A stretch of 64,000 bases of DNA from the NCBI RefSeq assembly GCF_056746865.1, contig NZ_CM163382.1, one strand, 5' to 3'. The notes under the pieces are model-generated. The model was not told the DNA's origin. It saw only the letters and a list, made by a program, of their open reading frames with translations, and did not search any database. How positions within the stretch are numbered: position 1 is the first letter of the stretch; every line of letters begins with the position of its first letter. The translations under genes were made by a program, and so were the position numbers. Positions 1 through 64,000 of the stretch are shown here, piece after piece.

Positions 1-9962: not shown

Positions 9963-11665
9963 TACAGAACCTTCACTGAAACCACTTCGTTGCCGTCAGC
10001 ATCCACTACGTGTACCGCACAGGCCATGCACGGGTCAAAGGAGTGAATGGTACGCACCACTTCCAGCGGTTTATTCGGATCGGCAACCGGTGTACCCACC
10101 AGCGACTGCTCGTAAGGACCGACGTCATCATTGAAGTTACGCGGACCAGAGTTCCAGGTTGATGGAACAACCGCCTGGTAGTTGCTGATGATACCGTCTT
10201 TAATAACCATCCAGTGAGAGAGCATACCGCGCGGCGCTTCGAGGAAGCCAACACCTTTGAATTCACCCGTTGCCGGAATGTTCGGCTTCACAAAGGTGGT
10301 GTGATCGCCTTTGCCGATATTGGTGATCAGTGCACTGTATTGGTTTTGCAGGATATCCTGCAATTCACAGCAGTGAACGGTACGACCAATAATACGGCCC
10401 AGCGTGGAGTGCAGCTGTGCCACTTCCAGCGTGTTGCCAGTCAGTTTCTGATAAATCGCAACGATTTCATTCAGTTTGTTCTGGGTAGATTCGCGACCTG
10501 CCGCCAGTTTCACCAGCATATTAGCCAGTGGCCCCACTTCTACCGTTTTGCCGTAGAAAGTCGGTGATTTCACCCAGGAATATTTCCCGTCGTCAGACCA
10601 ACCATCATAAGCCGGAATGGTGGTGCCTTCCCACGGTGCCTGCGGCGCTTCGTCTTTATACCAGGAGTGCTTCGCGCTTTCCTGAATGCCTTTGATCAGG
10701 TATTCATCGGAATGAGAAGTGATCGGACGATACGAGGACAGATCCGCATTCTCAATGTAGCCGCCCGGGAACAGGAAGCTGCCGTTTTTACTGTCGGTCG
10801 GGAATTCCGGCACGCTCAGGTAGTTCACCGCACCTTTACCGCGTGTCAGCCATTCCGGGTAGAACGCGGCAATAACTGCGGTATCAACCTTATAAACCTG
10901 CTCAACAAAGTCGCTCAGTTTGTCGATGAAAGACTTGATGTACATCAGGCGCTCAAGGTTCAGCACGCCCAAACCGTCGAGGTTGATCGGGTTCGCGACA
11001 CCACCTACCGCCAGGTTCTGAATGTGCGGCGTTTTACCGCCCAGCAGCGCCACGACGCGGTTAGCGTCACGCTGGCACTCCAACGCTTGCAGGTAGTGCG
11101 CTACCGCAATCAGGTTCACTTCCGGCGGCAGTTTCATCGCCGGATGACCCCAGTAGCCATTAGCGAAAATACCCAACTGACCGCTGGCAACCAGATCTTT
11201 GATCTTGTTCTGAACTTTGGTGAACTCTTCCGGACTGTTCAGGTGCCAGGTCGAAACGCCTTTCAGCATTTCGGAGGCTTTGGTTGGGTCAGCTTGCAGT
11301 GCAGAAGTGATGTCCACCCAGTCCAGCGCCGAAAGCTGATAGAAATGAACAATATGGTCATGCGTGGTGTGCGCAGCCAGAATGATGTTACGGATGTATT
11401 GCGCGTTAACCGGAACGTCGATATTCAGCGCACTTTCTGCCGCACGAACGGAAGACAGCGCGTGAGTGGTAGTACATACGCCACAGATACGTTGCACAAT
11501 CATCCATGCATCGCGCGGATCGCGGTTTTTCACGATCTCTTCCATGCCGCGCCACATGGTACCGGAAGCCCATGCTTTCGAAACGACGCCATTTTCGATT
11601 TCGCAATCGATGCGTAAATGCCCCTCAATACGGGTTACCGGATCAATAGTAATTCTCTGGCTCAT
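9962..11665 (-). CDS. hybC: [NiFe] hydrogenase 2 large subunit
   Basis: 567 aa; N-terminal RIEGH and C-terminal DPCMACAVH Ni-binding motifs. Confidence 0.95.
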   Translation of the reverse strand: MSQRITIDPVTRIEGHLRIDCEIENGVVSKAWASGTMWRGMEEIVKNRDPRDAWMIVQRICGVCTTTHALSSVRAAESALNIDVPVNAQYIRNIILAAHTTHDHIVHFYQLSALDWVDITSALQADPTKASEMLKGVSTWHLNSPEEFTKVQNKIKDLVASGQLGIFANGYWGHPAMKLPPEVNLIAVAHYLQALECQRDANRVVALLGGKTPHIQNLAVGGVANPINLDGLGVLNLERLMYIKSFIDKLSDFVEQVYKVDTAVIAAFYPEWLTRGKGAVNYLSVPEFPTDSKNGSFLFPGGYIENADLSSYRPITSHSDEYLIKGIQESAKHSWYKDEAPQAPWEGTTIPAYDGWSDDGKYSWVKSPTFYGKTVEVGPLANMLVKLAAGRESTQNKLNEIVAIYQKLTGNTLEVAQLHSTLGRIIGRTVHCCELQDILQNQYSALITNIGKGDHTTFVKPNIPATGEFKGVGFLEAPRGMLSHWMVIKDGIISNYQAVVPSTWNSGPRNFNDDVGPYEQSLVGTPVADPNKPLEVVRTIHSFDPCMACAVHVVDADGNEVVSVKVL

Positions 11666-12840
11666 GCTTTGCTCGCCTCATGACGATTATGATCGTTTTG
11701 TTTTAAAGGAGGAAGTATCGGCAGTAGACGAATGAGTACGATGTAAGCGCAAATCTCAATAGCCACAAAACCAATAGAAATCAACAGTTCTTCCCAGGTC
11801 GGGAAGTAGGCGTAACCGCCGCCCGGGTTGAATGCCACCAGCGAATAGGTCAGACGCCAGGTTGCACAACCTAACAGTGCGCTCAGTGCTGACAGGAACA
11901 GCATGCGGGAATCATTACGCAGCTTCGCCACACGCAGAACGACCAGCGGGAAGAGCATCAGCAGGACTTCAATCCAGAACATCACGGAGTAGAAGTCACC
12001 GGCAAACGCTAACGACAGCTTGTCGCGATAGATAAGCTCGCCAAAGCGCAGCACGATGAAAATCGCCAGCAACACACTGATGGTGTTGGTCAGCTTAACA
12101 AACAGACTCTTTTCATCCGGACCGTTGCCACGCAGACCCGCCTGCACCAGCGAACCTTCAAAGATGACAATCGAGAAGCCCATGATGAACGCCGTCAGCA
12201 GCGAGAACAGCGGCAACATTTCATAGCTCTGCCACAACGGATGCACCTTGTAGCCCGCCGAGATCATCAGCGACCCCATTGAAGACTGGTGCATGGTCGG
12301 CAGCAGCGCACCGAGCGCGATGATGAAGAACATCACCTTATTTAGTCGCTGTAGCGACACCTTCCACCCCAGACGTTCAAACAGTGCCGGAGCAAACTCC
12401 AGTGCCATCACGCCGATATAGATGGTCATACAGACCGCCGTCTCGAACAGTACCGAGTTCACGTTGAAGTGACCCGGAATGTAGAAGTACGGCAGGTTCC
12501 AGTAGCGACCCACGTCGATAGTGATCGACAAGCCACCCAGTGAGTAACCAAACAGACTCGCCAACAGCGCCGGACGCACCAGCGGATGGTATTGCCCACG
12601 GTTAAAGACGTATACCGCCCACGCCAGCGCCCAGCCGCCACAGGCAAAGCCGGTGCCAATCAGCAGGTCAAACGCGATCCACACGCCCCACGGGAAGCCG
12701 CCGTTCAGGTCAGAGACAGAGCCCAGACCGAACACCAGACGCTTCACAATCAGGAGCATACAGATGACGATTAACGGTCCAAAAATCATGACCGGTTTAC
12801 TGATGATTTTGCCGCCCAGCGGTTGTGGATCATGACTCAT
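11662..12840 (-). CDS. hybB: Hydrogenase 2 integral membrane subunit
   Basis: 392 aa polytopic membrane ORF; 4-nt overlap with hybC. Confidence 0.9.
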
Positions 12841-13816
12841 GATCGTCTCCTCCGTCGTGATGGTCGTTTTTGGTGTTGCGACGAACCAGCACGGTTAAGC
12901 CCGCCAGCACAGCCAGTGGTAGCATCATGCCTTTATACAGGGTGTGTTGAATATTTTCGGAACGCGCACCGGTAGAAAGATCGTCCAGTTTCGGCAGGTC
13001 GAGATTTTCATAAGGCACACCCGTCAGTACCAGAACCTGAGTACCGCCGCCCTCTTTCTCGCCGTACAGATGCGGATAATATTTCGGCACCGTATGCAGG
13101 TAAGTGTCGCCAGATTTCAGCGTCTGACGCGGATAGTGGTATTCGCTGCCAGGCTTCAGCGCCAGACGTTTTTTCGCCTCCGCCATCAGCTCTTCACGCG
13201 TACCGAAAATCACCGCGCCCGCCGGGCACACTTCTACGCAGCCAGGTAGACCGCCTTTATCGAGACGTTCCACACCTTTCTGGTTGCACAGCTCGCACTT
13301 ATGCAGCGCACCAAACGGGTTGTTGTAGTCGTACTTCGGCACGTTGTACGGACAGGCGACCATGCAGTAACGGCAGCCGGTGCACACATCTTTGTCGTAA
13401 TGGACAATGCCGGTTTTCGGATCTTTTTTCAGTGCAGAGACCGGGCACACAGAGACACAGTTCGGATCGACGCAGTGCATACACTGTTTCTTAATGTACG
13501 CGTAGCCGTTCTCCTCCTGGTCTTTGTTGACCCCTGTGCCGCTGGTCCACACCTGAATGATGTTATTGGTATACGGCGACAGTTTGTCGTTGTTCGACCA
13601 GGTCTGTTCCCCTTGCGGGTTACGTTCAGGGAAATTGATATCCTGACACTTGGTGACGCAAGCCTGGCAGCCTACGCACAAGGTCGAGTCGTACAACATC
13701 CCCAGCGATCCCGGAATTGGCGGGCGGTTTTCAGCAGCCGCATGACTGACAGACGGCAGCGCGCCCGTCAGCAATGCCCCGCAGGAGGCTGCTTTAATAA
13801 AATTACGTCTGTTCAC
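12830..13816 (-). CDS. hybA: Hydrogenase 2 ferredoxin-type 4Fe-4S subunit (Tat signal)
   Basis: 328 aa; RRNFIK twin-arginine motif; multiple CxxCxxCxxxCP clusters. Confidence 0.9.
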
Positions 13817-13818
13817 GG

Positions 13819-14937
13819 TTATTCTCCCCGTGAGTCAGCGTTATCTTTCTTTTGCTGACGACCCAGTTCACGCACCGCCATCACGCTGACACCGGCAACC
13901 AACCCAACCACACCGCCGAGCAAACCAATAGCGCCTGCAGAGACGTTGCCGCCCTCTTTAGCGTTAACATCCGGTTTCTGTGAACGCGGAGTTTGATTTT
14001 CGACGTTGGCAAGCTGATGGATGCCTTTATGGAAGCCGATACCTTCTTCGTTACAGCCATAGCACGGGTGACCAATCGCCACCGGCCACACACCGCCAAC
14101 ATCGCAGAATTGCAGCGTTGAGCAGTTGCCGTAAGTTTCTGGCCCTTTACAGCCGAGGTGGTACAGGCACCAGCCTTCGCGGTGGCCTTCATCACCGAAC
14201 TCTTTGGCAAAACGACCAGCATCGAAGTGCGGGCGACGTTCGCAGTGTTCGTGAATCAGACGGCCATAGGCGAAGGTCGGACGGTTTTTGTCATCCAGTT
14301 TCGGCGGTTTGCCGTAAGTGATGATGTGCGCAACGGTCGCGAGGAAGTTGTGCGGGTTCGGCGGGCAGCCCGGAATATTGATAACGGTTTTGCCTGGCAG
14401 AACTTCTTGCAGGCTGACTGCGCCAGTTGGGTTAACTCCAGCTGCGGCAACACCGCCCCACGCAGAGCAGGAACCGATAGCGATAATGGCTGCTGCGCCT
14501 TCCGCCGCTTTGCGGATGTGATCCACAATCGGCTCACCGGCAACCATGCAATAAATACCGTTATCTTTTAATGGGATGGAACCATCCACCACTAACACAT
14601 ACTGCCCTTTGTACTTCTCGAGAGCGTTATGTTTGTTCTCTTCGACCTGATGACCGAAGGCGGCGGAAAGCACTTCGTGATACTCCAGAGAGATAGTCTC
14701 CAGTACGAGGTTTTCTACCGTTGGATGCGTTGCACGAAGCAGAGATTCCGTACAACCGGTGCACTCCTGCGCGCCAATCCAGATAACTGGCGGACGCTGC
14801 GGGTTAGTAACCGATTCGGCCATCTCTGCAGCGGCTTTGCTACTTAACCCCATGGTGGCGGCTAATGCTGCACAAAGCTTCATGAAATCACGACGGTTAA
14901 TGCCGTGAGAATGGATGAGGGTGTTATCTCCAGTCAT
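13819..14937 (-). CDS. hybO: [NiFe] hydrogenase 2 small subunit (Tat signal)
   Basis: 372 aa; RRDFMK twin-arginine motif; Fe-S cysteine ligands. Confidence 0.9.
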
Positions 14938-15125
14938 TTATAGTTATTCCGTTGCGAAGACCTGGCATATATTTTGCCTCAATCGCAAAATCAATAATGC
15001 GATCGATGCGCCATTTACCACACATTTATTATGGTTATCGATATCATGATACTGCGGCGGGGCGCTAAAACGAAGGGAAGAAGCATTAGTGTAATTAATT
15101 AAAGCAAGATAATACGTATGTTTGA

Positions 15126-15413
15126 TCAATTTTCGAGGCGATAACCGGCCATAAAAAAGCGCAACGTAGAACAGGAATTATTCTCACGAAAGAAATCCAT
15201 TACCATCTCTTTATCCAGTCCATAGCGGCGCGTCAGAATACCCGCTTCCCAGGCGCTAAGCTGGCGATCTCCGGTCTTTTCGTACATCCGGTGTGAGTAG
15301 CCTAATACAAAACCGCGTTTATAATCGGCACAGAATTTTGTCACATTAACCGCACTGTCGGCATGCGTTGCTTTTAATCCCGCCATTAAGCCTTTACCAA
15401 AATGGTTATTCAT
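15126..15413 (-). CDS. yghW: Conserved small protein of unknown function
   Basis: 95 aa ORF matching remembered YghW. Confidence 0.8.
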
Positions 15414-15531
15414 CGTTCACCTCATTCGCTATATATTGTCATATATAGCGATATTTTAGGCAAAGAACGACTTTTGCGCACGCTATTTTTTCATGCTTGT
15501 TTAAGACGTAATCCCGTAAGAGATAAACCTA

Positions 15532-16416
15532 TCAGGAGAGATATTTATCGAACCATTTCAGTGTCCTTTGCCAGGCAAGATCGGCGGCAGATTTGTCATA
15601 ACGGGGCGTGGAATCATTATGGAATCCGTGATTAACCCCCGGATAGATATACGCCTCATAAACCTTATTATTGGCTTTCAACGCCGCCTCGTAAGCAGGC
15701 CAGCCCTCGTTGATTCGGGTGTCCAGTTCCGCGAAGTGGAGTAGTAAAGGCGCTTCAATCTTCGCCACATCGGCAGTGGGTGCCTGACGACCATAAAACG
15801 GCACCGCGCAGGCCAGTTCCGGATACGCGACAGCCGCCGCGTTCGATACGCCACCGCCATAGCAAAATCCGGTAATACCCACTTTGCCTGTCGCTTGCGG
15901 ATAGCGTTGCATAAACTCAATTGCGGCAAAGAAATCATTCATCAGTTTGTTGGATCAACCTGCTGTTGCAGCTCACGACCTTTATCATCATTTCCCGGAT
16001 AACCTCCAACGGAACTTAAGCCGTCAGGTGCCAGGGCGATATACCCCGCCTTCGCCACTCGCCGTGCCACATCTTCGATATACGGATTCAGTCCACGATT
16101 CTCATGCACCACCACTACGGCTGGCGTTTTGCCGCTCATCTTTGCGGGCTTCACCAGATAACCCCGCACCTCGCCGTGACCATTTGGCGAAGGATACGTG
16201 ATGTACTCAGCAACAATTTCCGGGTCGGTAAACTCTACCTGAGTCGCCAGCGCATAATTTGGCTTGAGCAAATCAAACAACGCTAATGCCGTCATCCCGC
16301 CTACTGCACTTCGCCGCAAGGTTGAGGAACTCACGTTTCGAGATTTTCCCGTGAGCGTAATAGTCATAGTAATCCAGCAACTCTTGTGGGAAATCTTTGG
16401 CGGTTAAACGCGGCAT
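15532..16416 (-). pseudogene. yghX: Dienelactone hydrolase-family gene disrupted by two frame changes (three consecutive ORF fragments)
   Basis: Track ORFs 16273-16461, 15942-16367 and 15532-15942 are contiguous pieces of one hydrolase read in different frames; frame breaks near 16307 and 15942. Confidence 0.75.
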
Positions 16417-16572
16417 CGTTGCACTCCTCAGTTGGTGTTTTTTTAAGCAAAGCATAAGCACGTGTTTTTGCCCAGTTTTTCGTCACTCTGTGAGCCAGAC
16501 TACGGGATACGCGCTGGCGAATCGCTAAACTAGAAACATTGTTTCGAAATTGAACGGTGGAAAGGAGAGGTC

Positions 16573-17613
16573 ATGGTCTGGTTAGCGAATCCCGAACGTT
16601 ACGGGCAGATGCAATACCGCTATTGCGGAAAAAGTGGTTTACGCCTGCCCGCGTTATCGCTCGGTTTATGGCACAATTTCGGTCACGTTAACGCGCTGGA
16701 ATCACAGCGTGCGATCCTGCGTAAAGCGTTTGATTTGGGCATTACGCACTTTGATTTAGCCAACAATTACGGGCCGCCTCCAGGAAGCGCAGAAGAGAAC
16801 TTTGGTCGCCTGCTGCGGGAGGATTTTGCCGCTTATCGCGATGAACTGATTATCTCTACCAAGGCTGGCTACGATATGTGGCCCGGCCCTTACGGCTCTG
16901 GCGGTTCACGTAAATACCTGCTCGCCAGCCTCGACCAAAGCCTGAAGCGTATGGGGCTTGAGTATGTCGATATCTTTTACTCTCATCGCGTCGATGAAAA
17001 TACGCCGATGGAAGAAACCGCCTCTGCGCTGGCTCATGCGGTACAAAGCGGTAAGGCGCTGTATGTCGGGATCTCCTCTTACTCGCCAGAGCGGACGCAA
17101 AAAATGGTCGAGTTGCTGCGCGAGTGGAAAATTCCGCTGTTAATTCATCAACCTTCGTACAATTTACTGAACCGCTGGGTGGATAAAAGCGGCCTGCTGG
17201 ATACTCTGCAAAATAACGGCGTGGGCTGTATTGCCTTTACTCCTCTGGCTCAGGGATTGCTGACCGGAAAATATCTCAACGGCATTCCGCAAGATTCACG
17301 GATGCATCGTGAAGGGAATAAAGTTCGTGGTCTGACACCGAAAATGCTTACCGAAGCCAACCTCAACAGCCTGCGCTTATTGAATGAAATGGCACAGCAG
17401 CGTGGACAATCAATGGCGCAAATGGCGTTAAGCTGGTTGCTGAAAGATGATCGCGTGACGTCGGTATTGATTGGTGCCAGCCGCGCGGAGCAACTAGAGG
17501 AGAACGTGCAGGCGCTGAATAATCTGACATTTAGCACCAAGGAGCTGGCGCAGATTGATCAGCATATCGCCGATGGCGAGCTGAATCTGTGGCAGGCGTC
17601 TTCCGATAAATGA
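16573..17613 (+). CDS. yghZ: Aldo-keto reductase (L-glyceraldehyde 3-phosphate reductase)
   Basis: 346 aa AKR-family ORF. Confidence 0.9.
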   Translation: MVWLANPERYGQMQYRYCGKSGLRLPALSLGLWHNFGHVNALESQRAILRKAFDLGITHFDLANNYGPPPGSAEENFGRLLREDFAAYRDELIISTKAGYDMWPGPYGSGGSRKYLLASLDQSLKRMGLEYVDIFYSHRVDENTPMEETASALAHAVQSGKALYVGISSYSPERTQKMVELLREWKIPLLIHQPSYNLLNRWVDKSGLLDTLQNNGVGCIAFTPLAQGLLTGKYLNGIPQDSRMHREGNKVRGLTPKMLTEANLNSLRLLNEMAQQRGQSMAQMALSWLLKDDRVTSVLIGASRAEQLEENVQALNNLTFSTKELAQIDQHIADGELNLWQASSDK

Positions 17614-17652
17614 CCTGTTAATAACGGGCGCGCGAACCGCGCCCGAATCAGA

Positions 17653-18216
<564 letters not shown>

Positions 18217-18337
18217 TCAACATATACGTTAAACCTTTGTCGCATAATTCTGAGGTTTAGGGATCTTCCTGGTTCCCTTATCAACGCATCGAGAACGTCT
18301 ACCCTTAAAGGACGTTGAACCTGAAGGGAGAAAAACG

Positions 18338-19222
18338 ATGTCTCATTTAAAAGACCCGACCACGCAGTATTACACTGGTGAATATCCCAAACAGAAACAA
18401 CCGACGCCAGGCATCCAGGCGAAGATGACACCGGTACCGGATTGCGGCGAGAAAACCTATGTTGGTAGCGGTCGCCTGAAAGATCGTAAAGCACTGGTGA
18501 CAGGGGGCGATTCCGGAATAGGTCGCGCTGCCGCCATCGCTTACGCGCGTGAAGGGGCTGACGTGGCGATCAGTTATCTTCCCGTGGAAGAAGAAGACGC
18601 TCAGGATGTGAAAAAGATCATTGAAGAATGCGGACGCAAAGCCGTTCTGCTGCCAGGCGATTTAAGCGATGAGAAATTTGCCCGTTCGCTGGTTCACGAA
18701 GCGCACAAGGCGTTAGGCGGGCTGGATATTATGGCGCTGGTCGCCGGGAAACAGGTTGCCATTCCGGATATTGCAGACCTCACCAGCGAACAGTTTCAAA
18801 AGACCTTTGCCATTAACGTTTTCGCGCTGTTCTGGCTAACCCAGGAAGCGATCCCCCTGCTACCGAAAGGTGCAAGTATCATCACCACTTCGTCAATCCA
18901 GGCATACCAGCCAAGTCCGCATTTACTGGACTATGCGGCTACGAAGGCGGCGATTCTGAACTACAGCCGTGGCTTGGCAAAACAGGTCGCGGAGAAAGGT
19001 ATTCGGGTGAATATTGTCGCGCCAGGCCCGATCTGGACAGCACTGCAAATTTCCGGCGGACAAACGCAGGATAAGATCCCGCAGTTTGGTCAGCAAACGC
19101 CGATGAAACGTGCGGGGCAACCGGCGGAACTGGCCCCTGTATATGTTTATCTGGCAAGTCAGGAGTCGAGCTACGTCACCGCAGAAGTGCACGGCGTGTG
19201 CGGCGGCGAGCATTTAGGTTAA
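18338..19222 (+). CDS. yghA: Short-chain dehydrogenase/reductase, NADP-dependent
   Basis: 294 aa; GGDSGIGRA Rossmann motif. Confidence 0.9.
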
Positions 19223-19231
19223 AATAAATAT

Positions 19232-19256
19232 CCTCCGGCATAGCCGGAGGTTTTTC
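19232..19256 (+). terminator. Rho-independent terminator of yghA
   Basis: cctccggcatagccggagg hairpin followed by ttttt. Confidence 0.7.
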
Positions 19257-19257
19257 A

Positions 19258-19935
19258 AATGCGCCTATAAGGCTCTCTTACCAGCCGCGCCCTAACAGGC
19301 GCACACGATCTGACATTTGCATCCAACTTCGTTACTTACGGCCCGTAAACGGGCTGCCCGGATAGGGAATCGATAACTGCTCTCCCATTTTATCCTCTTC
19401 AAGCTGGTGCTTTATGTAATCCTGTATCTTCGCCGTGTTCTTACCCACCGTATCGACGTAGTACCCTCTGCACCAGAACTCCCTGTTCCTGTATTTGAAT
19501 TTCAAATCACCAAACTGCTCGTAAAGCATCAGACTGCTTTTCCCTTTCAGATATCCCATAAAGCCGGATACGCTCATTTTGGGCGGGATCTCCACAAGCA
19601 TATGGATATGATCTGCACAGCATTCAGCTTCCAGAATCCGTACACTTTTCCACTCACACAGCTTTCTCAAAATACTGCCTATTGCTCTACGCTTCTCTCT
19701 GTAGAACACCTGTCTTCGGTATTTTGGCGCAAATACTATGTGATATTTACAGTTCCATCGGGTGTGCGCTAAGCTCTTTTCGTTCCCCATTGGGACCCCC
19801 TTTTGATTTCTTGTTTGACACTTGCAGTTGCCAGACCGCAAGGTGTTTTAACAAATCAAAAGGGGTTTTAATAACTGGCTTAAAGCTGAAAGCTTTCCGG
19901 AACCCCCAGCCTAGCTGGGGGTTTTCTGTGCACAA
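19258..19935 (-). mobile_element. IS200-group insertion sequence (IS200/IS605 family); boundaries approximate, about +/-40 bp
   Basis: Contains a 152-aa IS200 TnpA ORF plus upstream hairpins (cccccagcctagctggggg at 19893-19911) typical of IS200 left end; no terminal inverted repeats, as expected for this family. Confidence 0.7.
19332..19790 (-). CDS. tnpA: IS200 transposase TnpA (Y1 HUH single-strand transposase)
   Basis: 152 aa from ATG at 19790 (MGNEKSLAHTRWNCKYHIVFAPKYRR...); HIH motif and C-terminal catalytic Tyr (GYYVDTVG); near-identical to remembered Salmonella IS200 TnpA. Confidence 0.9.
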   Translation of the reverse strand: MGNEKSLAHTRWNCKYHIVFAPKYRRQVFYREKRRAIGSILRKLCEWKSVRILEAECCADHIHMLVEIPPKMSVSGFMGYLKGKSSLMLYEQFGDLKFKYRNREFWCRGYYVDTVGKNTAKIQDYIKHQLEEDKMGEQLSIPYPGSPFTGRK

Positions 19936-19985
19936 AAATGCCCGGTTGTGAAAAGCAACCGGGCATCATTGTGAATTCACTCTTA

Positions 19986-20195
19986 CCTGATGTGGCGAAA
20001 ACGCCTTATCCGCCTACAAACGCATGAAGATTCAACATGTTGCAATAGATTTTGTAGGCCTGATAAGCGTAGCGCATCAGGCATTGAGCACCTAATGCCG
20101 GATGCGTCGTGAACGCCTTATCCGGCCTACAAACGCACGAAGATTCAACATGTTGCAATAGATTTTGTAGGCCTGATGAGCGTAGCGCATCAGGC
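19986..20195. repeat. Two tandem copies of a roughly 90-bp REP-IHF-REP (RIP/BIME-like) unit downstream of exbD
   Basis: Unit gccttatccgcctacaaacgcatgaagattcaacatgttgcaatagattttgtaggcctgataagcgtagcgcatcaggca repeated with 3-4 mismatches. Confidence 0.75.
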
Positions 20196-20204
20196 AATTC
20201 TACT

Positions 20205-20630
20205 TTACTTCGCTTTGGCGGTTTCTTCGCCGACCAGACCTATCTTCAGGTAACCCGCCTGATGCAGCGTATCCATTACCTTCATCAACGTCTCGTAATC
20301 GACGGTTTTGTCCGCTCGGAAGAAGATGGTGGTGTCTTTCTTGCCTTCGGTTAACGCATTCAACGCCGTAATCATTGTTTCATCGGTGACCGGATCGTTA
20401 CCGATAAACATCGAGTTGTCTGCCTTCACCGACAGATAAACCGGTTTTTCCGGGCGCGGCTGCGGCGTGCTGGTAGAAGCAGGCAAGTTCACCTTCACAT
20501 CTACCGTCGCTAACGGTGCCGCCACCATAAAGATAATCAGCAGAACCAACATCACGTCGATAAACGGCGTCACGTTGATATCATGCATTTCGCCGTTATC
20601 GTCGAGGTTTTCGTTAAGATGCATTGCCAT
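20205..20630 (-). CDS. exbD: TonB-system energiser, biopolymer transport protein ExbD
   Basis: 141 aa. Confidence 0.95.
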   Translation of the reverse strand: MAMHLNENLDDNGEMHDINVTPFIDVMLVLLIIFMVAAPLATVDVKVNLPASTSTPQPRPEKPVYLSVKADNSMFIGNDPVTDETMITALNALTEGKKDTTIFFRADKTVDYETLMKVMDTLHQAGYLKIGLVGEETAKAK

Positions 20631-20636
20631 CGGATA

Positions 20637-21371
20637 TTATCCTGCGCGTAATTTTTGTGCGACACGAACCGGATGCGCAGCGGCGCTGGCTTCCAGATCC
20701 AGGTCACGGCTTTGCAGCAACAATACCTGCGCTGCAACATCACCCAGCATCGCTTTAAAGCCGCCAATCTGGCGTGCAAATACGTTATAGATAACGACCG
20801 CAGGAATCGCTGCCACGAGGCCGATTGCCGTTGCTAACAGAGCTTCTGCGATACCCGGCGCAACGACTGCCAGGTTAGTGGTCTGCGTTTGCGCGATACC
20901 AATAAAGCTGTTCATGATGCCCCAGACCGTACCAAACAGACCAACGAACGGAGAAATCGCGCCGATGGTTGCCAGATAGCCGTTACCGCGGCCCATTTGA
21001 CGACCCACTGCGGCGACCCGACGCTCCAGACGGAAGCTGGTACGTTCTTTAATACCTTCGTTATCGTCGCTGCCTTCTGACAGTTCCAGCTCATTCTGCG
21101 CTTCATTGAGCAAATGCAGGCTTAAGCTTTTGCTACCAAAATCAGCGGCGATATCGTTGGCCTGGTTTAAGGAACGCGCTTCAGCCAGCAGTTGCTGCTC
21201 GCGCTTAAGGCGACGCTTCTGATTGAAGAACTCTACGCTCTTACTGAAGAAGATTGCCCAGGTGACTACGGAGGCCAAAATAAGCCCAATCATCACGCAC
21301 TTAACGACAATATCGGCGTGCTGATACATACCCCAGACGGAAAGGTCCGTCTGCATTAAATTATTACCCAC
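20637..21371 (-). CDS. exbB: TonB-system proton channel ExbB
   Basis: 244 aa. Confidence 0.95.
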   Translation of the reverse strand: MGNNLMQTDLSVWGMYQHADIVVKCVMIGLILASVVTWAIFFSKSVEFFNQKRRLKREQQLLAEARSLNQANDIAADFGSKSLSLHLLNEAQNELELSEGSDDNEGIKERTSFRLERRVAAVGRQMGRGNGYLATIGAISPFVGLFGTVWGIMNSFIGIAQTQTTNLAVVAPGIAEALLATAIGLVAAIPAVVIYNVFARQIGGFKAMLGDVAAQVLLLQSRDLDLEASAAAHPVRVAQKLRAG

Positions 21372-21435
21372 TGTGTATCTCCAGGACGCAAGTCACAAAA
21401 TCTGCGCATAATAATATCAAAACGACGTCGAATTG

Positions 21436-21454
21436 ATAGTCGTTCTCATTACTA
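21436..21454. promoter_or_regulatory. Fur-box-like sequence upstream of exbB
   Basis: tgatagtcgttctcattac partially matches the gataatgataatcattatc consensus (about 13/19); exbB is known to be iron regulated. Confidence 0.35.
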
Positions 21455-21580
21455 TTTGCATACTGCCGTACCTTTGCTTTCTTTTCCTTGCGTTTACGCA
21501 GTAAAAAAGTCACCAGCACGCCATTTGCGAAAATTTTCTGCTTTATGCCAATTCTTCAGGATGCGCCCGCGAATATTCAT

Positions 21581-21604
21581 GCTAGTTTAGACATCCAGAC
21601 GTAT
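21581..21604 (+). promoter_or_regulatory. Tandem MetJ boxes (agacatcc agacgtat) in metC promoter
   Basis: Two adjacent 8-mers closely matching the AGACGTCT metbox, about 20 bp upstream of metC ATG. Confidence 0.55.
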
Positions 21605-21622
21605 AAAAACAGGAATCCCGAC

Positions 21623-22810
21623 ATGGCGGACAAAAAGCTTGATACTCAACTGGTGAATGCAGGACGCAGCAAAAAATACACTCTCGGCGCGGTAAATAGC
21701 GTGATTCAGCGCGCTTCTTCGCTGGTCTTTGACAGTGTAGAAGCCAAAAAACACGCGACACGTAATCGCGCCAATGGAGAGTTGTTCTATGGACGGCGCG
21801 GAACGTTAACCCATTTCTCCTTACAACAAGCGATGTGTGAACTGGAAGGTGGCGCAGGCTGCGTGCTATTTCCCTGCGGGGCGGCAGCGGTTGCTAATTC
21901 CATTCTTGCTTTTATCGAACAGGGCGATCATGTGTTGATGACCAACACCGCCTATGAACCGAGTCAGGATTTCTGTAGCAAAATCCTCAGCAAACTGGGC
22001 GTAACGACATCATGGTTTGATCCGCTGATTGGTGCCGATATCGTTAAGCATCTGCAGCCAAACACTAAAATCGTGTTTCTGGAATCGCCAGGCTCCATCA
22101 CCATGGAAGTCCACGACGTTCCGGCGATTGTTGCCGCCGTACGCAGTGTGGTGCCGGATGCCATCATTATGATCGACAACACCTGGGCAGCCGGTGTGCT
22201 GTTTAAGGCGCTGGATTTTGGCATCGATGTTTCTATTCAAGCCGCCACCAAATATCTGGTTGGGCATTCAGATGCGATGATTGGCACTGCCGTGTGCAAT
22301 GCCCGTTGCTGGGAGCAGCTACGGGAAAATGCCTATCTGATGGGCCAGATGGTCGATGCCGATACCGCCTATATAACCAGCCGTGGCCTGCGCACATTAG
22401 GTGTGCGTTTGCGTCAACATCATGAAAGCAGTCTGAAAGTGGCTGAATGGCTGGCAGAACATCCGCAAGTTGCGCGAGTTAACCACCCTGCTCTGCCTGG
22501 CAGTAAAGGTCACGAATTCTGGAAACGAGACTTTACAGGCAGCAGCGGGCTATTTTCCTTTGTGCTTAAGAAAAAACTCAATAATGAAGAGCTGGCGAAC
22601 TATCTGGATAACTTCAGTTTATTCAGCATGGCCTACTCGTGGGGCGGGTATGAATCGTTGATCCTGGCAAATCAACCAGAACATATCGCCGCCATTCGCC
22701 CACAAGGCGAGATCGATTTTAGCGGGACCTTGATTCGCCTGCATATTGGTCTGGAAGATGTCGACGATCTGATTGCCGATCTGGACGCCGGTTTTGCGCG
22801 AATTGTATAA
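21623..22810 (+). CDS. metC: Cystathionine beta-lyase (PLP-dependent)
   Basis: 395 aa from ATG at 21623 ([10 protein letters not shown]...). Confidence 0.9.
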
Positions 22811-22949
22811 CATTGCCACTTTTGGACAATTTTGCAGACATTTTATTGTGAAAAGTCTTAAATTGTTGCGTCCGGGATCAAGGCGTCCCGGACGATTCAG
22901 GAGTACAATAGGCAGATAAAGGCTTAAACGCTGTTCCACAGGAAAGTCC

Positions 22950-23609
22950 ATGGCTGTTATTCAAGATATCATCGCTGCGCTCTGGCAACACGACTTTGCC
23001 GCGCTGGCGGATCCTCATATTGTTAGCGTTGTTTACTTTGTCATGTTTGCCACGCTGTTTTTAGAAAACGGCCTGCTGCCCGCCTCATTTTTGCCAGGCG
23101 ACAGCTTGTTGATACTGGCAGGCGCATTGATTGCCCAGGGGGTTATGGATTTTCTGCCTACGATTGCGATTCTGACCGCCGCAGCAAGTCTGGGCTGCTG
23201 GCTAAGTTATATTCAGGGGCGCTGGTTAGGGAATACCAAAACGGTGAAAGGCTGGCTGGCACAGCTTCCTGCTAAATATCACCAGCGCGCCACCTGCATG
23301 TTTGACCGCCACGGTCTGCTGGCGCTGCTGGCTGGACGTTTTCTTGCATTTGTCCGTACGCTGCTGCCAACCATGGCGGGAATTTCCGGTCTGCCAAACC
23401 GCCGCTTCCAGTTTTTCAACTGGTTAAGTGGATTGCTGTGGGTCAGCGTGGTAACCAGTTTTGGCTATGCCTTAAGTATGATTCCGTTCGTTAAACGCCA
23501 TGAAGATCAGGTAATGACGTTCCTGATGATCCTGCCAATTGCCTTGTTAACCGCTGGCTTGTTAGGCACGCTGTTTGTGGTGATTAAAAAAAAATACTGT
23601 AACGCCTGA
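22950..23609 (+). CDS. yghB: DedA-family inner membrane protein
   Basis: 219 aa. Confidence 0.9.
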
Positions 23610-23617
23610 CGATTTTC

Positions 23618-23645
23618 CCCGTTCCCGGTTGCTGTACCGGGAACG
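23618..23645. terminator. Hairpin terminator between convergent yghB and yqhC
   Basis: cccgttcccggttgctgtaccgggaacg stem-loop followed by T-rich tract. Confidence 0.5.
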
Positions 23646-23648
23646 TAT

Positions 23649-24605
23649 TTAATTCCCCTGCATCGCCCGCATTCTTGCCGCATCTTCCCCCGGCGTCACA
23701 CCGAAGTAACGTTTAAACTCACGGCTAAATTGCGATGCGCTTTCATAGCCGACGCGCATCGCTGCTGCGCTGGCCTTCATGCCGTCATGGATGATCATCA
23801 TCCGCGCCTTATGCAGACGGTAATTCTTCAAATACTGCAACGGCGAGGTACTGGTGACAGACTTAAAATTATGGTGGAACGCCGATACGCTCATGTTGGC
23901 TTCTGCCGCCAGTTGCTCGACGCTCAGGTTTTCGGTGTATTTATTCTCAATCCGTTTCAGCACGCGGCTAATCAGACTGAAGTGAGTCTGGCGACTGACC
24001 AGCGCCAGTAACGCGCCGCCGCAAGGTCCGGTCAGCACGTAGTACAGAATTTCGCGGATGATCTGTTTGCCGAGAATACGCGCATCCAGTGGTCGCTCCA
24101 TCACGTCGAGTAACCGCTCCGCCGCGCATAAAATCTCTTCTGATAACGTGGCGGAGTTAATCCCGCTGGCTGCCATCGACGGCTGGAAATGCTCATCTTC
24201 GCCAATGTCCATCAACAGTTCCTGTAACTGCAAAATATCGACATTGAGACGCAACCCTGCCAGCGGCACCTCTGACGTGGCATAGGTTTCGCACTCAAAC
24301 GGCAACGGCACCGTCAGCAGCAGGTATTCATTGGCATCATAACGAAACACGCGTTCATTGATATAACCGATTTTATGCCCGGAAAAGAGAATTATGATGC
24401 CAGGCTCGTACATCACCGGTGTACGTGCGAAAGGCGTCTCGCCATACAACAAACGCACATCGGGCAACAGTTCTGACAAACTATTTTCTTTATTTTTCAG
24501 TTTATTAACTTTATCCGCCAGCAAGCGGCAAATCTCTTCACGTTTCATATCGCGTAATTTCTTAGGAATAATGCGGCAATTTGATTGTGCGCAATTTTGT
24601 AGCAT
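23649..24605 (-). CDS. yqhC: AraC/XylS-family transcriptional activator of yqhD-dkgA
   Basis: 318 aa from ATG at 24605 (MLQNCAQ...); C-terminal AraC HTH. Confidence 0.85.
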
Positions 24606-24627
24606 TTCTCCAGCACTCTGGAGAAAT
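24604..24627. promoter_or_regulatory. Perfect 10-bp inverted repeat (atttctccag-cact-ctggagaaat) in the yqhC/yqhD divergent control region
   Basis: Read directly; abuts yqhC start codon; candidate operator. Confidence 0.55.
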
Positions 24628-24741
24628 AGGCAAGACATTGGCAGAAATGAGCATTGAGAGCCAGGGCGCTGGCGATCACAATGAAAAACATCAGGCAGAT
24701 CGTTCTCTGCCCTCATATTGGCCCAGCAAAGGGAGCAAGTA

Positions 24742-25905
24742 ATGAACAACTTTAATCTGCACACCCCAACCCGCATTCTGTTTGGTAAAGGCGCAATCGC
24801 TGGTTTACGCGAACAAATTCCTCACGATGCTCGCGTATTGATTACCTACGGCGGCGGCAGCGTGAAAAAAACCGGCGTTCTCGATCAAGTTCTGGATGCC
24901 CTGAAAGGCATGGACGTGCTGGAATTTGGCGGTATTGAGCCAAACCCGGCTTATGAAACGCTGATGAACGCCGTGAAACTGGTTCGCGAACAGAAAGTGA
25001 CTTTCCTGCTGGCGGTTGGCGGCGGTTCTGTACTGGACGGCACCAAATTTATCGCCGCAGCGGCTAACTATCCGGAAAATATCGATCCGTGGCACATTCT
25101 GCAAACGGGCGGTAAAGAGATTAAAAGCGCCATCCCGATGGGCTGTGTGCTGACGCTGCCAGCAACCGGTTCAGAATCCAACGCAGGCGCGGTGATCTCC
25201 CGTAAAACCACAGGCGACAAGCAGGCGTTCCATTCTGCCCATGTTCAGCCGGTATTTGCCGTGCTCGATCCGGTTTATACCTACACCCTGCCGCCGCGTC
25301 AGGTGGCTAACGGCGTAGTGGACGCCTTTGTACACACCGTGGAACAGTATGTTACCAAACCGGTTGATGCCAAAATTCAGGACCGTTTCGCAGAAGGCAT
25401 TTTGCTGACGCTAATCGAAGATGGTCCGAAAGCCCTGAAAGAGCCAGAAAACTACGATGTGCGCGCCAACGTCATGTGGGCGGCGACTCAGGCGCTGAAC
25501 GGTTTGATTGGCGCTGGCGTACCGCAGGACTGGGCAACGCATATGCTGGGCCACGAACTGACTGCGATGCACGGTCTGGATCACGCGCAAACACTGGCTA
25601 TCGTCCTGCCTGCACTGTGGAATGAAAAACGCGATACCAAGCGCGCTAAGCTGCTGCAATATGCTGAACGCGTCTGGAACATCACTGAAGGTTCCGATGA
25701 TGAGCGTATTAACGCCGCGATTGCCGCAACCCGCAATTTCTTTGAGCAATTAGGCGTGCCGACCCACCTCTCCGACTACGGTCTGGACGGCAGCTCCATC
25801 CCGGCTTTGCTGAAAAAACTGGAAGAGCACGGCATGACCCAACTGGGCGAAAATCATGACATTACGTTGGATGTCAGCCGCCGTATATACGAAGCCGCCC
25901 GCTAA
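24742..25905 (+). CDS. yqhD: NADPH-dependent aldehyde reductase (iron-type alcohol dehydrogenase fold)
   Basis: 387 aa from ATG at 24742 ([10 protein letters not shown]...). Confidence 0.95.
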
Positions 25906-26009
25906 GCTTTTTACGCCTCAAACTTTCGTTTTCGGGCATTTCGTCCAGACTTAAGTTCACAACACCTCACCGGAGCCTGCTCCGGTGAGTTCATATAAAG
26001 GAGGAACGT

Positions 26010-26837
26010 ATGGCTAATCCAACCGTTATTAAGCTACAGGATGGCAATGTCATGCCCCAGCTGGGACTGGGCGTCTGGCAAGCAAGTAATGAGGAAGTAA
26101 TCACCGCCATTCAAAAAGCGTTAGAAGTGGGTTATCGCTCGATTGATACCGCCGCGGCCTACAAGAACGAAGAAGGTGTCGGCAAAGCCCTGAAAAATGC
26201 CTCAGTCAACAGAGAAGAACTGTTCATCACCACTAAGCTGTGGAACGACGACCACAAGCGCCCCCGCGAAGCCCTGCTCGACAGCCTGAAAAAACTCCAG
26301 CTTGATTATATCGACCTCTACTTAATGCACTGGCCCGTTCCCGCTATCGACCATTATGTCGAAGCATGGAAAGGCATGATCGAATTGCAAAAAGAGGGAT
26401 TAATCAAAAGCATCGGCGTGTGCAACTTCCAGATCCATCACCTGCAACGCCTGATTGATGAAACTGGCGTGACGCCTGTGATAAACCAGATCGAACTTCA
26501 TCCGCTGATGCAACAACGCCAGCTACACGCCTGGAACGCGACACACAAAATCCAGACCGAATCCTGGAGCCCATTAGCGCAAGGAGGGAAAGGCGTTTTC
26601 GATCAGAAAGTCATTCGCGATCTGGCAGATAAATACGGCAAAACCCCGGCGCAGATTGTTATCCGCTGGCATCTGGATAGCGGCCTGGTGGTGATCCCGA
26701 AATCGGTCACACCTTCACGTATTGCCGAAAACTTTGATGTCTGGGATTTCCGTCTCGACAAAGACGAACTCGGCGAAATTGCAAAACTCGATCAGGGCAA
26801 GCGTCTCGGTCCCGATCCTGACCAGTTCGGCGGCTAA
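26010..26837 (+). CDS. dkgA: 2,5-diketo-D-gluconate / methylglyoxal reductase (AKR family)
   Basis: 275 aa. Confidence 0.95.
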   Translation: MANPTVIKLQDGNVMPQLGLGVWQASNEEVITAIQKALEVGYRSIDTAAAYKNEEGVGKALKNASVNREELFITTKLWNDDHKRPREALLDSLKKLQLDYIDLYLMHWPVPAIDHYVEAWKGMIELQKEGLIKSIGVCNFQIHHLQRLIDETGVTPVINQIELHPLMQQRQLHAWNATHKIQTESWSPLAQGGKGVFDQKVIRDLADKYGKTPAQIVIRWHLDSGLVVIPKSVTPSRIAENFDVWDFRLDKDELGEIAKLDQGKRLGPDPDQFGG

Positions 26838-26962
26838 CATGCAAATTCTCCCGGTGGCGGTAATGTTCCGCTACCGGACTTTTCAGAAATCATTTATTCC
26901 CCTCGCGTCCCGCCCGTTGTTACTCTTCCTTGTTCAGGAATGCCAAATATAAGGACATCATC

Positions 26963-27040
26963 ATGCAGAGCCGGAAGCTCTTAAAAGAACAACTCATCTA
27001 TATCCGGGATAAACGCAACGGAGAGGTGAAAAACAGATGA
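26963..27040 (+). CDS. Candidate 25-aa upstream ORF (MQSRKLLKEQLIYIRDKRNGEVKNR) whose TGA overlaps the yqhG ATG (ATGA)
   Basis: ATG preceded by aagga 7 nt upstream; stop overlaps downstream start; hypothetical. Confidence 0.3.
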   Translation: MQSRKLLKEQLIYIRDKRNGEVKNR

Positions 27041-27963
27041 AAATAATACTTCTGTTTTTAGCAGCCCTGGCAAGTTTTACCGTACACGCACAGCCCCCCT
27101 CACAGACCGTAGAACAAACAGTCCGGCATATTTATCAGAACTATAAATCAGATGCCACTGCCTCTTATTTTGGTGAAACCGGAGAGCGGGCGATAACTTC
27201 TGCGCGTATTCAACAGGCGCTTACCCTGAACGACAATCTTACGCTGCCGGGCAATATTGGCTGGCTGGATTATGATCCGGTTTGTGATTGTCAGGATTTT
27301 GGCGATCTGGTGCTAGAAAGCGTCGCGATAACCCAAACTGACGCCGATCATGCCGATGCCGTTGTGCGCTTTCGTATCTTTAAAGATGATAAAGAAAAGA
27401 CCACGCAGACACTGAAAATGGTGGCGGAAAATGGTCGTTGGGTCATTGACGATATTGTCAGCAATCATGGCAGCGTCTTACAAGCAGTTAATAGCGAGAA
27501 TGAAAAAACGCTGGCCGCTTTAGCTTCGTTGCAAAAAGAACAGCCGGAAGCCTTTGTTGCCGAACTCTTTGAACATATTGCTGATTATAGCTGGCCGTGG
27601 ACGTGGGTGGTTTCCGACTCTTACCGCCAGGCGGTTAATGCCTTCTATAAAACCACCTTCAAGACGGCCAATAATCCCGATGAAGATATGCAAATAGAAC
27701 GGCAATTTATTTACGACAATCCGATCTGTTTTGGCGAAGAGTCGCTATTTTCACGCGTTGATGAAATTCGAGTCCTGGAGAAAACCGCCGATTCCGCCCG
27801 CATTCATGTTCGTTTTACGCTGACCAATGGCAACAACGAAGAGCAAGAACTGGTTTTACAGCGGCGCGAAGGCAAGTGGGAAATCGCTGATTTTATCCGC
27901 CCGAACAGCGGCAGCCTACTTAAGCAGATTGAGGCAAAAACTGCCGCCAGATTAAAGCAATGA
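27037..27963 (+). CDS. yqhG: Secreted protein of unknown function (signal peptide)
   Basis: 308 aa with N-terminal signal sequence. Confidence 0.85.
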   Translation: MKIILLFLAALASFTVHAQPPSQTVEQTVRHIYQNYKSDATASYFGETGERAITSARIQQALTLNDNLTLPGNIGWLDYDPVCDCQDFGDLVLESVAITQTDADHADAVVRFRIFKDDKEKTTQTLKMVAENGRWVIDDIVSNHGSVLQAVNSENEKTLAALASLQKEQPEAFVAELFEHIADYSWPWTWVVSDSYRQAVNAFYKTTFKTANNPDEDMQIERQFIYDNPICFGEESLFSRVDEIRVLEKTADSARIHVRFTLTNGNNEEQELVLQRREGKWEIADFIRPNSGSLLKQIEAKTAARLKQ

Positions 27964-28013
27964 GCTGAATTAAATAACAATTAGCCGGAACAATAAATAA
28001 AAGGGAACACTAT

Positions 28014-28271
28014 ATGAAAACGATTTTCACCGTGGGAGCTGTTGTTCTGGCAACCTGCTTGCTCAGTGGCTGCGTCAATGAGCAAAAGGTCAATCAGCTG
28101 GCGAGCAATGTGCAAACATTAAATGCCAAAATCGCCCGGCTTGAGCAGGATATGAAAGCACTACGCCCACAAATCTATGCTGCCAAATCCGAAGCTAACA
28201 GAGCCAATACGCGTCTTGATGCTCAGGACTATTTTGATTGCCTGCGCTGCTTGCGTATGTACGCAGAATGA
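28014..28271 (+). CDS. yqhH: Small outer-membrane lipoprotein, Lpp-like coiled coil
   Basis: 85 aa; lipobox LSGC. Confidence 0.85.
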
Positions 28272-28272
28272 T

Positions 28273-28315
28273 AAAAAAATCCCCGGTAGCGTGTCAGTTG
28301 CCGGGGATATTTTTT
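28273..28315. terminator. Bidirectional rho-independent terminator between yqhH and ygiQ
   Basis: A-run, atccccgg...ccggggat stem, T-run. Confidence 0.7.
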
Positions 28316-30533
28316 AACGTCCAACCGCCGCTTTAGGCCGTTTCTTCGCACCAGCATTCACCGGACGAGATTGCGTAGACGACGCTTTTTTTGCCGTAGC
28401 AGGCGTCTGACGCTGGGTCGCCATCGGCGTATGTTTCGTCAACGCCGGACGGGTATTGCGGTTCTGGCGACGAGCTTCACGCATCTCTTCAATGGTTGGC
28501 GCAGGCACTAAGCAATCGCGACGGCTGCCAATCAGATGCTTTTTGCCCATCGCTTCCAGCGCCTGGCGGATTAACGGCCAGTTTGCCGGATCGTGGTAAC
28601 GCAACAACGCTTTATGCAAACGACGCTGTTTGTCGCCCTTCGGTACGAAGACGTCTTCGCTCTTATAACCAATCTTCGCCAGCGGGTTTTTCCCGGTGTA
28701 ATACATGGTGGTTGAGTTCGCCAGCGGCGACGGATAGAAGTTCTGCACCTGGTCGAGGCGGAAGCGGTGCTTTTTCAGCCACAGCGCCAGATTCACCATA
28801 TCTTCATCACGCGTACCGGGGTGCGCGGAGATGAAATAGGGGATCAGATACTGCTCTTTACCTGCCTGTTTTGAGTAAGTATCGAACAGCTCTTTAAAGC
28901 GGTCATAGCTGCCCATGCCCGGCTTCATCATCTTCGATAACGGCCCTTCTTCGGTATGTTCCGGGGCAATCTTCAGATAACCGCCGACGTGATGGGTCGC
29001 CAGTTCTTTGATATAGCGCGGATCTTCTACGGCTATGTCATAGCGCACACCAGAGGCAATCAGGATCTTTTTAATGCCTTTCAGATCACGCGCACGGCGA
29101 TAGAGGTTGATCGTTGGTTCGTGGTTCGTGTCCATGTGCGGACAAATATCCGGATAAACGCACGACAAACGGCGACAAGTTTGTTCAGCGCGTGGCGATT
29201 TGCAGCGCAACATATACATGTTGGCAGTTGGCCCACCAAGATCGGAAATCACGCCCGTAAAACCTGGAACGGTGTCGCGGATCGCTTCGATCTCATTAAT
29301 GATCGAATCTTCGGAACGGCTCTGAATAATGCGCCCTTCGTGCTCGGTGATAGAACAGAAAGAGCAGCCGCCAAAGCAGCCACGCATAATGTTGACCGAA
29401 AAACGGATCATTTCGTAAGCCGGAATACGGGCATTGCCATAGGCCGGATGTGGCACGCGCTTGTATGGCAGCGCAAAAACGCTGTCCATCTCTTCGGTAG
29501 AAAGCGGAATAGCAGGCGGGTTGATCCACACATAGCGGTCGCCGTGTTTTTGCATCAATGCGCGGGCACAGCCTGGGTTGGTTTCGTGGTGCAGAATACG
29601 CGAAGCATGGGCGTACAGCACTTTATCGCCCTTCACTTTCTCGAAAGAAGGCAGCAACACGTAGGTTTTTTCCCACGGTTTCGGGCGCGGTGGCTGCACG
29701 GTTACGGCTTTGGCTTCCTGCTTTTTCGGTGCCACCGGTTTGTTATCCGCGCACGGCAAATCTTCACCATACGGATGCGGGATTGGGTCGATTTTTCCAG
29801 GGGTATCAAGACGGGTGGAATCCACGCCGCTCCAGCCAGGCAGCGCCTCTTTCACGATAATCGCGGTATTACGCACATCGCGGATTTCACTAATTGGCTC
29901 GCCCATCGCCAGACGATGCGCCACTTCCACCAGCGGACGCTCACCGTTACCAAACATCAGCATGTCGGCTTTCGAATCCACCAGCACGGAACGGCGCACG
30001 GTATCGGACCAGTAATCATAATGCGCGGTACGGCGCAGACTAGCCTCAATACCGCCGAGGATCACCGGTACATCTTTCCACGCCTCTTTACAACGCTGGG
30101 TATAAACCAGTGTGGCGCGATCCGGGCGCTTACCCGCGACGTTATCCGGCGTGTAGGCATCGTCATGACGTAAACGGCGATCGGCGGTATAACGGTTGAT
30201 CATCGAATCCATGTTGCCAGCAGTAACACCGAAAAACAGATTCGGTTTACCCAGACGCATAAAGTCGTCTTTGCTGCTCCAGTCCGGCTGGGCGATGATC
30301 CCGACGCGAAAGCCCTGCGCTTCCAGCATACGACCGCAAATCGCCATCCCGAAGCTTGGGTGATCGACATACGCGTCGCCAGTAACCAAAATGATGTCGC
30401 AGCTATCCCAGCCAAGTTGATCCATCTCTTCACGAGACATCGGCAAAAACGGTGCCGGTCCAAAACAGGCGGCCCAGTACTGCGGCCAGGAGAACAGGTC
30501 GCGATCCGGTTGGATCAGGGAGATAGAGCTCAT
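28314..30533 (-). CDS. ygiQ: Radical SAM family protein (UPF0313)
   Basis: 739 aa; CFGGCSFC radical SAM cysteine motif. Confidence 0.9.
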
Positions 30534-30643
30534 TTTGCTTCCAGAAATGATAAAAAAATAATCAAAGGCCGGGGATTATAAGCCGGAACGAAAGAGAAAT
30601 CGAAAGGTATTCCATACTCGCCCTCCTCGGGCGAGTATGAAGA

Positions 30644-32056
30644 TTACGGTACCGGATTGACCAACAGTTGCCCAATCGAGCCACGGTCCGCCATTTCCAG
30701 CGTCTGACTGTTGAAGTAGAACGGGAAGTGCGCCCAGGAAGGCTGACCGAAATAAACAAGCAGCTCCACTTGTCCGTCAACCCAAACGGTATCTTTCCAG
30801 CCTCTGTCTTCCGGGAACGGCATCGCGCCATTCACGTTACGGATCTGGAACATTACGCCTTCAATATGGAACGCTTGCGGCTCGTCCGCGCGTACCGTCC
30901 AGCGTTCCCACGTTCCTTGCTGCGCGGTGACATCAATACGGTTGACGTCCCACAGCTGTCCATTAATACCCGGGTCATCACCCAGACTGATATCGCGACT
31001 GCGAATTGGCGAACCAGCCATGATTTCAGTTGGCAGCAAGCGCATCGGAAGACTGTCTGTGACCAGCGGCAGAAGGCCGGTTGGGCGCAGCGTTAGCACC
31101 AGGGTAGAAACCAGAATACTGGATGGCTCAAAGAAGCCACGAATACGATCAACAATGCTCGCCGCTTCGCCACAGGTGATCGACACTTCATCGCCGTTGC
31201 TCATATCCACCAGAATCTCGCGGCGCTCGCCCGGTGCCAGCGAAAGTTGCTTCACCGATACAGGAGCAGGCAGGAATCCCTGATCGCCAGAAATCACATG
31301 TAACGGGCGACCATCGTTCATCTGTAGTTGATAGCGACGAGAGTTCGACGCGTTCAGCAGTCGCAAGCGCACCCAGCCACGCGAGACTTCAACGTACGGG
31401 CTTTGTACACCGTTAACCAGCAGCGTATCACCAACAAAGCCGCCGCTTCCCGGTTCGTTGTATTCTGGCGTACCAAAGTTATCCAGCCGTTTATCCTGGA
31501 TAATGACCGGAAAATCATCCACACCATAATGGTTGGGGATAGGCAGCGACTTGCTGACTTCATCTTCCACCAGCCACATTCCGGCAAGGCCGTTATAGAC
31601 CTGCTGAGCCGTGCGGTTGGGAGTATTGGCGTGATACCACAGAGTAGCTGCGTTCTGGCGAATGGGCAGTACGGGTGCCCAGTCAGCGTTTGGCGACATC
31701 ATCCGTGCCGGACCGCCCATCAGCGGGCCTGGTACCTGTAGCCCGGCCACCGTCATTGAGACATTTTCTGTCAGGCGGTTGCTGTAAATAAGCTTAACAT
31801 CGTCGCCCTTCCAGACGCGGATAGTCGGCCCCAGGTAACGACCATTGATTCCCCAGACCGACGCGCGTGTCCCTGGCGTAAATGACCAGTGCGCACGTTG
31901 TACAGTCATAAACAGCGGTTGCCCACGGCGAGATTCAAGTAGCGGCGGAACGGGTAGCGGTTGCTGTTGCCCGGCTGCGCTGGCCTTCAGGGGAACAGCG
32001 CCTGCACAAAGTGCAATCCCCGATGCCTGAATGAACTGACGCCGACTGAGTGACAT
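30644..32056 (-). CDS. ftsP: Cell division protein FtsP (SufI), multicopper-oxidase-like, Tat substrate
   Basis: 470 aa; SRRQFIQ twin-arginine signal. Confidence 0.95.
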   Translation of the reverse strand: MSLSRRQFIQASGIALCAGAVPLKASAAGQQQPLPVPPLLESRRGQPLFMTVQRAHWSFTPGTRASVWGINGRYLGPTIRVWKGDDVKLIYSNRLTENVSMTVAGLQVPGPLMGGPARMMSPNADWAPVLPIRQNAATLWYHANTPNRTAQQVYNGLAGMWLVEDEVSKSLPIPNHYGVDDFPVIIQDKRLDNFGTPEYNEPGSGGFVGDTLLVNGVQSPYVEVSRGWVRLRLLNASNSRRYQLQMNDGRPLHVISGDQGFLPAPVSVKQLSLAPGERREILVDMSNGDEVSITCGEAASIVDRIRGFFEPSSILVSTLVLTLRPTGLLPLVTDSLPMRLLPTEIMAGSPIRSRDISLGDDPGINGQLWDVNRIDVTAQQGTWERWTVRADEPQAFHIEGVMFQIRNVNGAMPFPEDRGWKDTVWVDGQVELLVYFGQPSWAHFPFYFNSQTLEMADRGSIGQLLVNPVP

Positions 32057-32130
32057 ATTTGCTCCATGTAAAACTGGCTAAAGTAATACCGTGCAGGAAA
32101 GTGTTCCCCGCAAAAATACAGATTGCCGAC

Positions 32131-32868
32131 TTAAACTTTTCCGGCGGCTTCGCGTTCTGCGACTTCTTTATCGAGCTCGGCGATTTTTTGTTCCATTATC
32201 GAACGACAATGGGCAGCCAGCTCACGAACCTGATCTTTGCCATACTGACTGACGTCAATTGGCGGCAGCATTTCGACAATCACCAGACCGTTGTGCAGTC
32301 GATTAAGATTAATCTTATTCGAAGTTGTAGAGACGCACACGGGAATAATCGGGACGCCCGCCGCAATTGCCGCGTGAAATGCTCCAGTCTTGAACGGTAG
32401 CAGGCCGCGACCACGGCTGCGGGTTCCTTCCGGGAACATCCAGATGGAAATACGGCGTTTTTTGAAGTGATTCACTACTTCCGCAATGGTGCCGTGAGCT
32501 TTAGTGCGATTGTTTCTGTCGATCAATAAGTTGCCGGTTAACCAGTACAACTGCCCGAAGAAGGGGATCCACAGCAAGCTCTTTTTACCTACCGTCACCG
32601 TCGGCGGTTGCACGATGTTCGATGCTGTCACCATGTCATAGTTGTTCTGGTGGTTAGCGATATAGATAGCATTGCCGTAGCTTTCAGCGTCTGTAGGTTT
32701 ACGGCACTCAACTTTCAGGCCAAACAGCGGCGCAAGACGGCCAAACATATGCCCAAAGGTGGCCACATGTTTCGGGTTACGCGGGCTGAAAAGGCAGTAA
32801 ATGGAGCCGAATACACAGACTAAGATGCTGTAAATCACGGTAATAATAAGACGAAAGATATATAGCAT
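32131..32868 (-). CDS. plsC: 1-acyl-sn-glycerol-3-phosphate acyltransferase
   Basis: 245 aa; HX4D acyltransferase motif (NHQNNYD). Confidence 0.95.
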   Translation of the reverse strand: MLYIFRLIITVIYSILVCVFGSIYCLFSPRNPKHVATFGHMFGRLAPLFGLKVECRKPTDAESYGNAIYIANHQNNYDMVTASNIVQPPTVTVGKKSLLWIPFFGQLYWLTGNLLIDRNNRTKAHGTIAEVVNHFKKRRISIWMFPEGTRSRGRGLLPFKTGAFHAAIAAGVPIIPVCVSTTSNKINLNRLHNGLVIVEMLPPIDVSQYGKDQVRELAAHCRSIMEQKIAELDKEVAEREAAGKV

Positions 32869-33101
32869 AACACCCTCTGAAGGTCTGAGAGACTGGCATT
32901 GTACGTCACCTGAAATCAGGTTAGGGCATTGTTAAAAGCCGCTCTCTGGAAAAGCGTATTGTTAATCGCAACGCATGAATAAACAACGGTTTCAAGGGAA
33001 TTTTTATCGTTTCCGGGGGTTGAATACGCTGCCGGATGACGACTTAACGTTTCATCCGGCGTTCCTTGCAAGCGGGAGGAAACAGCGCCCTCCCCGGCAT
33101 A

Positions 33102-35360
33102 TTACTCTTCGCTATCACCGCTGCTGGCACGGCGAGGAGAGTCGATCTCAACACGATCGATACGCTGCAAACCGCGCATCAACGTACCGCGGCGTCCACG
33201 TTCGCCAGTGACTTTCTGTAACTCTTCCGGGCGCAGTTTAATTTTGCGTTTCCCAACATGAATGGTCAGCGTGCTTTGCGGCGGCAGAACGTACAATTGC
33301 GCCAGACCATCTTCTCCACGCGCGGCTTCTGCCGATGGAATGTTGATAATCTTGTTGCCTTTGCCCTTCGACAGCTGCGGCAGATCACTTACCGGGAACA
33401 TCAACATACGGCCTGCCTGAGTGATTGCCAGCAGCATATCGGAAGCATCTTCAATCACCACCGGCGGCATAACATGGGCATTTTCCGGTAAGGTGATCAA
33501 AGCCTTACCTGCACGGTTACGCGCCACCAGATCGTTAAAGGTGCAGACGAAACCGTAACCCGCATCGGAAGCCATCAGCAGTTTCTGATCGTCGCTTTCC
33601 ATCAGCATATGGTCAACGGTCGCCCCAGGCGGCAACGTTAATTTGCCGGTGAGCGGCTCGCCCTGACCACGCGCCGACGGCAGCGTAATCGGGTCAATGG
33701 CATAGCTACGACCGGTGGAATCAACAAACACTACCGGTTGGTTGCTCTTACCTTTCACCGCCGCTTTGAAGCTATCACCCGCTTTATAATTCAGGCCCGG
33801 CGCGTCGATATCATGGCCTTTAGCGCTGCGTACCCAGCCCATCTGCGACAGCACAATGGTGACAGGTTCAGACGGCAGCATGTCGTGCTCGCTCATCGCT
33901 TTCGCTTCTTCGCGTTCCTGCAACGGCGAACGACGATCGTCACCGTAGGCTTGCGCGTCTGCCTGCAGTTCTTTCTTCAGCAGGTTATTCATTTTACGCT
34001 CGGAAGCCAAAATGCCCTGCAACTGGTCGCGCTCTTTTTCCAGTTCACTCTGCTCACCGCGAATCTTCATCTCTTCCAGTTTGGCAAGATGACGCAGTTT
34101 CAGTTCGAGGATCGCTTCCGCCTGGGTTTCCGTAAGGCCAAACCGCGACATCAGCGCCGGTTTCGGTTCATCTTCATTACGAATGATCTCAATCACTTCG
34201 TCGATATTGAGAAACGCCACCAGCAAACCTTCGAGGATATGCAGGCGCTTGAGGACTTTCTCCAGACGATAGTTCAGTCGGCGGCGCACGGTATCGCGGC
34301 GGAACACCAGCCATTCGGAGAGGATTTCCAGCAGGTTTTTCACCGCCGGACGACCATCCAGACCGATCATATTAAGGTTAATACGATAGCTCTTTTCCAG
34401 ATCGGTGGTAGCGAAGAGGTGGTTCATCACCTGATCCATATCCACGCGGTTGGAACGCGGCACAATCACCAGGCGGGTCGGGTTCTCGTGGTCAGATTCA
34501 TCGCGCAGATCGTCAACCATCGGCAGCTTTTTGTTGCGCATTTGCGCAGCAATTTGCTCCAGTACGCGCGCACCTGAAACCTGATGCGGCAATGCGCTGA
34601 TAACCACCGCGCCATCTTCTTTCTTCCACACCGCGCGCATACGCACTGAACCACGTCCGTTCTCGTAGATTTTACGGATCTCGGCGCGCGAAGTGATAAT
34701 TTCCGCTTCAGTCGGATAATCCGGCCCCTGCACGATATCCAGCAGCTGATCGAGCGTGGTTTTCGGCTGGTCGATTAATGCGATTGCCGCCTGAGCCACT
34801 TCACGCAGGTTATGCGGTGGAATATCGGTCGCCATGCCGACGGCAATACCGGTGGTGCCGTTAAGCAAAATGTTTGGCAGACGGGCAGGTAGCATTTTCG
34901 GCTCCTGCAAAGTGCCGTCGAAGTTTGGCACCCAGTCAGCCGTCCCCTGCCCCAGCTCGCTCAATAGCAGCTCGGAATATTTCGACAACCGGGATTCGGT
35001 GTAACGCATTGCCGCGAACGATTTCGGATCGTCCGGCGCGCCCCAGTTCCCCTGACCATCAACCAGCGGATAACGGTAAGAGAACGGTTGCGCCATCAGG
35101 ACCATCGCTTCATAACAGGCGATATCGCCGTGCGGATGGTATTTACCCAGTACGTCACCGACGGTACGGGCCGATTTTTTAAATTTGGCGCTGGCATTCA
35201 GGCCCAGTTCAGACATCGCATACACAATGCGGCGCTGAACAGGTTTCAGACCATCACCAATAAACGGCAACGCACGGTCCATGATCACGTACATGGAGTA
35301 GTTTAAGTAGGCGTTTTCCGTAAATTCATGTAGCGCAAGGCGCTCTGCCATATCGCTCAT
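33102..35360 (-). CDS. parC: DNA topoisomerase IV subunit A
   Basis: 752 aa. Confidence 0.95.
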
Positions 35361-35497
35361 TAATTCTGATTCCTCAACTTATTCGCCAGCCTTCAAAGGG
35401 GCAATATTGCCGGAGATACTACATTATCTGCCGCGTCGAGTCACAGGAGATCAGCGTGAATAGCGCCGCCGGACGTGCTCCGACGGCGATAAAGGCA

Positions 35498-37105
35498 TCA
35501 ATGTGCCTTGATATACAACTCTTTGCTGTAGACATAATCCTGGGGATTATGCAGCGGAAAACCGCCAACGTAGGGTTTAAGCAGTTTGATTAACGGCTGA
35601 TAGTAGATAGGAATCAGCGGTGCCTGTTGGTTGATGATCACTTCTGCCTGCTGATACAACGCATTACGCTTTGTCGCATCAGTGATCTGCGTGGCCTGGT
35701 TTAGTAAGGCGTCATACTGCGCATTTTTCCAGTGACCGACGTTTTCTTCACTATCGCTTTTGAGCGTGTTCAGGAAGCTGGAAGCATCATTGTACGTCGC
35801 ATCCCACGACTGCCGAGACAGCATGAAATCACCGGCTCGTCGGGCATCAAGATAGGTTTTCCACTCCATTGTGCGCAGCGTCACCTGTGCACCCAGCCAT
35901 TTTTTCCATTCGGAAGACAACGCTATCGCGGTCTTTTCATGCAGATCGTACTTGTTGTAGAACAGCTCAAAGCGTAGCGGATGAGAGGCGTCGTATCCCG
36001 CCTGTTTCAGCAAGGCTTTTGCCATCGCGACGCGCTCACTCATTGGCTTTTGCAGTTCATCGAACGTCGTCGCGCTAAAGCCTTTTACCTCTGGCGGCGT
36101 CAGCGTGGTTGCGGGCGTTCTCAACCCCAGTACCTTTTGCGCAATAAGCTGTCGATCAACCGTAAGATATAGCGCCCGACGCACTCGCACATCGTTAAAT
36201 GGCGGTTTCTCAAGGTTGAAGTTGTAATATTCGCTGTTCAGACGCGGAATAATTCGTAGCTCGCCAGGCAGTGATTTTTCAATGGCGGGAATTTGCTGCG
36301 CCGGAACCCAGGTGAGATCGACCTCTCCCGCGCGATAGCGGTTATAGCCGGTGACCGAATTATCTAGCGCCAGATACTCAACCTGTTGCAATACTGTATG
36401 TTGCGCATCGCGGTACTTTGGATTTTTGCGTGCAGTAATCTTTTCGTTAACTACCCACTGATCAAGCACAAAGGCACCGTTGTAAACCATGTTCTCTGGC
36501 TTACTCCAGCTATCGCCATGTTTAGCGATGACATGATGAGGAACCGGGAACAGCGTCGGCCAGGCGAGCATCGTCGTGAACCAAGGAACCGGCTGCTCAA
36601 GCGTAACTTCAAGAGTACGATCATCCGTCGCTTTGACACCCAGCGATGTAACATCTGCTTTACCCGCAACAATAGCTGCGGCATTGTTAATGTGCGCCTG
36701 TGCCAGATAGCCAGCAAAAGGGCTTGCCGTTTTCGGGTCAACCGCGCGCTGCCAGCCGAGGACAAAATCCTCTGCCGTCAGAGGCTGACCGTCGGACCAC
36801 TGCAAACCGCTACGCAGATGGAAAATATAGCGCTTGCCGCCGTCCAGTATCTCCCAGCGTTCAGCCTGAGCGGGCTGCACCTGGCCTTCACCGTCCATCC
36901 ATACCAGACCTTCAAACAGATCCAGCACAATCTGCGCGGCAGTATTCTCCTCCACCTTTTGCGGGTCGAGCGTACCTGGGTCGCTATGATTGTTGTAACG
37001 AAAGACTTGTTGCGGGGCGAGCGGTGTGTTGGCGGGAACGTCAGCAGCGTAGAGAGGAGCCGCACTTACCAGGCTGACCAGCCATAATAAATTTCGCGTA
37101 TACAT
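35498..37105 (-). CDS. ygiS: Periplasmic solute-binding protein (oligopeptide ABC family 5)
   Basis: 535 aa from ATG at 37105 (MYTRNLLWLVSL...) with signal peptide. Confidence 0.85.
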   Translation of the reverse strand: MYTRNLLWLVSLVSAAPLYAADVPANTPLAPQQVFRYNNHSDPGTLDPQKVEENTAAQIVLDLFEGLVWMDGEGQVQPAQAERWEILDGGKRYIFHLRSGLQWSDGQPLTAEDFVLGWQRAVDPKTASPFAGYLAQAHINNAAAIVAGKADVTSLGVKATDDRTLEVTLEQPVPWFTTMLAWPTLFPVPHHVIAKHGDSWSKPENMVYNGAFVLDQWVVNEKITARKNPKYRDAQHTVLQQVEYLALDNSVTGYNRYRAGEVDLTWVPAQQIPAIEKSLPGELRIIPRLNSEYYNFNLEKPPFNDVRVRRALYLTVDRQLIAQKVLGLRTPATTLTPPEVKGFSATTFDELQKPMSERVAMAKALLKQAGYDASHPLRFELFYNKYDLHEKTAIALSSEWKKWLGAQVTLRTMEWKTYLDARRAGDFMLSRQSWDATYNDASSFLNTLKSDSEENVGHWKNAQYDALLNQATQITDATKRNALYQQAEVIINQQAPLIPIYYQPLIKLLKPYVGGFPLHNPQDYVYSKELYIKAH

Positions 37106-37237
37106 GGTATTCCTTACCGGAGAAATTATAAGCCCAACAACAATACGCCTGTGGCATTGTTCGCTCAAACTTATCGCGAGTGATTTGGCTCACACTCCGG
37201 TAAAGAAAAAAGCGAGTTGCCCCCGCTTTTCCATTAA

Positions 37238-37633
37238 TTAACGGATTTCATTCAATAGTTCTGGATGCTTATCCAGAACACGTAAAAGTTTGATTGTGGA
37301 AGGATGAGGTTGGGCATTGCCTTTTTCGTAACGCGAAAACGCATTTACACCTCCCCCAAAAATTTCGCTTGCCTCTTTTTGGGTAAGAGAGAGCTTTTTT
37401 CGAACCTTCACTATAAATTCAGGTGCCACTGTTTCGGCATTCACCGAAGCCCGAAATGCCTTTACTTGCGCCATGAAAGCATCTGACTCTTCTTTATTCA
37501 TGATGCTCTCTTCGCAATGGACACAATATAAACCGTGGATACCTTTCAATACTGTTTTTCGTCCACGGAAGGTGTATGGAATATCTTTAATGCCAGAAAC
37601 CATTTCTCCCTGGTGGCAAACCGGACATTTCAT
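37238..37633 (-). CDS. mqsA: Antitoxin MqsA (zinc-binding N-domain, HTH-XRE C-domain)
   Basis: 131 aa; CPVCHQ...CVHCEE zinc site. Confidence 0.95.
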   Translation of the reverse strand: MKCPVCHQGEMVSGIKDIPYTFRGRKTVLKGIHGLYCVHCEESIMNKEESDAFMAQVKAFRASVNAETVAPEFIVKVRKKLSLTQKEASEIFGGGVNAFSRYEKGNAQPHPSTIKLLRVLDKHPELLNEIR

Positions 37634-37634
37634 A

Positions 37635-37931
37635 TTACTTCTCCTTAAACGAGACGATCAGTACGTCATGAATTACCGTAATTTTAAGATAAACCTGGCC
37701 TGTAACAAGCCTGGGTCTGTAAACATCCTGCCAGATAGTATGATCAGAGTAGGTGGTCATGCTTTTATAAAAGTCGCTCTCTGATAATCCAATGATAACA
37801 TTACACATACCATCAAAATCCAAACCTAACTCATCTGCATTTAACAGGGCACTACGTGTTGTACGAACTTGCCCGGCATTGACAAGTTTTTTAACCTGAC
37901 TCAAACGTGTATGTGGTGTGCGTTTTTCCAT
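37635..37931 (-). CDS. mqsR: Toxin MqsR (RelE-like mRNA interferase)
   Basis: 98 aa; 1-nt gap to mqsA. Confidence 0.95.
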   Translation of the reverse strand: MEKRTPHTRLSQVKKLVNAGQVRTTRSALLNADELGLDFDGMCNVIIGLSESDFYKSMTTYSDHTIWQDVYRPRLVTGQVYLKITVIHDVLIVSFKEK

Positions 37932-37961
37932 AACCCCCGCCTCCCTGTTACTTTAGTTATA

Positions 37962-38004
37962 ACCTAAAAGGTTAATTACAGCAATGAAAAAGCACCTAAA
38001 AGGT
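37962..38004. promoter_or_regulatory. Two MqsA operator palindromes (acct-aaaa-ggt) in the mqsRA promoter
   Basis: acctaaaaggt at 37962-37972 and 37994-38004, immediately upstream of mqsR. Confidence 0.7.
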
Positions 38005-38135
38005 TAGTTAGATGTACGGAGATAGTGACCACACAAAACGTATTCTTTAAGGAAAGTGATTGACCATATAAGAAAGTGGCGCATTAGTAGCGCCAGTTTG
38101 AAGCAGGAATTTATAAGGGAAGCTGGAGTCAGGCA

Positions 38136-38618
38136 TCACGCCAACGGCACATAAACATCCGTTTCCAGTCGCTGCTCTGTCACCCCTTCGGCAAGATTGG
38201 TGTAGTGAAACAGAATCGGTGCTTTACGCATTTTCTCGCCGCTTGCAGGCAGCCAGTGGCGAATGATGCCCCATACCGTGTGTGAAATATCGTCCAGCTC
38301 GCCAACGTGGCGGGCCACGGCATAACGTCCACCGGTAAGTTCACCATTGCTCACACCATAACGATTATCGGGAATCGGTTCGCTAACGCTGCCGCAGATA
38401 TCAAAGCGAAACGCTTCCGGTGCGGTGGTGGCAGGGTCGTCCCAGGCGACGCCAAAAGTCTGGCTTTGGTTAACAGGAGAAAGCCCCGTCTCTTTACGCC
38501 ACATGATAAATTTCGCCACGCTGTAGTTGAGCAATTCAGGGCTACAGCGGTGCGGCAACATCGCCACAGGTATTGATGGGAAATCGATAATGTTTACATC
38601 CAGTGTCAGGTTTGTCAT
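38136..38618 (-). CDS. ygiV: GyrI-like/AraC effector-domain transcriptional regulator
   Basis: 160 aa. Confidence 0.85.
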   Translation of the reverse strand: MTNLTLDVNIIDFPSIPVAMLPHRCSPELLNYSVAKFIMWRKETGLSPVNQSQTFGVAWDDPATTAPEAFRFDICGSVSEPIPDNRYGVSNGELTGGRYAVARHVGELDDISHTVWGIIRHWLPASGEKMRKAPILFHYTNLAEGVTEQRLETDVYVPLA

Positions 38619-38670
38619 TTTGCCTCCCTGCGAAATTATTCCCGGGAACGCGTCCCGGGAGCGGTAACAA

Positions 38671-39063
38671 TTACGGATTTACTTTGCGGATCTGTTTGAC
38701 GTCAATTTCAACAGAATTCCAGTCTTTATCGACTTCACCCTGAATCTCAACCGTATCTTTCGGCGTCACCGTCACGCCGTTCCAGCGTTTGTGGTCGATA
38801 TCAACATTGATAGTACCGCTGGCATCTTTGAACACGTAGAGATCGTCAGAGATGCGTTCAACGATATTGCCGCGCAGGGTTACCCAGGTGTCGTCACGCA
38901 GGGATTTTGCGCTTTCTACAGTCGTTACGCTGCCGTTCGGCCCCTGGAATCCTCCGGCCTGACTTTGCGTTGCCGATGGGCCAGAAAAACCGCCCTGCTC
39001 TGCTGCCATCACCGGTGCGCTGCACAGGGCCATTACTGCGATTACTGCTGCGAATTTTTTCAT
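38671..39063 (-). CDS. ygiW: Periplasmic BOF (OB-fold) family stress protein
   Basis: 130 aa from ATG at 39063 (MKKFAAVIAV...). Confidence 0.85.
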   Translation of the reverse strand: MKKFAAVIAVMALCSAPVMAAEQGGFSGPSATQSQAGGFQGPNGSVTTVESAKSLRDDTWVTLRGNIVERISDDLYVFKDASGTINVDIDHKRWNGVTVTPKDTVEIQGEVDKDWNSVEIDVKQIRKVNP

Positions 39064-39214
39064 GTTTATTACTCCCTTTAATGTCTGTTTCCGAGCATTT
39101 AACAAGATAGTCCTTAACAACTTCTTAAGGGAAAAAAATAAAATTTAGTGCTGTACAGAGCGCGTTACAACACGGTTTACTGGCAGCAAATACGGTTATC
39201 GCAGGGATGAAAAA

Positions 39215-39874
39215 ATGCGAATTTTACTGATAGAAGATGACATGCTGATTGGCGACGGCATCAAAACGGGCCTTAGTAAAATGGGTTTTAGCGTCGACTG
39301 GTTTACACAAGGTCGTCAGGGAAAAGAGGCGCTTTATAGCGCACCTTATGATGCGGTGATCCTGGATTTAACCTTACCAGGCATGGATGGTCGCGATATT
39401 TTGCGCGAATGGCGAGAAAAAGGTCAGCGTGAGCCGGTACTGATCCTGACCGCGCGCGATGCGCTGGCGGAACGTGTAGAAGGGCTGCGTCTGGGAGCTG
39501 ACGATTATCTGTGTAAACCTTTTGCGTTGATAGAAGTCGCCGCCAGGCTGGAAGCTCTGATGCGCCGAACCAACGGCCAGGCCAGCAACGAGCTGCGCCA
39601 CGGTAACGTCATGCTCGACCCCGGCAAACGTATCGCCACGCTGGCTGGCGAACCCTTAACACTGAAACCAAAAGAATTTGCCCTGCTGGAATTACTGATG
39701 CGTAACGCTGGTCGGGTACTGCCGCGCAAACTGATTGAAGAGAAACTGTATACCTGGGACGAAGAGGTCACCAGTAATGCCGTTGAAGTGCATGTGCATC
39801 ATCTGCGACGCAAACTCGGTAGTGATTTTATTCGTACCGTGCATGGTATTGGTTACACATTAGGTGAGAAATGA
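39215..39874 (+). CDS. qseB: Two-component response regulator (OmpR family)
   Basis: 219 aa. Confidence 0.95.
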
Positions 39875-41220
39875 AATTTACCCAACGTCTTAGTCTGCGC
39901 GTCAGGCTGACGCTAATCTTTTTAATTCTGGCCTCGGTGACCTGGCTGCTTTCCAGCTTTGTCGCCTGGAAACAAACAACGGATAACGTCGATGAATTGT
40001 TCGACACCCAACTGATGCTGTTTGCCAAGCGGTTAAGTACGCTCGATCTCAACGAAATCAACGCGGCGGATCGCATGGCACAGACGCCAAATAGATTAAA
40101 ACACGGTCATGTTGATGACGATGCGCTGACCTTTGCCATCTTTACCCACGACGGCAGAATGGTCCTTAATGATGGCGATAACGGAGAAGATATTCCCTAT
40201 AGCTATCAACGGGAAGGTTTTGCTGACGGGCAACTGGTCGGTGAAGACGATCCTTGGCGTTTTGTCTGGATGACCTCACCTGATGGCAAATATCGCATCG
40301 TTGTTGGCCAGGAATGGGAATACCGTGAAGACATGGCGCTGGCGATTGTTGCCGGGCAATTGATCCCGTGGCTGGTCGCACTGCCGATTATGTTAATCAT
40401 CATGATGGTACTACTGGGTCGTGAACTCGCGCCGCTGAACAAACTGGCGCTGGCACTACGTATGCGTGACCCTGACTCGGAAAAACCACTAAACGCGACT
40501 GGCGTACCCAGCGAAGTGCGGCCACTGGTTGAGTCGCTAAATCAACTGTTCGCCCGCACACATGCGATGATGGTTCGTGAACGACGCTTTACCTCCGACG
40601 CAGCTCACGAACTTCGTAGCCCGTTAACGGCGCTGAAAGTGCAAACCGAAGTTGCGCAGCTCTCTGACGATGATCCGCAGGCGCGGAAAAAAGCACTGCT
40701 CCAATTACATTCCGGGATCGATCGCGCTACTCGTCTGGTTGATCAACTGCTCACGCTATCGCGGCTGGACTCACTGGATAACCTTCAGGACGTCGCGGAG
40801 ATCCCGCTTGAAGATCTCCTGCAATCGTCGGTGATGGATATTTACCACACGGCGCAGCAGGCGAAAATTGACGTGCGACTGACACTCAATGCCCACAGCA
40901 TCAAACGCACCGGGCAACCGCTATTGCTAAGTTTGTTGGTGCGAAATTTGCTGGATAACGCCGTGCGCTACAGTCCACAGGGCAGCGTGGTAGACGTCAC
41001 GCTGAATGCTGATAATTTCATCGTGAGGGATAACGGCCCCGGTGTGACACCAGAGGCACTGGCGCGAATTGGCGAACGCTTCTATCGCCCACCCGGACAA
41101 ACCGCTACCGGCAGCGGGCTTGGGCTATCGATTGTCCAGCGAATCGCCAAATTGCATGGCATGAATGTTGAATTTGGGAATGCGGAACAAGGTGGATTTG
41201 AGGCGAAGGTAAGCTGGTAA
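39871..41220 (+). CDS. qseC: Two-component sensor histidine kinase
   Basis: 449 aa; H-box HELRSPLT; 4-nt overlap with qseB. Confidence 0.95.
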
Positions 41221-41229
41221 CTTCTCTGT

Positions 41230-41266
41230 CTATGAGAGCCGTTAAAACGACTCTCATAGATTTTAC
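41230..41266 (+). terminator. Rho-independent terminator after qseC
   Basis: ctatgagag...ctctcatag hairpin then attttact. Confidence 0.6.
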
Positions 41267-41598
41267 TAATAGCAAAATATAAACCGTCCCCAAAAAAGCC
41301 ACCAACCACAAACCAGACAAATACCGAGCGAGAATACATATACCCAAAACTCGAACATTTCCCGCATAAAGAGTTTTCTTAAGATAAGAATAATAAGTGG
41401 CGTAAGAAGAAAAAATGCTGCAATCATTGCTTGCAATATACGATCTTCGCCTGAAACGGAAGGTATACTGCAAATATTTCCTCCCGACTCAAGCATCCAG
41501 TCATACTTATTGAAAGCAAAAAAAGAATCTATTAACCAATAAGTAAGCATTATATATAGCAATGCTTCAAATATTGTTTTAATTTTCTGCTTTAACAT
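41266..41598 (-). CDS. ygiZ: Small inner membrane protein
   Basis: 110 aa hydrophobic ORF in AT-rich context. Confidence 0.75.
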   Translation of the reverse strand: MLKQKIKTIFEALLYIMLTYWLIDSFFAFNKYDWMLESGGNICSIPSVSGEDRILQAMIAAFFLLTPLIILILRKLFMREMFEFWVYVFSLGICLVCGWWLFWGRFIFCY

Positions 41599-41925
41599 AT
41601 ATCAGTACGCTCATAAAAATCCATTTATAATTATCAACATGACACGTTGATACTTTCATCTTTTACTTATTCAAAGCCATATTTTCAATCCCCAAAAAAA
41701 CCGAACCAAACGTGTAAATTATTCCGGTGCGAGTAAGAATTGTAAGAATTATGAGGAATGGCTATCAGTATTGTCATTTTCAGAAAATATTTATCCTGCA
41801 TCGGTGAGTCAGAGTAAGATCAGACTTTTGCTAAATTCGCAAAAGACTTTGCACATTTTGCTAATTTCACCGTACCGCTCTGTGACGTACTATAGTCGGC
41901 AAACGTCTCACCTTGAGGTTAAAAA

Positions 41926-42507
41926 ATGAGCAACATCCTGATTATCAACGGCGCGAAAAAATTCGCCCACTCCAATGGTCAACTGAACGACACCCTGACC
42001 GAAGTCGCGGATGGCACACTGCGCGACCTTGGGCATGATGTCCGCATCGTTCGCGCCGACAGCGACTACGATGTCAAAGCGGAAGTACAAAACTTTCTCT
42101 GGGCTGATGTGGTGATCTGGCAGATGCCAGGCTGGTGGATGGGCGCGCCGTGGACAGTGAAAAAATACATTGATGATGTATTCACCGAAGGTCACGGGAC
42201 GCTGTATGCCAGCGATGGTCGTACCCGCAAAGATCCGTCGAAAAAATACGGTTCCGGCGGCCTGGTACAGGGCAAAAAATATATGCTTTCTCTGACCTGG
42301 AACGCACCAATGGAAGCCTTCACCGAAAAAGATCAGTTCTTCCACGGCGTTGGCGTTGACGGTGTGTATCTGCCGTTCCATAAAGCAAACCAATTCCTCG
42401 GTATGGAACCGCTGCCGACATTTATCGCTAATGACGTGATAAAAATGCCTGATGTTCCCCGCTATACTGAAGAATATCGCAAGCATCTTGTGGAAATTTT
42501 TGGTTAA
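41926..42507 (+). CDS. mdaB: NADPH:quinone oxidoreductase (flavodoxin-like)
   Basis: 193 aa. Confidence 0.95.
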   Translation: MSNILIINGAKKFAHSNGQLNDTLTEVADGTLRDLGHDVRIVRADSDYDVKAEVQNFLWADVVIWQMPGWWMGAPWTVKKYIDDVFTEGHGTLYASDGRTRKDPSKKYGSGGLVQGKKYMLSLTWNAPMEAFTEKDQFFHGVGVDGVYLPFHKANQFLGMEPLPTFIANDVIKMPDVPRYTEEYRKHLVEIFG

Positions 42508-42537
42508 CTAGAGCTCAGGCTTTAGAAGGAGTTAACC

Positions 42538-42852
42538 ATGCTTACCGTAATCGCAGAAATCCGTACTCGTCCTGGTCAACATCACCGTCAGGCGGTATTG
42601 GATCAGTTTGCTAAAATCGTTCCAACCGTACTGAAAGAAGAAGGTTGCCACGGCTATGCGCCAATGGTGGATTGCGCAGCTGGCGTGAGTTTCCAGTCTA
42701 TGGCACCGGATTCTATCGTGATGATTGAGCAGTGGGAAAGCATCGCGCATCTTGAAGCGCATCTGCAAACCCCGCACATGAAGGCGTATAGCGAAGCCGT
42801 AAAAGGTGACGTGCTGGAGATGAATATCCGTATTCTGCAGCCAGGGATTTAA
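42538..42852 (+). CDS. ygiN: Quinol monooxygenase (ABM domain)
   Basis: 104 aa. Confidence 0.9.
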   Translation: MLTVIAEIRTRPGQHHRQAVLDQFAKIVPTVLKEEGCHGYAPMVDCAAGVSFQSMAPDSIVMIEQWESIAHLEAHLQTPHMKAYSEAVKGDVLEMNIRILQPGI

Positions 42853-42899
42853 TCCTGCCTTGTTTGCCCGGCCATCCTGACCGGGCAATGTTCTTTCCT

Positions 42900-44795
<1,896 letters not shown>

Positions 44796-44820
44796 TTAAG
44801 TTAGCAATTCGAGTTGATCG

Positions 44821-45402
44821 TCAGAGATGGTGCAGACCAAGAAAATCGACGATCGGGTTGAAATAATCTTCGAAGCCCGTGAATGCGTGGTTGCCGCCTT
44901 CTATGACAGTCTGGCGGCAGGAAGCGTAGTACGCCACCGCCTGGCGGTAATCCAGCACTTCATCTCCCGTCTGTTGCAGCAGCCAGATCAAATCCGGCGC
45001 TTCCAGCGGGTCAATCTGCATGACTTTGAGATCGTAAATATGGCGTGACTCTAGCACATATTGCTGCCCGGTGTAGGGGTTCTCGTTCTGACCGAGATAG
45101 TCCGTCAGCAGTTCAAACGGGCGTACCGCCGGGTTTACCACCACTGCGGGCAGCATAAAACATTGCGACAACCAGGTGGCGTAATATCCCCCCAGTGACG
45201 AACCGACAATACCCAGCGAATCGCCGCCATGTTCCAGGACAATGGATTCCAGCAGTTCTGCCGCATCGGAAGGATACGGCGGCAACTGCGGAATGATCAT
45301 CTCTACGTCAGGGTGATGTTCCGCCAACCAGTTTTTTAACAAGCTCGCTTTTGCAGAGCGCGGCGAGCTGTTGAAACCGTGTAAATAAAGAAGCGTAGAC
45401 AT
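44821..45402 (-). CDS. yqiA: Alpha/beta-hydrolase esterase
   Basis: 193 aa. Confidence 0.9.
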
Positions 45403-46229
45403 CAGTAGCCTTCTGAAGCGGTATCAGGTTGGAAACGTGTGTCCGCCAGGCGATGCACCTCGGTGGTCAGCGTGCCATCAGCATGTAACTCGAGAGTACG
45501 CCAGCCGGGCGCGATGGTGTCCAGCGTAAAGTTGGAACAGTGCTGCTTAAACTGCACACAGGTCGACGGCGTTGCCAGCAGGCGGCGACCGTTCCAGTCG
45601 AGATCCAGCTCCTGATGAATATGACCGCACAGCAAGTATTTGACGTGCGGAAACTTCGCCAGCACGGTATCCAGTTCGCCCGCGTTACGCAGGCTGTGTT
45701 GATCAAGCCAACTACAACCCGCAGGTAGCGGATGATGATGTAGCAGCAGCAACGTATGGCGTTCTGGCGCATCGGCCAGTTTACGTTCCAGCCACTCAAG
45801 CTGAAACTCGCTCAGCTCACCGTGCGGCACGCCAAACACCTGGCTATCCAGCAACAGGATTTGCCATTGCTCACCAATAAACACCCGCTTCGCCGGGGAG
45901 ATACCCGCATCCTGTAACGCGCTGTACATCGCGGGCTGGAAATCGTGGTTGCCCGGCAGCCAGACGCAGGGCGCACGAAAACTTGCGATGCCTTCAGCGA
46001 AATGCTGATAGGCCGCAGAGGATTGATCCTGCGCTAAATCACCTGTCGCGACAATCAGGTCGAATTCGTGCTGGTGTGGCCGAATCGCCTCCAGCACCGC
46101 CTGGTAGCTTTCCCAGGTGTTTACCCCCAACAGGGCTTCGTGCTTTTGCGCAAACAGGTGAGTGTCGGTAATTTGTAAAATCCTGACTCTGGCCTCACCA
46201 GCCAGAGGAAGGGTTAACAGGCTTTCCAA
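45402..46229 (-). CDS. cpdA: 3',5'-cyclic AMP phosphodiesterase (metallophosphatase)
   Basis: 275 aa; GDLAQD and GNHD metallophosphoesterase motifs. Confidence 0.95.
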
Positions 46230-46253
46230 ATGGTGTCCTTAGGTTTCACGACG

Positions 46254-46676
46254 CTAATAAACCGGAATCGCCATCGCTCCATGTGCTAAACAGTATCGCA
46301 ACCAGTCCGCTAAAAACTGATTAATTTGATGCTTTTCGTCGCGTTGATGCAACTTTTTATTAGGATAATCATACCGCGCTTTGAAGCGAAAAATCTGCTG
46401 GCTTGAACACACTTCAGCCACCATCGCGTCATGATACAGACGCACCGTCATTGACGGAAGGCTCCAGTAACTGATCGCGGGCGCAGTCTGTTCTATTGTC
46501 ACCAGGGTAGTGTATCGGGTCGATTCCACAATCGTCAGCCGATATTGTGCGTTTGCCACCTGATAGCTTACAGTTTCGCCGGGTGCGTCATTGCGCGGTA
46601 ACAAACGGCGCAATTGTGAAAAGTTCATCTCGCACAGGCGCATCATTTCAGGAAAGTCAGGTGTGTAACGCTTCAT
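46254..46676 (-). CDS. yqiB: DUF1249 family protein
   Basis: 140 aa. Confidence 0.85.
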
Positions 46677-47306
46677 TTATGCCCACTCATTTTTTAACGC
46701 TTGATGATGCAGCTGCAGCCATTGCAAAGCGATGACCGACGCTGCGTTGTCGATTTTCCCCTCTTCTACCCACTGGTATGCCTGTTCCCGGCTTACCACA
46801 TGAACGCGAATATCTTCGTTTTCATCAGCCAGACCGTGAATACCGCTTGCGGTCGTGGCGTCCACTTCGCCCACCATAATTGACGAACGCTCACTGGTGC
46901 CCCCCGGGCTTGCCAGGAAACTTAACACCGGTTTGGTCCGTTTGACTATCAGTCCCGCCTCTTCAATCGCTTCGCGACGGGCAACATCTTCCACACTTTC
47001 ACCCTCTTCAATCATCCCGGCAACCATCTCCAGTAGCCAGGGGGTTTCGCTGGTGTCGTACGCGGCAATCCGAATCTGCTCAATCAGCACAACTTCATCA
47101 CGCACTGGGTCAAAGGGTAGCAAGACTGCGGCGTGACCGCGCTCAAAAATTTCCCGCCGTACCTCATGACTCATTTGCCCGTTGAATAGACGATGACGAA
47201 ATCTATAAAGATCTAATGAAAAAAAGCCGCGATAAAGTGTTTCTCGTGCAATAATTTCTACATCGTTTTTGCCAAATGTAACGGGCAGGTTGTCTGGCTT
47301 AAGCAT
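46677..47306 (-). CDS. nudF: ADP-ribose pyrophosphatase (Nudix)
   Basis: 209 aa; Nudix box G-x5-E-x7-REAIEEAG. Confidence 0.95.
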
Positions 47307-47510
47307 TGTTAATGTCCTGGCACTAATAGTGAATTAAATGTGAATTTCAGCGACGTTTGACTGCCGTTTGAGCAGTCATGTGTTAAATTGAGGCACATTA
47401 ACGCCCTATGGCACGTAACGCCAACCTTTTGCGGTAGCGGCTTCTGCTAGAATCCGCAATAATTTTACAGTTTGATCGCGCTAAATACTGCTTCACCACA
47501 AGGAATGCAA

Positions 47511-48992
47511 ATGAAGAAATTGCTCCCCATTCTTATCGGCCTGAGCCTTTCTGGGTTCAGTTCGTTGAGCCAGGCCGAGAACCTGATGCAAGTTTATCAG
47601 CAAGCACGCCTTAGTAACCCGGAATTGCGTAAGTCTGCCGCCGATCGTGATGCTGCCTTTGAAAAAATTAATGAAGCGCGCAGTCCATTACTGCCACAGC
47701 TAGGTTTAGGTGCAGATTACACCTATAGCAACGGCTACCGCGACGCGAACGGCATCAACTCTAACGCGACCAGTGCGTCCTTGCAGTTAACTCAATCCAT
47801 TTTTGATATGTCGAAATGGCGTGCGTTAACGCTGCAGGAAAAAGCAGCTGGGATTCAGGACGTCACGTATCAGACCGATCAACAAACCTTGATCCTCAAC
47901 ACCGCGACCGCTTATTTCAACGTGTTGAATGCTATTGACGTTCTTTCCTATACACAGGCGCAAAAAGAAGCGATCTACCGTCAATTAGATCAAACCACCC
48001 AACGTTTTAACGTGGGCCTGGTAGCGATCACTGACGTGCAGAACGCCCGCGCACAGTACGATACCGTGCTGGCGAACGAAGTGACCGCACGTAATAACCT
48101 TGATAACGCGGTAGAGCAGCTGCGCCAGATCACCGGTAACTACTATCCGGAACTGGCGGCGCTGAATGTCGAAAACTTTAAAACCGACAAACCACAGCCG
48201 GTTAACACGCTGCTGAAAGAAGCCGAAAAACGCAACCTGTCGTTGTTACAGGCGCGCTTGAGCCAGGACCTGGCACGCGAGCAAATTCGCCAGGCGCAGG
48301 ATGGTCACTTACCGACTCTGGATTTAACGGCTTCTACCGGGATTTCTGACACCTCATATAGCGGTTCGAAAACCCGAGGTGCCGCTGGTACCCAGTATGA
48401 CGATAGCAATATGGGCCAGAACAAAGTTGGCCTGAGCTTCTCGCTGCCGATTTATCAGGGCGGAATGGTTAACTCGCAGGTGAAACAGGCCCAGTACAAC
48501 TTTGTTGGTGCCAGCGAGCAACTGGAAAGCGCGCATCGTAGCGTCGTACAAACCGTACGTTCCTCCTTCAACAACATTAATGCTTCTATCAGTAGCATTA
48601 ACGCCTACAAACAAGCCGTAGTTTCCGCTCAAAGCTCATTAGACGCGATGGAGGCGGGCTACTCGGTCGGTACGCGTACCATTGTTGATGTGTTGGATGC
48701 GACCACCACGTTGTACAACGCCAAGCAAGAGCTGGCGAATGCGCGTTATAACTACCTGATTAATCAGCTGAATATTAAGTCAGCTCTGGGTACGTTGAAC
48801 GAGCAGGATCTGCTGGCACTGAACAATGCGCTGAGCAAACCGGTTTCCACTAATCCGGAAAACGTTGCCCCGCAAACGCCGGAACAGAATGCTATTGCTG
48901 ATGGTTATGCGCCTGATAGCCCGGCACCCGTCGTTCAGCAAACATCCGCACGCACTACCACCAGTAACGGTCATAACCCTTTCCGTAACTGA
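47511..48992 (+). CDS. tolC: Outer membrane efflux channel TolC
   Basis: 493 aa from ATG at 47511 (MKKLLPILIGLSLSGFSSLSQA signal). Confidence 0.95.
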   Translation: MKKLLPILIGLSLSGFSSLSQAENLMQVYQQARLSNPELRKSAADRDAAFEKINEARSPLLPQLGLGADYTYSNGYRDANGINSNATSASLQLTQSIFDMSKWRALTLQEKAAGIQDVTYQTDQQTLILNTATAYFNVLNAIDVLSYTQAQKEAIYRQLDQTTQRFNVGLVAITDVQNARAQYDTVLANEVTARNNLDNAVEQLRQITGNYYPELAALNVENFKTDKPQPVNTLLKEAEKRNLSLLQARLSQDLAREQIRQAQDGHLPTLDLTASTGISDTSYSGSKTRGAAGTQYDDSNMGQNKVGLSFSLPIYQGGMVNSQVKQAQYNFVGASEQLESAHRSVVQTVRSSFNNINASISSINAYKQAVVSAQSSLDAMEAGYSVGTRTIVDVLDATTTLYNAKQELANARYNYLINQLNIKSALGTLNEQDLLALNNALSKPVSTNPENVAPQTPEQNAIADGYAPDSPAPVVQQTSARTTTSNGHNPFRN

Positions 48993-49139
48993 TGACGACG
49001 ACGGGGCTTCGGCCCCGTCTAAACGTAAGGCAACGTAAAGATACGGGTTATCTGCCGCATTCTTCCCCCTTCTCGCTTCAATTTCGACCAGCCATCCTCT
49101 ATTCTGATGGGTATTTACCACTGGTCCCGGAAGACAAAA

Positions 49140-49811
49140 ATGAAACGGACAAAATCCATACGCCACGCATCGTTCCGCAAAAACTGGAGCGCACGCCATC
49201 TGACACCAGTCGCTCTCGCGGTTGCCACTGTTTTTATGCTGGCTGGCTGTGAAAAGAGTGATGAAACAGTGTCTCTCTATCAAAATGCTGACGACTGTTC
49301 AGCTGCAAACCCAGGCAAAAGCGCCGAATGTACCACCGCGTACAACAATGCGCTGAAAGAAGCCGAACGTACTGCGCCGAAATACGCCACCCGTGAAGAC
49401 TGTGTTGCTGAATTTGGTGAAGGTCAGTGCCAGCAGGCACCAGCCCAGGCTGGTATGGCACCAGAAAACCAGGCGCAGGCCCAGCAATCCAGCGGAAGTT
49501 TCTGGATGCCGCTGATGGCCGGTTACATGATGGGGCGTCTGATGGGCGGCGGCGCGGGATTTGCACAGCAGCCGCTGTTCTCCTCGAAAAACCCAGCCAG
49601 CCCGGCTTACGGTAAATATACCGACGCGACGGGTAAAAACTATGGCGCAGCGCAGCCAGGCCGCACCATGACCGTACCGAAGACGGCAATGGCACCAAAA
49701 CCGGCGACCACCACCACCGTTACTCGTGGCGGTTTTGGTGAATCTGTTGCCAAACAAAGCACTATGCAGCGTAGCGCAACCGGCACCTCTTCTCGTTCAA
49801 TGGGTGGCTGA
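49140..49811 (+). CDS. ygiB: DUF1190/UPF0441 family protein, co-oriented downstream of tolC
   Basis: 223 aa from ATG at 49140. Confidence 0.85.
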
Positions 49812-49816
49812 TACCG

Positions 49817-50977
49817 ATGGAAAGAGTCAGTATTACCGAGCGCCCGGACTGGCGCGAAAAAGCCCACGAATACGGTTTCAATTTTCACACCATGTACGGC
49901 GAACCGTACTGGTGTGAAGATGCTTACTACAAGTTGACCCTCGCCCAGGTTGAAAAGCTGGAAGAAGTCACCGCCGAACTGCACCAGATGTGCCTGAAAG
50001 TGGTTGAAAAAGTGATCGCCAGCGATGAGCTGATGACCAAATTCCGCATTCCAAAACACACCTGGAGTTTTGTGCGCCAGTCATGGCTGACTCACCAGCC
50101 ATCGCTTTATTCGCGTCTTGATCTGGCGTGGGATGGTACTGGCGAACCTAAACTTCTGGAAAATAACGCCGATACGCCAACGTCACTGTATGAAGCCGCA
50201 TTCTTTCAGTGGATCTGGCTGGAAGATCAGCTTAACGCCGGTAACCTGCCGGAAGGCAGCGACCAGTTTAACAGTCTGCAAGAAAAGCTAATCGATCGCT
50301 TTGTCGAGTTGCGTGAACAGTATGGCTTCCAGTTGCTGCATCTCACCTGCTGTCGCGACACGGTGGAAGATCGCGGAACCATTCAGTATTTGCAGGACTG
50401 CGCGACAGAAGCTGAAATCGCTACTGAATTCCTCTACATCGACGATATCGGTTTAGGCGAAAAAGGTCAGTTCACGGATTTACAAGATCAGGTGATTTCT
50501 AACCTGTTCAAGCTGTATCCGTGGGAATTTATGCTGCGTGAGATGTTCTCCACCAAGCTGGAGGATGCAGGCGTACGCTGGCTGGAACCGGCGTGGAAGA
50601 GCATTATCTCCAACAAAGCGCTTCTACCGCTGTTGTGGGAGATGTTCCCGAATCACCCGAACCTGCTGCCCGCTTATTTTGCGGAAGATGATCATCCGCA
50701 AATGGAAAAATATGTGGTTAAACCGATCTTCTCCCGTGAAGGCGCAAACGTGTCGATCATTGAGAACGGCAAAACCATTGAAGCAGCGGAAGGTCCGTAT
50801 GGCGAAGAAGGGATGATTGTTCAGCAATTCCACCCGTTACCGAAATTCGGCGACAGCTATATGCTGATTGGTAGCTGGCTGGTTAACGATCAACCTGCCG
50901 GAATTGGCATTCGTGAAGACCGTGCATTGATCACCCAGGATATGTCTCGGTTTTATCCGCATATTTTTGTTGAGTAA
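49817..50977 (+). CDS. ygiC: ATP-grasp protein homologous to the synthetase domain of glutathionylspermidine synthetase
   Basis: 386 aa; similar to C-terminal half of gss product in same window. Confidence 0.9.
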
Positions 50978-51461
50978 TACTGTTCAATATTGCCCCGTTT
51001 ACCGGGGCAATTTATTATACTTCGCAAATCATCACCCCCATCTATATATAATCAATCACATCCATCACTTTTATTTAACATTAATTCCTAATTTAATATT
51101 AAATCGTCATATGTAAGCGATACTGTAATTAAATTAATCAATAAAATCACTTGGTAACCTATTGTTTTATGAGTTTATTTATATCCAACACCGCATCAAA
51201 AATAGATTTAATAATTAAAAAACAATGTCGCTGGGATCACACTACACAATATTGAATATTGTTATTGATATATTGCCCACCTAGTATCGACCAAAAGAAA
51301 ATATTTGTTACAGAGAAATACAAAAATTCTAAAACCAGTAAAAAATATTCATAACGATTATTATTAATACATTTTAATTCACAAAACAAATTTATTAGCA
51401 CCACCTCAACAGTCGATATTCATCATTATTATATATTTGCGTTATATAAGGAGATATATCC

Positions 51462-53258
51462 ATGTTTGATAAATATAGAAAAACTCTGGTAGCCGGAGCT
51501 GTGGCGATAACTCTGGGTTTGTCAGCACCGGGGGTGATGGCAGCAGGTTTTAAACCCGCACCACCTGCCGGGCAACTGGGTGCAGTCATTGTCGATCCCT
51601 ACGGCAATGCACCACTGACCGCTTTGGTTGACTTAGATAGCCATGTCATTTCTGATGTCAAAGTTACCGTCCATGGGAAGGGCGAAAAAGGCGTAGAAAT
51701 CAGCTATCCCGTGGGTCAGGAATCACTAAAAACTTATGATGGTGTACCGATTTTTGGTCTTTATCAGAAATTTGCTAACAAAGTGACCGTTGAGTGGAAA
51801 GAAAACGGCAAGGTCATGAAAGATGATTATGTGGTGCACACTTCGGCCATCGTCAATAATTACATGGATAACCGCTCTATCTCCGATTTACAACAGACCA
51901 AAGTTATTAAAGTCGCACCGGGTTTTGAAGATCGCCTCTATCTGGTTAATACCCACACCTTTACCGCCCAAGGTTCCGATCTCCACTGGCATGGTGAGAA
52001 AGATAAAAATGCCGGTATCCTTGATGCGGGTCCGGCAACCGGCGCACTACCTTTTGATATCGCGCCCTTTACTTTCATTGTCGATACCGAAGGTGAATAC
52101 CGCTGGTGGCTGGATCAAGACACTTTCTACGATGGTCGTGACCGCGATATCAACAAGCGTGGTTATCTGATGGGTATCCGCGAAACACCACGCGGCACCT
52201 TTACCGCTGTACAAGGTCAGCACTGGTACGAGTTCGACATGATGGGGCAGGTGCTCGAAGATCACAAACTACCGCGCGGATTTGCTGACGCCACTCATGA
52301 GTCCATTGAGACGCCTAATGGCACAGTATTGTTGCGCGTAGGTAAGAGCAATTACCGTCGCGATGACGGCGTACACGTCACCACCATTCGTGACCATATC
52401 CTCGAAGTCGATAAATCTGGTCGCGTTGTCGATGTATGGGATCTGACCAAGATCCTCGATCCGAAACGCGATGCACTGCTCGGCGCGCTGGATGCAGGTG
52501 CAGTTTGCGTTAACGTTGACCTTGCCCATGCAGGACAACAGGCAAAACTGGAACCGGATACACCGTTCGGCGACGCGCTGGGTGTAGGGCCAGGTCGTAA
52601 CTGGGCGCACGTTAACTCAATCGCCTATGACGCAAAAGATGACTCAATCATCCTCTCCTCTCGCCACCAGGGTGTTGTGAAAATTGGTCGTGATAAGCAA
52701 GTGAAATGGATCCTTGCGCCCTCTAAAGGTTGGGAAAAACCGCTGGCCAGCAAGCTGCTGAAACCGGTTGATGCTAACGGTAAGCCAATTACCTGTAACG
52801 AAAATGGCCTGTGCGAAAACTCAGACTTCGACTTTACCTACACCCAGCATACCGCCTGGATTTCCAGCAAAGGAACGCTCACCATTTTTGATAATGGCGA
52901 TGGGCGTCATCTGGAACAACCTGCCTTACCAACCATGAAATACTCCCGCTTTGTGGAATATAAGATTGATGAGAAGAAAGGCACCGTTCAGCAAGTGTGG
53001 GAATACGGTAAAGAACGTGGCTACGATTTCTATAGCCCGATTACCTCCATCATTGAATATCAAGCCGACCGTAACACCATGTTTGGCTTCGGTGGTTCTA
53101 TTCATTTGTTCGATGTCGGGCAGCCAACCGTCGGTAAGTTGAACGAAATCGATTACAAAACCAAAGAAGTGAAAGTGGAAATCGACGTGCTGTCAGATAA
53201 ACCCAATCAGACTCACTATCGTGCACTGTTAGTCCGTCCACAACAGATGTTCAAATAA
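51462..53258 (+). CDS. assT: Periplasmic arylsulfate sulfotransferase (ASST)
   Basis: 598 aa with Sec signal peptide; matches remembered AssT of uropathogenic E. coli. Confidence 0.85.
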   Translation: MFDKYRKTLVAGAVAITLGLSAPGVMAAGFKPAPPAGQLGAVIVDPYGNAPLTALVDLDSHVISDVKVTVHGKGEKGVEISYPVGQESLKTYDGVPIFGLYQKFANKVTVEWKENGKVMKDDYVVHTSAIVNNYMDNRSISDLQQTKVIKVAPGFEDRLYLVNTHTFTAQGSDLHWHGEKDKNAGILDAGPATGALPFDIAPFTFIVDTEGEYRWWLDQDTFYDGRDRDINKRGYLMGIRETPRGTFTAVQGQHWYEFDMMGQVLEDHKLPRGFADATHESIETPNGTVLLRVGKSNYRRDDGVHVTTIRDHILEVDKSGRVVDVWDLTKILDPKRDALLGALDAGAVCVNVDLAHAGQQAKLEPDTPFGDALGVGPGRNWAHVNSIAYDAKDDSIILSSRHQGVVKIGRDKQVKWILAPSKGWEKPLASKLLKPVDANGKPITCNENGLCENSDFDFTYTQHTAWISSKGTLTIFDNGDGRHLEQPALPTMKYSRFVEYKIDEKKGTVQQVWEYGKERGYDFYSPITSIIEYQADRNTMFGFGGSIHLFDVGQPTVGKLNEIDYKTKEVKVEIDVLSDKPNQTHYRALLVRPQQMFK

Positions 53259-53275
53259 TTAAGAAGGGAATAAAA

Positions 53276-53944
53276 ATGTCGAAATTAGGGATCTCATCAC
53301 TATTTAAAACCATACTGCTTACCGCAGCTTTGGCTGTTTCATTTACCGCTTCTGCATTTACCGAAGGCACGGATTACATGGTTCTGGAAAAACCTATTCC
53401 GAATGCCGACAAAACGCTGATTAAGGTATTTAGCTACGCCTGCCCGTTCTGTTACAAGTACGACAAAGCGGTTACCGGTCCGGTATCGGAAAAAGTGAAA
53501 GATATCGTTGCTTTTACTCCATTCCATCTGGAAACAAAAGGTGAATACGGCAAACAAGCAAGCGAAGTCTTTGCGGTCTTGATCAATAAAGATAAAGCAG
53601 CAGGTATTTCATTATTTGATGCTAACTCTCAGTTTAAGAAAGCCAAGTTTGCTTATTACGCGGCTTATCATGACAAAAAAGAACGCTGGTCTGATGGTAA
53701 AGATCCGGCTGCCTTTATCAAAACCGGACTGGACGCCGCAGGTATGAGTCAGGCCGATTTTGAAGCCGCGCTGAAAGAGCCTGCAGTTCAGGAAACGCTG
53801 GAAAAATGGAAAGCCTCTTATGAAGTTGCAAAAATCCAGGGCGTTCCGGCGTATGTCGTCAATGGTAAATACCTGATCTACACCAAGAGTATTAAATCTA
53901 TTGACTCAATGGCAGACCTTATCCGCGAGTTAGCAAGCAAATAA
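53276..53944 (+). CDS. dsbL: Periplasmic thiol:disulfide oxidoreductase, DsbA paralog (CPFC active site)
   Basis: 222 aa; signal peptide; CPFC motif read directly. Confidence 0.85.
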
Positions 53945-53958
53945 CAGGGAAACAGGCT

Positions 53959-54630
53959 ATGGGTATTAAGGGAATGTGGAAAGACCTTCGCACTTCACCG
54001 GTGGACACGCTGGTAAGATGGCAAGAACAACGTTTTTTGTGGTTGTTAATGGCCATTGCGATGGGCGCGTTAATTATCCTGGCGCACTCTTTCTTCCAGA
54101 TCTATCTCTACATGGCACCCTGTGAGCAATGTGTATACATTCGCTACGCCATGTTTGTGATGGTTATTGGAGGATTGGTTGCAGCGATCAACCCAAAGAA
54201 CATCATCCTAAAGCTAATTGGCTGCGTGATGGCATTTTACGGCAGCATTTTGGGACTGAAGTTTTCGCTCAAACTGAACGATATCCACCATGCAGTACAT
54301 AATCCGGATCCCGATTCACTGTTTGGCGTACAGGGTTGCTCTACCGATCCAACTTTTCCCTTTAACCTGCCGCTGGCACAGTGGGCACCAAATTGGTTCA
54401 AGCCTACCGGGGATTGTGGCTATGACGCACCAATCGTTCCTGATGGCGTCACACTGAGCAGCACGCAACAGTGGTTTGTGGAAATGTATCAGCAATCTGA
54501 AGGCTGGTATCTGCTACCACCATGGCATTTTATGAATATGGCTCAGGCTTGTATGCTGGCTTTTGGTATGTGTCTGGTGCTGCTGGTCATTATGAGTGGC
54601 GCATGGGCGCTTAAAATCATCAGAGGCTAA
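53959..54630 (+). CDS. dsbI: Membrane disulfide-bond oxidoreductase, DsbB paralog
   Basis: 223 aa; periplasmic-loop Cys pairs CEQC and C...C; multiple TM helices. Confidence 0.85.
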
Positions 54631-54638
54631 CTCAGCAA

Positions 54639-54675
54639 CACCCGAAGCCAGTCGTTCTGGCTTCGGGTTCTTTTA
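54639..54675. terminator. Bidirectional terminator between dsbI and ygiD
   Basis: acccgaagccagtcgttctggcttcgggt hairpin then tcttttatt. Confidence 0.7.
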
Positions 54676-55464
54676 TTAACCTATCTGCACCGACAGCATA
54701 CTTAAACTGCCCATTTCTATACCATCGACCGGAATGGTAATTGGCTCCTGCCCATCCCACGCACCTAAGACATACAACAACGGCAGATAGTGCTCTGGCG
54801 TTGGATTCGATAACGCGCCACCTTCATGGTCGAGATAATTCACCAGAGGATGCTGCTCTACCGGCCCTTGCCACGTCAGATTCGCTTTCACATACTCATT
54901 AAACGACATCGCCCACGGATACGGTGAACTATCACCGTGCCACTTCACCGTACGCAGGTTATGCACCACGTTACCGCTGGCGACCAACATTATTCCTTCA
55001 TCCCGCAGCGCTGCCAGTTTGCGCCCCATTTCGAAATGCCAGGCGGCAGGTTTGCTACTGTCGATACTCAACTGCACCATCGGGATATCCGCTTGCGGAT
55101 ACATCTTAATCAGCACGCCCCACGAGCCGTGGTCAAAGCCCCAGGCTTCTTTATCCAGCGTCACCGGGACCGGCGCTAACAGCTCAACCAGATGCTGTGC
55201 CAGCGCAGGCGAACCCGGAGCAGGATAATGCGTGTCGTACAGCGCCTGCGGGAAGCCACCAAAGTCATGAATCGTGGGCGGCGTCTCCATCGCGGTCACT
55301 CCTGTTCCACGGGTAAACCAGTGAGCCGAAACCACCACAATCGCTTGCGGGCGTGGCAATGTCATCCCCAACTTCTGCCAGCTGCGGGTATACAAATTAT
55401 CTTCCAGCACGTTCATCGGACTACCGTGACCTAAAAACAATGCTGGCATACGTGTTGAAGACAT
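54676..55464 (-). CDS. ygiD: Extradiol ring-cleavage dioxygenase, 4,5-DOPA dioxygenase-like
   Basis: 262 aa from ATG at 55464 (MSSTRMPALFLGHGSPMN...). Confidence 0.9.
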   Translation of the reverse strand: MSSTRMPALFLGHGSPMNVLEDNLYTRSWQKLGMTLPRPQAIVVVSAHWFTRGTGVTAMETPPTIHDFGGFPQALYDTHYPAPGSPALAQHLVELLAPVPVTLDKEAWGFDHGSWGVLIKMYPQADIPMVQLSIDSSKPAAWHFEMGRKLAALRDEGIMLVASGNVVHNLRTVKWHGDSSPYPWAMSFNEYVKANLTWQGPVEQHPLVNYLDHEGGALSNPTPEHYLPLLYVLGAWDGQEPITIPVDGIEMGSLSMLSVQIG

Positions 55465-55606
55465 GATGATATCCTTAACTAAAGGTGTCATTTTGATATC
55501 CTCACAATACGCTTGTTCGGCGGAGTAAGAACCCGGATAACAATGATGATGATCATCAGTTATTTTGACGATCTGCCTGAAGGTGAAGATTTATAAGGAG
55601 TTGTCG

Positions 55607-56380
55607 ATGTCAGTACCTCTCATTCTGACCATACTGGCGGGGGCAGCCACGTTTATTGGCGCGTTTCTCGGCGTTCTCGGGCAAAAACCCTCGAACCGCT
55701 TACTGGCGTTTTCGCTAGGATTTGCGGCGGGGATCATGTTGCTCATCTCATTAATGGAAATGCTTCCTGCCGCACTAGCAGCTGAAGGAATGTCGCCTGT
55801 GTTGGGTTATGGAATGTTTATCTTCGGTCTGCTTGGCTATTTTGGCCTGGACCGCATGTTGCCACATGCGCATCCGCAGGATTTAATGCAAAAATCGGTG
55901 CAGCCGTTGCCAAAATCGATCAAGCGCACAGCCATTCTGCTCACTCTCGGCATCAGTCTGCATAACTTCCCGGAAGGGATTGCCACCTTTGTCACTGCGA
56001 GCAGCAACCTGGAGCTGGGCTTTGGCATCGCACTGGCCGTTGCGTTACACAATATTCCTGAAGGTCTGGCGGTTGCAGGCCCGGTTTACGCGGCAACGGG
56101 GTCTAAACGCACCGCGATTCTGTGGGCGGGGATTTCTGGACTGGCAGAAATTCTTGGTGGTGTGCTGGCGTGGTTAATCCTCGGTAGCATGATTTCCCCG
56201 GTGGTCATGGCGGCAATCATGGCGGCGGTTGCAGGAATTATGGTGGCGCTCTCGGTTGATGAATTAATGCCGCTCGCCAAAGAGATTGACCCTAATAATA
56301 ACCCCAGCTATGGCGTACTATGTGGAATGTCAGTGATGGGATTCAGTTTAGTGCTGCTACAAACGGCGGGAATTGGTTAA
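55607..56380 (+). CDS. zupT: ZIP-family zinc (divalent metal) transporter
   Basis: 257 aa from ATG at 55607 ([10 protein letters not shown]...). Confidence 0.95.
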
Positions 56381-56437
56381 AAACAACATCAGAAGTTGTC
56401 CAGCGCATGGACAACTTCTGCCAGCTTCACGAAAGCC

Positions 56438-56608
56438 TTATTCTACCTTTTCGGCTGTCTCTTCTCTCGTACTGTTTAAGTATTTGTTCCGCGCTTCAAG
56501 CAGTGCGTCTCTGTCCTGGCGAAACGCCCGACAATAACGTTTCAAATGCAGGAAATAACCCACCACAACCAGAGCAATCAATACAATCCAGTACCAGGCG
56601 ATAAACAT
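56438..56608 (-). CDS. Candidate small single-pass membrane protein, 56 aa from ATG (track ORF starts at upstream TTG)
   Basis: N-terminal hydrophobic helix MFIAWYWIVLIALVVVGYFL then charged tail; aagggtaaaagg precedes ATG; AT-rich upstream region. Confidence 0.45.
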   Translation of the reverse strand: MFIAWYWIVLIALVVVGYFLHLKRYCRAFRQDRDALLEARNKYLNSTREETAEKVE

Positions 56609-56802
56609 CCTTTTACCCTTAATATTTAACAATACTAAACATTTAGCGCATAAATTTCACATATCCTTTTTCGGATATATTCATATGGTCGCATAATAAC
56701 GGAACAATTATATGATTTTGATCATAATGAAAAAGAATGCCTGATATTAATGAAATTTTCTCATAGAAAGAGAAGCGGAATTAACATCTTGCATAGCAGG
56801 GA

Positions 56803-56840
56803 AAAATAAAAACCGAAGCCTGCTACAACTTCGGTTTCTT
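56803..56840 (-). terminator. Rho-independent terminator downstream of ribB
   Basis: aaccgaagcctgctacaacttcggtt hairpin with flanking A/T runs. Confidence 0.65.
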
Positions 56841-56869
56841 GATTAAGGCAGTAAATTAAGCAGCGGTTT

Positions 56870-57523
56870 TCAGCTGGCTTTACGCTCATGTGCCTGACGA
56901 TAAGCCACCAGGTCTTCAATAGTCACGAGCGCCATATTGTGTTTATTGGCAAACTCAATGCACTCTGGTGCACGCGCCATCGTGCCATCGTCATTAGTCA
57001 GCTCACACAGCACACCAGCCGGTTTAAAGCCTGCCAGCGTCATCAGATCAATAGTCGCTTCAGTATGGCCGCCACGCGTCAGTACACCACCAGCCTGAGC
57101 GCGAAGTGGGAAAACGTGGCCCGGGCGATTCAGATCAGAAGGTTTTGCGTCATCGGCAATCGCTGCGCGAACGGTCGTAATACGGTCAGCGGCAGAAACA
57201 CCGGTAGTCACACCTTCAGCCGCTTCAATGGTCACGGTAAAACCGGTGCCATAGGCGCTGGTGTTATTTTCTACCATCATTGGCAGATCAAGTTGTTTAC
57301 GGCGATCTTCAGTAATGCACAGGCAAACAATACCGCTACCGTGGCGAATGGTCAGCGCCATCTGCTCAACGGTCATGGTTTCTGCCGGGAAGATCATATC
57401 GCCTTCGTTTTCACGGTCTTCATCATCAAGCACCATTACACCGCGTCCTTCACGCAGCGCAGCCAGTGCATTTTCAACACGTTCGAAAGGCGTACCAAAA
57501 GAGGAAAGTAGCGTCTGATTCAT
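56870..57523 (-). CDS. ribB: 3,4-dihydroxy-2-butanone 4-phosphate synthase
   Basis: 217 aa. Confidence 0.95.
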
Positions 57524-57599
57524 GGTAAAAAAACCTCACTAAAATTATGGTTACCAGAATCAGGGCAGTCTTAGGAGTGGCGGCATATAGCCAAAATAA

Positions 57600-57770
57600 C
57601 GTGAGCGGGTCCATGCCCGACAGAATCGTTACTCTCTCCCATCCGGACTCTAACCGTCGGCCCCGGAATTACACCGGATCTGCTGTCCTTTGAGTTCGCA
57701 CCCAAAGCGCTCGCGGGCTTTCAACTGAGTTGATTTACCGCCGGTGGGGAATTTCGCCCCGCCCTGAGAA
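57600..57770 (-). promoter_or_regulatory. FMN riboswitch (RFN element) in the ribB leader
   Basis: Minus-strand leader contains conserved RFN segments gggcggggcgaaattccccaccggcgg ... ccgggg ... ggatgggagag upstream of ribB; boundaries approximate. Confidence 0.8.
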
Positions 57771-57896
57771 TAAGCGGATTCACTATAACGCTAATGATTA
57801 GCGCCAGCAACGCATAGCTTCACATAATTCTGGTTTATGACTTACCCTTATCGCACTACAATGGCACTCAACACCTATCAGTACAGGGAAACTACA

Positions 57897-58196
57897 ATGA
57901 TTGACCCGAAAAAAATTGAGCAAATCGCTCGCCAGGTTCACGAATCAATGCCTAAAGGAATCAGGGAGTTCGGGGAAGATGTGGAGAAAAAAATCCGCCA
58001 AACCCTACAAGCGCAACTGACGCGTCTCGATCTGGTGAGCCGCGAAGAATTCGACGTACAGACGCAAGTCCTGTTACGGACTCGTGAGAAACTGGCATTA
58101 CTGGAGCAGCGCATCAGTGAACTGGAAGCGCGCAATAATTCGGTAGCAGATCTTCAATCTCCTCCGGCTATCCCGCCTATTGATAAAGCAGAATAA
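57897..58196 (+). CDS. ubiK: Ubiquinone biosynthesis accessory factor (BMFP/YqiC coiled-coil family)
   Basis: About 99 aa from ATG at 57897 ([13 protein letters not shown]...). Confidence 0.85.
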
Positions 58197-58204
58197 AGCA
58201 ACAC

Positions 58205-58228
58205 AAAAACGGGCCAGACGGCCCGTAA
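58205..58228. terminator. Hairpin terminator between convergent ubiK and glgS
   Basis: acgggccagacggcccgt stem with T-run on minus strand. Confidence 0.6.
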
Positions 58229-58230
58229 TA

Positions 58231-58431
58231 TCAGTGTTCTAATTCAAGTTCTCTGGTTTGCATCATCTGTTGGCAATACCAGGCATAACGTGCGCAAAAC
58301 CAGGTTCTATGTTCTTCATCCATGTTACCAGTAACGGCCAGAATATCGACCGGGCGACCTTCTGCGTGCATTCTGGCAAAACTACGCGCCAGGAAATCGA
58401 AATTATTTAAAGAATTAAGACTATGATCCAT
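58231..58431 (-). CDS. glgS: Surface-composition regulator GlgS
   Basis: 66 aa from ATG at 58431 ([16 protein letters not shown]...). Confidence 0.9.
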
Positions 58432-58699
58432 AAGCACATCCTCCGGTTATCGCATACCTTTTAAGGCCATATGCTTTTTCTGATTTCAGTATTCCCCAAT
58501 CAGTGTAGTGCCTTTAAACATAACGTGCGTAAATATATTGTCCCCGATCACACTTTTTAGTGAAAAATAAAAAACCATATTAAAAGACTTTCTCTTCCAG
58601 AACTTCTCTAACATGTGTTATTATTAACAAAGATAAATGTAAGCAAGGAAACTATCCTAAAGTAAATATTGCGTCACTAAATGGACATTGGAGTGACAT

Positions 58700-59329
58700 A
58701 TGATTTTATTCGCCGACTATAACACCCCTTATCTTTTCGCTATTTCCTTTGTACTGTTGATCGGCCTTTTAGAAATTTTTGCGCTTATCTGCGGTCATAT
58801 GCTCTCCGGTGCTCTTGATGCACATCTTGACCATTATGATTCCATAACCACAGGTCATATTAGCCAGGCACTTCATTATCTCAATATCGGAAGATTGCCA
58901 GCTCTCGTCGTTCTCTGCTTACTGGCTGGTTTTTTTGGTCTTATTGGCATCCTGTTGCAGCATACCTGCATCATGGTCTGGCAATCACCACTCTCGAACC
59001 TGTTCGTGGTTCCTGTCAGTTTACTGTTTACGATTATTGCGGTGCATTATACCGGTAAAATAGTTGCGCCCTGGATTCCACGCGACCATAGTTCAGCTAT
59101 TACAGAAGAAGAATATATTGGTAGCATGGCGTTAATTACCGGACATCAAGCGACTTCAGGTAATCCCTGCGAAGGAAAACTCACCGATCAATTTGGCCAA
59201 ATACATTATTTACTACTGGAGCCTGAAGAAGGAAAAATTTTCACTAAAGGAGACAAAGTGTTAATTATTTGCCGACTTTCTGCAACGCGATATTTGGCGG
59301 AAAACAATCCCTGGCCCCAAATATTGTAA
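58700..59329 (+). CDS. yqiJ: NfeD-like inner membrane protein
   Basis: 209 aa with N-terminal TM helices and C-terminal OB-like domain. Confidence 0.85.
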
Positions 59330-59355
59330 TTTATTAATCAAAAGGAAATTTAATA

Positions 59356-61017
59356 ATGGATGATATTGTTAATTCTGTGCCCTCCTGGATGTTTACCGCA
59401 ATTATTGCCGTATGCATTCTGTTTATTATTGGAATTATTTTCGCCAGGCTCTATCGTCGCGCTTCGGCAGAGCAAGCTTTTGTTCGTACTGGTTTAGGTG
59501 GGCAAAAAGTGGTAATGAGCGGTGGCGCAATCGTGATGCCGATCTTTCATGAAATAATCCCCATCAATATGAATACCCTGAAGCTGGAAGTCAGCCGCTC
59601 AACCATTGATAGCCTGATTACGAAAGATCGTATGCGCGTCGATGTCGTGGTCGCTTTCTTTGTGCGGGTAAAACCTTCAGTTGAAGGGATTGCCACCGCC
59701 GCCCAGACGCTGGGACAACGCACCCTGTCGCCTGAAGACTTACGTATGTTGGTTGAAGATAAATTTGTCGATGCCCTCCGTGCAACAGCTGCACAAATGA
59801 CCATGCATGAGTTACAGGATACCCGCGAGAACTTCGTGCAGGGAGTACAAAATACCGTAGCTGAAGATCTGTCGAAAAACGGCCTGGAACTGGAAAGCGT
59901 TTCACTTACCAACTTTAACCAGACGTCGAAAGAACATTTCAATCCTAACAACGCCTTTGACGCCGAAGGTTTAACCAAGCTGACGCAGGAGACGGAGCGC
60001 CGTCGTCGCGAACGTAACGAAGTTGAACAGGATGTAGAAGTTGCGGTGCGTGAGAAAAACCGTGATGCGCTTTCGCGCAAGCTGGAGATTGAACAACAAG
60101 AAGCGTTTATGACGCTTGAGCAGGAGCAGCAGGTTAAAACCCGTACCGCTGAGCAGAATGCGAAAATTGCGGCTTTTGAGGCCGAGCGTCGTCGGGAAGC
60201 AGAGCAGACGCGAATTCTGGCTGAACGACAGATTCAGGAAACGGAAATCGACCGCGAACAGGCCGTCCGTTCCAGAAAAGTTGAAGCTGAACGTGAAGTT
60301 CGCATTAAAGAGATCGAACAGCAGCAGGTCACCGAAATCGCCAACCAGACGAAATCGATCGCTATTGCCGCCAAATCGGAACAGCAGTCACAAGCGGAAG
60401 CGCGTGCCAACCTTGCACTTGCAGAAGCGGTAAGCGCCCAGCAAAACGTTGAAACCACTCGCCAGACCGCAGAAGCCGATCGTGCTAAACAAGTTGCCCT
60501 AATCGCTGCCGCGCAGGACGCGGAAACCAAAGCAGTCGAACTGACCGTCCGGGCGAAAGCTGAAAAAGAAGCCGCAGAGATGCAGGCGGCGGCAATCGTT
60601 GAGTTAGCCGAAGCTACGCGTAAAAAGGGTCTGGCGGAAGCAGAAGCGCAACGTGCGCTGAACGACGCTATCAACGTACTTTCTGACGAGCAAACCAGCC
60701 TTAAATTCAAACTGGCGCTATTACAATCATTACCTGCGGTAATAGAGAAATCCGTTGAGCCGATGAAGTCCATTGACGGCATCAAGATTATTCAGGTCGA
60801 TGGATTAAACCGAGGTGGCGCTGCGGGGAATGCGGCATCAGGCAGCGTTAGTGGCGGAAACCTGGCAGAACAGGCATTGTCTGCCGCCCTTTCTTACCGC
60901 ACACAGGCACCACTGATTGACTCCTTGCTCAATGAAATCGGTGTTTCTGGCGGCTCGCTGGCGGCATTGACTTCACCCTTAACATCAACAACTCCCGTCG
61001 AAGAAAAAACAGAGTAA
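59356..61017 (+). CDS. yqiK: SPFH/band-7 (flotillin-like) membrane protein with long Ala/Glu/Arg-rich coiled coil
   Basis: 553 aa; N-terminal TM helix, SPFH domain, extended EAE/AEA-rich region. Confidence 0.9.
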   Translation: MDDIVNSVPSWMFTAIIAVCILFIIGIIFARLYRRASAEQAFVRTGLGGQKVVMSGGAIVMPIFHEIIPINMNTLKLEVSRSTIDSLITKDRMRVDVVVAFFVRVKPSVEGIATAAQTLGQRTLSPEDLRMLVEDKFVDALRATAAQMTMHELQDTRENFVQGVQNTVAEDLSKNGLELESVSLTNFNQTSKEHFNPNNAFDAEGLTKLTQETERRRRERNEVEQDVEVAVREKNRDALSRKLEIEQQEAFMTLEQEQQVKTRTAEQNAKIAAFEAERRREAEQTRILAERQIQETEIDREQAVRSRKVEAEREVRIKEIEQQQVTEIANQTKSIAIAAKSEQQSQAEARANLALAEAVSAQQNVETTRQTAEADRAKQVALIAAAQDAETKAVELTVRAKAEKEAAEMQAAAIVELAEATRKKGLAEAEAQRALNDAINVLSDEQTSLKFKLALLQSLPAVIEKSVEPMKSIDGIKIIQVDGLNRGGAAGNAASGSVSGGNLAEQALSAALSYRTQAPLIDSLLNEIGVSGGSLAALTSPLTSTTPVEEKTE

Positions 61018-61211
61018 ACCCTCTTCTATGAATAATCCCTGGCCCAAAAAGCCGGGGATTTTTTATATCTGCGTTCCGCTAAAAGGTGCAAATGATCAGG
61101 CTGTTGCAGCATTTTGCGTGACCGCTCGGGGAAGGGAAAACTGCCTCTGGGAAAGCGTTGCGCGGGGTCTGGCGCTCATCAACAATCGGGGAGTCAGCAG
61201 GGGGCTGAAAC

Positions 61212-61352
61212 GGGAAAGCCCCTCCCGAAGAAGGGGCCTTATAGAAGGAAAGGGTTATGATGAAGCTCGTCATCATACTGATTGTGTTGTTACTAGTAAG
61301 TTTCCAGGCTTATTAACAACCAATTCAGAGGGGGGAGAAATCCTCCCTTACC
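61212..61352 (-). ncRNA. sibD: Sib antisense sRNA (antitoxin), copy 1; ends approximate
   Basis: Antisense to ibs ORF; minus-strand terminator hairpin gccccttcttcgggaggggc plus T-run at about 61217-61240. Confidence 0.55.
61257..61316 (+). CDS. ibsD: Ibs type I toxin, 19 aa (MMKLVIILIVLLLVSFQAY)
   Basis: Hand-translated; hydrophobic 19-mer typical of Ibs; ggaaaggg SD-like sequence upstream. Confidence 0.7.
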   Translation: MMKLVIILIVLLLVSFQAY

Positions 61353-61588
61353 CTTGTTCCTTTACTTTAGGTTGAAAAAAAATCAGCGTCAAGAAGGTTT
61401 CTCTATCCCACATCCCTGGCCCAAAAAGCCGGGGATTTTTTATATCTGCGTTCCGCTAAAAGGTGCAAATGATCAGGCTGTTGCAGCATTTTGCGTGACG
61501 GCTCGGGGAAGGCAAAACTGCATCAGGGAAAGCATTGCGCGGGGTCTGGCGCTCATCAACAATCGGGGAGTCAGCAAGGGGCTGAAAC

Positions 61589-61729
61589 GGGAAAGCCCCT
61601 CCCGAAGAAGGGGCCTTGTATAAGGAAAGGGTTATGATGAAGCTGGTCATCATACTGATTGTGTTGTTACTCGTAAGTTTCGCAGCTTATTAACAGCCAA
61701 TCAGAGGGGGGAGAAATCCTCCCTCACCC
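61589..61729 (-). ncRNA. sibE: Sib antisense sRNA (antitoxin), copy 2; ends approximate
   Basis: Same architecture as copy 1. Confidence 0.55.
61634..61693 (+). CDS. ibsE: Ibs type I toxin, 19 aa (MMKLVIILIVLLLVSFAAY)
   Basis: Hand-translated; differs from copy 1 by Q17A. Confidence 0.7.
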   Translation: MMKLVIILIVLLLVSFAAY

Positions 61730-61812
61730 TTGTTCCTTTACTTTAGGTTGAAAAAAAAACAGCGTCAATAGGCCTGCCAGGTTCGAAGCGAGATCTGTGA
61801 ACCGCTTTCCGG

Positions 61813-63246
61813 TTAGCCTTTTTTATCCTGTTGGATCTTCTTGATGATGTTGGTCGTCGAGCAACCGTCTTCAAAGTTGAGCACCAACACTTCGCCACCG
61901 TTGGCCCAGACTTCTTTACTCCCGGCAATCTCTTCTGGTTTATAGTCGCCGCCTTTCACCAGCAGGTCTGGCAAGATCCCGGCGATCAGGCGCTGCGGCG
62001 TGTCTTCTTCAAACGACACCACCCAGTCGACCGCTTCCAGTGCACCCAGCACAATCATACGCTGCTCGAGAGGGTTAACGGGGCGGGAATCCCCTTTCAG
62101 CCGTTTGGTGGAAGCATCGCTGTTGACGGCGACAATCAAACGGTCACCCAGTTTACGGGCATTTGCCAGATAAGAGACGTGCCCGGCGTGCAGGATGTCA
62201 AAGACGCCATTGGTCATTACCACCTTTTCGCCGCGTTTACGCGCCGCCGCCACAGCAAGCTTCAGTTCCTCTTCGGTCATCACACCAAAGCCGGTATCTG
62301 CACGTCCACGTACTGCGTTTTCCAGCTCGATCGGCGAAACCGTGGATGTCCCCAGTTTGCCGACCACTACGCCTGCCGCCGCATTAGCAAAGAAGCAGGC
62401 TTCTTCCAGCGAATTACCCGCCGCCAGCGTTGCCGCCAGGACACCAATCACCGTGTCGCCCGCACCGGTAACGTCATACACTTCCTGCGCCTGAGTTGGC
62501 ATATGCAGCGGCGTTTTGCCCGGTTGCAGCAGCGACATACCCTGTTCGGAACGGGTCACTAACAGAGCCGAGAGTTCGTAATCGGCAATCAGTTTCATGC
62601 CGCGTTCAACAATCTCTTCTTCGGTCTTACATTTACCGACAACAGCTTCAAATTCCGAGAGATTCGGCGTTAACAGCGTAGCGCCGCGGTAGCGCTCAAA
62701 ATCGGTGCCTTTTGGATCAATCAGCACCGGAACGCCCGCTTTACGCGCCAGTTGGATCATCTGCTGCACGCTTGCCAGCGCACCTTTCGCGTAGTCAGAG
62801 AGCACCAGCGCGCCAATCGAACTCAGCGCCTGATTAATCCGCTCGTGCAGCGGCTGCGGATCAACCCCTTCGAAACCTTCTTCAAAATCCAGACGGATCA
62901 GCTGTTGGTTGCGGGAAAGTACCCGTAATTTGGTGATGGTCGGATGCGTCGGTACAGAAACGAAGTCGCATTTGACGTTGACGTCGGCCAGAGATTTACT
63001 CAGCGCGCGCGCTGCATCGTCAATGCCCGTCAACCCGACCAGGCGTGCATTAGCACCGAGAGAAGCGATATTCATCGCCACGTTAGCCGCGCCGCCCGGA
63101 CGTTCTTCGATGGTATTCACTTTAACCACGGGCACCGGCGCTTCCGGCGAGATACGACTGGTGGGGCCGTACCAGTAACGATCCAGCATCACATCACCAA
63201 CCACCATCACTCCTGCACGTTCAAACTCTGGCAGCGTTACTTTCAT
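61813..63246 (-). CDS. hldE: Bifunctional D-beta-D-heptose 7-phosphate kinase / D-beta-D-heptose 1-phosphate adenylyltransferase
   Basis: 477 aa; N-terminal ribokinase-like and C-terminal cytidylyltransferase-like domains. Confidence 0.95.
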
Positions 63247-63293
63247 TCCTGTCTCCTGAGAGATTCAAAATTTGCGCGCGATAATACCATACT

Positions 63294-64000
63294 TCATTCT
63301 TCCACCAGCCACTTCTGCCAGCTTGCCCGCACCAGTTCACGCTCTGCGGTGAAGCAATCCTCCGACACATGGCCCGGCAATTCCTGTAATGCCAGATGAT
63401 GAAGTTCATCGCGCAGCGTCGTGTAAGCACGGGTCAGCGCCATCGCTTCCTGCTCTTCCATAATGTCGTTTTGCGCCAGTAGTTCCAGAATGCGCACGTT
63501 GTCTGACCAGCGCGTTAACTTCGGTTTTTCATGAGCGTAGCGCAACACCAGATATTGAGTAATAAATTCGATATCGGTAATTCCGCCTTCATCGGCTTTG
63601 ATATCAAAGCGATCGCGATGTTTATTGCCGAGATGGGCACGCATTTTCTCGCGCATTTCCCGCACTTCTGTTTGCAGGGTTTTGCCTTCGCGCGGCAGCG
63701 TCATAATCTCCCGGCGTACTGCGTCAAAGTGCGCGGTGAGCTGCGGATCGCCGTACACTACACGCGCACGCACCAGCGCCTGATGTTCCCACGTCCAGGC
63801 CTCGTTTTTCTGATAATCGGCAAACGCTTCTGCGGAGGTAACCAGCATTCCCGCCGCCCCGGACGGACGCAGTCTAGCATCCACTTCATACAAAATGCCG
63901 GAAGAGGTTCGCGTACTGAACAGATGCATAATGCGTTGCGCCAGACGCAGATAAAACTGTCGCCCGTCGATTTCCCGCTCGCCGTCAGTCATCGCATCCA
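63294..64000 (-). CDS. glnE: Glutamine synthetase adenylyltransferase, C-terminal part (gene continues beyond window end)
   Basis: Open minus-strand frame to window edge; track ORF 63294-63992 is an internal Met of a longer protein. Confidence 0.85.

Follow-up and report, generated by a model that had tools for sequence, protein, structure and literature searches.

The closest known system to the locus analysed here is the assT-dsbL-dsbI operon of Escherichia coli CFT073 (Grimshaw et al. 2008 J Mol Biol 380:667; Malojcic et al. 2008; PDB 3ELQ, 3ETS, 3ETT, 3C7M). Its sulfotransferase AssT, represented by seven crystal-structure entries, works by a ping-pong mechanism via His436, has a single essential disulfide and requires DsbL and DsbI; its natural substrate is unknown (PMC13426309), as the original prediction had also stated. 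DsbL of CFT073 has a CPFC motif, a redox potential of about -95 mV and specificity for the sulfotransferase (PMC8405906). The same three genes in the same order are found in assT-dsbL-dsbI of Salmonella enterica (Typhi, Typhimurium) and in the astA-dsbA clusters of Citrobacter. For S. Typhi, PMC4264507 reports co-transcription of assT-dsbL-dsbI and cites repression by H-NS and activation by LeuO. The system as such is not new. Publications cover the enzyme and how it catalyses, the disulfide, both helpers and the association with extraintestinal E. coli, and include crystal structures of proteins that equal or nearly equal those of the present locus; the description in uropathogenic E. coli and Salmonella, stated in the original prediction, is found in PMC6067686, PMC8405906 and PMC4264507.

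We analysed a 64,000-nt stretch of DNA (the window), in which 50978-54675 is the exact interval between the stop codon of ygiC (ending at 50977) and that of ygiD (minus strand, ending at 54676). As predicted from the sequence, this interval contains a strongly AT-rich leader and three co-oriented genes, followed by a single strong terminator hairpin (Table 1). The gaps between the genes are short (17 nt between assT and dsbL, 14 nt between dsbL and dsbI). Against a window average GC content of 0.508, the leader has 0.271 (with a 400-nt sliding minimum of 0.258), assT 0.490, dsbL 0.435 and dsbI 0.481, so that extreme composition is limited to the non-coding leader and the coding values (0.44-0.49) stay near the average. 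Nothing in the collected evidence contradicts the identification of the interval as assT-dsbL-dsbI. Taken as one joint explanation, it is very likely that the interval is an intact copy of the known operon, working by the mechanism given in the literature, controlled through the promoter, silencing and CRP site inferred below, and with a history other than that of an island.

Table 1. Coordinates of the features in and around the assT-dsbL-dsbI locus of the window.
Feature	Position	Strand	Description
AT-rich leader/regulatory region of assT	50978-51461	+	484 nt, 27% GC
ygiC intrinsic terminator hairpin	50989-51011	+	9-bp stem followed by TTATTAT; from scan
CRP-like operator TGTCG-CTGGGA-TCACA	51226-51241	+	8/10 core positions of TGTGA-N6-TCACA; centre 51233.5
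17-bp perfect palindrome ACAATATT-G-AATATTGT	51247-51263	.	overlaps the -35 hexamer; read from sequence and repeat detection
Predicted weak sigma-70 core promoter	51259-51287	+	-35 TTGTTA 51259-51264, 17-nt spacer, -10 TAGTAT 51282-51287
Translation-initiation block TATATAAGGAGATATATCCATG	51443-51464	+	Shine-Dalgarno AAGGAG at 51448-51453
assT	51462-53258	+	ORF, 598 aa
dsbL	53276-53944	+	ORF, 222 aa
dsbI	53959-54630	+	ORF, 223 aa
Operon intrinsic terminator	54640-54675	+	12-bp stem 54640-54668 and T-run; abuts ygiD stop codon

The window shares with CFT073 the chromosomal slot, the gene order and the spacing; mature AssT is identical, DsbL differs by two residues, dsbI is 98.4% identical at the DNA level and the terminator is one loop base apart. 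In contrast, identity drops to 76-78% in the 484-nt leader (JC distance 0.29), placing CFT073 in a second leader haplotype, and divergence amounts to 7.5-10% in the 3′ part of dsbL. Furthermore, downstream of the locus, past zupT and a yqiD-like ORF, CFT073 carries a fimbrial operon that is missing from the window.

The assT product corresponds to the precursor of a periplasmic PAPS-independent aryl-sulfate sulfotransferase. Its mature part (residues 28-598) shows 100% identity to PDB 3ELQ, the crystal structure of the CFT073 enzyme, and Pfam matches comprise the N-terminal Ig-like domain (PF17425, E = 2.6e-28, residues 42-127) and the ASST β-propeller (PF05935, E = 7e-136, residues 146-587, full model length), which supports the predicted identity of AssT. 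A basic n-region, a hydrophobic core and an A-x-A-like site can be recognised in the N-terminus (MFDKYRKTLVAGAVAITLGLSAPGVMA followed by AGFKP), and the crystallised mature chain begins at residue 28; AssT is accordingly predicted to carry a cleavable signal peptide (residues 1-27) for periplasmic location. Using the list of catalytic residues from PMC13426309, we found the catalytic His436 and the sulfuryl-binding residues His252, His356, Asn358, Arg374 and Thr501 (mature numbering; 463, 279, 383, 385, 401 and 528 of the precursor, respectively) all present, and so are Cys418 and Cys424. If the enzyme behaves as the CFT073 protein does in the literature, it would be exported to the periplasm and form a homodimer with a β-sandwich domain and a six-bladed β-propeller domain. 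A phenolic sulfate ester would donate its sulfuryl group to a second phenol in a PAPS-independent ping-pong reaction via sulfo-His436. One disulfide, Cys418-Cys424, would be required for this.

That disulfide would be introduced by the second gene product. DsbL differs from PDB 3C7M by two substitutions over residues 28-222 (E = 2.1e-126), and its only cysteines, Cys56 and Cys59, lie in the CPFC motif at residues 56-59; GVP at 189-191 is a candidate for the cis-Pro loop. Since its score of 78.3 bits is well short of the 279 bits required by the DsbA equivalog NF008198, DsbL is a paralogue rather than DsbA itself, and by its sequence a periplasmic dithiol oxidase of the DsbA type. DsbI surpasses the cut-off of its own NCBIfam model NF003304 (418.8 versus 212 bits) and falls short of the DsbB equivalog (82.8 versus 157 bits); the Pfam DsbB family PF02600 matches residues 24-211. 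Its cysteine pairs, CEQC at 55-58 and Cys127/Cys153, fall on Cys41/44 and Cys104/130 when aligned to E. coli DsbB structures, and these sequence features identify it as a DsbB-type inner-membrane re-oxidase of DsbL. Both paralogue assignments of the original prediction, with their motifs, thus hold. In the scheme drawn from the CFT073 proteins, the strongly oxidising DsbL (CPFC, about -95 mV) would oxidise AssT and would in turn be re-oxidised by DsbI in the inner membrane. The pair resembles DsbA-DsbB of K-12 in folds and electron path (a CXXC thioredoxin-fold oxidase and a four-cysteine membrane re-oxidase). However, the two pairs are distant paralogues with different motifs (CPFC/CEQC here, CPHC/CVLC in K-12), and the DsbL/DsbI genes lie beside a single client gene and have a narrow substrate range according to the literature (PMC8405906).

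The same helpers might instead constitute a general second oxidative-folding system for several virulence proteins, AssT being only a co-located client. According to PMC6067686, DsbL/DsbI may be devoted to a set of virulence substrates, and PMC8405906 notes a functional redundancy, as in vitro DsbA oxidises the sulfotransferase about as fast. Yet wherever an Enterobacterales locus offers enough context (about 20 loci, 10 genera), assT, dsbL and dsbI occur together, and in Campylobacter assT likewise adjoins dsbL-like genes. A single terminator and, in most taxa, a single promoter accompany the whole unit across chromosomal slots, and the literature treats AssT as the specific in vivo substrate (PMC13426309, PMC8405906). 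A general role therefore appears distinctly unlikely, and we regard the pair as probably dedicated to AssT.

None of the three reading frames is disrupted, no catalytic residue is missing, and purifying selection is strong, with dN/dS not exceeding 0.07 for any of the three genes (0.014-0.07 between deep lineages; 0.016-0.05 for assT). These values bear on whether the operon is a decaying or permanently silent relic in the lineage of the window, as might be imagined from a leader typical of H-NS-silenced DNA, from IS insertions within the locus in some strains (CE0007a and MS 196-1) and from loss in 72% of E. coli genomes. Intact frames, complete catalytic residues and low dN/dS argue against decay, as do the conservation of promoter, Shine-Dalgarno block and terminator across genera and the upregulation reported during urinary tract infection (PMC8405906), making a relic hardly credible compared with a functional operon.

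The predicted core promoter of assT agrees with the consensus at 8 of 12 positions and lies below the scan threshold, as expected of an activator-dependent promoter. Transcription is predicted to start near 51294-51295, which would leave a 5′ UTR of about 167 nt, and the transcription unit would extend from this weak sigma-70 promoter to the hairpin at 54640-54668. A single CRP-like match in 64 kb is by itself not significant by chance statistics; we compared the box and the -10 element in 15 sequences from Escherichia, Pseudocitrobacter, Citrobacter and S. arizonae, covering both chromosomal slots. In all 15, GATCACA is invariant and AATG nearly so, with the spacer only 50% conserved, and exactly 40 nt separate TCACA (51237-51241) from the -10 element. 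The -10 itself occurs as TACTAT, TAGTAT or TACCAT, and it stands 135 to 176 nt from the ATG, depending on the sequence. The centre of the box lies 60.5-61.5 nt upstream of the predicted start, class I CRP geometry being near -61.5. Based on the consensus match and this geometry, CRP is the putative ligand of the conserved box, which at about -61.5 would probably add catabolite control; the literature searched contained no paper pairing assT with CRP. Such a conserved box suggests the conditions under which a normally silent operon might be expressed, and hence a route to the physiological substrate.

Other elements of the leader differ in their conservation. The palindrome overlapping the -35 hexamer is perfect only in the leader haplotype of the window and E. 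whittamii and is imperfect in B2 strains. The translation-initiation block is near-invariant: most leaders of Escherichia, Citrobacter and S. arizonae share it unchanged, those of MOD1-EC7003, C. amalonaticus and Intestinirhabdus deviate by one or two substitutions, and Pseudocitrobacter deviates by more; no significant RNA structure was detected at it (z = +0.59). By analogy with S. Typhi, the AT-rich leader is presumably bound and silenced by H-NS and could serve as a silencing platform from which LeuO relieves repression.

At the downstream end, the hairpin 3′ of dsbI has 8 G-C pairs in its stem, followed by TCTTTTAT, and folds at -23.5 kcal/mol (z = -7.3; none of 200 shuffles was as stable). 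The original prediction called it bidirectional, which is only partly sustained: it is a canonical intrinsic terminator on the plus strand, whereas on the ygiD strand, where the terminator scan made no call, a U-poor tail (GUGUUGCUGAGUU) comes after the stem. The other hairpin, that of ygiC (-15.1 kcal/mol, z = -3.6), sits within the interval absent from K-12, and in the alignment its stem is preserved through compensatory changes in MOD1-EC7003 (CCCTT/AAGGG) and E. albertii (CCTGG/CCGGG).

The operon is present in 1,508 of 5,426 complete E. coli genomes (28%), always in the ygiC-ygiD slot. In K-12 MG1655 this junction consists of the flanks and an unrelated 37-nt spacer, with no remnant of the island sequence found there, which bears out the predicted absence from K-12 and the placement between ygiC and ygiD. 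Among other taxa, the triad occupies the slot in E. albertii, E. whittamii, Escherichia sp. MOD1-EC7003, a representative of a further Escherichia species (L005) and Pseudocitrobacter. In Citrobacter, S. arizonae and Intestinirhabdus, the same operon with a homologous CCGAAGCC...GGCTTCGG hairpin 3′ of dsbI lies between zupT and ribB, and further locations are seen in Budviciaceae and Edwardsiella. In the Citrobacter/Salmonella type, unlike in the window, ygiC and ygiD are adjacent with a REP-like spacer between them. AssT shares 85-88% identity with its counterparts in Citrobacter and S. arizonae, and S. arizonae and Citrobacter, except for C. amalonaticus, share with the window the CRP-like box, the 40-nt-spaced -10 and the Shine-Dalgarno block besides the terminator, although the AT-rich sequence between these blocks cannot be aligned. 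Our genome scan was insensitive, as S. enterica subsp. enterica, a known carrier, was not returned; absence from species such as E. fergusonii therefore cannot be read from it.

Two histories could account for this distribution. In the first, the empty K-12-like junction is ancestral, and a cassette of three genes, complete with promoter and terminator, entered it as a horizontally acquired genomic island. The patchy presence within E. coli, the AT-rich leader and the low GC of dsbL compared with the window fit this scenario, as does the recurrence of the same terminator and mostly the same promoter blocks in other slots, because a cassette found in different slots among taxa must have moved at least once. 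In addition, the K-12 spacer is no clean deletion scar but a REP-like hairpin similar to those between ygiC and ygiD in Citrobacter and Salmonella, genera with an empty site, and K-12 may thus carry an old empty allele; the last 150 nt of ygiD also show elevated divergence of K-12 from both occupied alleles (11 differences versus 2). On the other hand, integrase or transposase ORFs and flanking direct repeats are absent at the locus, tRNA genes are absent from the whole window, and no copies were found on true plasmids. The slot is filled in at least four non-coli Escherichia species, and in E. whittamii, E. albertii and the L005 species the island genes are roughly as diverged as their flanks. 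Any insertion would need to predate the genus and so be ancestral for E. coli anyway. Acquisition as an island is, in our judgement, unlikely.

In the second history, the operon was probably already in the ygiC-ygiD slot of the Escherichia ancestor and was lost in the lineage toward K-12. Loss is favoured over insertion by the missing mobility signatures, the near-average coding GC and the occupation of the same slot in other Escherichia. After this loss, the locus would have been reshuffled by homologous recombination. The divergence pattern across it is mosaic, and in MOD1-EC7003 the island genes are 82-85% identical but the flanks 92-97%, so descent was not purely vertical. Of the predicted accessory module in a core backbone, the variable presence stands, whereas the absence of mobility genes, flanking direct repeats and tRNA genes speaks against an island; the locus looks like an old Escherichia locus lost by many E. 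coli rather than a recently inserted mobile island. Its reading as probably ancestral bears on how "UPEC-specific" genes are interpreted.

The cassette seen in most Escherichia, Citrobacter and Salmonella loci consists of the CRP-like box 40 nt from a weak -10, the initiation block, the three genes and the terminator. It is possible, though we put this forward only tentatively, that it travels and is maintained as a self-contained unit with two slots in the tolC-ribB neighbourhood, and that two ancient leader haplotypes persist in E. coli. Leaders in E. coli fall into two classes: 261 genomes are at least 95% identical to the window, 1,247 are 75-77% identical and none lies between. The window leader is closer to that of E. 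whittamii (distance 0.126) than to that of CFT073 (0.289). The two discrete alleles offer natural material for comparing regulation between B2 and non-B2 carriers, and should the haplotypes differ in responsiveness to H-NS/LeuO or CRP, they would represent a natural regulatory polymorphism, tying sulfotransferase expression to carbon status and lineage, and could hint at the conditions, and hence the substrate, that matter for AssT.

Switched intergenic regions, or horizontal regulatory transfer, have reportedly been described in E. coli by Oren et al. (2014, PNAS) and Thorpe et al. (2018, Piggy). The locus resembles them in having two discrete, deeply diverged promoter alleles above much less diverged genes, and in leader allele relationships that disagree with the gene tree. 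It differs in that the leader divergence (0.29) does not go far beyond local synonymous divergence, lying at the upper end of that range (dsbL dS = 0.27), and the core promoter blocks are kept in both E. coli leader alleles.

The interval at 50978-54675, bounded by the stop codons of ygiC (ending at 50977) and of the convergent ygiD (54676), carries three co-oriented ORFs separated by gaps of 17 nt (assT-dsbL) and 14 nt (dsbL-dsbI), which confirms the three-gene unit of the original prediction. The proposed gene identities were also borne out, by comparison with PDB, NCBIfam and Pfam. Residues 28-598 of AssT are 100% identical to the crystallised aryl sulfotransferase of CFT073 (3ELQ, 3ETS, 3ETT), and both PF17425 and PF05935 were found in the protein; NCBIfam gave no matching model for AssT, its identity being established via PDB and Pfam. 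Checked against the residue list of PMC13426309, AssT retains the catalytic His436 and the sulfuryl-binding His252, His356, Asn358, Arg374 and Thr501, as well as the Cys418/Cys424 pair. DsbL matches PDB 3C7M except at two positions, has the expected CPFC motif (residues 56-59) and scores far under the NCBIfam DsbA equivalog cut-off, and is thus a paralogue of DsbA. The dsbI product scores 418.8 bits with the NCBIfam DsbI model (cut-off 212) and contains the DsbB Pfam domain and both DsbB-type cysteine pairs, including the anticipated CEQC motif (residues 55-58). Comparison of deep E. coli lineages shows strong purifying selection on all three genes (dN/dS 0.014-0.07). As for the adjacent ygiD, its longest ORF (54676-55491, 271 aa) begins with an ATG at 55491 and exceeds the 262-aa RefSeq annotation, which starts at 55464, by 9 codons; the shorter form is favoured because the NCBIfam model alignment begins at residue 10.

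Features of the assT locus and other annotated elements (window coordinates)
Feature	Position	Strand	Description
ygiC terminator	50989-51011		Hairpin separate from the operon terminator; terminator scan and folding
CRP-like box (block i)	51226-51241		TGTCG-N6-TCACA inside AACAATGTCG-N5-GATCACACT
Palindrome	51247-51263		17-bp perfect palindrome ACAATATTGAATATTGT; overlaps predicted assT -35
Predicted weak promoter (block ii)	51259-51287		TTGTnn, 17-nt spacer, TA(C/G)(T/C)AT
Translation-initiation block (block iii)			TATATAAGGAGATATATCCATG, nearly invariant
assT	51462-53258	+	ORF, 598 aa
dsbL	53276-53944	+	ORF, 222 aa
dsbI	53959-54630	+	ORF, 223 aa
Operon terminator	54640-54675	+	12-bp G+C-rich hairpin, then T-run
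STnc490, IS200-associated	19800-19923		IS200C transposase annotated there in GN02270
FMN riboswitch	57627-57775		Upstream of ribB
Two tandem SIB antitoxin RNAs	61242-61768		Paired with Ibs type I toxin genes, beside hldE

AssT is a periplasmic homodimer that transfers sulfuryl groups between phenolic compounds independently of PAPS, by a ping-pong route via sulfo-His436; it requires a single disulfide, for which DsbL/DsbI is the in vivo source (PMC13426309). DsbL (CPFC, -95 mV) ranks with the strongest oxidants of the DsbA type and is sulfotransferase-specific, yet DsbA is able to replace it in vitro (PMC8405906). The remark that the substrate of AssT is unclear still holds, the natural donor and acceptor both being unknown (PMC13426309).

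Of 5,426 complete E. coli genomes, 5,425 contain the flanks and 1,508 (28%) the island, the latter always in the ygiC|ygiD slot and essentially as a single copy. Carriers include CFT073, Nissle 1917, E2348/69, ATCC 25922 (Seattle 1946) and ST131, whereas K-12 MG1655, DH5alpha, HB101 and a BL21 derivative have the flanks only. The absence from K-12 stated in the original prediction was thereby established: the MG1655 ygiC-ygiD junction consists of the flanks and a 37-nt spacer, which has its own REP-like hairpin and is unrelated to either island end, and no island remnant was detectable in it by sequence comparison. The window matches strain GN02270, isolated from blood in the USA, at 100% identity across tolC-ribB and at 99.7% over most of the window's length. 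Some carriers have an IS element in the locus: in CE0007a (NZ_CP119011.1) an IS4-like ISVsa5 interrupts an island that shows no other difference from the window (100% identity), and in MS 196-1 (NZ_CP146681.1) an IS3-family element splits assT; these are occasional inactivation events.

The locus had been described as an island. That it sits between ygiC and ygiD and is missing in K-12 is correct, but insertion is the less likely reading, given that the same slot is occupied in other Escherichia and that mobility genes are lacking. ORF calls revealed no integrase or transposase at the locus, there are no tRNA genes in the whole window and no direct repeats flanking the locus, and the coding GC of the island is near the window average. 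No genuine plasmid copy of the cassette was found; the only close matches are two 4.9-Mb E. coli records filed as plasmids (NZ_CP141089.1 and NZ_CP134663.1), evidently, from their size, mislabelled chromosomes; they probably also explain why the E. coli genome searches gave a single 'plasmid' place. Species-representative genomes were scanned, and synteny mapping then showed the ygiC|ygiD slot to be occupied in E. whittamii, Escherichia sp. MOD1-EC7003, a second Escherichia species representative (L005), E. albertii (partial flanks) and Pseudocitrobacter. In Citrobacter, S. arizonae and Intestinirhabdus it is the zupT|ribB slot, ~1.7 kb away, that is occupied, and ygiC and ygiD are adjacent across a REP-like spacer. 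The cassette lies elsewhere in the genome in Budviciaceae and Edwardsiella, and Campylobacter carries assT together with genes resembling dsbL/dsbI, frequently as two copies. Because the scan has low sensitivity, having failed to return S. enterica subsp. enterica, absences cannot be read from it. Divergence of the island genes is about that of the flanks in three of four Escherichia species, the exception being MOD1-EC7003, where the island is far more diverged than the flanks.

Taken together, the assT locus is probably ancestral rather than an inserted island; occupancy of the ygiC|ygiD slot appears rather likely to predate E. coli, and the K-12 state would most simply be a loss. Less probably, the empty site is older than the occupied allele. 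Three points count here as caveats: the low sensitivity of the scan, the likeness of the REP-like K-12 spacer to empty sites in other genera, and an unusual divergence of empty from occupied alleles in the last 150 nt of ygiD (11 differences versus 2). When rising divergence towards the junction was taken as a test of an old presence/absence polymorphism, the ygiD side gave a signal (11 of 150 nt) and the ygiC side none. The empty junctions of K-12 (positions 2479-2515 of locus L001), Citrobacter, S. arizonae and Intestinirhabdus (loci L010-L016, L021 and L051) all hold REP-like hairpins, for example GTGCCGGATGGCGGCGCAAAGCGCCTTATCCGGCCTA in the S. arizonae ygiC-ygiD spacer; the occupied allele has two unrelated hairpins in their place.

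The assT-dsbL-dsbI system is already known, and the residual value of the locus lies in a testable promoter/CRP hypothesis and in a leader dimorphism. The leader was correctly described as AT-rich: its 484 nt have a computed GC content of 27%, versus 51% for the window. In S. Typhi, H-NS represses the cluster and LeuO activates it (PMC4264507); the AT-rich leader would fit such control in the window strain, to which it is extrapolated.

Alignment of upstream regions from both slots revealed four conserved blocks amid AT-rich DNA that is otherwise unalignable. In block i, the CRP-like box, GATCACA is unchanged in all 15 sequences, while conservation of the spacer is only 50%. The distance from TCACA to the -10 element is exactly 40 nt in 15 of 15, whereas that from the -10 to the assT ATG varies (135-176 nt). 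The predicted start at ~51294-51295 puts the centre of the box at -60.5 to -61.5, a position that would correspond to class I CRP geometry. With 8 of 12 matches to the consensus, the predicted core promoter is as weak as activator dependence would lead one to expect, and because of this low score it was missed by a generic promoter scan, which returned 5 promoter-like sites (8.1 expected); the promoter proposal is based solely on conservation. Occurrence of the CRP-like motif is by itself no evidence, since 34 of 100 shuffles contained at least one match (1 observed versus 0.47 expected in 64 kb). No paper pairing assT with CRP was found in the literature library searched. Blocks i and ii are absent from C. 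amalonaticus and Intestinirhabdus. The palindrome is perfect only in the leader haplotype of the window and E. whittamii, and is degenerate in B2 strains.

The 1,508 carriers fall into two leader classes, 261 genomes with at least 95% identity to the window and 1,247 with 75-77%, and no leaders of intermediate identity; the 261 genomes listed with the window's non-B2-type allele include no reference strain that could be recognised. Window and CFT073 differ in the leader by 24-31% per 200 nt, in assT by 0.5-4%, in dsbI by 0-3.5% and in the 3' part of dsbL by up to 7.5-10%. The corresponding dS values are 0.09 (assT), 0.27 (dsbL), 0.06 (dsbI) and 0.13-0.15 (flanks), against a leader distance of 0.29. 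Leader divergence thus reaches the upper end of what is neutral locally without going far beyond it, and its weight as a sign of more than neutral drift was scaled down (0.29 versus 0.27 for dsbL); what stands out is only the bimodality and the discordance of the haplotypes. The distance of the window leader is 0.126 to E. whittamii and 0.289 to CFT073, the opposite of the gene relationships, and this discordance indicates that either recombination or retention of old haplotypes may have shaped the leader. Switching of intergenic regions is a known phenomenon, of which this pattern is an example. Mosaicism extends to EC958 (ST131), where the 5' half of assT (4477-5200 of locus L003, window 51408-52200) is divergent. 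It differs from CFT073 by 4.5-11% per 200 nt, with 12.5 non-synonymous differences and a dS of 0.157 versus 0.028 in the neighbouring dsbL and dsbI, which suggests a segment imported within B2.

The operon terminator had been proposed to be bidirectional. Its hairpin is strong (-23.5 kcal/mol, z = -7.3) and followed by a T-run, but on the opposite strand the same stem precedes a U-poor tail and the terminator scan made no call, so that in effect it terminates in one direction and the proposal is only partly right. In both slots a homologous CCGAAGCC...GGCTTCGG hairpin, conserved block iv, is found 3' of dsbI. In the alignment, compensatory substitutions preserve the stem of the ygiC terminator in other Escherichia species. 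A riboswitch or known sRNA in the leader was rejected, as no Rfam family was detected over 50500-55000 at permissive thresholds, and a translational hairpin at the Shine-Dalgarno/start block found no support, its folding being no better than shuffles (z = +0.59).

Further variation was seen near the locus and among distant relatives. The B2 strains CFT073 and EC958 (from position 10198 of loci L002 and L003) carry a fimbrial operon, encoding a fimbrial-like protein and an usher, 3' of zupT and a yqiD-like ORF; in the window (56380-56870), as in K-12, yqiD leads straight to ribB without it. Less than 2 kb from the assT locus there is thus another presence/absence polymorphism, in the same slot as the assT cassette of Citrobacter and Salmonella. 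Genuine Salmonella enterica plasmids (80-194 kb) have annotated aryl-sulfate sulfotransferases with only 41-46% identity to AssT, which makes them distant plasmid-borne paralogues; the Campylobacter enzymes are similarly distant. Seven loci from Campylobacter metagenome-assembled genomes each hold a pair of assT paralogues with 46% and 40% identity. One of the two adjoins a dsbL-like gene (45%) and the other is divergently paired with a dsbL-dsbI pair whose products are closer to the E. coli proteins (~63% and 51-55% identity). Elsewhere in the window, a REP/BIME element (8300-8376, Rfam naRNA4) is probably a recombination boundary: identity to GN02270, whose alignment starts with a 112-nt offset, is 97.4% in the first 8.3 kb before it and 99.7% after. 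The collinear GN02270 region also has an annotated mqsRA toxin-antitoxin pair.

Follow-up and report, generated by a model that had tools for sequence, protein, structure and literature searches.

The window, that is, the whole 64-kb stretch of DNA analysed here (contig NZ_CM163382.1 of assembly GCF_056746865.1), closely matches Escherichia coli strain 118UI (99.99% identity across 12.5 kb) and carries the genes assT, dsbL and dsbI between ygiC and ygiD. The assT product is a 598-aa aryl-sulfate sulfotransferase, an enzyme that moves sulfate from one phenolic compound to another; some host and drug metabolites are compounds of this type. The gene ygiC ends at 50977 and assT starts at 51462, while ygiD lies on the opposite strand and is convergent with the three genes. 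The features that frame the intergenic region upstream of assT are as follows.

50978-51461, plus strand: the whole ygiC-assT intergenic leader, 484 bp with 27.1% GC
50989-51021, plus strand: ygiC intrinsic terminator, with a 9-bp stem (50989-51011; 6 G-C pairs), a 5-nt loop and a T-rich tail
51462-54630, plus strand: assT (51462-53258), dsbL (53276-53944) and dsbI (53959-54630), separated by gaps of 17 and 14 bp
54640-54668, plus strand: operon terminator, with a 12-bp stem and a T-rich tail, immediately before the ygiD stop codon

The GC content of the leader (25.9% past the terminator) contrasts with 49.9% in ygiC, 49.0% in assT and 50.8% in the window, which places it in the bottom 0.13% of all 484-bp segments of the 64 kb; the lowest value for any such segment (25.4%) belongs to one that starts at 51008, within the leader. 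Of the 50 intergenic regions in the annotation that reach 20 bp (median length 134.5 bp, median GC 46%), the leader is the longest and, one 26-bp gap excepted, the poorest in GC. It also contains 24 A/T runs of at least six bases, and TpA steps occur at 13.6 per 100 bp versus 4.5 per 100 bp in the window. Given these extremes of length and composition within the window, which are far from chance, the original prediction of a strongly AT-rich leader of roughly 480 bp, with many A/T tracts and far richer in AT than the flanking coding DNA, was correct, and its coordinates were exact. RefSeq annotates no feature under the leader in any of the 1508 E. coli genomes that carry it. Elsewhere in the window, an IS200C-family transposase gene (19332-19790; annotated in 118UI) is located between yghA and exbD and is followed by a 414-bp intergenic region.

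The short gaps between the three genes and the hairpin that follows them agree with the published description of assT as tricistronic with dsbL and dsbI (PMC7810732; PMC3526765). The first 45 bp of the leader are occupied by the ygiC terminator, whose stem other Escherichia alleles retain, with differing loops or a different hairpin; since ygiC transcription stops at this hairpin, assT cannot use read-through and needs its own promoter. In K-12 the entire 3.7-kb segment is missing; there, 37 bp with an unrelated hairpin separate the stop codons of ygiC and ygiD.

In one scan of representative genomes, the assT-dsbL-dsbI cluster was present in Escherichia, Pseudocitrobacter, Citrobacter, Salmonella, Intestinirhabdus, Budviciaceae and Edwardsiella, while within E. 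coli it is accessory (1508 of 5426 complete genomes). The gene order is ygiC-leader-assT in Escherichia and Pseudocitrobacter and zupT-yqiD-leader-assT, with yqiD on the minus strand and ribB further downstream, in Salmonella, Citrobacter and Intestinirhabdus; a gene for a LysR-type regulator is divergent from assT in Budviciaceae and Edwardsiella. Despite the differing upstream gene, the 400-650 bp before assT have 25-30% GC in Escherichia, Pseudocitrobacter, Citrobacter and Salmonella, and in Budviciaceae and Edwardsiella the AT-rich block is shorter and located some 200-400 bp ahead of assT, with 30-50% GC in the proximal 100-200 bp. This recurrence next to different upstream genes indicates that the AT-rich leader accompanies the operon and not the location. 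The yqiD-like sequence that adjoins the leader in Pseudocitrobacter suggests movement of the assT unit within a neighbourhood of 6 kb; K-12, compared over window region 49817-57523, has the cluster at neither the ygiC-ygiD nor the yqiD-ribB site. In the window, the yqiD-ribB intergenic region (56609-56869), the counterpart of the Salmonella and Citrobacter assT site, is a second AT-rich one (31% GC), and it holds the GATC-containing palindrome TATGATTTTGATCATA at 56711-56726, which is conserved upstream of yqiD in Salmonella and Citrobacter. In C. amalonaticus (L015, about 4830-4985) and Intestinirhabdus alba (L020, about 4820-4960) only, an insert rich in GC and in hairpins, about 150-190 bp long and resembling REP or MITE elements, interrupts the AT-rich leader just before the Shine-Dalgarno sequence.

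Cross-genus homology of the leader itself is limited to the 250 bp or so nearest assT, and this divides it into two parts.

51013-51208, unstranded: distal AT-rich half, alignable within Escherichia only
51073-51083, unstranded: ATTTAACATTA, unchanged in six Escherichia lineages, against 56-88% identity in the rest of their leaders
51209-51461, plus strand: core regulatory region, homologous in Escherichia, Pseudocitrobacter, Citrobacter and Salmonella

The distal half aligned well with Escherichia sp. MOD1 (z = 14), and no significant homology was found when it was compared with the Salmonella, Citrobacter and Pseudocitrobacter leaders or with the sequence upstream of yqiD (z from -1.0 to +1.1). 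A second motif in it, TC.ATATAT, is likewise invariant in the six Escherichia lineages, and the invariance of ATTTAACATTA and of this motif suggests that the distal half is under constraint. Within E. coli, the leader is highly polymorphic: its three allele classes are 77-84% identical to one another, compared with 96-100% in the flanks. We compared the window with JJ1886, SCPM-O-B-8794 and E. whittamii over 50978-53950 and found that the first 700 bp of assT are 89-91% identical between E. coli alleles, whereas identity is 96-100% in ygiC, in ygiD and towards the 3' end of assT. The sharp shifts in identity near 52170 and 53470 indicate mosaic recombination, and the assT-locus allele of the window is nearest to that of E. 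whittamii (88%).

A footprint alignment of 14 sequences from four genera (mean column identity 62%) revealed gap-free invariant blocks at 51221-27 (AA.AATG), 51235-43 (GATCACA.T), 51259-61 (TTG), 51270-72 (ATA) and 51282-87 (TA..AT). The elements marked out in the core are as follows.

51226-51241, unstranded: CRP-like site TGTCG-N6-TCACA, 8/10 core positions, centred at 51233.5
51259-51264, plus strand: predicted -35 element TTGTTA, its TTG invariant
51265-51274, unstranded: best match to the H-NS template, TTGATATATT, 9/10, inside the predicted promoter spacer
51282-51287, plus strand: predicted -10 element TAGTAT (TACTAT in most relatives), with T1, A2, A5 and T6 invariant
51416-51434, unstranded: LeuO-core-like element ATATTCA-N5-ATTATAT, 11/14 arm positions
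51448-51453, plus strand: Shine-Dalgarno sequence AAGGAG within TATATAAGGAGATATATCC, nearly invariant among genera

The TTG, ATA and TA..AT blocks fit a sigma-70 promoter, TTGTTA-17-TAGTAT, whose 17-bp spacer is kept in all 14 sequences; the predicted transcription start would fall at about 51294-51295. The resulting 5' UTR would be about 168 nt long and is poorly conserved in its middle (51300-51400). This promoter ranked third on the plus strand in a PWM scan, and its score of 8/12 is below the 9/12 consensus cut-off of the tool. Two candidates with higher PWM scores, TTGCCC-17-TATTAT at 50990 and TTGCCC-18-GAAAAT at 51273, were set aside because they are unconserved or lie in the terminator stem. 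A 17-bp perfect palindrome, ACAATATTGAATATTGT (51246-62), was also rejected, since its left arm is unconserved in the B2 allele and in other genera and its right arm is the -35 region. By-eye comparison with consensus sequences for TyrR, ArcA, MarA/SoxS, IHF, FNR and sigma-54 gave nothing convincing.

Upstream of the predicted promoter, both GATCACA (51235-41) and AATG (51224-27) are invariant in the 14 sequences of four genera, and the only GATC of the leader falls within the CRP-like site. The right half of this site is perfect, while the left half is weak and varies among TGTCG, TGTTG, TGCTG and TGCAA across sequences; taken in a single sequence, the match is no better than chance (P about 0.19 with composition-matched shuffles). 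The CRP-like, LeuO-like and H-NS motif matches are each at chance level singly and are raised only by their conservation across genera. The centre of the CRP-like site is 25 nt from the predicted -35 element, the same distance as in lac P1 (read from K-12); its position relative to the predicted start would then be roughly -60.5 or -61.5. The likeness to lac P1 has its limits, as the lac spacer is 18 nt compared with 17 nt in the leader, the left half-site of the leader is poor, and CRP dependence and the start site are predictions in the leader. Conservation and geometry, which carry the weight here, suggest class I activation by cAMP-CRP or a related factor, and we put forward CRP-family control of the assT operon tentatively, as a possibility to which we give somewhat less than an even chance. 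In Budviciaceae and Edwardsiella (L016, L017, L021, L022, L052), a conserved CRP/FNR-like palindrome of another kind, CGTGAT-N4-ATCAAA, is present in the regulator-assT intergenic region about 300-370 bp before assT; it differs from the GATCACA element of the Enterobacteriaceae.

Closer to the gene, E. coli, E. whittamii and three Citrobacter species have the LeuO-like element in the same place, at -46 relative to the ATG. It was compared with the palindromic LeuO core described by Fragel et al. (PMC6698644), which we recovered as ATATTCA-N5-TGAATAT from the cas and leuO regions of K-12; the match is suggestive of a LeuO site but not significant alone (P about 0.20 in a single sequence). The LysR-type genes divergent from assT (L016 3605-4630, L018 3494-4477 and L019 3632-4621, all on the minus strand) also bear on this family of regulators. 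In Limnobaculum, Budvicia, Leminorella and Edwardsiella, the best NCBIfam matches of these divergent regulators are BsrA and LeuO, under the equivalog cut-offs, with LeuO the second-best match (E from 1e-27 to 1e-30, sub-cut-off), and they may exert a dedicated control related to that of LeuO in Salmonella. In S. Typhi, Gallego-Hernandez and colleagues reportedly found in 2012 one LeuO-dependent promoter and two LeuO-independent assT starts in minimal medium. Next to the ATG, AAGGAG is bracketed by an ATAT/ATAT inverted repeat, and the 21-nt block TATATAAGGAGATATATCCATG (51444-51464) is almost invariant across genera; this conservation exceeds the need of a ribosome-binding site, and the block could be a translational control site, e.g., that of an RNA-binding protein.

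With respect to H-NS, the leader contains 8 matches of at least 8/10 to the high-affinity template tCGATAAATT (Lang et al., PMC2094087), i.e., 16.5 per kb compared with 3.3 per kb in the window, a density that is five times the window mean and in the top 3 of 263 tiles. Both this count and the TpA density equal the expectation from base composition (motif shuffle P = 0.19). The AA/TT period with the strongest signal is 10.5 bp (P about 0.06). The leader thus resembles an H-NS substrate because of its composition, and it is by composition that H-NS selects its targets; as in H-NS-silenced promoters, the AT content is well above average over several hundred bp. For the orthologous operon of S. 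Typhi, repression by H-NS and activation by LeuO are reported in PMC4264507, a review from the group behind that work, and the chromosomal assT of the uropathogenic strain CFT073 is silent in standard culture and reported to be up in the urine of infected mice (PMC7810732). The literature searched yielded no H-NS ChIP, LeuO ChIP or transcription start data for the leader in E. coli, and the assT locus has no entry in the supplements examined of one CFT073 H-NS paper. From the composition of the leader and by analogy with the Salmonella orthologue, we infer that filaments of H-NS (and StpA) would silence the operon in E. coli. The original prediction of an H-NS-bound, xenogeneically silenced promoter holds in part: the leader is AT-rich and of the kind that H-NS binds, with an H-NS-repressed orthologue in S. 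Typhi, while the word xenogeneic is doubtful, because the coding GC is near that of the host (assT 49%, dsbL 43%, dsbI 48%), the cluster is widespread and old in Enterobacterales, and AT-richness is confined to the leader. No sign of a recent foreign acquisition with deviant composition was found.

The same compositional result could be read differently, namely that the AT-richness arose by neutral drift around a simple constitutive or weakly regulated promoter near assT, with no silencing by nucleoid proteins. Such a history would account for motif and TpA counts that base composition alone predicts, for the poorly conserved stretch at 51300-51400 and for the rapid divergence of the leader among E. 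coli alleles, but it is hard to reconcile with an AT-rich leader that recurs in several families and three genomic contexts, and the S. Typhi repression data (as reported in PMC4264507) and the silence of the CFT073 gene also count against it; we therefore consider it improbable. A related proposal concerns only the distal half, 51013-51208, which might be a functionless, decayed remnant of the movement of the cluster, for example a degraded yqiD with its promoter or the scar of a mobile element. Pseudocitrobacter, with the Escherichia gene order, does retain yqiD-like sequence between ygiC and assT, the Salmonella and Citrobacter leader is the divergent yqiD-assT region, and the distal half aligns within Escherichia only. 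An initial hint of a decayed yqiD copy or promoter in a MAFFT alignment was, however, not upheld, as local alignments with the yqiD upstream region scored at the level of shuffles and blastn within the window returned nothing; nor were an integration scar or flanking direct repeats found at the island ends, which share a single 9-mer and no other repeats. Together with the two motifs that are invariant in six Escherichia lineages, these results make a remnant origin of the distal half improbable.

The idea that the leader might instead hold the gene of a separate small RNA, form a structured 5' leader of the riboswitch type or code for a small protein is prompted by its unusual length, by six ORFs of 31-64 aa in or overlapping it, and by the 75 nt before the ATG, which are identical in two E. 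coli alleles otherwise 21% different. The original prediction had likewise allowed for an unannotated small RNA. An Rfam scan of 50600-51800 (E up to 10) gave only sub-threshold chance matches, among them the best, the rimP leader (23.9 bits against a gathering score of 47), and MicA (18.3 against 41). Folding of the predicted UTR, of the distal half and of the antisense strand over its full length was no more stable than in shuffled controls (z of +0.41, +0.36 and +0.92), i.e., with no excess structure on either strand. Moreover, the sole terminator in the leader is that of ygiC, all the ORFs are hit by stop codons or frameshifts in the B2-type allele of JJ1886, and the Shine-Dalgarno region together with the LeuO-like element accounts for the conserved 3' block. 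With no Rfam match, excess structure, internal terminator or conserved ORF, readings as a small RNA, a riboswitch or a leader peptide are unsupported and in our judgement very improbable; the region is best read as a regulatory leader and not an RNA gene.

As a regulatory leader, it has a close known counterpart. The S. Typhi assT leader (J Bacteriol 194:2254, as covered in PMC4264507) serves the same operon and is H-NS-repressed and LeuO-activated there. In the Salmonella genome that we compared (S. enterica subsp. arizonae), the assT-proximal 250 bp or so are homologous to those of E. coli (blastn E of 7e-15 and 7e-06), share the invariant CRP-like, -35, -10 and Shine-Dalgarno blocks, and belong to a leader of equally low GC. 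The two differ in setting: in Salmonella, yqiD and assT diverge from the leader, and the locus is flanked by zupT/yqiD and ribB, whereas the E. coli leader is co-directional after ygiC, opens with the ygiC terminator and has a non-homologous distal part of about 230 bp. More broadly, the H-NS-silenced, LeuO-counter-silenced promoters of cas (Pcas), bgl and leuO are like the leader in placing an AT-rich promoter amid sequence that fits the H-NS template, and the leader has an element resembling the LeuO core before a gene that is silent under laboratory conditions; unlike in those systems, the element matches at 11/14 only and is not significant alone, and binding of H-NS and LeuO in E. coli is presumptive.

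Taken together, these observations can be assembled into a model. Transcription would start near 51294 from the sigma-70 promoter at 51259-64/51282-87, further proximal start sites being possible. The transcript would open with a 5' UTR of some 168 nt, AT-rich and unstructured, with a strong and conserved Shine-Dalgarno sequence at its 3' end. Around and downstream of the promoter, the DNA (roughly 440 bp, 26% GC) would serve as the substrate for H-NS (and StpA) filaments, which would keep the operon silent in ordinary culture, and LeuO or particular growth conditions would relieve this silencing, LeuO possibly via the 51416-34 element. We consider it probable that the leader is the transcriptional and translational control region of assT-dsbL-dsbI along the lines of this overall model, including the predicted promoter and H-NS silencing. 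Since it resembles the region already characterised in S. Typhi, it is a real feature but a mostly ordinary one. We infer that the leader extends to E. coli the regulatory scheme characterised in Salmonella and adds conserved motifs to it; it is not a new kind of element. What is new here is the delimitation of a conserved core of about 250 bp, the prediction of a concrete promoter with a CRP-like site, and the high polymorphism of the leader in E. coli.

We also offer a broader hypothesis, speculative and in our view rather unlikely as a whole, that GATCACA / AAAACAATG with its lac-like geometry acts as a carbon-source gate (cAMP-CRP or another CRP/FNR-family factor) on top of H-NS/LeuO silencing across Enterobacterales, and that the exceptional divergence of the leader alleles within E. 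coli (77-84% identity versus 96-100% in the flanks) reflects selection for different expression set-points of this phenol-sulfate-transferring enzyme in gut or urinary niches. The gene assT, found in uropathogenic E. coli and in other extra-intestinal strains, is silent under laboratory culture, and the location of its promoter and the factors that would gate it (H-NS, LeuO and perhaps CRP) provide concrete sites to mutate. Knowledge of this promoter could explain when AssT and its dedicated DsbL/DsbI folding pair get made.

Follow-up and report, generated by a model that had tools for sequence, protein, structure and literature searches.

Single-pass small proteins of the enterobacteria, among them AcrZ, MgrB, MgtS, KdpF, CydX and PmrR, modulate larger membrane proteins. 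YqiD is one of the many validated enterobacterial small membrane proteins that lack an assigned role. VanOrsdel et al. (2018, Proteomics 18:1700064; PMC6001520) were the first to describe it, and their Table 1 lists yqiD at 3183381-3183551, flanked by zupT and ribB and encoding 56 aa. The gene was a previously unidentified positive of a tetracycline ribosome-profiling screen; its product was detected by immunoblot after chromosomal SPA tagging, and accumulates from the native locus in ordinary LB (rich-medium) cultures (PMC6001520). A 2026 paper gives b4756 as the yqiD locus number. The name needs some care in searches, as “yqiD” in the literature mostly denotes the unrelated yqiD of Bacillus subtilis (an ispA homologue) or is a typographical error for YqjD.

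The spacer that holds yqiD had also been described at the RNA level. Bilusic et al. (2014, RNA Biol 11:641; PMC4152368) found a zupT-ribB RNA of ~320 nt that co-immunoprecipitated with Hfq, detected it by Northern blot, observed a lower level in hfq and RNase III mutants, and termed it a bona fide sRNA while noting a 56-aa ORF inside it. Here we analyse this locus in a 64,000-nt stretch of DNA (the window; contig NZ_CM163382.1 of RefSeq assembly GCF_056746865.1), and compare it with its relatives across Escherichia, Citrobacter, Salmonella and more distant lineages.

Identity of the open reading frame and evidence that it is coding

The minus strand of the window carries, at 56438-56608, an ATG-started ORF of 56 codons followed by a TAA stop, which translates to MFIAWYWIVLIALVVVGYFLHLKRYCRAFRQDRDALLEARNKYLNSTREETAEKVE. 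An earlier note on this DNA, made from the letters alone, had proposed exactly this frame as a small membrane-protein candidate, and its position and its length of 56 codons are as claimed; its description of the ORF as unassigned is wrong, because RefSeq annotates these same 171 nt in E. coli as “protein YqiD”. The MG1655 coding sequence WP_000469266.1 (“protein YqiD”) corresponds exactly to the 171 nt, with identical translations from MG1655 and the window; an exact-sequence look-up of MFIAWYWIVLIALVVVGYFLHLKRYCRAFRQDRDALLEARNKYLNSTREETAEKVE returned UniProt YQID_ECOLI (“Protein YqiD”); the translation given in Table 1 of PMC6001520 is the same again; and “yqiD: protein YqiD” is the annotation found under matches of the window spacer in a megablast search against 5426 complete E. 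coli genomes. The surrounding 490-nt region is 99.8% identical to MG1655. The neighbours are zupT on the plus strand, ending at 56380, and ribB on the minus strand at 57523-56870, so yqiD lies between zupT and ribB and is convergent with zupT, as both the annotated regions and tblastn synteny indicate. We conclude that the window ORF is almost certainly yqiD (b4756), a real and already known small-protein gene. There is no discovery here: yqiD has been named and annotated, and its translation demonstrated, since 2018.

ORF length alone is not significant, as 823 of 5000 shuffles (16%) of the 489-nt intergenic region contained an ATG-started ORF of at least 56 codons. What sets yqiD apart from a chance frame is its conservation. 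Our comparison set comprised 27 loci from a scan of one genome per species, spanning several species of Escherichia, many of Citrobacter, subspecies of Salmonella enterica, Intestinirhabdus alba and one Enterobacter sp. An ATG-started ORF of 56-60 aa is kept in the same frame at all 27 of these species-level loci, while none of the other five frames stays stop-free over the corresponding 165 nt in more than two of the 27. With the window sequence as reference and 44 colinear codons of the N-terminal part compared, the computable dN/dS ratios are 0.04-0.14; synonymous sites are saturated at eight loci, for which no ratio is computable, and dN is ~0.1 in most comparisons between genera. Third codon positions account for 38 of the 77 variable columns. 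This strong purifying selection on the amino-acid sequence indicates that the YqiD protein is itself functional.

Translation signals are conserved alongside the frame. A Shine-Dalgarno-like AAGGG (56616-56620, minus strand) stands 7 nt 5' of the ATG within the block TAAGGGTAAAAG, which precedes the ATG in all 27 loci and is kept across Escherichia, Citrobacter and Salmonella, bearing out the plausible ribosome-binding site of the earlier note. A TTG at 56632 (ATG in Citrobacter) would lengthen the ORF to 64 aa. We reject this N-terminal extension as non-coding because the A-run between the TTG and the ATG varies by 1 nt and so breaks the longer frame; such 1-nt indels occur in Escherichia lineages including E. 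albertii and E. whittamii, as well as at both Salmonella loci and one locus of C. amalonaticus.

The earlier note had also argued from composition that the ORF is a bona fide gene rather than a random frame, and purifying selection, frame conservation and published detection of the protein (PMC6001520) agree. Of the checks that it proposed, conservation analysis gave the intact frame and low dN/dS described above, while epitope tagging at the chromosomal locus and ribosome profiling had both been published in 2018 with positive outcomes, by SPA tag and by tetracycline profiling respectively (PMC6001520).

Predicted architecture of YqiD

YqiD begins with one strongly hydrophobic segment and continues as a charged tail, as the earlier note had described. 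In 19-residue windows the Kyte-Doolittle maximum is 2.43, at residues 2-20, well over the transmembrane threshold of 1.6 for that scale and window length, and the transmembrane-helix prediction suggested as a check is thereby positive. Charge is distributed asymmetrically: only the uncharged Met-Phe precedes the helix, and of the 15 residues that follow it five are K/R and two D/E.

Three parts can be distinguished. Codons 3-22 (56543-56602, minus strand) encode the predicted transmembrane helix IAWYWIVLIALVVVGYFLHL, supported by hydropathy, by the AlphaFold2 helix and by invariant residues. Codons 23-40 (56489-56542, minus strand) encode a conserved basic juxtamembrane motif, KRYCRAFRQDRDALLEAR, predicted to be cytoplasmic. 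The variable charged C-terminal tail, codons 41-56 with the stop (56438-56488, minus strand), differs in length and sequence between genera; the whole protein measures 56-60 aa among close relatives and reaches 74 aa in distant homologues. AlphaFold2, working from a shallow alignment, models residues 2-55 as one continuous helix, with a mean pLDDT of 73 and values of 83-86 over the first 20 residues.

Among close homologues M1, I3, W5, Y6, W7, Y18, H21, K23, R24, A28, R30, D32, R33, D34, A35 and L36 are invariant. Across the whole family, including homologues down to 30% identity, M1, A28 and R30 remain invariant, and I3, W5, R24, R33 and A35 are conserved in at least 90%. Read from sequence, the helix appears to be capped by aromatic residues, and the positive-inside rule predicts a cytoplasmic location for the basic juxtamembrane helix. 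We infer that YqiD is a single-pass inner-membrane protein, anchored by residues ~3-22 in an N-out/C-in orientation, with a two-residue periplasmic N-terminus and with the basic helix KRYCRAFRQDRDALLEAR and a variable acidic tail in the cytoplasm. The searchable literature yielded no localisation, topology, partner or phenotype experiments on YqiD.

Sequence searches gave no Pfam or NCBIfam model reaching its cut-off for YqiD, and no relative in the PDB. The best sub-threshold Pfam matches were DUF2621 (19.8 bits against a cut-off of 27.7) and DUF4381 (E = 0.0025); we set aside these and similarly weak matches to NF038143 and GapR/UPF0335, which look like composition effects of a transmembrane-plus-charged helix. 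By analogy with other enterobacterial single-pass small proteins, YqiD may be a modulator of a larger membrane protein. This is the reading we prefer, and one against which we weigh the evidence from the RNA and from the genomic neighbourhood below.

The upstream control region

The earlier note had remarked on an AT-rich upstream region, and the 199 nt upstream of yqiD (56609-56807) indeed have a GC content of 28.6%, against 50.8% for the window. Within this region lies a conserved promoter and 5' UTR block of ~122 nt (56609-56730, minus strand), recognised by identity across genera and by its sharp edge. Numbered from the ATG, identity to 21 non-Escherichia loci is 0.89 at -1 to -20, 0.73 at -21 to -62, 0.60 at -63 to -95 and 0.75 at -96 to -125; beyond -126 it is only 0.16-0.22.

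The upstream edge of the block is marked by a perfect 6+4+6 palindrome, TATGATCAAAATCATA, at 56711-56726 (minus strand), centred 110.5 nt from the ATG. It occurs once in the window, all 28 aligned sequences share its ATGATC and TCAT without change, and it is retained in the divergent E. coli allele described below. We consider it a candidate site for a dimeric transcription factor. It contains TGA-TCAAAA-TCA, which has the TGA-N6-TCA core of CRP/FNR-family sites. The base before TGA is G at CRP sites (GTGA) and T at FNR sites (TTGA). Here it is A in both half-sites (ATGA...TCAT) in 28 of 28 aligned sequences, so TATGATCAAAATCATA cannot be assigned as a canonical CRP or FNR box. The consensus sequences of Fur, Zur, ArgR, PhoP, ArcA and HipB were also compared informally with the palindrome and with a pair of TGTTTA/TGTTAA repeats nearer the gene, and rejected for misfits in spacing or sequence.

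Two candidate models place the transcription start. In the first, a -10 element (TATGAT or TATAAT) lies in or beside the palindrome, and transcription starts at ~56700-56714 to give an RNA of ~320-333 nt, a length that fits the published Northern size. In the second, the palindrome occupies the -35 position or that of a class II activator, with a -10 at ~56682-56687, a start at ~56675 and an RNA of ~295 nt; this model agrees with the sharp drop in conservation on the upstream side of the palindrome. A consensus promoter scan found only promoters of the first type, no more often than in shuffles. Published data also concern this promoter region. Shimada et al. (2017; PMC5493296) recorded a SELEX peak for RpoS holoenzyme between zupT and ribB, which was then assigned to a space flanked by convergent genes and had no gene to drive; after conversion of the older coordinate, the peak falls within ~70 nt upstream of the yqiD ATG. 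A 2025 preprint assayed the region upstream of yqiD in a set of 18 GFP reporter constructs and describes cis variants that alter yqiD expression, consistently over three methods (bioRxiv 10.1101/2025.06.10.658842).

Two smaller elements of the 5' UTR deserve mention. The ~60 nt next to the gene (56609-56670, minus strand; GGATATGTGAAATTT..GCTAAATGTTTAGTATTGTTAAATATTAAGGGTAAAAGG) show 73-89% identity between genera, in contrast to the saturated synonymous sites of the coding sequence, and contain the repeats TGTTTA and TGTTAA, 10 nt apart; this stretch could be a target of an sRNA or Hfq, or a protein-binding site. An inverted repeat, ATATCC-N6-GGATAT, at 56661-56678 (minus strand) has undergone compensatory changes in certain lineages (TACCTA/TAGGTA in the group of C. 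amalonaticus and C. sedlakii, ATACC/GGGTAT in Intestinirhabdus), and the C. freundii complex lacks it. The repeat could form an RNA hairpin in the 5' UTR or serve as a DNA operator.

The transcript and a possible function of the RNA

yqiD is an independently transcribed gene common to E. coli and its relatives. A terminator scan identified the ribB terminator hairpin at 56808-56839 (minus strand), which separates the ribB and yqiD transcription units, and an intrinsic terminator for yqiD itself at 56380-56420 (minus strand; hairpin 56420-56390), with a 13-bp stem, a 5-nt loop and the tail ATGTTGTTTT. The earlier note had given yqiD its own downstream space before the ribB terminator; this reverses the arrangement, because yqiD is read on the minus strand and has the ribB terminator (56839-56808) on its upstream side, whereas the hairpin that follows the gene is its own. 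The yqiD terminator adjoins the stop codon of zupT and is probably shared by the two convergent genes. Most other genera, as well as the divergent E. coli allele, have a hairpin of different sequence at the equivalent place.

With a 5' UTR of 67-106 nt, the 171-nt coding sequence and a further ~57 nt through the terminator tail, the expected monocistronic transcript is 295-333 nt, and the published size of ~320 nt fits it (PMC4152368). The folding of this transcript is stronger than that of shuffled versions (z = -3.6), and it matches no Rfam family. Nearby on the same strand, two Rfam matches fall at ribB. One is the FMN riboswitch (RF00050) of the ribB leader, at 57627-57775 (120.9 bits), expected at this locus; the other is a sub-threshold match to the Salmonella sRNA STnc240 at 56801-56871 (29.1 bits against a gathering threshold of 55, E = 0.08), which spans the ribB stop codon and terminator and may reflect an RNA derived from the ribB 3' UTR.

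These properties raise the question of whether the RNA acts in its own right, either as a dual-function molecule that is both an mRNA and an Hfq-dependent base-pairing regulator, comparable to SgrS/SgrT and AzuCR, or even as the main product of the locus. Its co-immunoprecipitation with Hfq, its destabilisation without Hfq and its designation as a bona fide sRNA (PMC4152368) all point this way, as do the stem-loop and U-rich tail ATGTTGTTTT at its 3' end, the folding in excess of shuffles, and a 5' UTR of which ~60 nt are conserved between genera far above the synonymous sites of the coding sequence. However, mRNAs targeted by sRNAs just as typically bind Hfq and depend on it for stability; no trans target has been reported, and Rfam offers no matching family; and the strong purifying selection on the amino acids shows that the protein is functional. 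We consider an RNA function of this kind unlikely, and favour a membrane-protein modulator translated from an Hfq-bound mRNA.

Distribution, alleles and genomic neighbourhood

A search more sensitive than megablast found yqiD in 5424 of the 5426 complete E. coli genomes, with a median of one place per genome. Two allele classes are apparent: a K-12-like allele (at least 95% identity) in 4431 genomes, and a divergent allele in 993, with ~82% nucleotide identity over its 5' half. The divergent allele also encodes 56 aa; its representative in the ST131-type E. coli SaT040, WP_001296421.1, is labelled only “hypothetical protein” in RefSeq. It keeps the transmembrane segment, the motif KRYC[RK]AFR[QH]DRDALL and the palindrome, and has a different terminator hairpin and a different tail. 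In the two strains with this allele in which we examined the sequence upstream of yqiD (SaT040, 3938-4108 of locus L030; and 2438-2608 of locus L002), yqiD is preceded not by ribB but by a fimbrial operon of fimbrial-like protein, usher and chaperone.

In one strain, E. coli AVS0968 (L031, 1748-2445), an IS1 element lies between zupT and a yqiD remnant, in the place expected for the 3' part of the gene; the match is limited to the 5' part, and the annotation contains no yqiD. The locus has the look of a natural knockout, and the IS1 disruption indicates that yqiD is dispensable at least in that background.

Across species the zupT side of the locus is constant and the ribB side often interrupted, and yqiD is convergent with zupT at a distance of 0-90 nt in all 27 species-level loci. 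Beyond these the family is sparse: a profile search of 1.8 billion representative proteins gave only 24 hits, including homologues at 30-48% identity. Four distant contigs carry the homologue in a context of ribB, yqiD, zupT and ygiD. Two further distant lineages, represented by metagenome contigs L038 and L033, have it beside a ygiC-like gene, a glutathionylspermidine-synthase homologue (on L038, between the ygiC-like gene and assT-dsbL-dsbI), with zupT and ygiD absent nearby. The 5' UTR of both contigs resembles that of E. coli (GTGTGAAAT...GAATGTA...TTAAGGAT). A Logan contig, SRR31245077_25353 (L040, 1499-1876), predicts a 125-aa protein in which the first ~70 residues of ZupT are fused in-frame to a YqiD-like C-terminal half; given that zupT and yqiD normally converge, the fusion reflects either a genuine rearrangement or a chimeric assembly.

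The constancy of zupT invites the idea that YqiD is a zinc-linked accessory of ZupT, acting as a regulatory subunit or as a metal-sensing partner that uses His21 and Cys26. Besides the convergent arrangement at all 27 loci and on the four distant contigs, and the repeated breakage of the ribB side by insertions, this idea draws on the invariance or near-invariance of His21 and Cys26 in close homologues, at the boundary of membrane and cytoplasm. Yet convergent genes are not co-transcribed, and simple retention of gene order in related genomes could explain why the two are neighbours; in two lineages the homologue has no zupT beside it, distant homologues have lost both His21 and Cys26, and reading of the upstream alignments revealed no Zur-like box. 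We regard a zinc-linked role with ZupT as quite improbable. A His2Cys2 zinc site formed by H21 and C26 across a dimer, which we also considered, is unlikely since both residues are lost in distant homologues.

A composite of these ideas can be drawn, in which a dual-function Hfq RNA with a pairing 5' UTR would encode a protein that tunes a transporter (ZupT, for example), under a dimeric regulator bound at ATGAT-N4-ATCAT. Taken jointly, this is again a rather improbable reading.

We give still less credence to YqiD as a type I toxin-like hydrophobic peptide whose translation is held low by RNA-level control. Such a peptide would be small, with one hydrophobic helix and a long conserved 5' UTR, and its gene could be dispensable, as yqiD is in at least one strain; the dependence of the transcript level on Hfq and RNase III (PMC4152368) would suit it too. 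Against this, LB cultures contain detectable YqiD expressed from its own chromosomal site (PMC6001520), and the plus strand between 56300 and 56950 shows no promoter-like or terminator-like site that could serve an antisense RNA. The gene is single-copy and syntenic across genera and distant contigs, unlike the patchy, multi-copy type I loci. Most type I toxins are short, and a protein of 56 aa with a long charged cytoplasmic helix is unlike them. We think a toxin role very unlikely. Finally, that the ORF is a chance frame in an intergenic spacer, as 16% of spacer shuffles might allow, is refuted by the frame kept at 27 of 27 loci, dN/dS of ~0.1, the conserved ribosome-binding site, and the published immunoblot and ribosome profiling.

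Discussion

We suggest, by analogy, that yqiD encodes a small membrane-protein modulator. Transcription starts within the AT-rich conserved block that follows the ribB terminator and produces a monocistronic RNA of ~300-320 nt, which binds Hfq and ends at the hairpin adjoining zupT. Initiation at the ATG behind the conserved AAGGG yields the 56-aa protein, which its N-terminal helix would carry into the inner membrane. There YqiD may bind a larger inner-membrane protein through its transmembrane helix together with the juxtamembrane motif A-x-R-x-[DE]-R-[DE]-A, and this binding may tune the activity or the stability of the partner. ZupT is a weak candidate for that partner, put forward by gene adjacency only.

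Several features of the locus provide handles for further study. The family signature combines a transmembrane start, M-F-I-A-W-Y-W, with the cytoplasmic motif A-x-R-x-[DE]-R-[DE]-A; the promoter and 5' UTR are conserved within sharp bounds and carry an invariant palindrome; two allele classes coexist within E. coli; and the adjacency to zupT is persistent, not obligatory.

Compared with described systems, the gene in the window does not differ from yqiD of E. coli K-12 in sequence, position or relative strand; it is the same gene in another strain. The ig-ribB-zupT RNA of Bilusic et al. comes from the same locus, contains the same 56-aa ORF and has a size compatible with the yqiD transcript; when it was presented as a candidate sRNA, translation had yet to be demonstrated. 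Homologues in Salmonella, Citrobacter, Shigella and E. coli with the divergent allele bear the label DUF4051 in NCBI and UniRef source annotations. None of 17 family members (the query and 16 homologues) hits DUF4051 in the copy of Pfam-A that we searched, and the label is uninformative on function. From the established small modulators YqiD differs in having no detected sequence similarity to any described family. In general design it is nevertheless like AcrZ, MgrB, MgtS, KdpF, CydX and PmrR: it falls into the same size class, has a single transmembrane helix and a short conserved juxtamembrane segment, and is encoded by a small transcription unit of its own.

Follow-up and report, generated by a model that had tools for sequence, protein, structure and literature searches.

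The ribB leader in a 64-kb stretch of Escherichia coli chromosome: a mapped FMN riboswitch with a 252-nt leader and the SroG fragment

The window, by which is meant the whole stretch of 64,000 nt analyzed here (contig NZ_CM163382.1 of RefSeq assembly GCF_056746865.1), is E. coli chromosome, and the 1.6-kb region around ribB is 100% identical to several complete genomes. The ribB region was found in 5425 of 5426 complete E. coli genomes, at an identity of at least 99% in 4958; one copy of the region was plasmid-borne. The single genome without any ribB region may reflect an assembly problem, since ribB is an essential gene. The product of ribB is DHBP synthase, and the gene is flanked by its own terminator and by the divergent gene ubiK:

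56870..57523, minus strand: ribB (open reading frame; PF00926, 281 bits; RefSeq annotation)
56798..56839, minus strand: intrinsic terminator of ribB, a 13-bp stem followed by a T-run (terminator scan)
57897..58196, plus strand: ubiK, divergent from ribB (RefSeq)

The longest open reading frame of ubiK starts at 57837 (119 aa), and the annotated, Pfam-matching start is at 57897 (99 aa). Directly after ubiK this strain carries glgS (window 58197-58230); K-12 has ygiL and an IS2-disrupted yqiG at that point (locus L122, 3632-5001), which are taken here as the beginning of the ygiL-yqiGHI fimbrial operon; in K-12 this operon lies between ubiK and glgS, and the window lacks it. The presence of ygiL-yqiGHI beside the riboswitch locus is thus a strain-specific presence/absence polymorphism. 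Over the ribB terminator, a resemblance to STnc240 (56801-56871, minus strand; 29.1 bits against a threshold of 55) was rejected as sub-threshold and is almost certainly a generic similarity of hairpin and U-tail. Elsewhere in the window, the whole-window Rfam scan recovered several other RNA families above their gathering scores:

61242-61392 and 61619-61768, minus strand: two tandem SIB RNA genes (RF00113; 142.5 and 150.2 bits) downstream of yqiK, antitoxin RNAs of Sib/Ibs type I toxin-antitoxin pairs
19800-19923, minus strand: STnc490, an Hfq-binding RNA (146 bits)
8300-8376, both strands, and 20057-20127, minus strand: three naRNA4 matches with a REP-like look, one of them adjoining STnc490
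25908-25971, plus strand: ES173 small RNA (99 bits against 90)

Between ubiK and ribB, the minus strand carries an FMN aptamer in sense orientation within the ribB 5′ UTR:

57627..57775, minus strand: FMN aptamer, RNA positions 1-149, helices P1-P6 (RF00050; RefSeq; alignment)

The RF00050 match runs from 57775 to 57627, scores 120.9 bits against a gathering score of 66.2 and spans model positions 1-138 of 138 without truncation, with E-values of 8.6e-29 in the surrounding 5 kb (window 55000-60000) and 1.1e-27 over the whole window; at gathering thresholds, the scan of all 64 kb returned no second FMN element. RefSeq annotation of a 100%-identical genome places a “riboswitch / FMN riboswitch” on exactly the same bases. 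A first-pass annotation made from the sequence had proposed an FMN riboswitch in the ribB leader and had named a significant match to the Rfam FMN covariance model as the check, and on both points it was right. The interval it had drawn, 57600-57770, contains the aptamer apart from the first 5 nt, cutting into the 5′ strand of P1, which starts at 57773, and overshoots the 3′ end by 27 nt. P1 pairs positions 3-10 with 141-148 (57773..57766 with 57635..57628), and the aptamer as a whole begins at the mapped transcription start and ends 104 nt upstream of the ribB AUG. The junction nucleotides of the FMN pocket (AGGGC..., ...CCGAC.GU, ...GGAUG..AGA) match the consensus in the Rfam alignment, in agreement with the conserved RFN-element segments claimed earlier for this leader, and they occupy invariant columns in an alignment of 102 aptamers. 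Two further Rfam resemblances, AdoCbl-II overlapping the aptamer (22.3 bits against 36.5) and snoZ105, were sub-threshold and were dismissed.

For the comparative analysis, a degenerate pattern of the aptamer core was used to collect 120 loci from species-representative genomes of many phyla, with ribB directly downstream in 46 of them. The 102 distinct aptamers were aligned with MAFFT, which is blind to structure, and their pairing was scored on the Rfam structure, projected onto the alignment by way of the E. coli row. Base pairs were formed in 93.8% of cells, vs. 39-55% in controls slid by 1-3 columns, and compensatory changes were found at 14 pairs (270 cells changed on both sides), values that none of 500 shuffles reached. 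Covariation was seen in P1, P5, and P6; P2 and P3 are uninformative, since the search pattern had fixed them, and the third pair of P4 was misaligned by MAFFT. The reading that the match arose by chance or is a decayed, functionless relic is already refuted by the E-value of 8.6e-29 over the full-length model, by the near-universal retention of the locus among complete E. coli genomes, and by an architecture that is conserved across orders together with the covariation of the aptamer. Nearest-neighbor folding never placed P1 or the aptamer fold in the minimum free energy structure, and enforcing the aptamer cost 9-21 kcal/mol, as expected because tertiary and ligand energies lie outside the two-dimensional energy model, so that computation did not reproduce the ligand-bound OFF state; thermodynamic folding was thus used only to order the competing helices of the expression platform and not as evidence for or against the aptamer. 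On the identical K-12 sequence, FMN binding has been measured with a Kswitch of 57-206 nM, and FMN protects P1 and, against RNase H, positions 215-227 (PMC11571811).

In five of the collected loci (L006, L041, L087, L096, and L106), the P4 loop contains an insertion of ∼50-60 nt (aptamer-alignment columns ∼119-171). The hosts are four Rhodobacteraceae and one unverified “Flavobacteriia” MAG, and the insertion has a conserved core, CCAAAAGTGGGAACCGGTTTTGG, with a long inverted repeat on either side; it may be an added domain that is conserved, or else an inserted element.

The extent of the leader is set by its promoter and transcription start:

57782..57810, minus strand: sigma-70 promoter of ribB and sroG (direct reading; conservation; 5′-RACE)
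57775, minus strand: transcription start +1 (G), equal to K-12 coordinate 3184718 (directed 5′-RACE)

The promoter consists of a -35 hexamer TTGCTG (57810..57805), a 17-nt spacer, a -10 hexamer TATAGT (57787..57782), and a 6-nt discriminator, and both hexamers and their register are kept in 11 other Enterobacterales. It was placed through 5′-RACE data and conservation; a simple consensus promoter scan left it unflagged because the -35 hexamer fits TTGACA at only three of six positions. Directed 5′-RACE positioned the ribB start at -252, and the -10 box listed for that start is tagcGTTATAGTgaat / GTTATAGT (Mendoza-Vargas 2009; PMC2760140 supplement), which corresponds to the TATAGT at 57787..57782. 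When +1 is set at 57775, the residues G149, C175, G176, and U181 of the published leader numbering (Eschbach et al. 2024; PMC11571811), in which the AUG lies near 247-249, all fall on the correct letters, and the AUG occupies 253-255. The ribB leader is therefore 252 nt long (57775..57524), not the ∼310 nt first assigned to it, and the surplus of ∼60 nt carries the promoter. The interval from which the longer figure came, 57524-57836, ends just short of a spurious upstream ATG in the ubiK frame (57837), which probably accounts for it.

From -27 through +36 of the coding sequence, the leader is base-for-base the same as in E. coli K-12, and experiments on K-12 consequently apply to it directly. 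One base of the promoter spacer differs (window 57804 is G, K-12 has C); neither this base nor the fimbrial operon touches the riboswitch. The K-12 RefSeq record annotates neither sroG nor a riboswitch at the locus. A leader peptide was considered and rejected: open reading frames of 46 and 44 aa start at AUG162 or a UUG, and neither start is conserved (alignment A3). AUG162 lies in the loop of a hairpin in the spacer.

The same leader is the source of the small RNA SroG (PMC7456131, PMC2760140), whose ends were taken here from the Term-seq and 5′-RACE supplements:

57623..57775, minus strand: SroG, leader fragment from 1 to about 153, the aptamer plus 4 nt (Term-seq 3′ end; 5′-RACE start)

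The Term-seq 3′ end lies at K-12 coordinate 3184566, -100 from the open reading frame and hence +153 (Adams et al. 2021; PMC7815308 supplement 3), and through sequence identity to K-12 it transfers to window 57623, 4 nt beyond the base of P1. With 1.35 million reads it is among the highest in the listed part of that table, where it is tagged “riboswitch” and is given a Rho score of 1.80 (bicyclomycin; significant Rho termination region “Yes”) and an intrinsic-terminator score of 1.13, under the threshold of 3 (PMC7815308). The statement in the first-pass annotation that fragments of this leader accumulate as a small RNA accordingly agrees with the literature, the RNA being SroG and its abundant end lying just past P1. 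The +153 end would be produced by 3′-5′ trimming of Rho-terminated transcripts back to the stable aptamer, and direct processing may be an alternative source. Two lesser K-12 ends are also given in the listed part of the table, one at RNA +41 (57735, minus strand), inside P3 of the aptamer, with 76,112 reads, and one at +269 (57507, minus strand), 8 nt beyond the AUG-sequestering stem described below, with 39,467 reads.

Downstream of the aptamer, the alignment of 16 gamma-proteobacterial ribB leaders shows a spacer (∼150-209) that diverges freely and three blocks that do not vary between E. coli and Vibrio, UUAUUCUCAGGGC (3-15), GCCCUGAUUCUGGU (210-223), and ACCAUGAAUCAG (250-261). The parts of the expression platform are as follows:

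57593..57601, minus strand: 3′ strand of the published anti*-P1 stem, 175-183, CGUUAUUUU, with its partner at 141-149 (PMC11571811; complementarity in sequence)
57601 and 57595, minus strand: pause sites C175 and U181 (PMC11571811)
57551..57610, minus strand: candidate rut region, C-rich and G-poor, 166-225 (composition scan)
57560..57566, minus strand: 3′ strand of the anti-P1 or anti-sequestor helix, GCCCUGA, 210-216 (complementarity, conservation, folding)
57515..57563, minus strand: sequestering stem-loop, 213-225 with 248-261 (folds; conservation; published RNase H protection)
57529, minus strand: pause site 247

The GCCCUGA at 210-216 is the exact complement of UCAGGGC at 9-15 (57767..57761), which covers the end of the 5′ strand of P1 and the J1/2 core. 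The exact 7-mer follows the aptamer in 41 of 119 loci, against ∼3 expected by our own estimate (400 positions per locus / 4^7), and in 30 of the 46 that have ribB downstream. In nascent transcripts of 235-247 nt, the 9-15/210-216 helix had a pairing probability of 0.97; it replaced a first guess at the anti-sequestor, 3-7 with 221-225, for which the probability was at most 0.08. The sequestering stem has a predicted energy of -15.9 kcal/mol and a probability of 0.83 in a 290-nt RNA, and it pairs A253 and G255 of the AUG (253-255; 57523..57521) and encloses the Shine-Dalgarno sequence GAGG (239-242; 57537..57534). Of 24 diverged ribB leaders, 23 have an equivalent hairpin that pairs the AUG (median z against shuffles, -3.7), and Desulfobacterota carry compensatory variants of the stem, with CUGAUUCAUGA...UCAUGAAUCAG replacing CUGAUUCUGGUA...UACCAUGAAUCAG. 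Among close relatives the anti-P1 and sequestering strands are invariant, so that covariation in this part comes from distant taxa only. Taken with the alignment of the aptamers, these comparative tests support the aptamer, the anti-P1 pairing, and the sequestering stem.

Because both use 213-216, the anti-sequestor and the sequestering stem exclude each other. For the full-length RNA, the two-dimensional model eventually favors the sequestering stem whether or not ligand is present, so that the ON state would have to be held by kinetics or ribosome loading. The anti*-P1 stem is present in the minimum free energy structure of the full leader and has a probability of 0.69 in nascent transcripts of 235-247 nt. 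In 12 Enterobacterales it was paired in 94% of cells with one compensatory change only, and the duplex energy of the 3′ strand of P1 with real vs. shuffled spacers gave a median z of -0.45 in 24 leaders, which is not significant; mutants of this stem have been reported (PMC11571811). Experimentally, stalling at 247 weakens FMN binding about 330-fold relative to stalling at 175, the 247 pause bounds the binding window, and in the ON state each end of the aptamer is held in a helix (PMC11571811). The computed order of nascent folding matches this difference in FMN binding and the engagement of both aptamer ends.

The first three codons of ribB, AUG AAU CAG (57515-57523, minus strand), are conserved as nucleotides, even at synonymous positions, from E. 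coli as far as Desulfobacterota (loci L002, L003, L008, L019, L023, L046, L054, L058, L072, L103, and L104). These codons make up the 3′ side of the sequestering stem, and the N-terminal coding sequence of ribB thus appears to be under constraint from RNA structure.

The way in which transcription is curtailed separates this leader from the FMN riboswitch of Bacillus ribD. A Bacillus ribD type of attenuation, in which an intrinsic terminator alternates with an antiterminator, might be entertained for a leader that shares the aptamer family and has a U-rich run (177-183) after a potential helix of 141-149 with 175-183. That helix, however, belongs to the state without ligand, whereas an OFF switch would need the opposite polarity; the terminator scan of the minus strand from 57626 to 57524 was empty, with no hairpin and U-tract between the aptamer and the AUG; and the 3′ end of the leader scores below the intrinsic-terminator threshold in the listed Term-seq data (PMC7815308). 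Attenuation of this kind is accordingly held to be very improbable. The evidence instead points to Rho. Positions 166-225 have a C/G ratio of 1.73, vs. 0.46-0.8 in the 3′ half of the aptamer, and rut sites have been placed in the expression platform, where they are exposed upon ligand binding (PMC5499598, PMC10085680, PMC11571811); the exact position of the rut site within the platform is suggested here by composition. Control by Rho has been seen in vivo, with a ChIP termination score of 3.1 that was abolished in rho R66S (PMC5499598), and ligand-gated Rho termination was obtained in a purified single-molecule system (PMC10085680).

Whether Rho acts directly is the point on which a purely translational switch would differ, in which FMN only occludes the ribosome-binding site and the fall in mRNA and the effect of Rho follow indirectly, as proposed for thiM. 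The sequestering stem does pair the AUG and is deeply conserved, and indirect Rho control of this kind has been shown for thiM (PMC5499598). Nevertheless, ribB has been classed with mgtA as under direct Rho control via rut exposure, and ligand-gated termination by Rho has been reproduced in purified transcription systems without ribosomes (PMC5499598, PMC10085680); in addition, the dominant in vivo 3′ end in the listed Term-seq data lies in the 5′ UTR, inside a significant Rho-termination region (PMC7815308). Because ligand-dependent Rho termination free of ribosomes has already been reported, the purely translational account survives only as a claim about relative contributions, and it is considered unlikely.

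The abundance of SroG raises the different possibility that the element is mainly the gene of a trans-acting RNA, working by pairing with mRNAs or by titrating FMN, with control of ribB in cis being secondary. The 1-153 fragment is extremely abundant by Term-seq read count in the listed data, a stable RNA has been detected in both E. coli and Yersinia, and in vitro gel shifts had SroG binding eight of nine predicted mRNAs, one of them weakly, with shifts reported for cdsA, cysJ, yfbR, yncD, mepM, potA, and pgl (PMC6172242). Those shifts, however, used a high RNA concentration, which makes them weak evidence; no in vivo target or phenotype has been reported, and the function of SroG was still called unknown in 2020 (PMC7456131); and the outcome of sroG CRISPRi is explained by lost transcription of ribB (PMC6242692). 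Conservation falls on the FMN aptamer and the cis-acting platform, which together account for every conserved base, and not on a seed region. A primarily trans-acting element is therefore unlikely, and it is similarly improbable that SroG 1-153 has a function of its own, be it as a trans base-pairing RNA or as an FMN-binding buffer that tracks flavin status.

The element is thus best read, with a probability of about 0.95, as the FMN riboswitch of E. coli ribB, which turns the gene off in cis in two ways, by blocking translation and by Rho-dependent termination. That ribB is under cis-acting FMN control, as the first-pass annotation held, has been demonstrated for K-12, whose leader is identical, at the level of both translation and Rho-dependent termination (PMC11571811, PMC5499598, PMC10085680). 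Transcription starts at 57775, and the first 149 nt form the FMN aptamer with its six helices. In the mechanism proposed, binding of FMN before RNA polymerase has reached about +175 to +247 locks P1 (3-10 with 141-148), leaving 213-225 free to pair with 248-261, so that the AUG is buried, the Shine-Dalgarno sequence enclosed, and translation blocked; the C-rich spacer at the same time stays unpaired, allowing Rho to load and to stop transcription inside the leader or shortly beyond it. When there is no FMN, the anti*-P1 strand (175-183) would capture the 3′ strand of P1, and UCAGGGC (9-15) would pair with GCCCUGA (210-216), disrupting the aptamer and holding back the 5′ strand of the sequestering stem; once this anti-sequestor has formed, ribosomes could load and ribB could be made. 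Terminated transcripts would be trimmed to the stable aptamer and accumulate as the SroG of ∼153 nt. The aptamer, the complementarities, their conservation, and the order of folding come from the present analysis; work by others on the identical K-12 sequence established that FMN binds and the structure switches, that control depends on Rho, and where the pause sites and the two transcript ends lie.

Compared with known systems, this is the same element as the FMN riboswitch and sroG of E. coli K-12, with which it shares the transcription start, the aptamer, the anti*-P1 stem, the sequestering stem, and the pause positions; earlier studies of the K-12 switch include Winkler 2002, Hollands 2012, and Pedrolli 2015. 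The riboswitch of Bacillus subtilis ribD (ribDG-E-AB-H) has the same aptamer family, ligand, and co-transcriptional kinetic OFF logic, but it acts through an intrinsic terminator and antiterminator, whereas E. coli ribB uses sequestration of the AUG and ribosome-binding site together with Rho, with no intrinsic terminator. The Mg2+ leader of Salmonella mgtA and the E. coli thiM, thiC, and lysC leaders likewise show ligand-dependent Rho termination in the leader or early open reading frame and regulatory pausing near the start codon (PMC5499598, PMC5234074), although their ligands and aptamers differ from those of ribB. In thiM the action of Rho is indirect, via lost translation, whereas in ribB the rut site is reportedly exposed directly.

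The ribB FMN riboswitch and SroG at this locus are already known and nothing about them is new, so that the element matters as annotation and not as a discovery; what is useful are the exact coordinates of each functional part, the placement of SroG at 57775..57623, and the correction of the leader to 252 nt. Support from the comparative work for the published model is modest and consists in the recurrence, from Enterobacterales to Desulfobacterota, of the anti-P1 7-mer and of the hairpin that sequesters the AUG. The ribB FMN riboswitch is a target of ribocil and of roseoflavin-type antibacterials and a model for co-transcriptional ligand sensing coupled to Rho, and in E. coli it explains how riboflavin synthesis is matched to flavin supply.

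Follow-up and report, generated by a model that had tools for sequence, protein, structure and literature searches.

Anatomy of the ubiK-glgS junction

In the window (the whole 64-kb stretch of DNA analysed here, from an ST69-like E. coli), ubiK (plus strand) and glgS (minus strand) lie tail to tail. According to the sequence and the list of Open Reading Frames (ORFs), their stop codons, TAA at 58194-58196 for ubiK and 58231-58233 (minus strand) for glgS, are 34 bp apart. The junction and its left side contain the following features.

56870..57523, minus strand: ribB, the left neighbour of ubiK
57627..57775, minus strand: FMN riboswitch in the ribB leader, in the divergent ribB-ubiK region (Rfam RF00050, 120.9 bits)
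57897..58196, plus strand: ubiK (yqiC), 99 aa, with an ancestral-type C-terminal tail (ORF list, Pfam BMFP, RefSeq annotation)
58197..58230, no strand: ubiK-glgS spacer, 34 bp between the convergent stop codons
58199..58226, minus strand: predicted intrinsic terminator of glgS, stem ACGGGCC/GGCCCGT and loop GUCU followed by UUUUUGUGUU (terminator scan and folding)
58231..58431, minus strand: glgS, 66 aa, surface composition regulator (ORF list, Pfam GlgS, RefSeq annotation)

The window UbiK matches the Pfam family BMFP (PF04380) over residues 1-78 (E = 1.6e-27; 96.2 bits against a cut-off of 37.2), which places it in the UbiK family. This profile covers the N-terminal amphipathic region and the coiled coil, and the variable tail of the protein starts outside it, at residue 78. 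The glgS product matches Pfam GlgS (PF08971) over its full length (residues 1-66 of 66; E = 1.1e-45, 153.9 bits). Strain 118UI is identical to the window over 57700-58700, and RefSeq also names the two genes there ubiK and glgS. Because the Pfam matches and the RefSeq annotation agree, the identities of both genes are secure.

Using tblastn with the K-12 proteins YgiL, YqiG, YqiH and YqiI as queries, no homologue was detected in the 64-kb window, and the same search found no gene set of fimbrial subunit, PapC-type usher and PapD-type chaperone there. The initial annotation had described a 34-bp ubiK-glgS junction without a fimbrial block, and this holds to the base, the spacer being exactly 58197-58230 (AGCAACACAAAAACGGGCCAGACGGCCCGTAATA). 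It had also taken the window to be non-K-12, which agrees with the absence of the K-12 cluster and with the 100% identity between the window and ST69-type strains across 24 kb.

The spacer contains a hairpin (ACGGGCC-AGAC-GGCCCGT, 58209-58226) with a GC-rich 7-bp stem and a 4-nt loop. Its 56-nt context folds far better than shuffled sequences on either strand (z = -4.9 to -5.0), and the folding energy is -17.7 kcal/mol on the plus strand and -20.6 kcal/mol on the minus strand. An intrinsic (Rho-independent) terminator was defined by a GC-rich stem of at least 5 bp, a loop of 3-8 nt and a U-rich tract directly after the stem. On the glgS strand all three are present, with 7 pairs (6 of them G-C), a 4-nt loop and the tail TTTTTGTGTT, and the terminator scan calls the hairpin on this strand only. 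On the ubiK strand the tail UAAUAUCA does not amount to a U-tract, and a shared or bidirectional terminator was not found, as the scan returned no plus-strand terminator and the plus-strand tail TAATATCA has no U-tract. The “shared hairpin terminator” proposed earlier needs correction: a hairpin does lie between both genes, but it has canonical form for glgS alone. Judged from its letters and predicted fold, it is a canonical predicted intrinsic terminator for the glgS strand, and glgS transcription would end at the hairpin with its U-tract. It probably also impedes read-through from ubiK, though it is non-canonical on that strand and would be at most a partial barrier. A second, weak terminator-like match, a 5-bp stem followed by a T-run, is located at 57918-57930 on the minus strand, opposite the beginning of the ubiK reading frame; about one such weak match is expected by chance in the region.

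The stem of the spacer hairpin is invariant across genera and its loop is variable. The side of the T-tract differs by genus: it lies on the ubiK strand in several Citrobacter loci (L008, L014, L018 and L020), on the glgS strand in Escherichia, and on both strands of the Raoultella spacer (L071/L072). Since the tract changes side with the stem kept, the gene that has the canonical terminator differs by genus.

The K-12 arrangement and the three states in E. coli

In MG1655 the gene order is ubiK, ygiL, yqiG::IS2I, yqiH, yqiI, glgS, with 6,608 bp between the stops of ubiK and glgS. This bears out the statement in the initial annotation that K-12 carries an IS2-interrupted chaperone-usher cluster (ygiL, yqiG, yqiH, yqiI) at this place, and K-12 does not share the direct junction. 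A blastn comparison with K-12 shows homology up to 58127, a position inside ubiK, and again from 58200 on; therefore the replaced segment is 58128-58199 and not just the 34 bp of the spacer. The two places in the window that concern fimbrial operons are listed below.

58128..58199, plus strand: segment that K-12-type genomes lack, 72 bp (last 22 ubiK codons, stop codon and 3 bp)
56609..56872, no strand: second fimbrial site, unoccupied in the window (yqiD-ribB spacer and ribB stop codon)

In K-12, 58128-58199 is replaced by 6,637 bp (K-12 locus L001, 2072-8708). The old spacer and its hairpin are retained downstream of yqiI, and 31 of the 34 spacer bases are also found in K-12, at the right end of its island. 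The K-12 proteins YgiL, YqiG, YqiH and YqiI match the Pfam families Fimbrial, Usher, PapC_N/C and PapD_N/C, and the G+C content of the K-12-type island is 40.1% vs 50.8% for the window. The annotated content of the K-12 island consists of fimbrial genes and IS2 only, with no integrase or recombinase gene. No flanking direct repeats pair positions 2072 and 8708 of L001, where only the terminal inverted repeats of IS2 were found, and ARAGORN detected no tRNA at 50000-64000 of the window.

The yqi operon of the K-12 type is often decayed. For example, IS2 lies in yqiG of K-12 (L001, 3097-4427), yqiH is frameshifted in O111:NM (L083, 12705-13453), and the usher gene has internal stops in N51 (L084, 10185-12689) and AR437 (L085, 10186-12684). 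In other strains, IS1, IS5, ISVsa5, IS421 or IS903B is found in the operon.

UbiK has 99 aa in the window and 96 aa in K-12; the two proteins are identical up to residue 77 and differ after it. The K-12 protein ends in NRSTEIKKQPDPETLPPTL, a tail that is unique among the loci listed (at least 80; one genome per species with UbiK). The window tail contains SPPAIPPID, and the outgroup genera have the corresponding motif PAPAIPPVD, with the common core PAIPP; the window-type motif occurs in Citrobacter, Salmonella and Enterobacter. E. coli thus has two UbiK C-terminal tails, a 99-aa ancestral form without the island and a 96-aa form in the K-12 type (window 58128-58196 vs L001 2072-2131), and our literature search found no report of this dimorphism. 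The C-terminal end of UbiK has been modelled as flexible, with a predicted coiled coil at residues 53-80 (PMC9499169). As the swapped tail lies outside the BMFP profile, largely beyond the coiled coil and in a flexible region, a functional effect of the swap is possible and unproven.

The two arrangements were counted in 5,426 complete E. coli genomes. Of these, 2,062 have the direct junction in one piece and 62% (3,362 of 5,426) have the K-12-type cluster, so that the two complementary classes account for 5,424 genomes. The left and right K-12 junctions are found in 3,255 and 3,305 genomes, respectively, and with the K-12 junctions as queries the alignments of all direct-junction genomes end at the same bases. 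The K-12-type island itself exists as two deep alleles, with at least 99% and about 94.5% identity to K-12.

A second site for a related operon lies 1.3 kb to the left of the junction. In strain 23AR0806, a paralogous operon is located between yqiD and the ribB stop codon, and ubiK and glgS adjoin directly. A query spanning both sites breaks at its position 973, equal to window position 56872, in about 995 genomes, among them APEC O1 and ST131, and a lower-stringency search finds the paralogous operon (65% identical) in about 999 genomes. ExPEC genomes do not carry the operon between ubiK and glgS: the B2 strains APEC O1 and ST131 have the direct junction, and their ExPEC adhesin I (EA/I, Yqi) operon lies between yqiD and ribB. 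Three states of the locus can therefore be counted in E. coli:

K-12 type (Yqi-like operon at ubiK/glgS): 3,362 genomes
EA/I type (operon at the ribB stop codon; B2/ExPEC genomes): 995-999 genomes
Neither operon: 1,068-1,072 genomes

The last count was obtained by subtraction (4,430 - 3,362) and agrees with the number of genomes without a blastn match (5,426 - 4,354 = 1,072). The window belongs to the class with neither operon at the two sites, as does O157:H7. The genome totals and the two empty sites in the window suggest that its genome has no Yqi-family operon elsewhere either.

Two other differences were observed nearby. The assT (aryl-sulfate sulfotransferase)-dsbL-dsbI genes, at 51462-54630 between ygiC and ygiD, are present in the window, in 118UI and in the B2 strain 23AR0806, and absent from the O111, N51 and AR437 loci, in which ygiC and ygiD are direct neighbours. 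These genes constitute a second presence/absence difference, at a distance of about 4 kb from the ubiK-glgS junction. Moreover, two tandem Sib antitoxin RNAs (61242-61392 and 61619-61768, minus strand; Rfam RF00113, 142 and 150 bits) lie with Ibs toxin ORFs between yqiK and hldE of the window, as in K-12 (sibD/sibE). In 118UI and 23AR0806 there is one annotated ibs gene and the spacer is about 380 bp shorter, therefore the Sib copy number varies.

Ancestral state and origin of the K-12-type island

The outgroup scan covered one genome per species with UbiK and at least 80 loci; E. fergusonii and several Escherichia clades are not among the loci listed. In every listed locus that has glgS, ubiK and glgS converge directly. 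These include E. albertii (L010), a cryptic Escherichia clade labelled “E. coli” (L003), eight Citrobacter, Salmonella enterica arizonae (L022), Superficieibacter, Pseudocitrobacter, Raoultella and Klebsiella. The outgroup spacer is 28-73 bp long, except for 241 bp in Superficieibacter electus (L032), and a homologous spacer of 28-34 bp is found in E. albertii, the cryptic clade and Citrobacter. The hairpin with its ACGGGCC and GGCCCGT arms occurs in most outgroup loci. The window-type UbiK tail is likewise shared with outgroups, which marks the window arrangement as ancestral, since a deletion could not have restored this tail. A direct junction had been read as a missing cluster; it is better described as the ancestral state, common to other genera. 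The anatomy of the junction, its identity, the population counts and the outgroup state are direct observations, and taking them together we consider it highly probable that the window keeps the ancestral uninterrupted enterobacterial junction, that the K-12 type is derived, and that the island represents one old event, probably an import.

The sequences beside the breakpoints bear on how the island arrived. Sliding mismatch counts and pairwise matrices, in which the window was compared with the island-bearing haplotypes of K-12, O111, N51 and AR437, define two flanks linked to the haplotype.

58013..58127, plus strand: left haplotype-linked flank, with clustered synonymous differences from all island-bearing haplotypes
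58200..58273, no strand: right haplotype-linked flank, with differences from all island-bearing haplotypes, including GlgS T59A

On the left, 18-20 differences, all synonymous, fall in 168 bp (57960-58127), compared with 4-6 in the 790 bp before them. The right border has 13 differences in about 100 bp (58200-58300), followed by 0-3 in the next 300 bp. Beyond these border segments the window and the island haplotypes differ by about 0-1%, and within them the window is separated from the K-12 type by as large a distance as from E. albertii. When the differences are polarised with E. albertii and the cryptic clade L003, 15 are found in the K-12 type alone and 5 in the window alone; coming from short borders (about 100-170 bp), this count lends only modest support to an import.

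Since the same two junctions always recur and the borders of about 100 bp are diverged, we infer one old event; the shared junctions point to a single insertion. In the proposed course, the derived K-12-type genomes would have gained a low-G+C, 5.3-kb chaperone-usher operon (ygiL-yqiGHI, Yqi-like fimbriae), whose arrival would have replaced the last 22 ubiK codons with a new tail. IS2 would have entered yqiG later, in K-12. Homologous recombination, with the crossovers placed in ubiK and glgS, may have passed the island as an allele from one E. coli lineage to another. The donor was most likely a diverged lineage resembling Escherichia, in which the island already occupied this position; among the listed species loci (at least 80, E. 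fergusonii not among them), none has the ubiK-yqi-glgS arrangement.

The main alternative to import is an old polymorphism within the species, which concerns only the origin of the island and not the nature of the window junction. Here the island would have entered an early ancestor of E. coli a single time, with both haplotypes kept since and the 100-bp borders diverged because recombination cannot break linkage beside a heterology of 5 kb. Divergence reaches the background level no more than about 100-170 bp away from the breakpoints, which fits such indel linkage, and the two deep island alleles (at least 99% and about 94.5% identity to K-12) indicate a long stay in E. coli. However, the border divergence equals or exceeds the distance between E. 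coli and E. albertii, and the excess of differences unique to the K-12 type fits better with a donor outside the E. coli/E. albertii group. The remodelled UbiK tail also keeps a faint P..LPP pattern, as if it came from a distant ubiK. We regard the within-species polymorphism as clearly less probable than the import.

The locus had also been called a variable integration hotspot, and a part of this stands. The locus is polymorphic (2,062 vs 3,362 of 5,426 genomes), two alternative sites 1.3 kb apart receive related fimbrial operons and give three states in E. coli, other genera carry Yqi-like operons next to ribB, and presence/absence differences (assT-dsbL-dsbI and the Sib copy number) occur nearby. 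It is improbable, however, that the ubiK/glgS spacer has been entered repeatedly by different mobile elements. Different cargo at the same site was not seen, as the direct junction and a single insert type explain 5,424 of 5,426 genomes; the left and right junctions are the same everywhere; and nothing is inserted at the junction in any listed outgroup genus with glgS. With no tRNA, no integrase and no flanking direct repeats except the IS2 ends, a hotspot of the integrase type was rejected, and the idea holds only in the weak form of two nearby alternative sites for related fimbrial operons.

Loss of ygiL-yqiGHI from the window lineage by a precise deletion that left the 34-bp junction is the least probable explanation, and very improbable: the frequent decay of the K-12-type operon (IS2 and other IS insertions, the yqiH frameshift, usher stops) makes loss plausible in itself, but neither the 22 ancestral codons of the UbiK tail nor the ancestral SNPs at the borders could be restored by a deletion, the window holds no island remnant, the break falls at identical bases in all 2,062 genomes with the direct junction, and the window tail and spacer match those of E. 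albertii, clade L003, Citrobacter and Salmonella. Deletion was rejected on this sharing of tail and spacer with the outgroups. The window lineage could also once have had the island and regained the ancestral allele by recombination, which would look identical to never having had it.

Coming back to the preferred reading, an ancestral window junction and an old imported island, the direct junction as such is known and ordinary genome variation, annotated in thousands of genomes, and Yqi and Yqi-like fimbriae have already been described in print as patchily distributed and mutually exclusive (PMC3559732, PMC2771359). The corrective point is that K-12 has the derived state at the ubiK-glgS locus. 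Its three states (no operon at either site, EA/I beside ribB, Yqi-like between ubiK and glgS) make the locus a simple marker. The insertion also altered the UbiK C-terminus, and K-12 UbiK departs from the Salmonella or ancestral protein after residue 77. Should this tail be important for the Ubi metabolon, K-12 would be an atypical reference. Tentatively, and with less confidence than for the ancestral junction, we suggest a capture from outside E. coli that rewrote 19-22 residues of UbiK, together with an exclusivity of Yqi and Yqi-like operons that arises from the proximity of their sites; as a pair these two propositions are rather unlikely both to be right. If the capture is true, there are two UbiK isoforms, an ancestral one in about 38% and a chimeric one in about 62% of complete genomes, the latter including K-12, where UbiK has been studied.

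Comparison with known fimbrial operons and terminators

The ExPEC adhesin I (EA/I, Yqi) operon was described from B2 strains of APEC/UPEC and reported to be lacking in K-12 and O157 (Antao et al. 2009, PMC2771359). Yqi fimbriae (B2) and Yqi-like fimbriae (A, B1, D and E) are closely related and mutually exclusive (Wurpel et al. 2013, PMC3559732). This published exclusivity may reflect two sites only 1.3 kb apart, whose occupants behave as alleles of one three-state locus.

The EA/I operon is a paralogue of the K-12 cluster, with amino acid identities of 59% for the major subunit, 56% for the usher, 49% for the chaperone and 37% for the adhesin. Both lie in the same neighbourhood, and EA/I carriers have the direct ubiK-glgS junction. 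Unlike the K-12 cluster, the EA/I operon lies 1.3 kb further left, at the stop codon of ribB, where the window has no insert. Among the loci listed, the syntenic operon of Klebsiella spallanzanii is the closest to EA/I (usher identity 71%), and Yqi-like operons next to ribB are syntenic in Klebsiella, Enterobacter, Citrobacter and Pseudocitrobacter. In Enterobacter sp. MGH 24 (L029, 2-8564), two tandem chaperone-usher operons of the Yqi family are found beside ribB, one EA/I-like (usher identity 68%) and the other of the common Enterobacter type (45%). The K-12 ygiL-yqiGHI operon, the Yqi-like type of PMC3559732, occupies the exact window junction in 62% of genomes, and the window, without the operon, corresponds to the state before insertion.

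The spacer hairpin can be compared with Rho-independent terminators between convergent genes, including bidirectional ones. It resembles them in its GC-rich 7-bp stem, its 4-nt loop and the stop codons converging on it, and also in an A-tract flanking the stem on one side, which corresponds to a U-tract on the glgS strand. It differs from bidirectional terminators in that the window hairpin is canonical on one strand only.

Follow-up and report, generated by a model that had tools for sequence, protein, structure and literature searches.

Cages of SPFH-fold proteins have been described in several sizes, with 24 subunits in HflK/C, 26 in QmcA, and 44 in flotillin (PMC12478178). [quoted passage not shown] The HflK/HflC cage, which likewise combines the SPFH fold with a helical wall, is a hetero-oligomer that faces the periplasm, surrounds FtsH, and lacks an NfeD partner (PMC10434171, PMC2636767). 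In Escherichia coli, the SPFH protein QmcA faces the cytoplasm and is paired with YbbJ, a membrane protein with an NfeD-type OB fold, and the cage of this pair has been solved (8Z5G; PMC12478178; PMC10434171). For FloA-NfeD of Staphylococcus aureus, an open clamp architecture has been proposed (PMC11222466). The yqiJ-yqiK pair of E. coli was described in 2009 as NfeD2-SPFH2a and is of the same SPFH2/NfeD2 operon type as YuaF-YuaG (NfeD2-FloT) of Bacillus subtilis (PMC2636767). The function of YqiK is poorly defined, as the sequence-only reading of the locus had stated: two studies detected the native protein only marginally or not at all, and no growth, adhesion, or biofilm defects have been reported for a deletion mutant (PMC10434171, PMC6788730, PMC2636767).

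The window, by which we mean the whole analyzed stretch of 64,000 nucleotides, carries this already described operon, which encodes a membrane partner protein and a flotillin-type scaffold protein (Table 1). The sequence-only reading had recognized an NfeD-like/SPFH pair of the flotillin type, located its two reading frames, and placed them beside glgS and the ibs/sib loci. Each of these points is confirmed, the pairing by Pfam, by RefSeq annotation, by profile and fold matches of YqiK to flotillin, and by matches of YqiJ to NfeD C-terminal domains. In 5,391 of 5,426 complete genomes, the homologous genes carry the names yqiJ and yqiK in the RefSeq annotation. The co-oriented arrangement is also conserved across taxa, because a YqiJ-like open reading frame lies 17 to 80 nt upstream of yqiK on the same strand in all 36 loci from other species of Enterobacterales, Burkholderiaceae, and Alphaproteobacteria. 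In the window, yqiK starts 26 nt past the yqiJ stop codon, with AAGGA 5′ of its ATG, and a GGAG lies 8 to 11 nt 5′ of the ATG of yqiJ. The gene order (glgS, yqiJ, yqiK, two ibs-sib loci, hldE) and the protein lengths of 209 and 553 aa are shared with E. coli K-12 (NZ_CP043197.1), whereas the fimbrial genes ygiL-yqiGHI, found upstream of glgS in K-12, are absent from the window. The region is ordinary and already known. As originally filed, the observation matters little, since a description from 2009 already covered the operon, its NfeD-like/SPFH pairing, and the Ala/Glu-rich helix, and annotation of the two genes is routine; its residual value is descriptive.

Table 1. Features of the yqiJ-yqiK locus, in window positions.
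Feature	Position	Strand	Basis or remark
glgS	58231..58437		Upstream neighbor of yqiJ
yqiJ CDS, 209 aa, NfeD-like partner	58700..59329	+	ORF, Pfam, RefSeq annotation of homologous gene
YqiJ membrane domain, residues 6-125	58715..59074	+	AlphaFold2 helices 6-44, 65-94, 100-125; Pfam YqiJ_N
YqiJ C-terminal OB-fold beta-barrel, residues about 140-202	59117..59305	+	Model strands 143-202; Pfam YqiJ_OB
yqiK CDS, 553 aa, flotillin-family SPFH protein	59356..61017	+	ORF, Pfam, RefSeq annotation
YqiK N-terminal membrane-anchor helix, residues 10-32	59383..59451	+	AlphaFold2 helix 10-32
YqiK SPFH (Band 7) domain, residues 33-190	59452..59925	+	Pfam Band_7; pLDDT 96-98; aligns with flotillin-1 residues 8-152
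YqiK long helical region, residues 200-441, predicted cage wall	59953..60678	+	AlphaFold2; aligns with flotillin-1 wall region
Antisense ORF, 183 aa, TTG start, Ser/Ala/Cys-rich	60234..60785	-	Opposite yqiK
YqiK helix 444-471 and segment 473-483 (IDGIKIIQVDG)	60685..60804	+	AlphaFold2; profile alignment
YqiK Gly/Ala/Ser/Asn-rich disordered linker, residues 484-502	60805..60861	+	pLDDT below 50
Likely operon terminator	61034..61060	+	GC-rich hairpin then T run, 17 nt past yqiK stop
SIB RNAs, two	61242..61392; 61619..61768		Each with a 19-aa ibs ORF opposite

YqiJ has the two parts that characterize the NfeD family. Its Pfam matches are to YqiJ_N (57.9 bits, residues 8 to 115) and YqiJ_OB (54 bits, residues 139 to 198), and in its AlphaFold2 model (mean pLDDT, 77.6) three long predicted helices provide the N-terminal hydrophobic membrane segments. 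When the model was compared with the PDB using Foldseek, the top three matches were NfeD C-terminal domains (3wwv, 2k14 of YuaF, and 2k5h), in agreement with a C-terminal five-stranded OB-fold barrel. The TM-scores were 0.78 for 3wwv (normalized to the target; rmsd, 2.3) and 0.68 for the second-best match, 2k14, all at borderline significance (E of 1e-3 to 4e-3). At E <= 0.01 the Pfam NfeD model was not matched, and YqiJ_N, YqiJ_OB, and a sub-threshold Tetraspanin were the only models returned. YqiJ also had no match in NCBIfam, none among PDB sequences in a single-sequence phmmer search, and nothing meaningful among them when its profile was used.

YqiK combines an SPFH domain (Pfam Band_7, PF01145; 67.6 bits against a cut-off of 23.6, residues 39 to 192) with a flotillin domain (Flot, PF15975; 136.5 bits against a cut-off of 27, residues 406 to 530, covering the full profile). 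Its score against the NCBIfam FloT equivalog NF058507 is 90.6 bits, far below the cut-off of 700. Judged by this score, YqiK is a relative that falls short of ortholog-level membership. The pair differs from YuaF-YuaG in both members, YqiK being under the FloT cut-off and YqiJ short of the Pfam NfeD model. No PDB sequence was matched by YqiK in a single-sequence phmmer search; flotillin was reached by the family profile only, which aligned with flotillin-1 over both the SPFH and the helical parts (E = 4.5e-15). The AlphaFold2 monomer model (pLDDT, 79.7) likewise had the flotillin complexes 9l3g and 9bq2 as its best Foldseek matches (E about 2e-15 to 3e-15), so that flotillins are the closest solved structures by profile and by fold. 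Prohibitin, HflK/C (7vhq, 9cz2, and 7wi3, strong matches), stomatin, erlin, major vault protein, and QmcA-YbbJ (8z5g; weaker, E = 5.8e-08) followed. The TM-scores against flotillin are low (0.27 to 0.40) and the rmsd is very large because the long helices fail to superpose.

Like the human flotillin-1/flotillin-2 cage (9BQ2, 9L3G), YqiK places a long Ala/Glu-rich helix after the SPFH domain, followed by a conserved C-terminal segment. Helix 444-471 and residues 473 to 483 align with flotillin-1 residues 363 to 390, where the helical region of that protein ends and its conserved segment follows; P469 and G483 are nearly invariant across the family. By analogy with the flotillin structure (PMC11260169), residues 473 to 483 are probably the counterpart of the cap beta-strand. 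There are also differences. YqiK has a predicted N-terminal transmembrane helix (Ile makes up 21% of residues 1 to 38, alongside Ala, Val, and Phe), whereas flotillin is attached by hydrophobic surfaces and lipidation. YqiK would presumably be a homo-oligomer with an NfeD-like partner, unlike flotillin-1/flotillin-2, its helical region is longer (about 240 to 270 residues against 186), and sequence identity is about 20%. QmcA, in turn, is one of the short SPFH1 proteins of the stomatin type, its helix is much shorter than that of YqiK, and its gene lies upstream of ybbJ, in reversed order relative to yqiJ-yqiK (PMC10434171).

The helical region had been read as an unusually long, heptad-like coiled coil of roughly 250 low-complexity residues. 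The low-complexity stretch is as described: the AlphaFold2 helices 200-323, 345-441, and 444-471 total about 250 residues, and the two quoted peptides, EAERRREAEQ and AEAEAQRAL, are found at residues 275 to 284 and 427 to 435. Residues 193 to 470 consist of 18.0% Ala, 16.5% Glu, 10.1% Gln, and 9.0% Arg, and Pro is absent between residues 197 and 460. The helix is broken in the monomer model at residues 324 to 344 (pLDDT below 50), and its two halves differ in composition, with 46% charged residues, 10% Ala, and 20% ILMVF in residues 205 to 323 and 31% Ala in residues 345 to 441. The low complexity is not that of a repeat array. Tandem Repeats Finder detected no arrays in yqiK of the window, a direct-repeat search returned only short pairs at chance level, and BLASTP of the helical region against itself revealed no internal repeats; we therefore consider the low complexity to be compositional.

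Neither the length nor the periodicity is as claimed. Among 121 full-length representatives of 50% clusters, 77% exceed 553 aa; the family median is 573 aa, and the longest stretch without Pro has a median of 288 residues, compared with 262 in YqiK of the window. The 3.5-residue hydropathy periodicity of a classical coiled coil is absent over residues 200 to 416, where no segment of 49 residues has a z above 0.2, and across the entire helical region (z = −0.4 to −0.6); periodicities of 3.6 and 3.67 residues were likewise undetectable in the helix. The helix is enriched in opposite-charge pairs at i/i+3 and i/i+4 (z = 4.1 overall and z = 2.8 for residues 205 to 323). The lack of a heptad signal in YqiK agrees with the structure of the flotillin cage wall (PMC11260169). 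We considered whether residues of about 200 to 470 might nevertheless form a classical heptad coiled coil of exceptional length, in which two to a few intertwined strands drive oligomerization. The Ala/Glu/Arg/Gln-rich, Pro-free composition would suit such a structure, older work on the family includes coiled-coil predictions and expanded coiled-coil regions (PMC2636767), and a weak period-3.5 signal appears at residues 424 to 472 (z = 2.3), the only such segment. Given the missing periodicity elsewhere, the side-by-side packing of the solved flotillin wall, a YqiK length under the family median, and natural indels that show no preference for multiples of 7 (3 of 39), we regard this possibility as improbable. 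For a protein of its family, YqiK has a normal Ala/Glu/Arg/Gln-rich long helix, which does not represent a classical coiled coil of unusual length.

Purifying selection acts very strongly on the helical sequence. Between the window and K-12, dN/dS of yqiK codons 149 to 480 is about 0.012 (dS = 0.396), and across Escherichia species dN of the helix is at most 0.008 at dS of 0.4 to 1.0. This near-invariance exceeds what a generic spacer would need, and it bears on the idea that residues 205 to 323, as a stable single alpha-helix (ER/K type), serve as a rigid spacer instead of an oligomer interface. The charge content and the charge pairing of this half fit an ER/K helix; however, the equivalent charged helices of flotillin make inter-subunit ionic contacts in the barrel (PMC11260169), and we find a spacer role very unlikely.

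We propose, with a probability of roughly 0.7, that the two-gene operon produces a closed SPFH cage of YqiK with a helical barrel wall, in which YqiJ is the stabilizing partner. [quoted passage not shown] By homology to solved SPFH assemblies, the N-terminal helix of YqiK most likely inserts into the inner membrane, and its SPFH domains would form a ring on the cytoplasmic face. Many parallel helices of roughly 240 to 270 residues each would pack side by side into the single-layer wall of a barrel, which the C-terminal helix and strand region would close over a patch of membrane. YqiJ would have its anchor within that patch and, by binding with the OB fold, would stabilize the oligomer. If the helices pack in this way, the Ala/Glu/Arg/Gln-rich sequence is to be read as a barrel-wall helix that is largely charge-paired and is not a heptad coiled coil. 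The gene identities, domains, fold similarity, conserved operon, missing heptad signal, and purifying selection are direct results, whereas the cage, its closure, the contact with YqiJ, and any physiological role are inferred.

The pair could alternatively act as a clamp or holdase, in which small open YqiK-YqiJ oligomers embrace unfolded membrane-associated clients under stress with flexible helical and low-complexity arms. This would parallel S. aureus, where the operon has the same grammar of an NfeD-like gene followed by a flotillin gene and the fit placed the OB-like domain of NfeD where the helical region of FloA begins, although those maps need higher-resolution validation according to their authors (PMC11222466). 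The low-confidence or disordered residues 324 to 344 and 472 to 502 of YqiK are possible hinges for such arms. YqiK, however, is a member of the long flotillin/FloT-like subfamily, as opposed to the short FloA type, closed cages are its best matches by structure and by profile, and the E. coli paralogs QmcA and YbbJ form a 26-mer cage (8z5g; PMC12478178). We judge an open clamp unlikely, and favor the closed cage.

Variation among strains gave a mixed answer to the question of whether the helix differs in length, for which the sequence-only reading had held that identical length in all strains would refute its claim. The modal length of 553 aa is invariant, since the window and K-12 share it with the type or reference genomes of five other Escherichia species, and no in-frame indels of the helical region were present in 59 sampled complete genomes. 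Rare in-frame duplication and deletion alleles do exist, however, and are concentrated in the helix, which contains 36 of 39 distinct events (P = 1e-8). Indels were localized by pairwise global alignments, because noise obscured their positions when the 120 closest proteins were aligned together. The alleles span −26 to +13 residues and include copy-number variants of (EQ)n, from (EQ)1 to (EQ)5, one to three copies of AEKEA, and tandem duplications or deletions of 15 and 39 nt; some occur on tens to hundreds of contigs. When a 102-nt query for the junction of the AEKEA duplication is run against complete genomes, true matches rank below overlapping two-piece matches of genomes that lack the duplication, which span 87 nt, and the two kinds are not separated.

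The clustering and the spread of these alleles might suggest a contingency-type locus, whose repeats expand and contract to tune the protein adaptively. The allele of the window has no tandem DNA repeat array, the 59 complete genomes are free of in-frame indels, the five other species retain 553 aa, and sporadic slippage at short direct repeats, in a region that tolerates it, fits the pattern, all of which makes adaptive tuning highly improbable. A more speculative extension of the cage model, and an unlikely one, is that the wall helix is a register-specific charge zipper, with a sequence almost frozen at a dN/dS of about 0.01 or less across Escherichia and a length that slippage can change, so that alleles would alter cage height, subunit number, or closure. 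If true, the length alleles would be a ready-made series for testing helix length against SPFH cage geometry. The non-heptad helix, its extreme purifying selection, and its rare clustered length variants could also guide construct design in structural studies and the interpretation of their results. To our knowledge, no structure has been solved for the assembly that a bacterial flotillin of the long type (SPFH2) forms with its NfeD partner.

Relative to K-12, yqiK of the window differs at 114 of 1,662 nt, 101 of them at third codon positions and all clustered from about nt 59800 onward. The proteins are of equal length, with 8 residue differences in YqiK and 1 in YqiJ. Five of the 8 lie in the linker 484-502 (residues 492 to 499), where the alignment gaps at nt 60833 and 60838 represent compensating 1-nt indels. 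The divergent 3′ allele is 87 to 92% identical to that of every other sampled Escherichia species and has no clear source among them.

The long open reading frame opposite yqiK had been dismissed as spurious, and we agree. Its composition (38 Ser, 38 Ala, and 14 Cys) follows from the yqiK codons, which map Ala to Ala (38), Glu to Ser (26), and Gln to Cys (14). It has no family matches in Pfam or NCBIfam, its frame is broken by a stop codon in each of the sister species E. albertii and E. whittamii, and its conservation is lower than that of the sense frame; a real antisense gene is rejected on these grounds. A role in anti-phage defense was also rejected, since neither YqiJ nor YqiK matched a PADLOC-DB model at E <= 0.01. 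Downstream of yqiK, a consensus scan, which is a pattern match only, found the putative terminator hairpin, with a 10-pair stem that includes 6 GC pairs. The two SIB RNAs beyond it score 150.2 and 142.5 bits against RF00113 (gathering score, 56), and the hydrophobic ibs frames, with the sequence MMKLVIILIVLLLVSF(Q/A)AY, lie at 61257-61316 and 61634-61693, as in type I toxin-antitoxin loci of the Ibs/Sib family.

The yqiJ-yqiK operon recognized in the sequence-only reading is a known, annotated one, and both open reading frames lie exactly where that reading placed them, with agreeing Pfam matches that are all far over the curated thresholds. The neighbors were also named correctly: glgS on one side and, on the other, two SIB RNAs, each with a 19-aa hydrophobic ibs ORF opposite. 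The two genes are separated by 26 nt, AAGGA precedes the yqiK ATG, and the yqiK stop is followed by a strong hairpin and a T run. The segment is present in 5,391 of 5,426 complete E. coli genomes (megablast), where RefSeq names the products OB-fold-containing protein (yqiJ) and flotillin family protein (yqiK). Outside E. coli, the yqiK homologue is preceded on its own strand by a YqiJ-like ORF, with a gap of 17 to 80 nt, in 36 of 36 other-species loci, which span Burkholderiaceae and Alphaproteobacteria among others. Our additions are modest and descriptive: strong constraint on the YqiK helix, rare indel alleles restricted to it, and an allele class with deep synonymous divergence in a mosaic segment.

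Features of the yqiJ-yqiK locus and of the rest of the window
Feature	Coordinates	Strand	Evidence or description
yqiJ	58700-59329	+	209-aa ORF; Pfam YqiJ_N and YqiJ_OB
yqiK	59356-61017	+	553-aa ORF; Pfam Band_7 (39-192) and Flot (406-530)
Antisense ORF	60234-60785	-	183 aa; ORF listing
glgS	58231-58437	-	ORF and family matches
SIB RNA no. 1	61242-61392		RNA family match
SIB RNA no. 2	61619-61768		RNA family match
Hairpin after yqiK	61034-61060		Part of duplicated sib/ibs repeat unit
YqiK linker, hypervariable part	60805-60861		YqiK 484-502
IS200-like Y1 transposase ORF	19335-19841	-	PF01797, 130 bits
Three ORFs between ygiD and ygiC	51462-54630	+	Absent from K-12 comparator
ribB	56870-57523	-	
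FMN riboswitch	57627-57775	-	RF00050, 120.9 bits
ubiK	57837-58196		

The second sib/ibs unit starts near 61410, and ORFs starting at 61028 and 61354 share a peptide-level string. Because the terminator-like hairpin falls within a repeat unit, the terminator of yqiK may coincide with the boundary of the repeat. In NZ_CM129864.1 (718869-722945), where the query is matched at 100% identity, the features listed for the yqiJ-yqiK match include an IS5-family transposase; an IS thus interrupts or flanks the locus in that strain.

The AlphaFold2 monomer model of YqiK, built from 100 diverse homologues (mean pLDDT 79.7), has an N-terminal helix (10-32), a very confident SPFH domain (33-190), helices at 200-323, 345-441, and 444-471, and a disordered Gly/Ala/Ser/Asn linker (472-502) followed by short C-terminal helices. 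Residues 324-344, where the helix breaks, are modelled with pLDDT below 50 and include neither Pro nor Gly; the break is probably an artefact of monomer modelling and not a real hinge. A single-sequence search of YqiK against PDB sequences returned no match. The YqiK family profile, however, matches human flotillin-1 across the SPFH and helical parts (E = 4.5e−15), and flotillin cage structures 9l3g and 9bq2 rank first for the model (Foldseek, E about 2e−15), followed by prohibitin, HflK/C, stomatin, erlin, major vault protein, and E. coli QmcA-YbbJ (8z5g). YqiK as a FloT ortholog was rejected (NCBIfam score 90.6 bits, cut-off 700). The YqiJ model (pLDDT 77.6) combines three long membrane helices with a beta-barrel at the C terminus. 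NfeD C-terminal domains take the first three places among the PDB matches of the model (P. horikoshii 1510-C, B. subtilis YuaF, and MTH693), with borderline E-values. Since the Pfam NfeD model does not match YqiJ, "NfeD-like," already used for the family in 2009 (PMC2636767), is the accurate term.

The best-supported reading is that YqiK would form a membrane-anchored flotillin-type cage with YqiJ as its NfeD-like partner, by homology with the solved flotillin 44-mer, HflK/C 24-mer, and QmcA-YbbJ 26-mer (PMC11260169, PMC12478178). A main rival is an open "clamp" holdase, as proposed for S. aureus FloA-NfeD (PMC11222466). In the literature, deletion has no growth, adhesion, or biofilm phenotype, overexpression causes morphological effects, native levels are below detection, and there is a possible tie to motility and ampicillin tolerance (PMC10434171, PMC6788730, PMC2636767). 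Neither YqiJ nor YqiK matched PADLOC defence models.

The helical region had been described as an unusually long, heptad-like coiled coil, and neither attribute holds. Both peptide motifs quoted for it are present, residues 193-470 are rich in Ala (18.0%), Glu (16.5%), Gln (10.1%), and Arg (9.0%), and 197-460 lacks proline. At 553 aa, YqiK is shorter than 77% of the 121 full-length proteins that represent 50%-identity clusters (median, 573 aa); their longest Pro-free stretch has a median of 288 residues versus 262 in YqiK. Relatives of 684 to 897 aa occur among the same protein matches, and "giant" members of 800 to 1000 aa were recorded in 2009 (PMC2636767). Only the comparison with human flotillin, whose wall helix has 186 residues (PMC11260169), makes the YqiK region longer.

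A classical coiled coil, another main rival, would be expected to show a period of 3.5. As assessed by a periodicity test, which is not a formal coiled-coil prediction, the period-3.5 power of the hydrophobic pattern over the whole region falls under the shuffle mean (z = −0.4 to −0.6), and in every 49-residue window across 200-416 hydropathy periodicity at 3.5, 3.6, or 3.67 gives z of at most 0.2; a weak signal appears only at 424-472 (z = 2.3). The helix has two compositional halves, 205-323 (46% charged, 10% Ala) and 345-441 (29% charged, 31% Ala), and opposite-charge pairs at i/i+3 and i/i+4 are enriched across the region (z = 4.1). The third main rival takes the charged half as an ER/K single helix. 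In both its charge-paired composition and its lack of heptad periodicity, the YqiK helix resembles the flotillin wall, in which 44 helices that have A/G-E repeats but no heptads pack side by side into a right-handed barrel, joined by ionic hydrogen-bond clusters (PMC11260169).

The proposed check on the helix, length variation among strains, came out mixed: variants do exist, but the usual length is constant. YqiK has 553 aa in the window, in K-12 (NZ_CP043197.1), and in genomes representing E. whittamii, E. albertii, and three further Escherichia lineages; the window and K-12 proteins each occur in at least 1,000 contigs. For 59 complete genomes, taken at even intervals along the match ranking, the helical region keeps its length of 834 nt in 57 and is 833 nt long in the other two, with no in-frame indel in any. 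A protein search found many near-identical variants of 527 to 566 aa in E. coli, Shigella, and E. albertii, from which pairwise alignment resolved 39 distinct in-frame events, 36 of them within residues 200-471 (49% of the protein; binomial P = 1e−8). Tandem duplications, and deletions between short direct repeats, account for many of these events: (EQ)n variants at residue 254 (+2, +4, +6, and −2; 132 contigs in total), one or two AEKEA units at residue 401 (373 contigs in total; one allele is a clean 15-nt tandem duplication at the DNA level), a 13-residue AERRREAEQTRIL duplicated in some variants and deleted in others, and a 9-residue deletion of 347-355 (79 contigs). Multiples of seven are not preferred (3 of 39). 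In practice, YqiK keeps one length, and the rare exceptions are slippage alleles preferentially generated or tolerated by the helix.

Between the window and K-12, 114 of 1,662 yqiK nucleotides differ, concentrated from about nt 59800 on; 101 are third-position changes and only 8 alter the protein. Nei-Gojobori estimates are dS = 0.068 and dN = 0 for codons 1-148, 0.396 and 0.0046 for codons 149-480, and 0.595 and 0.052 for codons 481-553; against E. albertii, the helical region has dS = 0.96 and dN = 0.0026. Given such low dN at high dS, the "low-complexity" helix is among the most constrained parts of YqiK, which would fit a register-specific packing interface. The linker is hypervariable, carrying 5 of the 8 amino acid differences from K-12, partly from two compensating 1-nt indels (60833 and 60838); nucleotide divergence reaches 26% in 60800-60899. 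When 5,423 genomes are grouped by helical-region identity to the window allele, three bands emerge: 99% or more (126 genomes), 95 to 99% (497), and 90 to 95%, mostly 92.6 to 93.0% (4,800, including K-12, O157:H7, ST131, and O26 strains). The window allele is therefore a minority class.

The long antisense ORF was rightly called spurious. Its composition follows from its frame, which is offset by one base from that of yqiK, so that sense codons map onto antisense ones (Ala to Ala, 38; Glu to Ser, 26; Gln to Cys, 14; Arg to Arg, 10). When the codon order of the region is shuffled, the antisense open stretch has a mean of 116 codons, and 4.7% of shuffles reach the observed 185. We rejected it as a gene: it has no family match (Pfam, NCBIfam), a stop codon breaks it in E. 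whittamii and E. albertii, and over the same span its frame is 92 to 97% conserved versus 98 to 100% for the sense frame.

The divergent yqiK allele is part of a wider mosaic of the window relative to a K-12-type genome. Identity to the comparator is 99.6 to 99.96% over 5-51 kb (5187-50977), 97.8% over 54.7-58.1 kb, and 95.5% over 58.2-64 kb (divergent stretch 54673-64000); no obvious donor was found among the sampled Escherichia species. A breakpoint falls within yqiK, near nt 59800; further divergent patches occur in glgS, in the sib/ibs units, and in hldE. The ORFs between ygiD and ygiC encode an arylsulfotransferase (PF05935, 454 bits), a DsbA-like thioredoxin, and a DsbB-like protein, and look like an assT-dsbL-dsbI-type island. 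The IS200-like ORF lies within a roughly 0.7-kb stretch that the comparator lacks. The ygiL-yqiG-yqiH-yqiI fimbrial genes, located between ubiK and glgS in K-12, are missing in the window, where these two genes nearly adjoin. The FMN riboswitch is upstream of ribB, as expected.

What the first reader, a model, noticed from the sequence alone, without database searches (positions are those of the whole stretch)
61030..61757. Two tandem ibs/sib type I toxin-antitoxin repeat units between yqiK and hldE
A roughly 350-bp unit is repeated with a 377-bp period. Each copy holds a 19-codon hydrophobic ORF (MMKLVIILIVLLLVSFQAY and ...SFAAY) of the Ibs toxin type with a terminator-bearing antisense transcript of the Sib type. 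The track ORFs of 65-115 aa in this interval are artefacts of the repeat. The two toxin copies differ by one residue (Q17A), a natural variant pair.
Basis: partly seen in the sequence, partly recalled or inferred. Interest (0 to 1): 0.5.

Follow-up and report, generated by a model that had tools for sequence, protein, structure and literature searches.

The report
Known tandem Ibs/Sib toxin-antitoxin pair
This is the well-known pair of tiny membrane-toxin genes (ibs), each silenced by its own antisense RNA (Sib), that sits between yqiK and hldE in E. coli; it is ordinary and already annotated, and the only twist is that this strain carries a different combination of alleles from the laboratory strain K-12.

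Summary
Window 61035-61768 holds two tandem units: 358 shared nt, 95% identical, period 377/376.

- **Toxin ORFs.** Each unit has a 19-codon ORF on the + strand. These are 61257-61316 (MMKLVIILIVLLLVSFQAY) and 61634-61693 (...SFAAY).
- **Antisense RNAs.** Each unit has a full-length Rfam SIB_RNA match on the - strand, at 142.5 and 150.2 bits against a gathering score of 56. Each match has a sigma-70-like promoter and a terminator hairpin.
- **Source.** The window is 100% identical over 4 kb to E. coli 2017C-4173W12. RefSeq already annotates both ORFs there as Ibs family toxins. The flanks are yqiK and hldE, as at K-12 sibD/ibsD-sibE/ibsE.

By sequence, the hldE-proximal unit encodes the K-12 IbsD peptide (19/19), not IbsE (...SFPTY). 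The yqiK-proximal unit is a Q17 allele. No IbsE-type unit is present.

This [Q17][IbsD-type] arrangement occurs in about 134 of 5,426 complete E. coli genomes, including strains 042 and ST69. About 3,930 genomes have a K-12-type junction.

The two Sib RNAs differ at the nucleotides known to set Sib target specificity (TRD1, TRD2). They are therefore probably not interchangeable, but this is inferred.

The 65-115-aa ORFs are spurious.

Verdict: already known, low interest.

The parts
59356..61017 (+). yqiK (flotillin family protein), upstream flank
   Evidence: ORF list. RefSeq annotation of the identical genome. The K-12 yqiK end maps to 61017.
61034..61060 (+). Terminator-like hairpin plus T-run after yqiK. 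It forms the first element of repeat unit 1.
   Evidence: Terminator scan: 10-pair stem with 6 GC pairs, then TTTTATATCT.
61035..61392 (.). Repeat unit 1 (yqiK-proximal, positional sibD/ibsD). A Q17-type unit.
   Evidence: It is 95.0% identical to K-12 unit 1 and 93.0% to K-12 unit 2.
61158..61186 (+). Inferred weak ibs1 promoter (TTGCGC, 17 nt, AACAAT). The transcription start is about 61193.
   Evidence: My reading of the sequence. The +1 is placed from Han et al. 2010: their pBAD-ibsD insert runs from -21 to +165, and its forward primer GCGCTCATCAACAATCG begins at window 61172. The consensus scan did not report this promoter, so it is inferred.
61257..61316 (+). ibs1 ORF, 19 codons plus stop: MMKLVIILIVLLLVSFQAY (RefSeq WP_071528379.1). 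The Shine-Dalgarno-like AAGGAAAGGG ends 3 nt before the ATG.
61213..61357 (-). Sib1 antisense RNA (145 nt), fully overlapping ibs1. Its terminator hairpin is at 61215-61240.
   Evidence: Rfam RF00113 match at 142.5 bits. Ends mapped from the MG1655 sibD annotation. Fold of a slightly longer stretch (61213-61362, 150 nt) gives -57.9 kcal/mol with z = -4.9. Terminator helix located.
61364..61392 (-). Sib1 promoter: TTGACG, 17 nt, TAAAGT.
   Evidence: Promoter scan, 9 of 12 matches. The +1 at 61357 lies 7 nt downstream of the -10 hexamer.
61393..61411 (.). 19-nt spacer between the units (GAAGGTTTCTCTATCCCAC). It differs from the K-12 spacer (GAAGGTTTCATTAACACAT).
61412..61768 (.). Repeat unit 2 (hldE-proximal, positional sibE/ibsE). 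By sequence it is an IbsD-type unit.
   Evidence: It is 96.9% identical to K-12 unit 1, 97.5% to the single unit of MS16-3, and 93.0% to K-12 unit 2.
61412..61436 (+). Second copy of the terminator-like hairpin. It lies downstream of ibs1 and is the first element of unit 2.
61634..61693 (+). ibs2 ORF, 19 codons plus stop: MMKLVIILIVLLLVSFAAY. This is identical to K-12 IbsD (RefSeq WP_001387081.1).
61590..61733 (-). Sib2 antisense RNA (144 nt), fully overlapping ibs2. Its terminator hairpin is at 61592-61617.
   Evidence: Rfam RF00113 match at 150.2 bits. Ends mapped from the MG1655 sibE annotation. Fold of a slightly longer stretch (61590-61738, 149 nt) gives -58.6 kcal/mol with z = -5.7. Terminator helix located.
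61740..61768 (-). Sib2 promoter: TTGACG, 17 nt, TAAAGT.
61813..63246 (-). hldE (formerly rfaE), downstream flank.

Best explanation
The interval is the yqiK-hldE copy of the E. coli Ibs/Sib type I toxin-antitoxin array (the old QUAD/SIB repeat). Here it is a two-unit allele.

**How each unit works.** This mechanism comes from work on K-12 SibC/ibsC and SibD/ibsD. It was not tested here.
1. A weak promoter makes an ibs mRNA of about 160 nt on the + strand. It encodes a 19-residue hydrophobic inner-membrane peptide.
2. A strong promoter on the - strand makes a structured Sib RNA of about 145 nt, fully complementary to that mRNA.
3. Sib contacts its own mRNA through two recognition domains. TRD1 targets codons ~11-18 of the ORF. 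TRD2 targets the ribosome-binding site and start codon.
4. Pairing spreads from these contacts, translation is blocked, and the duplex is degraded (RNase III cleaves it in vitro).
5. If Sib is lost, the Ibs peptide accumulates, depolarises the membrane and lowers ATP. A Salmonella homologue from the same locus inhibits the Fo sector of ATP synthase.

**What is specific to this strain.** Unit 2 encodes the K-12 IbsD peptide. Its Sib RNA has the SibD-type TRD1 and the SibE-type TRD2. Unit 1 encodes a Q17 allele whose TRD1 matches neither K-12 SibD nor K-12 SibE. The two units differ at exactly the specificity-determining nucleotides, so each Sib probably silences only its own ibs. This last step is inferred.
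For: **Shown here.**
- Tandem repeat of 358 nt at 95% identity.
- Two full-length RF00113 matches, 142.5 and 150.2 bits against a gathering score of 56.
- Sib promoters TTGACG-17-TAAAGT. Only 2 promoter-like sites were found in the region, against 0.7 expected.
- Stable Sib folds with 11-pair terminator hairpins, z = -4.9 and -5.7.
- 100% identity over 4,001 nt to NZ_CP030768.1, where both ORFs are annotated as Ibs family toxins.
- Synteny and 94% identity with K-12 sibD/ibsD-sibE/ibsE.
- The Ibs2 peptide is identical to K-12 IbsD. Ibs1 matches it at 18 of 19 residues, and Q17 is the native residue of K-12 IbsA.
- Homology to K-12 sibA/sibB covers exactly the transcript core, 61194-61354.
- The Sib1/Sib2 differences (positions 9, 32, 38, 49-52, 62, 89, 113, 116) fall at the same hot spots as K-12 SibD/SibE differences.
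- Non-cognate TRD1 duplexes have 4 mismatches and about -22 kcal/mol, against about -38 for cognate duplexes. This is similar to the K-12 D/E pair, with 5 mismatches and -16.5 to -18.4.

**From the literature.**
- Sib RNAs are about 140 nt and repress only their cognate ibs mRNA. TRD1 and TRD2 set the specificity. A 3-nt change at SibC 49-51, which is codon 17, helps switch specificity from ibsC to ibsD (PMC2943612).
- IbsC depolarises the membrane (PMC8309996).
- The Salmonella Ibs from the yqiK-rfaE locus inhibits Fo (bioRxiv 10.1101/2025.05.26.656083).
Against:
- The NCBIfam HMM library gave no Ibs hit. It also failed on the K-12 IbsE control, so the test is uninformative.
- The ibs promoter is weak. 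The consensus scan did not detect it.
- Whether the two pairs are independent of each other is inferred only from mismatch patterns. It rests on analogy with SibC/SibD experiments.
Confidence: 0.93

Rival explanations
1. The two pairs are redundant rather than independent. At 95% identity, either Sib RNA can silence both ibs mRNAs, so the array behaves as one system with doubled dosage.
For: The units are closer to each other (95.2%) than K-12 units D and E are (90.8%). Outside the TRDs there are identical runs of 23-28 nt. K-12 ibsA is reported to be recognised by non-cognate Sib RNAs (PMC2943612).
Against: TRD1 differs at 4 of 23 nt, with a longest identical run of 9. These include all three bases of codon 17, the position used experimentally to switch SibC to SibD specificity. 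TRD2 differs at 2 of 17 nt. Non-cognate TRD1 duplex energy is about 15 kcal/mol weaker than cognate, close to the non-cross-reacting K-12 D/E pair.
Confidence: 0.3
2. One of the two units is a decaying, non-functional duplicate.
For: About a quarter of complete E. coli genomes (5,426 minus 4,088) lack the unit-unit junction, and sampled examples carry a single unit. So one unit is dispensable.
Against: Both units keep an intact start codon, Shine-Dalgarno sequence, 19-codon frame, Sib promoter hexamers and terminator hairpin. Both score far above the Rfam gathering threshold over all 147 model positions. The haplotype is identical in independent strains, namely 2017C-4173W12, ST69 and, by its annotated proteins, 042.
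Confidence: 0.05
3. The longer ORFs in the interval are real protein genes and the 19-codon ORFs are incidental. The longer ORFs are 115 aa at 61028-61375 (+), 89 aa at 61354-61623 (+), and 65 aa at 61079-61276 (-) and 61456-61653 (-).
For: They exist as open frames. The 65-aa frame is also open in MS16-3.
Against: RefSeq does not annotate them in any of the genomes inspected. They have no significant NCBIfam hit. The 115-aa and 89-aa frames are broken or absent in K-12 and MS16-3. The 65-aa frame is lost in K-12 unit 1 by a 1-nt insertion and altered in K-12 unit 2. For the Salmonella orthologous locus, a 65-aa annotation was shown experimentally to be wrong, and the 19-aa product is the one made.
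Confidence: 0.02

Closest known systems
E. coli K-12 sibD/ibsD-sibE/ibsE (b4447/b4664, b4611/b4666), between yqiK and hldE (rfaE)
   Same: The flanking genes, the two-unit tandem architecture, the unit length and the strand layout are the same. The Sib promoter and terminator are also the same. Identity is 94% over 829 aligned nt (782/829). The Ibs2 peptide is identical to K-12 IbsD.
   Different: The allele content and order differ. K-12 is [IbsD-type][IbsE-type], and the window is [Q17-type][IbsD-type]. No ...SFPTY (IbsE) peptide is present. Window Sib2 combines the SibD TRD1 with the SibE TRD2. The inter-unit spacer differs.
E. coli 042 and ST69 O15:H18 yqiK-hldE arrays (RefSeq WP_071528379.1 + WP_001387081.1)
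   Same: These carry the same two Ibs proteins in the same order. The ST69 units are 100% identical to the window's units.
   Different: Nothing differs in the repeat units compared. The window simply belongs to this haplotype. About 134 of 5,426 complete genomes have the same junction at 99% identity or more.
K-12 SibC/ibsC, the experimentally dissected member
   Same: It belongs to the same RNA family and has the same 19-aa MM+hydrophobic+SF.AY peptide type. The same TRD1/TRD2 logic is assumed to apply.
   Different: It is a single unit at a different locus.
Salmonella Typhimurium ibsA/sibA at yqiK-rfaE
   Same: It is the orthologous intergenic region. It holds a 19-aa Ibs toxin with an antisense Sib RNA.
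   Different: It is a single unit. Its peptide has His3, which that study reports as required for activity, whereas the window peptides have Lys3.

Membership tests
Sib antitoxin RNA (Rfam RF00113 SIB_RNA) | Sequence and structure match the family covariance model above the curated gathering score | tested here: met
   142.5 bits (61242-61392, -) and 150.2 bits (61619-61768, -) against a gathering score of 56. Model positions 1-147 of 147 are matched.
Sib antitoxin RNA (Rfam RF00113 SIB_RNA) | Encoded antisense to a short ibs ORF and fully overlapping it | tested here: met
   Sib1 at 61213-61357 (-) covers ibs1 at 61257-61316 (+). Sib2 at 61590-61733 (-) covers ibs2 at 61634-61693 (+).
Sib antitoxin RNA (Rfam RF00113 SIB_RNA) | Own promoter and intrinsic terminator, giving an RNA of about 140 nt | tested here: met
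   TTGACG-17-TAAAGT lies 7 nt upstream of the mapped +1. An 11-pair GC-rich hairpin with a UUCG loop is followed by UUU. Predicted lengths are 145 and 144 nt by transfer of the MG1655 annotation. This is sequence-level evidence only.
Sib antitoxin RNA (Rfam RF00113 SIB_RNA) | Transcript detected, and represses the cognate ibs mRNA | not testable with these tools
   No expression data are available. Repression is shown for K-12 SibC and SibD in PMC2943612.
Ibs type I toxin | Peptide of 18-19 residues, strongly hydrophobic, homologous to K-12 IbsA-E | tested here: met
   Ibs2 matches K-12 IbsD at 19 of 19 residues. Ibs1 matches at 18 of 19, and its Q17 is also found in K-12 IbsA (MMKHVIILVILLVISFQAY). 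RefSeq names both 'Ibs family toxin'.
Ibs type I toxin | Match to a curated protein-family HMM | tested here: inconclusive
   NCBIfam gave no Ibs model hit for either window peptide. It gave none for the K-12 IbsE control either. Pfam scan, cluster look-up and contig look-up do not accept 19-aa queries.
Ibs type I toxin | Toxic (membrane depolarisation or growth arrest) on induction | not testable with these tools
   The identical IbsD peptide was lethal in the absence of SibD in K-12 co-transformation assays (PMC2943612). The Q17 allele is untested.
Sequence-level orthology to K-12 ibsD (unit 1) and ibsE (unit 2) | Same locus and same order between yqiK and hldE | tested here: met
Sequence-level orthology to K-12 ibsD (unit 1) and ibsE (unit 2) | Unit 2 is closest to K-12 unit 2 and encodes the IbsE peptide (...LLLLSFPTY) | tested here: not met
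   Window unit 2 is 96.9% identical to K-12 unit 1 but 93.0% to K-12 unit 2. It encodes the IbsD peptide. Its TRD1 equals SibD's and its TRD2 equals SibE's.

The most novel reading that the evidence does not exclude
The Q17 unit may be a distinct, sixth Sib/Ibs specificity class. Its TRD1 is 4 mismatches from both K-12 SibD and K-12 SibE. It would have arisen by recombination or gene conversion among tandem units. Under this reading, the yqiK-hldE array is a small cassette system in which E. coli lineages hold different combinations of mutually independent toxin-antitoxin pairs. The combinations seen are [D][E], [Q][D], [D] alone and [Q] alone. Selection would keep divergence concentrated in the two recognition domains. 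The units sampled here have a mosaic pattern of variable sites, which is compatible with this reading.
Probability: 0.4. Interest if true: 0.25.

Novelty: already known. Interest (0 to 1): 0.1.

Why it matters
It matters little beyond correct annotation. The locus is a textbook type I toxin-antitoxin array, and both peptides already have RefSeq accessions.

The practical points are these:
- Positional naming (ibsD, ibsE) does not track sequence type across E. coli lineages.
- Gene callers can still produce spurious 65-115-aa ORFs here.
- The natural [Q17][A17] pair differs at the known specificity nucleotides. It could serve as a ready-made test of the rules by which antisense RNAs tell near-identical targets apart.

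Tried and rejected
1. **NCBIfam scan of the peptides**, extended by the in-frame upstream codons to reach 20 aa. No Ibs hit, and none for the K-12 IbsE control, so the test is uninformative.
2. **The listing of cluster members with the 19-aa peptides.** Pfam scan and contig look-up have the same length limits, so I did not try them.
3. **The primary discovery paper** (Fozo et al. 2008, requested as PMC2597788). It is not held in the library. I relied on Han et al. 2010, Fozo et al. 2010, a 2021 review and a 2025 preprint instead.
4. **Hypothesis of an ancestral three-unit [Q][D][E] array with differential loss.**
   - A synthetic three-unit query returned no genome holding all three units.
   - A concatenated two-junction query gave the same negative result.
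   - The top '3-piece' hits turned out to be ordinary two-unit arrays.
   - The 15 genomes with two junction matches could not be listed, so rare three-unit arrays are not excluded.
5. **Mobile-element origin.** Only 15 of 72,556 plasmid records match, and 3 of 50,697 phage records. Most of these are chromosome-sized, mislabelled or fragmentary records. The element is chromosomal.
6. **Literature search for the peptide tail 'SFQAY'.** No paper found.
7. **The 22-nt similarity between the yqiK 3' end (60997-61018) and the Sib promoter region** (77-82% identity). It is A-rich and short, so I treated it as probably chance.

Full report

Yes. The repeat finder reports two direct-repeat families in register. 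The first is 61035-61324 / 61412-61701 (290 nt, 95%). The second is 61325-61392 / 61701-61768 (68 nt, 97%). The spacings are 377 and 376 nt. So a 358-nt unit is repeated once, with a single 1-nt indel and a 19-nt spacer at 61393-61411. My alignment gives 340/357 identical positions, or 95.2%. A BLAST of unit 1 against the whole 64-kb window finds only these two copies.

The two 19-codon ORFs lie at 61257-61316 and 61634-61693 on the + strand.

**2. What is it?**

*RNA family.* Rfam's SIB_RNA model (RF00113) matches the - strand of both units over all 147 model positions. The scores are 142.5 bits (61242-61392) and 150.2 bits (61619-61768), against a gathering score of 56. The weak + strand matches (35-38 bits, below threshold) reflect the partial self-complementarity of the element. 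They are not separate genes.

*Source genome and annotation.* The window is 100% identical over 4,001 nt to E. coli 2017C-4173W12 (NZ_CP030768.1). RefSeq annotates the two ORFs there as 'type I toxin-antitoxin system Ibs family toxin' (WP_071528379.1 and WP_001387081.1). They lie between yqiK and hldE. In MG1655 the same interval holds sibD/ibsD and sibE/ibsE.

*Transferred coordinates.* Aligning MG1655 to the window (782/829 identical) transfers the annotated ends:
- Sib1 = 61213-61357 (-), 145 nt
- Sib2 = 61590-61733 (-), 144 nt
- yqiK ends at 61017
- hldE ends at 61813

*Sib promoter, terminator and fold.* Each Sib start lies 7 nt downstream of a TTGACG-17-TAAAGT promoter-like site. These were the only two promoter-like sites found in 1 kb, against 0.7 expected. 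Each Sib RNA ends in an 11-pair hairpin with a UUCG loop followed by UUU. The RNAs fold well below shuffled controls, at -57.9 and -58.6 kcal/mol with z = -4.9 and -5.7.

*The ibs mRNA.* Han et al. cloned ibsD from -21 to +165 relative to its transcription start, with a primer that begins at window 61172. This places the ibs1 start at about 61193 and its end opposite the Sib1 start (61357). The matching ibs2 start is about 61570. A weak TTGCGC-17-AACAAT promoter upstream is my inference, and the scan did not flag it.

*Family core versus local array.* Homology to the K-12 sibA and sibB units covers only 61194-61354, at 79-80% identity. So the family-wide core is exactly the overlapping transcript pair. 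The 160 nt upstream is specific to this tandem array. It includes a terminator-like hairpin at 61034-61060, duplicated at 61412-61436.

**3. The long ORFs**

The frames of 115, 89 and 65 aa (the last occurring twice) are not genes.
- RefSeq does not annotate them in any genome I inspected.
- They have no significant family hit.
- They are interrupted or absent in K-12 and MS16-3. For example, a 1-nt insertion in K-12 unit 1 shifts the frame.
- At the orthologous Salmonella locus, a 65-aa annotation was shown experimentally to be wrong. Only the 19-aa peptide is made.

**4. A correction: which alleles are these?**

The K-12 peptides are IbsD MMKLVIILIVLLLVSFAAY and IbsE MMKLVIILVVLLLLSFPTY. The window's second (hldE-proximal) unit therefore encodes the IbsD peptide, not IbsE. 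At DNA level its identities are:

| Window unit 2 compared with | Identity |
|---|---|
| K-12 unit 1 | 96.9% |
| Single unit of strain MS16-3 | 97.5% |
| K-12 unit 2 | 93.0% |

The first unit carries Q17, which is the native residue of K-12 IbsA (...SFQAY). Its variable sites are a mosaic. Some are shared with D-type units, some with E-type units, and a few are unique.

The arrangements across 11 genomes other than the window's own source genome, 2017C-4173W12, which is [Q17][D]:

| Arrangement | Strains |
|---|---|
| [D][E] | K-12, O157:H7 (two strains), 2018-01-1CC, A1.S1.160, 07_3722, U1 |
| [Q17][D] | ST69 O15:H18, E. coli 042 |
| Single [D] | MS16-3 |
| Single [Q17] | ECCWS199 |

Counts over the 5,426 complete E. 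coli genomes:
- 4,088 contain a unit-unit junction, meaning two units. 134 of these match the window's junction at 99% or more, and about 3,930 match at 90-95%, the band in which the K-12-type junction falls (92.9%).
- 177 carry the Q17 core at 99% or more.

So the window's haplotype is a minority allele, about 2.5% of genomes, but it is well represented and already sequenced and annotated. I looked for a three-unit [Q][D][E] array that could be ancestral to all forms and found none.

**5. How it most likely works**

The mechanism is taken from K-12 work, not tested here.
- Sib RNAs of about 140 nt are fully complementary to their ibs mRNAs. They repress only the cognate one, with ibsA as the exception.
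- SibC recognises ibsC through TRD1 (nt 46-68, target inside the ORF) and TRD2 (nt 99-115, target at the translation initiation region).
- Pairing spreads from these sites, and RNase III cleaves the duplex in vitro.
- Replacing SibC G49CU51 by UGC, and the TRD2 bases by those of SibD, redirects SibC to ibsD (PMC2943612).
- Overproduced IbsC depolarises the membrane within minutes (PMC8309996).
- The Salmonella Ibs encoded at this same yqiK-rfaE locus binds the a and b subunits of Fo and lowers ATP (preprint).

Applying this to the window gives the following.
- Positions 49-51 of SibC are the antisense of codon 17. That is the very codon where the two window units differ, at all three bases (CAG versus GCA).
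- The ten differing alignment columns between Sib1 and Sib2 fall at Sib2 positions 9, 32, 38, 49-52, 62, 89, 113 and 116. These are the same hot spots where K-12 SibD and SibE differ.
- In TRD1 the non-cognate pairs have 4 mismatches, a longest perfect run of 9 nt, and about -22 kcal/mol against about -38 for cognate pairs.
- The non-cross-reacting K-12 D/E pair has 5 mismatches, a run of 8 nt, and -16.5 to -18.4 kcal/mol.
- Sib2 carries the TRD1 of SibD and the TRD2 of SibE. Sib1 has a TRD1 not seen in SibD or SibE, and a TRD2 one mismatch from SibD's.

I therefore infer, at about 60-70% confidence, that the two pairs act independently of each other. The rival is that they cross-protect, which I put at about 30%.

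**6. Comparison with what is known, and novelty**

Every defining sequence feature of the Sib RNA family and of Ibs toxins that I could test is met. Expression, repression and toxicity cannot be tested with these tools. The one membership claim that fails is sequence-level orthology of unit 2 to ibsE.

The element is chromosomal. It is essentially absent from plasmid and phage collections. This agrees with Fozo et al. 2010, who also describe tandem duplication of ibs-sib loci and variation in copy number between strains.

Nothing here is new in kind. The locus, the family, the mechanism and even these exact peptide sequences are already in public annotation.

**7. Verdict**

Novelty is 'already known' and interest is low (0.1). 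The most novel reading still open is that the Q17 unit is an additional, independent specificity class generated by recombination within the array. It would be a modest finding even if true.

Noticed in passing
window 61035-61768; loci L002-L014: Copy number and allele content of the yqiK-hldE array vary between E. coli lineages. The forms seen are [D][E], [Q17][D], single [D] and single [Q17]. 4,088 of 5,426 complete genomes have two units. The variable sites of the units form a mosaic, which suggests unequal crossover or gene conversion between units.
   Followed up: partly
E. coli genome collection: Fifteen genomes gave two separate matches to the 70-nt unit-unit junction query. They might hold three-unit arrays. 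The candidate three-piece hits I inspected were ordinary two-unit arrays.
   Followed up: partly
window 61034-61060 and 61412-61436 (+): The terminator-like hairpin that follows yqiK is itself the first element of the repeat unit, so its second copy sits just downstream of ibs1. The 160 nt between this hairpin and the ibs transcription start are as conserved as the transcript core, but the sibA/sibB units do not share them. Their role is unknown.
   Followed up: partly
window 60997-61018 vs 61371-61392 and 61747-61768: The last 22 nt of yqiK (GTCGAAGAAAAAACAGAGTAAA) resemble the Sib -35 region (GTTGAAAAAAAATCAGCGTCAA) at 77-82% identity. This is either a degenerate remnant of a further unit or an A-rich chance match.
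   Followed up: no
window 61800-61814 (+): A terminator-like hairpin with a T-run on the + strand overlaps the hldE stop codon (61813-61815). It could end read-through transcripts from ibs2.
   Followed up: no
window 57627-57775 (-): FMN riboswitch (RF00050, 120.9 bits), upstream of the yqiJ-yqiK region.
   Followed up: no
window 19800-19923 (-), 25908-25971 (+), 8300-8376 (both strands), 20057-20127 (-): Other Rfam matches above the gathering score: STnc490 (146 bits), ES173 (99 bits), and naRNA4 elements at two sites (60-93 bits).
   Followed up: no
L002 1715-1918 (K-12 unit 1): In K-12 a TTG-started 67-aa ORF runs in frame into ibsD. The same kind of upstream extension led to the 65-aa misannotation of the Salmonella gene. 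In the window a TAG at 61242-61244 closes this frame 4 codons before the ATG.
   Followed up: yes
NCBIfam library: The NCBIfam HMM set returns no Ibs model for 19-aa Ibs peptides, even for K-12 IbsE. The RefSeq name 'Ibs family toxin' must therefore come from another kind of rule. HMM screens will miss this family.
   Followed up: no
plasmid collection hits H171, H172, H174: Several PLSDB 'plasmid' records that carry this locus are 4.8-4.9 Mb long. They are evidently chromosomes filed as plasmids.
   Followed up: no
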